This document shows positions 1 to 12,516 of a DNA stretch of 12,516 bases, piece by piece; position 1 is the stretch's first letter, and every line of letters begins with the position of its first letter. The notes beneath the pieces were generated by a model, which saw only the letters and a program-made list of their open reading frames with translations, was not told the DNA's origin and did not search any database. The translations under genes and the position numbers were made by a program. Location of the stretch: the IMG/VR virus record IMGVR_UViG_3300045988_140315, positions 1 through 12,516 of that record. One strand, written 5' to 3'. Source of the DNA: a virus.

Positions 1-119
1 CAGTTGAGTGTGTGGCTGTTGAGTGGTTTTTGGATAATCAGGAAATAGCACCTAACGGTTATTTGAGATATGAAAACATAAGTGATTTACTGTGTGACGT
101 TTACGACAAAGAATATGTA
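1..119. repeat. Left inverted terminal repeat (119 bp, perfect)
   Basis: Read directly: bases 1-119 are the exact reverse complement of 12398-12516, and identity breaks at 120 vs 12397. It contains the direct 8-mer GTTGAGTG at 3-10 and 18-25. ITRs at the exact ends, together with a protein-primed PolB, imply replication origins. Confidence 0.97.
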
Positions 120-165
120 AAACCTACTATGACAAACATTCACGCGGTGTTAAGGGAGTGTGTTT

Positions 166-171
166 TATAAT
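166..171 (+). promoter_or_regulatory. Candidate -10 box (TATAAT) for leftmost transcription unit
   Basis: Perfect TATAAT 75 nt upstream of the first start codon. No convincing -35 at 16-18 nt spacing (CGCGGT region), so the call is weak. Confidence 0.25.
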
Positions 172-176
172 GAAAA

Positions 177-196
177 TTAATGGTAAAAACCATTAA
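177..196. promoter_or_regulatory. Hairpin/inverted repeat TTAATGGT-AAAA-ACCATTAA in left control region
   Basis: 8-bp perfect stem with a 4-nt loop, read directly. It lies between the TATAAT and the first GTTGCAAC motif and is followed by an A6T5 tract. Function unknown (5' mRNA stem-loop or operator). Confidence 0.5.
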
Positions 197-214
197 CAAT
201 AAAAAATTTTTAAA

Positions 215-230
215 GTTGCAACGTTGCAAC
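215..230. promoter_or_regulatory. GTTGCAACGTTGCAAC double palindrome, copy 1 (perfect)
   Basis: Exact 16-mer preceded by TTTTTAAA. 15 nt separate it from ATG 246, and the purine-rich SD lies in between. Confidence 0.85.
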
Positions 231-245
231 AGAAAGGAAAATACC

Positions 246-884
246 ATGGAGAACATTATTAAATCAGAAAGCACAAACATCATGAACACATTTAAGAGCA
301 ACGCACTCAGGGAAAGTACTCAGCGTATCTTTACAAGAATGGTAAACGTAGAGGATAACAAGAAAGCTATCTGCACAGACCTCGCGGAGATATACAACAA
401 AGGTACGTGGAAAGAGGATTTCGGTGATTTTGGTGATTATACAATGACAATGTTTAACATTACAAAGTCTACTGCGAGCCGTATGAGAAGAGTTTCTGAC
501 AAGTTCATAACTGACATTAACTCACCGCTCAACGCTGAAATGTTCACATTTAATCAGCTTGCTGTACTTGTAACTCTTGACAATGAAGTTATTGAGAACT
601 CGACTGTAAATCCTGATATGACCATTAAGCAGTTGAGAGAATTTGTAAACAGCGTTAAGGGTCTTGAAATGAAAGACACCGAGGAAGCAGAGGAAGCAGA
701 GGAAGTAACAACTGCTGAAAGTTGCAACGTTACAACTAAGGAAGAGGAAGTGCCGAGAGGAGCACAGCACTTTGCAAGTCTTAAAGATTTGTCAATATGG
801 GTAAATGCACTTATGGCAAAGAGGGAGAAGCTTGAAAATATTGATATAAGTTTTGACGTTACAACGGCGCACACTGAGTATTAA
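246..884 (+). CDS. Putative HTH DNA-binding protein (DUF3102-like) with acidic linker; candidate early regulator
   Basis: ORF-track 180..884 trimmed to ATG 246, which has an AAAGGAAA purine run just upstream and sits right after the motif. The segment GDFGDYTMTMFNITKSTASRMRRVSDKF ... NPDMTIKQLREF resembles, from memory, the DUF3102 pattern (G.FG.WLE...S...A.RFMKVA.EF ... MTVRELRE) of Firmicute phage/plasmid proteins. An EEAEEAEE acidic stretch is present. Confidence 0.5.
   Translation: MENIIKSESTNIMNTFKSNALRESTQRIFTRMVNVEDNKKAICTDLAEIYNKGTWKEDFGDFGDYTMTMFNITKSTASRMRRVSDKFITDINSPLNAEMFTFNQLAVLVTLDNEVIENSTVNPDMTIKQLREFVNSVKGLEMKDTEEAEEAEEVTTAESCNVTTKEEEVPRGAQHFASLKDLSIWVNALMAKREKLENIDISFDVTTAHTEY
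721..736. repeat. Motif variant GTTGCAACGTTACAAC (1 mismatch) inside first gene
   Basis: Read directly: position 12 is G->A. It is followed by the SD-like AAGGAAGAGGAA and an in-frame GTG at 750. Confidence 0.7.
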
Positions 885-896
885 TTACTCAGTGTG
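870..896. promoter_or_regulatory. 27-bp palindrome CACACTGAGTA-TTAAT-TACTCAGTGTG enclosing the stop codon of the first gene
   Basis: 11-bp perfect stem with a 5-nt loop. The TAA stop (882-884) lies in the loop. No downstream T-run, so it is not a canonical intrinsic terminator. Confidence 0.6.
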
Positions 897-918
897 ACAG
901 AAAGAGAGGTAAGAGAAA

Positions 919-1131
919 ATGAGAAGACTTTTTGTTTGTGAATGGTGTGACAAGATATTTGATGATGAACATGAAGCCAAACAGTGCGAAAGAAGTCATT
1001 TGATACCCTTGAATGTAAATCCCACGTTTTATACAGAGGGTGCTAAAATCCCAGAACTTGTAACAGTTGACTTTGGAACAGAGGAAGTAATTTACAGACG
1101 TATAAATGGTACAACAATGCCACAGGAGTGA
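919..1131 (+). CDS. Small zinc-finger protein (F-x-C-x2-C-x3-F-x8-C-x3-H, classical C2H2-like spacing with Cys as third ligand)
   Basis: ATG preceded by GAGAGGTAAGAGAAA. N-terminus is MRRLFVCEWCDKIFDDEHEAKQCERSHL, giving C7, C10, C23 and H27 with 12 residues between the second and third ligands. Confidence 0.6.
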   Translation: MRRLFVCEWCDKIFDDEHEAKQCERSHLIPLNVNPTFYTEGAKIPELVTVDFGTEEVIYRRINGTTMPQE

Positions 1132-1139
1132 GGAGTAAT

Positions 1140-1301
1140 ATGAAGATAACAATAAAATCAATCGTAACAATCCTACTAACAATTGTGTTCTGTTTGTTAT
1201 CACTAGCAGGGTGGATAACAAGTGAACAGTATATGACAGTTTTTACAACTGTAATAGCATTTTATTTCGGCACTCAGTTTTCAAAAAATGGTAAGGTGTG
1301 A
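1140..1301 (+). CDS. Holin-like small membrane protein (53 aa, two hydrophobic segments); not in supplied ORF track
   Basis: Translated by hand: MKITIKSIVTILLTIVFCLLSLAGWITSEQYMTVFTTVIAFYFGTQFSKNGKV. A GAGGAG SD lies 4 nt upstream of the ATG. It sits immediately upstream of the endolysin cassette. It is probably absent from the track because it falls below the track's apparent length cutoff (no listed ORF is shorter than 60 aa). Confidence 0.55.
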   Translation: MKITIKSIVTILLTIVFCLLSLAGWITSEQYMTVFTTVIAFYFGTQFSKNGKV

Positions 1302-1303
1302 CA

Positions 1304-1519
1304 ATGTGGAGCACGATAATAGTTGCAGTGTTATCCCTGATAGGTACATTTATTGGTAGTTATTCAGGGTTCAAGCTAACAGAGTACCGAGTGCAACAGC
1401 TGGAAAAACGAGTAGCAGAGCATAACAATTTTGCTAGAAGATTGCCAGTAGTTGAAGAGCAAATAAAAGTAATTAACCATAGATTAACAGATTTAGAGGT
1501 AAAGAAAAATGACATTTAA
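1304..1519 (+). CDS. Membrane-anchored coiled-coil protein (71 aa); holin/antiholin or lysis accessory
   Basis: ORF-track 1298..1519 (GTG) trimmed to ATG 1304, with AAGGTG 5 nt upstream. It has an N-terminal TM segment (WSTIIVAVLSLIGTFIGSYSGF) and then a charged helical tail. It overlaps the endolysin start by 11 nt. Confidence 0.55.
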   Translation: MWSTIIVAVLSLIGTFIGSYSGFKLTEYRVQQLEKRVAEHNNFARRLPVVEEQIKVINHRLTDLEVKKNDI

Positions 1520-2177
1520 GGAATATATTTCTAAAACCCTAGGAAAGTCAATCGAGTTTGATGGGGTTTACCCCTATCAGTGTTGTGATTTAGTTAATGA
1601 TTATATGCAGAAATGTTTTAATATTTTTACATATTATCCATATAATTTCAATGCTCAACAGTATTTCACACGTTTCAACGAGGTATCGGCACTTGTAAAG
1701 AATTTTACAAAAATTTCAAATACTCCTGAGTTTGTACCAATGCAAGGTGATATTTGTATTTTTAAGTCGGCTGACAACATCGGACACATCTCAATAGCCA
1801 CGGGCGAGGGAAATACAAGCTATTTTTACAGTTATGACCAAAACTGGAACGGGCACAACTTTGTAGCAAAAGAGCGACACACATACCATAATTTTTTAGG
1901 GGTTCTGAGATACAAAGGCAATGCACTTGACACAGAGGGGTTAAAACGTGGAGATAATAATGCAGGAGTTTACGCCTACAAAATGTTGTTAAAACTTGCA
2001 AAAACTTGTAAAATAATTAGTACAAGTGTCGATTTTAACGGCATTTATGGTAAAGGTACAGAAAAAGCTACAAATGAGATTTTGCGAAAGTTAAAAAAGA
2101 AAGAAAATGGAATAGCAGGAGTAAAACTAATTAACGCACTTTATGAAGCTATTCTTGACAAAATAGTCAATTTTTAA
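1509..2177 (+). CDS. Endolysin: N-terminal CHAP peptidase/amidase domain plus C-terminal peptidoglycan-binding (PG_binding_1-like) domain
   Basis: The CHAP signature has catalytic Cys in YPYQCCDLVNDY and His in GHISIATGEG. The C-terminus (GLKRGDNNAGVYAYKMLLKLA ... NGIYGKGTEKATNEIL ... NGIAGVKLINALY) matches the PG-binding repeat pattern. A GAGGTAAAG SD is present. Confidence 0.85.
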   Translation: MTFKEYISKTLGKSIEFDGVYPYQCCDLVNDYMQKCFNIFTYYPYNFNAQQYFTRFNEVSALVKNFTKISNTPEFVPMQGDICIFKSADNIGHISIATGEGNTSYFYSYDQNWNGHNFVAKERHTYHNFLGVLRYKGNALDTEGLKRGDNNAGVYAYKMLLKLAKTCKIISTSVDFNGIYGKGTEKATNEILRKLKKKENGIAGVKLINALYEAILDKIVNF

Positions 2178-2263
2178 CAGATAATACGTTATGTGAGCAT
2201 TTAACAATACGACAGCAAATTGATAATAATTAACATTTATAAAATAAGAGTGCTAAACCGCTA

Positions 2264-2293
2264 TTGTTATCTAACGTACATAACTATTATATA
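2264..2293 (+). promoter_or_regulatory. Candidate sigma-A type promoter TTGTTA-N18-TATATA upstream of SSB gene
   Basis: Read directly within the 173-bp AT-rich non-coding gap. Such hexamers are frequent by chance in AT-rich DNA. Confidence 0.3.
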
Positions 2294-2350
2294 TTATGGT
2301 CAACCTGATATTGAACAAATTACAAAAAACATGGAAAGAGGTTTTTAAAC

Positions 2351-2689
2351 ATGAACGGATTTAACGTAAACATGACTAAAAAGGACATTTTTAATGCAAA
2401 AAGTGGGTCTATTTCAATCAAGACAGCAGAGGCGAGCGAGTGGCATACTGTTTCAGGCTGTGCAGTGGTAGAAAATGGTGGACTTGACAGGGATAAGAAA
2501 CCGTGTGATATTGGCTATATCGCTACAGATATTGGAGTTTTCGGTTTCTCGTCAAAGGTTTGTCTTGACCACATGGAAGAATTGGCAGATATTCTCAGCG
2601 AATGCCTTAATGACGGCGAAGAAGTAAAGGTAAGATTTGTCAAAGGTAAGTCAACCAATGGTGAGTTTTATTCAATTCAGATACAGTAA
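2351..2689 (+). CDS. Single-stranded DNA-binding protein, phi29 p5-like
   Basis: GGAAAGAGG SD. From memory of phi29 p5, IFNAKSG matches IFNAQTG, and the C-terminus EEVKVRFVKGKSTNGEFYSIQIQ matches ETFKVKVVQGTSSKGNVFFSLQLSL. Size is similar (112 vs about 124 aa). Confidence 0.55.
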   Translation: MNGFNVNMTKKDIFNAKSGSISIKTAEASEWHTVSGCAVVENGGLDRDKKPCDIGYIATDIGVFGFSSKVCLDHMEELADILSECLNDGEEVKVRFVKGKSTNGEFYSIQIQ

Positions 2690-2721
2690 ATACCAAAATC
2701 GGCAGAACGTGGTAATAAAAA

Positions 2722-2737
2722 GTTGCCACGTTGCAAC
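2722..2737. promoter_or_regulatory. Motif variant GTTGCCACGTTGCAAC (1 mismatch), copy upstream of portal cassette
   Basis: Position 6 is A->C. It is preceded by ATAAAAA. 24 nt separate it from ATG 2762, with a GAAAGGGGG SD in between. Confidence 0.8.
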
Positions 2738-2761
2738 CGATTGAAAGGGGGTTAAAGAAAA

Positions 2762-3718
2762 ATGGGTTCAAAAATAAAGCCATGGAACTGGAGCGAGTTC
2801 GGAGTTTCAAATATTGATAAAACACAATTGACAAACTACTATTACAAAATGTTGTTAAATCGTGTTATCAATATGTTTACATGGGAGAACCTACCAGACA
2901 CCATTGATGAACAAGTAATGAACTTTTGGTTATTTGTAACAGGAAGAGTTGTATTTACAGAATTTAACGGAAAGTTATATGCACTAAATGGAAATTATGG
3001 CGGTTATCCTAACGAGTATTATTTACCTACAGAATTTGTTATTGCAAATCCAATTTTAGGAAGTAAAATTGTAAAGTTAGACGTTGACGGAGTGGCAATG
3101 TTTAACAGCGATACCGACAAATACCCCACACAAACAATGACAGGTGGTTTGTACCCTATACTAACACTAACAGCAAATATGTTAGCTGATTGTGCAGTAA
3201 CAATATCCAGTGCATTGAAAAACGGCAGAGTTCAAACCGCATTTTTGTGCAAAGATGATACAGTGAGAATTGCAGGTGAAAAAGTTCTAAAACAGTTATA
3301 TAACGGCAATCCTGCTGTTATGATTGATGATACTATATTAAACTGCATTTCACCAATCAAAATGGCAGATAATACAAGTGTAGCTACAATTTTACAGCAG
3401 ACCGTTGAAACATATCAATTTTGGCTTGCAAATTTTTACAATTCAATCGGAGTAAATGCAAATTTTAACATGAAACGAGAGCGGTTAAACACGGCAGAAG
3501 TTAATATTAATGATAGTGCATTGTTTGTAAATGTTATTAATATGTTGAATAACAGGCAACAGGCACTTGAAAAAATTAACAAAATGTTTGGTACAAACAT
3601 AACTGTTGAAATTTCTGAGGAATGGAAAGACTTAACAGAAACTGAGGAAACCCCTATAGAGGAAGAACCTACAGAGGAAGAGGGAAAAGACAATGCGGAA
3701 GATAATAACGCTGAATGA
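2762..3718 (+). CDS. Portal (upper collar/connector) protein, phi29 gp10-like
   Basis: INMFTWENLPDTIDEQ matches recalled phi29 gp10 YQLFEWENLPPTINPS. IGVNANFNMKRERLNTAEVNINDSA matches [25 protein letters not shown]. It is 318 aa against about 309 aa for gp10 and has an acidic C-terminal tail. Confidence 0.88.
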   Translation: MGSKIKPWNWSEFGVSNIDKTQLTNYYYKMLLNRVINMFTWENLPDTIDEQVMNFWLFVTGRVVFTEFNGKLYALNGNYGGYPNEYYLPTEFVIANPILGSKIVKLDVDGVAMFNSDTDKYPTQTMTGGLYPILTLTANMLADCAVTISSALKNGRVQTAFLCKDDTVRIAGEKVLKQLYNGNPAVMIDDTILNCISPIKMADNTSVATILQQTVETYQFWLANFYNSIGVNANFNMKRERLNTAEVNINDSALFVNVINMLNNRQQALEKINKMFGTNITVEISEEWKDLTETEETPIEEEPTEEEGKDNAEDNNAE

Positions 3719-4370
3719 GTGGGTTGAAAAGTTTCCCACTATAAATACTATCTTTGACAAGGTATCAGCAGACTTGAAATTATTTACAGTTTTTACATCG
3801 GCTGAAATGTTCTCATATTTTGTAAACAAGTTTGGTGAGCGTGGATTTTATTTGTATTATGATGGCGAAAATGCCACAAATAATACTAATAGGGTGAAAC
3901 AGGCAAGCGACTATATAGCATTATATGGTAAATCTCACAAATACGAGTACGACAAGTTAGTTGATACTCTATCATTGGAATATAATCCCATTGAAAACTA
4001 TTTCATGACAGAAAAAGGAACAGACACAAGAACACCAAACATCACGCAAACAAACAAGGGTGTAAATACAAATACTGTAGGGGTTGACACGTCAATTACA
4101 ACTGGAAAGACAACTTTTGACAAATCTGATAGTTTTATCAATGATACAAAAACTACCAATACGGGAACTAATACCGATACGCAGGATATAAACACTACAG
4201 TTACCACGGCAGGAAATGAAAAAACTGTACATGAATTTACAAGAAGTGGTAATATAGGAGTTACCACGTCACAGCGGATGATTGAAAGTGAACGTCAGTT
4301 AGCTATGTTTTCCGTGGTTGATTTATTTGTTAAGGCTATAGCCGATATAATTCTAATCGGAGTATATTAA
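3693..4370 (+). CDS. Putative lower collar / tail tube protein (gp11-like by position)
   Basis: It follows the portal gene, as gene 11 follows gene 10 in phi29. The start overlaps the portal 3' end by 26 nt, with GAGGAAGAGGG upstream. A Thr/Asn-rich central segment (TNKGVNTNTVGVDTSITTGKTT...TNTGTNTDTQDINTTVTT) is consistent with an extended beta-hairpin tube region. No direct sequence recall supports this call. Confidence 0.5.
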   Translation: MRKIITLNEWVEKFPTINTIFDKVSADLKLFTVFTSAEMFSYFVNKFGERGFYLYYDGENATNNTNRVKQASDYIALYGKSHKYEYDKLVDTLSLEYNPIENYFMTEKGTDTRTPNITQTNKGVNTNTVGVDTSITTGKTTFDKSDSFINDTKTTNTGTNTDTQDINTTVTTAGNEKTVHEFTRSGNIGVTTSQRMIESERQLAMFSVVDLFVKAIADIILIGVY

Positions 4371-4373
4371 AAA

Positions 4374-4389
4374 GTTGCAACGTTGCAAC
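4374..4389. promoter_or_regulatory. GTTGCAACGTTGCAAC, copy upstream of capsid cassette (perfect)
   Basis: Exact 16-mer preceded by TTAAAAA. 21 nt separate it from ATG 4411, with an AGGAAAGGAG SD in between. Confidence 0.85.
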
Positions 4390-4410
4390 TAGGAAAGGAG
4401 AAAAAAATAA

Positions 4411-4698
4411 ATGCAAAAAGTGAGAAGCCCGACATATGCGGAAAATTATGTCAATCTAGCAAGAGCAGTTGTATTAAAAGTAGTAGTAGATACACTCCAG
4501 GGCAGGGAAGATTTAAAAGACTATATTTTATATAGTGATGATTTTATATTTTGGTTATGCCTTGCGAATTGGTTAAAATATGAAAATGTTATTAAGGATA
4601 AATTTTCATGTTTTAAGGGGATTGATAGAACGTTGAGAAAAAAACTAAATACATATTATCGTCTTAAAGGCGAGGAAATAAAGAGAGGTAAATTATAA
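4411..4698 (+). CDS. Hypothetical protein (95 aa), translationally coupled to major capsid gene
   Basis: Strong SD. Its stop overlaps the capsid start (TAATG). It occupies the position of the phi29 gp7 scaffold, but its composition (W/C/F-rich, not highly charged) is not scaffold-like. Confidence 0.6.
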   Translation: MQKVRSPTYAENYVNLARAVVLKVVVDTLQGREDLKDYILYSDDFIFWLCLANWLKYENVIKDKFSCFKGIDRTLRKKLNTYYRLKGEEIKRGKL

Positions 4699-5846
4699 TG
4701 AAAGTTACGCAGATAGCAACAATTTTGAATGAGGCACAGCAGGAGATAATCGGTGAGAGTGCTATAACAACGGAAAATCTTGAAAACGTTGTTGACATGG
4801 GCAAGCAGATACTTGAAGCGACAAATGTTGACAATTACGTCCGTAAACTGATTGATAAAGTCGGTAGGATGATTTTTGTTGACAGAGTTTACAATTCGAC
4901 AGCTCCTGACATTTTGGCGGATAGCTGGGAATACGGCTCTGCAATGCAAAAAGTTCGTTGTGAAATGCCTGACGCTGTTGAGAATGACAGCTGGAAACTA
5001 ACTAACGGGCAGAGTTATGACCCATTTGTTTTTACAGCCCCAGACGTTCAATCAAAATTTTATGACAGTAAGGTGACATATGAAGTGCAGATGTCATTCA
5101 CAGAAATGCAAGTTAAGAGTGCATTTAATTCACCTGCTGAAATGAATAGCTTTTTTGCTATGATTGAGAACAGAATACGTTTTAAGCTTACTTTGTCAAA
5201 TGATATACTTAAAACAAGAACTGTTAACAACCTTATTGCAGAAAAGATACACAGTAAAAACAATGTTGTCAATCTTTTGGAAATGTATAACACAGAGTTT
5301 ACACAGACCCTAAAAGCAACTCATGCTCTTATGGATAAGGATTTCCTTAGGTACGCTATTGGAAAAATCAAGGAGTACATCAAGTACATTCAGCGCCCCT
5401 CAATGCTGTTCAATGACGGCGGTTACACAACTTTCACCCCAGAAAGTGACATGAAAATGGTGCTTTTGTCACGATTTGTAAATACTGCTGAGGTTTATCT
5501 ACAGAGTGACACATTCCACAATGACCTTGTGAAGCTAAGTGGTTATTCTGAGGTACCATATTGGCAGGGTAGCGGAACGGGTGAAACGTTTGATTTTGAG
5601 GAAATTTCAAAAATCGATGTTACAACTGCTAGCAGTAACAGGGTATCTCAGACAGGTATTATTGGAGTTATTTTTGACAGAGACGCCTGTATGGTCTGCA
5701 ATGCTAATCCAAGGGTTACAAGTATTTACAATCCAAAAGGCGAATATTGGAACTATTTTTATAAATACGATGCAAGCTATTTCAACGATACTATGGAAAA
5801 TTGTGTTGTATTTATAGTAGCAGACACAGCAAAAAAAACAGTATAA
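4698..5846 (+). CDS. Major capsid protein, phi29 gp8-like (no C-terminal Ig-like domain)
   Basis: FDRDACMVCNANPRVTSIYNPKGEYWNYFYKY matches recalled phi29 gp8 [32 protein letters not shown]. It is 382 aa, with an AGAGAGG SD. Confidence 0.88.
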   Translation: MKVTQIATILNEAQQEIIGESAITTENLENVVDMGKQILEATNVDNYVRKLIDKVGRMIFVDRVYNSTAPDILADSWEYGSAMQKVRCEMPDAVENDSWKLTNGQSYDPFVFTAPDVQSKFYDSKVTYEVQMSFTEMQVKSAFNSPAEMNSFFAMIENRIRFKLTLSNDILKTRTVNNLIAEKIHSKNNVVNLLEMYNTEFTQTLKATHALMDKDFLRYAIGKIKEYIKYIQRPSMLFNDGGYTTFTPESDMKMVLLSRFVNTAEVYLQSDTFHNDLVKLSGYSEVPYWQGSGTGETFDFEEISKIDVTTASSNRVSQTGIIGVIFDRDACMVCNANPRVTSIYNPKGEYWNYFYKYDASYFNDTMENCVVFIVADTAKKTV

Positions 5847-5864
5847 CAAAATGATAGTTAAAAC

Positions 5865-5872
5865 GTTGCAAC
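5865..5872. promoter_or_regulatory. Lone GTTGCAAC half-site, in 8-bp register with the full motif 8 nt downstream
   Basis: Read directly. It is preceded by TTAAAAC. 8 nt (CCTAAAAA) separate it from the 5881 copy. Confidence 0.7.
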
Positions 5873-5880
5873 CCTAAAAA

Positions 5881-5896
5881 GTTGCAACGTTGCAAC
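5881..5896. promoter_or_regulatory. GTTGCAACGTTGCAAC, copy upstream of tail cassette (perfect)
   Basis: Exact 16-mer preceded by CTAAAAA. 19 nt separate it from ATG 5916, with a GAGGTGAG SD in between. Confidence 0.85.
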
Positions 5897-5915
5897 TATA
5901 TTGAGGTGAGAAAAA

Positions 5916-6416
5916 ATGCCAATTATAACAATGTATCAATGTTCACAGGACGTGAGAACAATTTCAAAAACGCTAACAAACGCAGTAGAATATAATTGTG
6001 AAATACTGGATATTATGAACAGTTTTACACCCCGTATAAGATTATTTTGCACGTCCGAAACGTTTAACGCAAATATGGTGTATATACCATTTTTTGATAG
6101 ATACTATCACATAATTTCAGCGGACGTTGAAAGTGCAGAAACTATTATTTTACAGTGTGAATTTGATATATTTACATATTCAGTAGCACTATTATCTAGC
6201 GAATTTTTAGTTACTAGAAATGAAAATATTGGAAGCACATATATCCCTGATACAATGTTACCATTAAAAGGTAATAAGGAAATGAAAGTAATAGAGTTTA
6301 CTGGTGGAGATTTTAACCTTGACACTGCTACAGTAAATAGTTACAATTTTGTACTAAATGTGGCAGGCGGTGGAAGTAATCAGGGAACAACAGAGAATGA
6401 GGGGCTGAGCATATGA
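5916..6416 (+). CDS. Tail protein resembling the N-terminal domain of the phi29 gp9 tail knob
   Basis: NANMVYIPFFDRYYHIISADVESAETIILQCEFDIFTY is similar in pattern to recalled gp9 [44 protein letters not shown]. It is coupled to the next gene by an ATGA overlap. Confidence 0.5.
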   Translation: MPIITMYQCSQDVRTISKTLTNAVEYNCEILDIMNSFTPRIRLFCTSETFNANMVYIPFFDRYYHIISADVESAETIILQCEFDIFTYSVALLSSEFLVTRNENIGSTYIPDTMLPLKGNKEMKVIEFTGGDFNLDTATVNSYNFVLNVAGGGSNQGTTENEGLSI

Positions 6417-8503
6417 AATTAAATAAGGAAATTTATTCCAGTGACCGCAGTATATCCATAGATTTTTTAAGTGGCATTAAAACAACTCAGTCATTAGAAA
6501 CTTTGGTTAATAATGGTAAATTACAATTAAACAACCCCATTGATGAAACGATTTTTTATGCGGTTGATTTTAACCCCCCTGACGATTATTTTATAAGAAG
6601 TGGGGGTAACAGCCCCCATCAATCAGAATTTGTTAAGGGGGCTAACACTCCGAGCGGTGTATGTGCTATGTTTGGCAGATTAAATACTAATGATACATTA
6701 CAAAATCGCCCCGTAATTGCTAACCAAACTAGGACTACATTTCATAGACTGGCATATGATAGTGACAAGAGTGATAGTTTAGGCTATTATTTTGGCACTG
6801 AGTATAAATTAAAAGATTTTCTTTTTTTGGTTCGAGTGATAGCGTATAGATTTGAATATTCTGATATGGGTGACGTATCGTCATTTAGTGATAGAATTGA
6901 CGTAGACGTACAAACATTTGAAACCACATATAAAAATACCCACCATATCGTAGGGATATACGCAGTGCCATATTATTTAAGGGCTGAAATTCATGATAGA
7001 AAATCATGTCAGGGGTTTAATATTATACCGTTTTGTACATATTCAAAAAATTCTATGGTGGATAATTATGACATTTACGGCGCATTATTTTTTGGCGGTG
7101 ATTATGACCAAGACCACGCAATTTTGAATACGTTTATTTATGGGTGTGAAGATTTATACACTAATTATTTTAATGACTATGATTATTATTATGCGAATTT
7201 AGGTTTTATTGATTTGTGGGATAAAACATATTTTGCTATTAATAGTGACGTGTATACGGGATATTTACCGGTTTTTGATTATAGTATCGAAAACATCCAT
7301 AAGTTATATAGCAGAATGGGAACATATTACACATTTTCGGCAAATTTAGCAAAGCAGGAAAATCTAAACCAAAATGGTATATATTGCGGTATTATTTCAG
7401 ATGATGGAAAAATCACTGGAAAATATTCTGAGGGTGCAGAAAATTCAAAACAAATTCAGACAACATGGGATAATCCGACAGACTGGCAAAATAACCCATT
7501 TAACGGCATAGGCAATACAGACCCTAACAACTACACCGACAAAATAGATTTGAATAAACCTACATTATCAAATGTGAATGTATTCAATCGCAGTTTCGCA
7601 GTAACATCAAACAGTGTTCGTCAACTTGCCGATTTTTTGTGGAACGCTGACGAAACAAAATTTGATGAGATTGTAAAGGGGTTAGCGTTAATGGGTGAAA
7701 ATCCTATGAACGGCATAATTGATTTGCGTTTATTTCCGTTTAATGTAGCTTTGAAAAATTCTGCCACGCAGGCAGAACCCATTGTAATAGGCAGAACAAA
7801 CACGGGTGTAAACGGCATTAAATTGACGGAAAATGTAAACAGTTTAATTGATTTAGGTGAATGCACATTTTTTACTAAATTCAAAAATTTCCTAGATTAT
7901 GAACCATACACAACAGCACAACTATATATTCCATATATTGGAGTAGTACCAGTTTCAACGGCTGAATTTATGGGGCATAGAATTTCGGTAAAAATGATAG
8001 TTGACTATACAACGGGTGCAGGAACGGCTATAGTATTTAAAGACGATATACCATTTATTTACAGAAATGGAGTAGTAGGCGTATCGATTCCAATGACTGG
8101 AAACGACAGTACAAGTTATGCAAATACAGTTATCGGAAATGTGGTTAGCGGTGTAGTAGGCGGTGTAACATCAATTGCTAGCGGAAATATTGGCGGTATG
8201 GTTAGCAGTGCCGAGAAATTGTATAGCGGTTTTGCGACTGGTACTAATTACCAAGAAGCGAGTGCAAGTTCGCCGTCTGTTGCAACGTGGCAACCTCAAC
8301 ATTGTTATTTCATAATTGACAGACCGATTTTAAATGCACCTGACAATTACGGGAGAACTGTAGGTTATGCTTGTGAAAAAACTGGAAAACTATCAGATTT
8401 TAAGGGGTTTACAGTTGTTAGCAACCCTGAAATAAATTTCAGGTGTACAGACAGCGAAAGACAATATATAGTAAATATGTTACAAGGCGGTGTATTTGTA
8501 TGA
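6413..8503 (+). CDS. Tail knob / distal tail protein (gp9-like C-terminal half) with a large Tyr/Asp-rich N-terminal region
   Basis: The C-terminal half has YIPYIGVVPV and a Gly-rich hydrophobic loop (GNVVSGVVGGVTSIASGNIGGMVSS) like the gp9 membrane-active loop. Its terminal segment GRTVGYACEKTGKLSDFKGFTVV...ERQYIVNMLQGGVFV parallels the gp9 C-terminus. It is the largest structural ORF. Confidence 0.7.
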   Translation: MKLNKEIYSSDRSISIDFLSGIKTTQSLETLVNNGKLQLNNPIDETIFYAVDFNPPDDYFIRSGGNSPHQSEFVKGANTPSGVCAMFGRLNTNDTLQNRPVIANQTRTTFHRLAYDSDKSDSLGYYFGTEYKLKDFLFLVRVIAYRFEYSDMGDVSSFSDRIDVDVQTFETTYKNTHHIVGIYAVPYYLRAEIHDRKSCQGFNIIPFCTYSKNSMVDNYDIYGALFFGGDYDQDHAILNTFIYGCEDLYTNYFNDYDYYYANLGFIDLWDKTYFAINSDVYTGYLPVFDYSIENIHKLYSRMGTYYTFSANLAKQENLNQNGIYCGIISDDGKITGKYSEGAENSKQIQTTWDNPTDWQNNPFNGIGNTDPNNYTDKIDLNKPTLSNVNVFNRSFAVTSNSVRQLADFLWNADETKFDEIVKGLALMGENPMNGIIDLRLFPFNVALKNSATQAEPIVIGRTNTGVNGIKLTENVNSLIDLGECTFFTKFKNFLDYEPYTTAQLYIPYIGVVPVSTAEFMGHRISVKMIVDYTTGAGTAIVFKDDIPFIYRNGVVGVSIPMTGNDSTSYANTVIGNVVSGVVGGVTSIASGNIGGMVSSAEKLYSGFATGTNYQEASASSPSVATWQPQHCYFIIDRPILNAPDNYGRTVGYACEKTGKLSDFKGFTVVSNPEINFRCTDSERQYIVNMLQGGVFV
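8279..8294. repeat. Motif variant GTTGCAACGTGGCAAC (1 mismatch) inside tail knob gene
   Basis: It is the exact reverse complement of the 2722 variant. It is read in frame as V-A-T-W-Q and lies about 205 nt upstream of the 8500 gene start. Confidence 0.7.
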
Positions 8504-9051
8504 TGAATGAATTTTATGCAAGTGGTTTAACAAATGAGCAATTGAAAGCGGAGATTTTAAGGCAAGGGCGTAAAGCAAATTTACGCCTTAGCCAATTGAA
8601 AAAAAGTGGGTATTACAAGAAAAACCCTATAATTATGGCGAAATGGAATACATTTCTAAAAGAGAGCAAATTTTCGACTAAAAAGAACTTTTTTAAAACA
8701 GGCACGAAAGGCGAAACCCGTGCAGATTTGTTAAAACATTATGTACAGATTAGACAATTTTTAGGTCAACAAACAAGTGTGGCTGACACGAAAAAAATTA
8801 TTCATAAACACGCCTTACGGCTGGAAATTGAAGATGAGACTGTTGAACGTGTACTAGAATTTTATGGAGATAATGCTATTTTAAAACAGCTATCTAATAG
8901 TGATTCGGCTCAAACATTTGTGCGTGATATGGTAACAAAAGGGTTTAATGATGATGAAATTAATGCAGTATTAGACACACTTGAAAAATCAGCAAAAACT
9001 GAAAGCGACATGAACGACTTAATGCGAAATTTTTTACAAACATTAAAATAG
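8500..9051 (+). CDS. Putative terminal protein (by position immediately upstream of protein-primed PolB)
   Basis: ORF-track 8443..9051 trimmed to ATG 8500, which overlaps the tail knob stop (ATGA) and has AAGGCGG upstream. It is a basic, helical 183-aa protein. RKANLRLSQLKKSGYY is reminiscent of recalled PRD1 TP QRQVSNLKKAGLI. The assignment is mainly positional. Confidence 0.5.
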   Translation: MMNEFYASGLTNEQLKAEILRQGRKANLRLSQLKKSGYYKKNPIIMAKWNTFLKESKFSTKKNFFKTGTKGETRADLLKHYVQIRQFLGQQTSVADTKKIIHKHALRLEIEDETVERVLEFYGDNAILKQLSNSDSAQTFVRDMVTKGFNDDEINAVLDTLEKSAKTESDMNDLMRNFLQTLK

Positions 9052-9072
9052 TTGCAACGTTGCAACTATTTT
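9045..9072. promoter_or_regulatory. 28-bp perfect palindrome AAAATA-GTTGCAACGTTGCAAC-TATTTT (motif copy 9051-9066, extended arms)
   Basis: Read directly. The first G of the motif is the last base of the TAG stop of the preceding gene. A potential 12-bp stem is followed by a U-rich run. 23 nt separate the motif from TTG 9090, with an AAAGGGG SD in between. Confidence 0.85.
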
Positions 9073-9089
9073 GTAAAGGGGTGTAATAG

Positions 9090-11225
9090 TTGATAAATGT
9101 AAATGATTTTGATTTTAACATTTTAAAAAATAATTTACAAACAGTTACAACCCGTACAAGAGATAATCAATTTATTGAATATTATAACGCCCCTTTTGCG
9201 TTTGATATTGAAACGAGTTCATTTTATGACGGAGAAAATAAACGGGCTTGTATGTATATCTTTATGTTTGCTTTAAATGGAAATTATGTATATGGCAGAA
9301 CATGGGAAGATTTCGACTTTACATTGAATAAGTTAAAAGAAGTATTACAATTAAATGAATACAAAAGAATTATAATATATATTCACAATTTAGGCTATGA
9401 GTTTCAATTTCTAATCGGTCATGAACGTTTCAAAGACGTTTTTGCAAGAAACGCCCGGCACCCTATTAAATGTACTATGAACGACTGTTTTGATTTAAAG
9501 TGTAGTTTAATGTTGAGTGGTATGAGTTTAGCAAAAACAGCAGACGACTTGACAAGCGTAAAAATACAAAAATTAACAGGTGATTTAAACTATAAACTTT
9601 TAAGAACATGGAAAACCCCTCTAACACAAGAAGAATTGGCATATTGTGAACATGACGTTAAAATTTTACATTATTTTATACTTGAAGAAATGGCAAAAAA
9701 TGATAATGATATAACAAAAATCCCATTAACTAAAACGGGATATGTTAGAAAATATTGTCAAAATTACATTAAGAAGCATACATATTATCCAAAATATAGA
9801 GAAAAAATTAAGAAGATTGCCCCAGTTGATAAAGACTTGTTTTGTTTATTGCATAAAACTTTTATGGGTGGATATACACACGCTAACTATATATATGTGG
9901 GAATGGTATTGGAAAATGTTGCCAGTATTGACTTTACAAGTTCGTACCCGTCCGTTATGATTAGAAAAAAGTATCCCATGCAACCATTTACAAAAATTCA
10001 CATAAAAGATTTAACAGATTTTAGATATTGTATTAAAAATTATCCTTGTGTTTTTGAAGTAGAATTAACTAACGTTATTGCTAAAAAATGTAATCACATT
10101 TTATCACGTTCAAAATGTTCTGTTTGTGATAATGCTGTTGTTGATAATGGGCGAATTGTATCAGCAGATAGAATATTTACATATTTTACAGATATTGACT
10201 TTAAGGACTTTGAACAATTTTATTCTTATGAACATTTGTCAATTGGTAAATTTTACACGTCAAGTTATGGATATTTGCCTAAACAAATTATAGAATGTGC
10301 ATTAAAATTTTACAACGACAAAACTACATTAAAAGGTGTAGTAGGAAAAGAAGTGGAGTATCTAGTCGGCAAAGGTATGCTAAATAGTTTGTTCGGTATG
10401 TGTGTAACAAACCCTGTAAACGATGATATTGTTTTTGATGGAAAAGAATGGAATACAGAAAAAAAAGATATTATGGAAGCGTTGCAAGAAAATTACATAA
10501 AGAATAAAAAGCAAGTGTTAGTATATCAGTGGGGAGTGTGGATAACTGCATGGGCACGGCACGAACTTTTTAAAGGTATATTAAAAATTAATGATGATGT
10601 TATTTATTGTGATACTGATAGCATTAAATTTTTAAACTATGAGAATTATGAAAACTGGATAAATGAATATAATAAAATTTGTATTGACGAGATAAACAAG
10701 GCATTAAACTATTATGAAATTGATTTGAATTTAGCTAAACCTAAAACAATTAAGGGTCTTGAAAAACCTCTAGGAGTATGGGATTTTGAGGGGATTTACA
10801 CAAAATTCAAGACGTTAGGAGCAAAACGTTATGCGTATGAGCAAGACGGGAAATTTAATATAACAGTTTCTGGATTAAATAAAAAGTGTGCCGCTCCTTA
10901 TATAGTTGCAACGTTGCAACCGTTTGAATTTTTTGACAATGAAATGTATATACCGAAAGAATACACAGGGAAAAATACATTAACATATATTAATGAACCA
11001 TACAAAATTATGGTAAAAGATTACCAAGGAAACTATGCAGAAGTATCAGAGAATAGCTACATACATATGGAAGAACAAGACTATAACATGGCACTATCAG
11101 AGCAGTTCATATATTATTTAATGTGCGGCACAAATTTTGGAAATAGTGCAAAAGAGCATACATTGTTTGAAAAAAGCCGAGAATTGGCTACAAATTTTTG
11201 GGAGTGTGATTTTAATGAGAAATGA
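9090..11225 (+). CDS. Protein-primed family-B DNA polymerase (phi29 gp2-like)
   Basis: ExoI FAFDIETSS; ExoII YIHNLGYEFQF; ExoIII YCEHDVKIL; motif A IDFTSSYPSVM; motif B KGMLNSLFGMC; motif C VIYCDTDSIKF; KxY LGAKRYAY. The apparent start is TTG, because there is no in-frame ATG before ExoI. Confidence 0.97.
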   Translation: MINVNDFDFNILKNNLQTVTTRTRDNQFIEYYNAPFAFDIETSSFYDGENKRACMYIFMFALNGNYVYGRTWEDFDFTLNKLKEVLQLNEYKRIIIYIHNLGYEFQFLIGHERFKDVFARNARHPIKCTMNDCFDLKCSLMLSGMSLAKTADDLTSVKIQKLTGDLNYKLLRTWKTPLTQEELAYCEHDVKILHYFILEEMAKNDNDITKIPLTKTGYVRKYCQNYIKKHTYYPKYREKIKKIAPVDKDLFCLLHKTFMGGYTHANYIYVGMVLENVASIDFTSSYPSVMIRKKYPMQPFTKIHIKDLTDFRYCIKNYPCVFEVELTNVIAKKCNHILSRSKCSVCDNAVVDNGRIVSADRIFTYFTDIDFKDFEQFYSYEHLSIGKFYTSSYGYLPKQIIECALKFYNDKTTLKGVVGKEVEYLVGKGMLNSLFGMCVTNPVNDDIVFDGKEWNTEKKDIMEALQENYIKNKKQVLVYQWGVWITAWARHELFKGILKINDDVIYCDTDSIKFLNYENYENWINEYNKICIDEINKALNYYEIDLNLAKPKTIKGLEKPLGVWDFEGIYTKFKTLGAKRYAYEQDGKFNITVSGLNKKCAAPYIVATLQPFEFFDNEMYIPKEYTGKNTLTYINEPYKIMVKDYQGNYAEVSENSYIHMEEQDYNMALSEQFIYYLMCGTNFGNSAKEHTLFEKSRELATNFWECDFNEK
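10905..10920. repeat. GTTGCAACGTTGCAAC, perfect copy inside the polymerase gene
   Basis: Read directly. It is translated V-A-T-L-Q in the thumb region. It lies 3 nt upstream of a promoter-like TTGAAT-N17-TATATA. Confidence 0.85.
10924..10952 (+). promoter_or_regulatory. Candidate internal sigma-A type promoter TTGAAT-N17-TATATA within polymerase gene
   Basis: Hexamers with a 17-nt spacer, read directly. It is about 260 nt upstream of the ATPase start and abuts the motif copy. Confidence 0.35.
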
Positions 11226-12306
11226 ATACTATTCATTAAAAAAGATTAATAAGTTAAATGCCTTATACAATTTGATTATAGGGCAACGTTCAAACGGAAA
11301 AACTTATGCGGTATGTGAGCAGGAAATAAAAGGTTACTTTAAAGAAGATTTTCGGCTTGCATATATACGGAGATACGATGAAGAAATAATGCCTAAAAAT
11401 ATCCAAAATTTATTTAAGCCCCATTCAGCTTTAATTGAAAAATTATCCAATGGGCAGTTTAACAGCACTGTATACAAGAATAGAGAATTTTTCCTATATA
11501 ATACAGACACGGAAGAAAAAAGTGAACAAAGTTTTTGCAAGTGTTTTTCTTTAAACGCATGGGAGCGTACAAAAGGTGCAGATAATGGATATTTTAAATA
11601 TATACTGTTTGACGAATTTATGACCCGTTCATTTTATCTTAATAATGAATTTGTCACATTTACTAACCTTTTGTCATCTATTATTCGCGATAGAGATAAT
11701 ACAATTATTTACATGATAGCCAATACAGTAAACCAGTATTGTCCGTATTTTGCGGAAATGGGTTTAGGTAAAATTTCAGATATTAAACAGGGCGACTTGA
11801 AATTATTTACATATGGTGAAAGTGATTTAACACTTGCACTTGAATATTCTGACAGTAAGGGTAAAACGGAAAAAGTTAGTAAATATTTCGCTTTTGATAA
11901 CCCTCAATTGAAAATGATAACCACGGGTCAGTGGGAAATTAAAAACTACCCCCACGCCCCATTTAAAATTAAAAAGGAAAATATTGTATATAGAGCATAT
12001 ATATTCTTTGACAATGACGTTATCGCCTGCAATATTGTGCATTATAACAATAGCGTATTTCTATTTTTTAACATTCAAACAAAAACAGAAAACCTTGATT
12101 TAAAAAAAAGAGTTGTATATAGTTTTGAAACTGATACAAACCCCATACACGTTCAATCACTAGCAGAACAACCGACAGACGTGCATAAACTTATTAATAA
12201 TTTAATAACATTTAATCGTGTGTTCTATGCAGATAACTCAGTAGGTGAAATTGTTAGAAACTGGATAAACGCACAAAGCAAGCACGCTATTAGCATAAGG
12301 GCATAA
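11215..12306 (+). CDS. DNA packaging (encapsidation) ATPase, phi29 gp16-like
   Basis: ORF-track 11137..12306 trimmed to ATG 11215, with GGGAG about 10 nt upstream; it overlaps the polymerase stop by 11 nt. Walker A is NLIIGQRSNGKTYAV against recalled gp16 NFVIGARGIGKSYAM. YIRRYDEE matches YVRRYKPE. Walker B YILFDEF matches TIVFDEF. ANTVNQYCPYF matches SNAVSVVNPYF. Confidence 0.93.
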   Translation: MRNEYYSLKKINKLNALYNLIIGQRSNGKTYAVCEQEIKGYFKEDFRLAYIRRYDEEIMPKNIQNLFKPHSALIEKLSNGQFNSTVYKNREFFLYNTDTEEKSEQSFCKCFSLNAWERTKGADNGYFKYILFDEFMTRSFYLNNEFVTFTNLLSSIIRDRDNTIIYMIANTVNQYCPYFAEMGLGKISDIKQGDLKLFTYGESDLTLALEYSDSKGKTEKVSKYFAFDNPQLKMITTGQWEIKNYPHAPFKIKKENIVYRAYIFFDNDVIACNIVHYNNSVFLFFNIQTKTENLDLKKRVVYSFETDTNPIHVQSLAEQPTDVHKLINNLITFNRVFYADNSVGEIVRNWINAQSKHAISIRA

Positions 12307-12309
12307 AAT

Positions 12310-12344
12310 AACCCCATGAGTTTTTTCTCATGGGGTTTATTTAT
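12310..12344 (+). terminator. Rho-independent terminator AACCCCATGAG-TTTTTT-CTCATGGGGTT followed by TATTTAT
   Basis: 11-bp perfect stem, 6-nt loop and a U-rich tail, 4 nt after the ATPase stop. An A-run upstream makes it potentially bidirectional. Confidence 0.85.
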
Positions 12345-12397
12345 AGTATATAGGTAGCAATTACAGCTTCGAGCATCGCCATTGAAATGTTTTTATA

Positions 12398-12516
12398 TAC
12401 ATATTCTTTGTCGTAAACGTCACACAGTAAATCACTTATGTTTTCATATCTCAAATAACCGTTAGGTGCTATTTCCTGATTATCCAAAAACCACTCAACA
12501 GCCACACACTCAACTG
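12398..12516. repeat. Right inverted terminal repeat (119 bp, perfect)
   Basis: Exact reverse complement of 1-119. Confidence 0.97.

What the first reader, a model, noticed from the sequence alone, without database searches (positions are those of the whole stretch)
215..10920. Genome-wide 16-bp double palindrome GTTGCAACGTTGCAAC marking every gene-cassette boundary
Seen directly: there are five perfect copies (215, 4374, 5881, 9051, 10905), three one-mismatch copies (721, 2722, 8279) and one lone 8-mer (5865). A given 16-mer is expected about 3e-6 times in 12.5 kb, so this is not chance. The five intergenic copies have the same architecture. Each has an A-tract (TAAAAA) immediately 5'. Each motif ends 15-24 nt before the start codon, with the Shine-Dalgarno in between. 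They precede the regulator/lysis block, the portal block, the capsid block, the tail block and the polymerase, so they delimit functional modules. The unit seems to be the 8-bp palindrome GTTGCAAC. The 16-mer is two abutting units, and the lone copy at 5865 is in exact 8-bp register with 5881/5889. That points to DNA recognition by a dimeric or oligomerising protein (an operator) rather than only an RNA hairpin. The motif is too close to the start codons to lie upstream of a promoter. It must therefore overlap or follow the transcription start or sit in the 5' UTR, where it could also fold as a GUUGCA-ACGU-UGCAAC hairpin abutting the SD. The closest analogy I know is the start-associated sequences of cluster K mycobacteriophages. 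I know of nothing like it in phi29-type phages, where p4 sites look different. Alternatives are module-boundary recombination junctions, or weak terminators for antisense transcription (hairpin plus T5 on the minus strand).
Basis: partly seen in the sequence, partly recalled or inferred. Interest (0 to 1): 0.88.

Follow-up and report, generated by a model that had tools for sequence, protein, structure and literature searches.

The report
Genome-wide palindromic operator in small phage
A 16-base palindrome repeated nine times across this small phi29-like phage genome is real and conserved; it is most likely the DNA binding site of the phage's own first early protein, in a family where each lineage carries its own palindrome.

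Summary
GTTGCAACGTTGCAAC occurs 5 times perfectly, 3 times with one mismatch and once with two; 0.01 copies are expected. All nine positions are conserved in 18 related genomes, which also carry a copy in the right terminal repeat that this truncated window lacks. Three copies lie inside genes, and not every cassette boundary has one.

Across about 70 more distant relatives, each lineage has its own perfect palindrome in the same layout (A/T-rich flank, motif, ribosome-binding site, ATG). One clade uses the canonical host parS. The symmetry runs through the centre of the motif, which fits a dimeric protein on double-stranded DNA rather than a hairpin loop.

The best candidate reader is ORF1 (246-884), the first early gene. 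Its family was detected in most lineages with a private palindrome and in none of the parS-type genomes. In several lineages its gene is preceded by that lineage's palindrome. A moderate-confidence model gives weak matches to ParB/Noc DNA-binding domains and DUF3102 proteins.

Two problems remain. The same core is multi-copy in unrelated phages with no ORF1 homologue, and two sites form conserved long RNA-type hairpins. The closest analogues are mycobacteriophage stoperators, KorB operators and phi29 parS sites. I rate it a new variant of a known kind.

The parts
215..230 (.). Motif copy 1 (perfect), 15 nt upstream of the ORF1 ATG. In complete relatives this copy is the inner end of the left ITR, about 60 nt downstream of a consensus sigma-70 promoter.
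246..884 (+). ORF1 (212 aa), the first early gene and the candidate motif-binding protein. It has a helical N-domain with an HTH (FNITKSTASRMRRVSDKF), an acidic variable linker and a C-terminal helix. It is a remote relative of DUF3102 and the ParB DNA-binding domain.
721..736 (.). Motif copy 2 (1 mismatch), inside ORF1 in its indel-rich acidic linker. It is followed by an SD-like AGGAAGAGGAA and an in-frame GTG at 750.
2697..2742 (+). Two-part long hairpin: outer stem 2697-2702/2737-2742 and inner stem 2706-2716/2722-2732. It is built from a degenerate inverted copy plus motif copy 3.
   Evidence: -23.5 kcal/mol, z -4.4; 99% of cells paired; 7 pairs vary on one side and all keep pairing through G.U
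2722..2737 (.). Motif copy 3 (GTTGCCACGTTGCAAC, the same variant in all 19 genomes), 24 nt upstream of the portal gene ATG.
4374..4389 (.). Motif copy 4 (perfect), 3 nt after the stop of the 225-aa gene and 21 nt before the ATG of the 95-aa gene that precedes the capsid gene.
5854..5899 (+). Two-part long hairpin: outer stem 5854-5859/5894-5899 and inner stem 5862-5872/5881-5891. It is formed by the degenerate copy 5857-5872 and motif copy 5.
   Evidence: -21.9 kcal/mol, z -4.9; 100% paired; one pair UA to GC on both sides in 4 genomes
5881..5896 (.). Motif copy 5 (perfect), after the capsid gene and 19 nt before the ATG of the 166-aa gene. Distant relatives L211 and L254 have their own palindrome at this same gene junction.
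8279..8294 (.). Motif copy 6 (GTTGCAACGTGGCAAC), inside the 696-aa tail-region ORF and conserved in all 19 genomes.
9044..9073 (.). Motif copy 7 (9051-9066, perfect), extended by its flanks to a 30-nt palindrome. Its first G is the last base of the TAG stop of the 182-aa gene. It lies 23 nt before the polymerase TTG start.
10905..10920 (.). Motif copy 8 (perfect), inside the polymerase ORF. It is kept while flanking synonymous positions vary.
1..119 (.). Left arm of the 119-nt terminal inverted repeat (partner 12398-12516). It lies inside a small gene, showing that the contig is truncated or rearranged relative to complete relatives.

Best explanation
The 16-mer is a double-stranded-DNA operator. 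A two-fold symmetric (dimeric or higher) phage-encoded protein binds it, and that protein is most likely the product of ORF1 (246-884). ORF1 is the first gene transcribed from the promoter in the terminal repeat. It would bind its own 5' UTR copy (215) and its internal copy (721), giving autoregulation. It would also bind the copies placed in the few non-coding gaps at cassette boundaries (2722, 4374, 5881, 9051) and the copies tolerated inside genes (8279, 10905). The sites lie downstream of promoters and abut ribosome-binding sites. The most likely action is therefore a bound-protein roadblock or silencer of the downstream cassette, in the manner of stoperators or KorB. A ParB-like genome-organising role is also possible.

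What is shown: the sites, their conservation, the lineage-specific palindromes, and the co-occurrence and gene-adjacency of the ORF1 family. What is inferred: that ORF1 binds the motif, and the sign and mechanism of regulation.
For: (1) Enrichment and positional conservation in 19 genomes, amid variable flanks and synonymous change.

(2) Among relatives with 43-62% capsid identity, each lineage has its own perfect 14-bp palindrome, multi-copy and in the same motif-SD-ATG layout. Examples are GTTCGACGTCGAAC, TCCGTTTAAACGGA, TCTAGTCGACTAGA (15 copies), TCCAGTTAACTGGA and TCCACGTACGTGGA. All are symmetric through the centre, as a DNA dimer site requires and a hairpin loop does not.

(3) jackhmmer detects the ORF1 family in the window clade, L211, L224, L225, L230, L237, L250 and L254. 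These are 8 of the 11 lineages with at least 4 private copies. It also detects the family in L251, L263, L264 and L273. It detects none in the roughly 14 parS-type genomes or in the Astrithrvirus-like genomes.

(4) The ORF1-family gene is preceded by its lineage's palindrome in L254, L224, L225, L251, L237 and L230. In L237 a TTGACA-17-TATAAT promoter has one copy just upstream of the -35 and another in the 5' UTR. Window-clade ITRs show promoter, about 60 nt, motif, SD, ORF1.

(5) Recognition-helix sequences group with motif class. The GTT...ACGT...AAC lineages have xM(R/K)(R/K). The TCCG-type lineages have AYT(L/M)(L/V)(K/R)(I/V)GKE.

(6) The AF2 model has an N-domain pLDDT of 65-84. Its top meaningful Foldseek hits are Spo0J-parS (4umk, prob 0.95), the ParB DNA-binding domain with parS (6s6h), Noc and VirB. 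BFVD hits include DUF3102 proteins and a 'chromosome partitioning protein'. The L254 homologue hits DUF3102 at E 3e-4.

(7) An 18-kb contig with almost no protein similarity to the window (one tblastn hit) carries 15 copies of TCCGTTTAAACGGA. It encodes a distant ORF1-family protein directly after one copy.
Against: No binding was tested.

The structural similarity to ParB is not statistically significant (best E 0.42). hhalign against Spo0J and a PDB sequence search found nothing. Window ORF1 itself has no Pfam hit.

L260 and L276, and the partial contig L232, have private palindromes but no detected ORF1 homologue.

The identical core TTGCAACGTTGCAA is multi-copy in unrelated phages (groups B and C, L029) and in a mobilizable element (L108). 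No ORF1, DUF3102, ParB or HTH protein was found in these.

The helix/motif correlation has an exception (L230) and is confounded by phylogeny.

A roadblock on structural-gene cassettes is not obviously useful to a lytic phage.

Sites 2722 and 5881 show RNA-type constraints.
Confidence: 0.45

Rival explanations
1. RNA element. The transcribed motif folds alone as a 6-13-bp hairpin, or pairs with an upstream inverted copy to form a 17-bp two-part hairpin. It would act on the polycistronic mRNA as an endonuclease (RNase III-type) processing site, a 5'/3' stabiliser, or a modulator of the adjacent ribosome-binding site. This could coexist with DNA binding.
For: All copies are transcribed and abut Shine-Dalgarno sequences. 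The long hairpins at 2722 and 5881 fold far better than shuffles (z -4.4 and -4.9). At 2722, seven pairs vary on one side only and all stay paired through G.U, which is informative for the + strand only. At 5881 one pair changes on both sides, UA to GC. At 9051 the flanks extend the stem to 13 bp, with A/T to G/C changes on both sides.
Against: Copies within a genome are identical in sequence, including the 'loop'. Every lineage's motif is palindromic through its centre, which a hairpin does not need. The bare hairpin is weak (about -7 kcal/mol, z -1.4 at 215; not better than shuffles at 721, 8279 and 10905). In unrelated phages the outer pair varies without keeping complementarity. A degenerate second copy of a palindrome is automatically complementary to the first. 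The 5881 double change may be a single conversion from the 2722 cassette. No Rfam family matches.
Confidence: 0.2
2. Site for a host-encoded DNA-binding protein that the phage hijacks, as phi29 does with Spo0J at its parS sites. ORF1 would then have another role.
For: A sister clade carries five perfect canonical parS sites (TGTTTCACGTGAAACA) in ITRs and at module boundaries, and has no detected ORF1-family gene. phi29 has five parS sites used by host Spo0J (PMC2731898). The same core is shared by unrelated phages with no shared protein. The motif resembles parS in style: a 16-bp palindrome, GTT...AAC, with a central CG.
Against: A scan of 185,579 species' genomes returned essentially single, chance-level copies in scattered taxa. 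There was no origin-proximal cluster or regulon. The motif-bearing phage groups differ widely in GC (0.33 to 0.66) and in Shine-Dalgarno use, so they are unlikely to share a host. Several lineages carry both a private palindrome and a perfect parS, so these look like separate systems. The window has no parS within 3 mismatches.
Confidence: 0.2
3. Recombination junction or small mobile palindromic cassette. The identical sequences at gene boundaries would serve as, or result from, exchange points that shuffle modules.
For: L005 has an extra copy as a clean insertion of about 20 nt in the 2178-2350 spacer. L086 lacks motif plus SD at the 4374 position. The window's left end shows a rearrangement next to copy 215. 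The 5881 cassette in four genomes equals the 2722 cassette. The motifs are shared across unrelated phages.
Against: This does not explain the strict palindromy, the lineage-specific sequence, the conservation inside ORFs, or the fixed spacing to the SD. No recombinase or nuclease is associated. Gain and loss of operators is also expected under the operator model.
Confidence: 0.07
4. Promoter core or transcription start element. The A/T-rich flank plus GT forms a -10-like hexamer (nAnAGT), and transcription starts inside the palindrome.
For: In unrelated group B phages, a consensus TTGAC(T/G)-17-TATAGT/TAAGTT promoter has its -10 overlapping the first two bases of the motif. Window flanks read TAAAGT, AAAAGT, AATAGT and TATAGT.
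Against: No -35 element lies at the right spacing at the window's internal copies. At the ITR copy a consensus promoter lies 60 nt upstream instead. The 'ATAG' flank is often simply the upstream gene's stop codon. A palindrome is not expected for sigma recognition.
Confidence: 0.05
5. Terminators of antisense transcription, formed on the minus strand by a hairpin followed by a T-run.
For: The consensus scan calls minus-strand terminator-like sites at 2722, 4374 and 9051. A leftward promoter exists in the right ITR of relatives.
Against: The stem has only 3 G-C pairs. A strong bidirectional terminator already follows the leftward gene (12310-12337). Other lineages and the intragenic copies lack the T-run. 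This does not explain sequence identity among copies.
Confidence: 0.03

Closest known systems
Stoperators of Cluster A mycobacteriophages (L5/Bxb1-type immunity repressor sites)
   Same: There are many copies (about one per 1-2 kb) of one short sequence spread over the whole genome, mostly in short intergenic gaps next to start and stop codons and downstream of promoters. They are bound by a phage HTH protein that also regulates its own promoter. The consensus differs between lineages and co-evolves with the protein (PMC9283540, PMC6550527).
   Different: Stoperators are 13-bp, asymmetric and orientation-dependent, and are bound by a monomer. These phages are temperate with a defined immunity repressor. 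Here the site is a perfect 16-bp palindrome, the phage has no integrase or recognisable repressor, and no binding or elongation block has been shown.
KorB operators (OB, TTTAGCSGCTAAA) of plasmid RK2
   Same: A palindromic site is repeated about 12 times around a small replicon. Some copies sit just upstream of a -35 and others far from promoters. They are bound by a ParB-family HTH protein that acts as a global silencer (PMC11790492). Some relatives' motifs (TTTAGTCGACTAAA in L225) even resemble OB, and in L230 and L237 a copy sits just upstream of a TTGACA -35.
   Different: KorB has the ParB N-terminal CTPase domain, slides as a clamp and needs KorA. ORF1 is 212 aa with no detectable CTPase domain, and no KorA-like partner was identified.
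parS sites of phi29 and chromosomal ParB/Spo0J-parS
   Same: A 16-bp palindrome with a central CG and GTT...AAC arms occurs in several dispersed copies on a small linear protein-primed phage genome. A sister clade of this phage uses five perfect canonical parS sites in equivalent places (PMC2731898). From my own knowledge, B. subtilis also has a parS inside spo0J, as ORF1 has a copy inside itself.
   Different: The sequence is not parS; the window has none within 3 mismatches. The presumed reader is phage-encoded and lacks the CTPase domain. Most copies abut ribosome-binding sites. Several lineages carry both systems side by side.
Start-associated sequences of Cluster K mycobacteriophages
   Same: A conserved short sequence lies immediately upstream of many start codons.
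   Different: By my knowledge of Pope et al. 2011, SAS are asymmetric and occupy the ribosome-binding position. Here the motif is symmetric, a separate SD follows it, and a third of the copies are inside genes.
Intercistronic RNase III processing hairpins of T7 and SP82 (from my own knowledge)
   Same: Similar hairpins are repeated between cistrons of long phage transcripts. The two-part 17-bp hairpins at 2722 and 5881 have the right size and shape.
   Different: Those sites are irregular and not perfect palindromes, and they are conserved as structures. Here the 16-mer sequence is identical between copies, and most copies can only form a 6-7-bp stem.

Membership tests
Chromosomal-type ParB-parS system | Site matches the parS consensus TGTTNCACGTGAAACA | tested here: not met
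   No match within 3 mismatches in the window or in L054. Relatives L227-L247 and others do carry perfect parS.
Chromosomal-type ParB-parS system | Reader has the ParB N-terminal CTPase (ParB/Srx) domain | tested here: not met
   No ParBc or any other Pfam domain in ORF1 or in any other window protein. ORF1 is only 212 aa.
Chromosomal-type ParB-parS system | Reader has a ParB-type HTH DNA-binding domain | tested here: inconclusive
   Top Foldseek PDB hits are Spo0J, ParB, Noc and VirB DNA-binding domains (prob up to 0.95), but E is 0.4 or worse and TM about 0.3-0.5, on a model with pLDDT 62. One of 46 family members hits HTH_ParB at E 0.005. hhalign against Spo0J is negative.
Stoperator-type global repressor sites | Many copies genome-wide, concentrated in short intergenic gaps near start and stop codons, downstream of promoters | tested here: met
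Stoperator-type global repressor sites | Asymmetric site with one orientation relative to transcription | tested here: not met
   The motif is a perfect palindrome.
Stoperator-type global repressor sites | Bound repressor blocks elongating RNA polymerase | not testable with these tools
   Needs in vitro transcription or reporter assays.
KorB-OB-type global regulation | Palindromic operator repeated at promoter-proximal and promoter-distal positions on one replicon | tested here: met
   Copies upstream of the -35 are seen in L230 and L237.
KorB-OB-type global regulation | ParB-CTPase clamp plus a locking partner (KorA or TrbA) | tested here: not met
   No CTPase domain and no identifiable partner.
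DUF3102 (PF11300), for ORF1 | Score above the Pfam gathering threshold | tested here: not met
   Window ORF1 has no hit even at E 5. The L254 homologue scores 21.3 bits against a cut-off of 24.4. Two of 46 family members reach E 5e-4. One nr record is named DUF3102, and BFVD structural neighbours include DUF3102 proteins. ORF1 is a remote relative, not a member by the curated test.
Intrinsic (rho-independent) terminator | G+C-rich stem followed by a T-run on the transcribed strand | tested here: not met
   On the + strand only 10905 is called, weakly. Calls on the minus strand are at 2722, 4374 and 9051, with 3 G-C pairs.
Cluster K start-associated sequence | Asymmetric motif occupying the ribosome-binding position of many genes | tested here: not met
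   The motif is symmetric. A separate SD lies between motif and start codon, and 3 of 9 copies are intragenic.
Known RNA family (Rfam) | Match at the gathering score | tested here: not met
   0 matches in the window and L054.

The most novel reading that the evidence does not exclude
The family has 897 cluster representatives and is ParB-DNA-binding-domain-like, but lacks the CTPase. Its members would read fast-diversifying 'private parS-like' palindromes spread over the whole genome. Together, protein and sites would form a silencing or segregation system. That system would let nominally virulent protein-primed phages switch off and persist as dormant linear episomes, as a phage-owned counterpart of phi29's use of host Spo0J/parS. 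The palindrome 'types' would act as exchangeable specificity (immunity) classes shared horizontally between unrelated phage families.
Probability: 0.2. Interest if true: 0.8.

Novelty: new variant of a known kind. Interest (0 to 1): 0.6.

Why it matters
Small phi29-like phages of 11-13 kb are abundant in metagenomes, and how they schedule gene expression is unknown. They lack recognisable homologues of the phi29 regulators p4 and p6.

The data define a family-wide and easily testable regulatory grammar. There is one palindrome per lineage, with copies in the terminal repeats and at cassette boundaries. They also nominate a reader from an uncharacterised protein family with hundreds of members.

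If ORF1 binds these sites, this would give a function to a DUF3102-like family. It would also provide natural specificity variants (protein/site pairs) for studying how HTH specificity evolves, and orthogonal operator/repressor pairs for engineering.

The parallel with host parS use, in phi29 and in the sister clade, raises the question of whether these 'lytic' phages have a dormant state.

The occurrence of the same palindromes in unrelated phages is unexplained and is itself worth following.

Tried and rejected
- Literature search for the exact sequence and sub-strings: no relevant hit. The one paper found concerns unrelated coding repeats.
- Megablast of the window against INPHARED: nothing.
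- A protein shared between the window clade and the unrelated motif-bearing phages: none by blastp, phmmer, the ORF1-family HMM, Pfam or hhalign.
- Host regulon or chromosomal parS idea: the genome scan gave chance-level singletons, some of them tandem 8-bp microsatellites.
- First AF2 model with a shallow alignment: unusable, pLDDT 54.
- Sequence-level link of ORF1 to ParB: negative.
- Recognition-helix match between the L357 protein and L254/L224, which share the same motif: not convincing.
- Sample or host origin through the look-up of encoding contigs: not on record.
- LacI/cre, sigma-54, LexA, NrdR, MetJ-box and N4-type hairpin-promoter resemblances were considered from memory and dropped. 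The spacing or consensus does not fit, or the genome has no matching enzyme.
- Assembly or vector artefact: rejected. The copies are positionally conserved in contigs from at least four metagenomes and are read in frame inside genes.

Full report
**1. The observation.** GTTGCAACGTTGCAAC occurs at 215, 4374, 5881, 9051 and 10905 perfectly. It occurs at 721, 2722 and 8279 with one mismatch and at 5857 with two. Only 0.01 copies are expected, and no shuffle comes close. The 8-mer occurs 14 times against 0.28 expected.

The window encodes a phi29-type capsid, connector, protein-primed B-family polymerase and Gp16-type packaging ATPase, all on the + strand. Five copies (215, 2722, 4374, 5881, 9051) sit between a stop codon and a Shine-Dalgarno sequence, 15-24 nt before a start codon. 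The degenerate copy at 5857 lies just upstream of 5881.

Three copies are inside ORFs: 721 in ORF1, 8279 in the 696-aa gene, and 10905 in the polymerase. Several boundaries have no copy (885-918, 2178-2350). The description is accurate, but 'every boundary' and 'five perfect = five intergenic' are not.

**2. The window is not a whole genome.** Its ends are a 119-nt inverted repeat that lies inside a small gene. Eighteen close relatives (80-98% protein identity) include complete genomes with 330-410-bp ITRs.

Each ITR holds short direct repeats, a consensus promoter (TTGACA, 17 nt, extended -10 TATACT), the motif about 60 nt further on, and then the SD. The ITR ends there. The left copy leads into ORF1 and the right copy into a leftward gene, MKINGTEVKG.... 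So at these copies the motif is downstream of the promoter, in the 5' UTR.

All nine window positions carry the motif in essentially all relatives, which also have the right-ITR copy that the window lacks. The motif is kept amid indel-rich or divergent flanks (721, 9051) and amid synonymous change (10905).

**3. Wider comparison.**
- The nearest cultured phages are Astrithrvirus (Acinetobacter phage Phanie, Salmonella phage astrithr; 42-47% capsid identity) and, more distantly, Amedibacillus phage AD70P2. Phanie, astrithr and AD70P2 have no enriched G+C-containing palindrome.
- A capsid-profile scan brought in about 60 further relatives of 11-13 kb. A census of palindromes shows that many lineages have their own multi-copy perfect palindrome.
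  - L211: GTTCGACGTCGAAC
  - L224 and L254: TCCGTTTAAACGGA
  - L225: TTTAGTCGACTAAA
  - L230: TCTAATCGATTAGA
  - L232: TCCAGTTAACTGGA
  - L237: TCTAGTCGACTAGA (15 copies)
  - L250: TCCGGTTAACCGGA
  - L260: TCCACGCGCGTGGA
  - L276: TCCACGTACGTGGA
- The layout is the same as in the window: A/T-rich flank, motif, 13-25 nt with an SD, then ATG. It includes a copy at the junction after the capsid gene.
- A large clade (L227-L229, L233-L236, L239, L243, L244, L247 and others) instead has the full canonical parS, TGTTTCACGTGAAACA. There are five copies: one in each ITR and three at module boundaries. phi29 itself is reported to have five parS sites used by host Spo0J for spore entrapment (PMC2731898).
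- Every one of these motifs is symmetric through its centre (ACGT, TTTAAA, TCGA, CGCG, GTAC). This is the signature of a two-fold symmetric protein on duplex DNA. A hairpin loop has no need to be self-complementary.

**4. The candidate reader.** ORF1 (212 aa) has an HTH-like segment and only a PHROG of unknown function.
- Distribution. jackhmmer over the relatives' ORFs finds the family in the window clade, L254, L250, L224, L230, L225, L211, L263, L251, L273, L264 and L237. That covers 8 of the 11 lineages with at least 4 private copies. It finds none in any parS-type or Astrithrvirus-like genome.
- Gene adjacency. In L254, L224, L225 and L251 the lineage's palindrome lies directly before the SD of the ORF1-family gene. 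In L237 a consensus promoter for this gene has one copy just upstream of the -35 and another in the 5' UTR. In L230 a copy abuts a TTGACA. This recurring arrangement, with different palindromes, looks like autoregulation.
- Helix classes. Recognition-helix sequences fall into classes that follow motif classes, with one exception.
- Annotation and structure. The L254 homologue scores just below threshold on DUF3102, and one nr homologue is so named. With a 38-sequence alignment, AF2 gives a usable N-domain (pLDDT 65-84). Its best meaningful PDB neighbours are the DNA-binding domains of Spo0J, ParB, Noc and VirB. Probabilities reach 0.95, but E-values are non-significant. BFVD neighbours include DUF3102 proteins and a 'chromosome partitioning protein'. 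Sequence-level tests against ParB are negative.
- Family size. The family has 897 representatives at E <= 1e-3 and is essentially outside Pfam.

**5. What does not fit.**
- The core TTGCAACGTTGCAA is also multi-copy, at about one per kb, in phages with no detectable homology to this one. Often the stop codon and the ATG directly abut it. These are a 16-17-kb group with a terminase (L042, L088, L080 and others), a 26-kb contig with T7-like replication genes (L022), a GC-rich contig (L029), and a mobilizable element in a Treponema MAG where A- and T-runs flank the motif (L108).
- No ORF1-like, ParB or HTH protein was found in these.
- TCCGTTTAAACGGA is likewise multi-copy in other contigs. One of them, an 18-kb contig with 15 copies, does encode a distant ORF1-family protein right after a copy.
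- Bacterial genomes hold the 16-mer only at chance level, so a conserved host regulon is not evident.
- Several lineages have both a private palindrome and one or two perfect parS sites. The two therefore look like separate systems rather than substitutes.

**6. RNA-level evidence.** At 2722 and 5881 an upstream degenerate inverted copy pairs with the first 11 nt of the motif, and outer flanks add 6 bp. The folds reach -23.5 and -21.9 kcal/mol, with z -4.4 and -4.9.

At 2722, 99% of cells are paired. Seven pairs vary on one side only, always through G.U or Watson-Crick alternatives. By my estimate, about 1 in 60 would do so if transitions were unconstrained.

At 5881 one pair changes on both sides in four genomes. 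This may be a single conversion from the 2722 cassette.

The bare 16-mer hairpin is weak, and the intragenic copies fold no better than shuffles. An RNA role at these two junctions is therefore plausible, but it cannot explain the sequence identity of all copies.

**7. Conclusion.** The best-supported reading is a dispersed dsDNA operator for a phage-encoded symmetric protein, probably ORF1. Its placement suggests autoregulation and cassette-level roadblock or silencing (works like stoperators or KorB-OB), or ParB-like genome organisation. The evidence is comparative only, and binding, sign and mechanism are inferred. The thing works like these systems but fails their membership tests: the site is symmetric, there is no CTPase, it is not parS, and it falls below the DUF3102 threshold. 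I therefore rate it a new variant of a known kind.

Noticed in passing
window 1-245 and 12341-12516: The contig is truncated or rearranged. Bases 1-119 are the reverse complement of 12398-12516 and lie inside a small gene (ORF 12-170 on +, ORF 12341-12505 on -). Complete relatives have this gene only at the right end, behind a 330-410-bp ITR. A remnant of that gene's start (ATGAAAATTAATGGT, 170-184) sits just upstream of motif copy 215.
   Followed up: partly
L054, L025, L031 (relatives), first and last ~400 nt: The ITRs contain 3-4 direct repeats of GAGTACAAATAATTGGAC and repeats of GTAAAGTGCTAAAG near the termini. They also hold a consensus sigma-70 promoter (TTGACA-17-tgGTATACT) and a GTTAAGG/CCTTAAC hairpin before the motif. 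The repeats may be replication-origin or terminal-protein-related sites.
   Followed up: no
L042, L088+L039, L080+L020, L009, L066, L032; L022; L029; L108: Unrelated phages and a mobilizable element carry the same core TTGCAACGTTGCAA at about 1 per kb, often as stop codon, motif, 0-25 nt, ATG with no Shine-Dalgarno. In the 16-17-kb group the terminase promoter's -10 (TATAGT/TAAGTT) overlaps the motif. In L108 the motif is flanked by A- and T-runs like a bidirectional terminator.
   Followed up: partly
L227-L229, L233-L236, L239, L241, L243, L244, L247, L259, L278: A clade of relatives has 3-6 perfect canonical parS sites (TGTTTCACGTGAAACA), in both ITRs and at module boundaries, and no ORF1-family gene. 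Single or double perfect parS sites also occur in L211, L224, L250, L260, L276 and L220.
   Followed up: partly
L293+L337+L357 (one 17.9-kb contig); L299, L303, L317, L324, L335, L362: The palindrome of lineages L224/L254 (TCCGTTTAAACGGA) is also multi-copy in unrelated viral contigs. There are 15 copies in the 17.9-kb contig and 4-5 clustered copies in 40-kb contigs of GC 0.47.
   Followed up: partly
L005 (relative), aligned to window ~2244: One genome has an extra perfect motif copy as a clean insertion of about 20 nt in the otherwise motif-free spacer. L086 lacks the motif and SD at the position of window 4374.
   Followed up: no
window 2178-2350: This is the longest non-coding stretch. It is conserved in all relatives, AT-rich, and has promoter-like elements (TTGATA...; TTGTTA-17-TTATAT/TATATT) but no motif. 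It is possibly the promoter for the p112-portal-capsid-tail-replication transcription unit.
   Followed up: no
window 737-752: Directly after intragenic copy 721 come an SD-like AGGAAGAGGAA and a GTG (750) in frame with ORF1. The motif-SD-start layout is thus repeated inside the gene, and a 44-aa C-terminal product is conceivable.
   Followed up: no
window 12310-12337: A strong bidirectional terminator-like hairpin (11 bp, 6 G-C) lies between the packaging ATPase gene and the convergent right-end gene.
   Followed up: no
window 886-912: An inverted repeat, CACTGAGTA/TACTCAGTG, lies just after the ORF1 stop codon and is not followed by a T-run.
   Followed up: no
window 919-1131: A 70-aa protein with a CxxC...HxxxxC...H zinc-finger-like pattern follows ORF1. 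It is poorly conserved (35-97% identity) or absent among close relatives.
   Followed up: no
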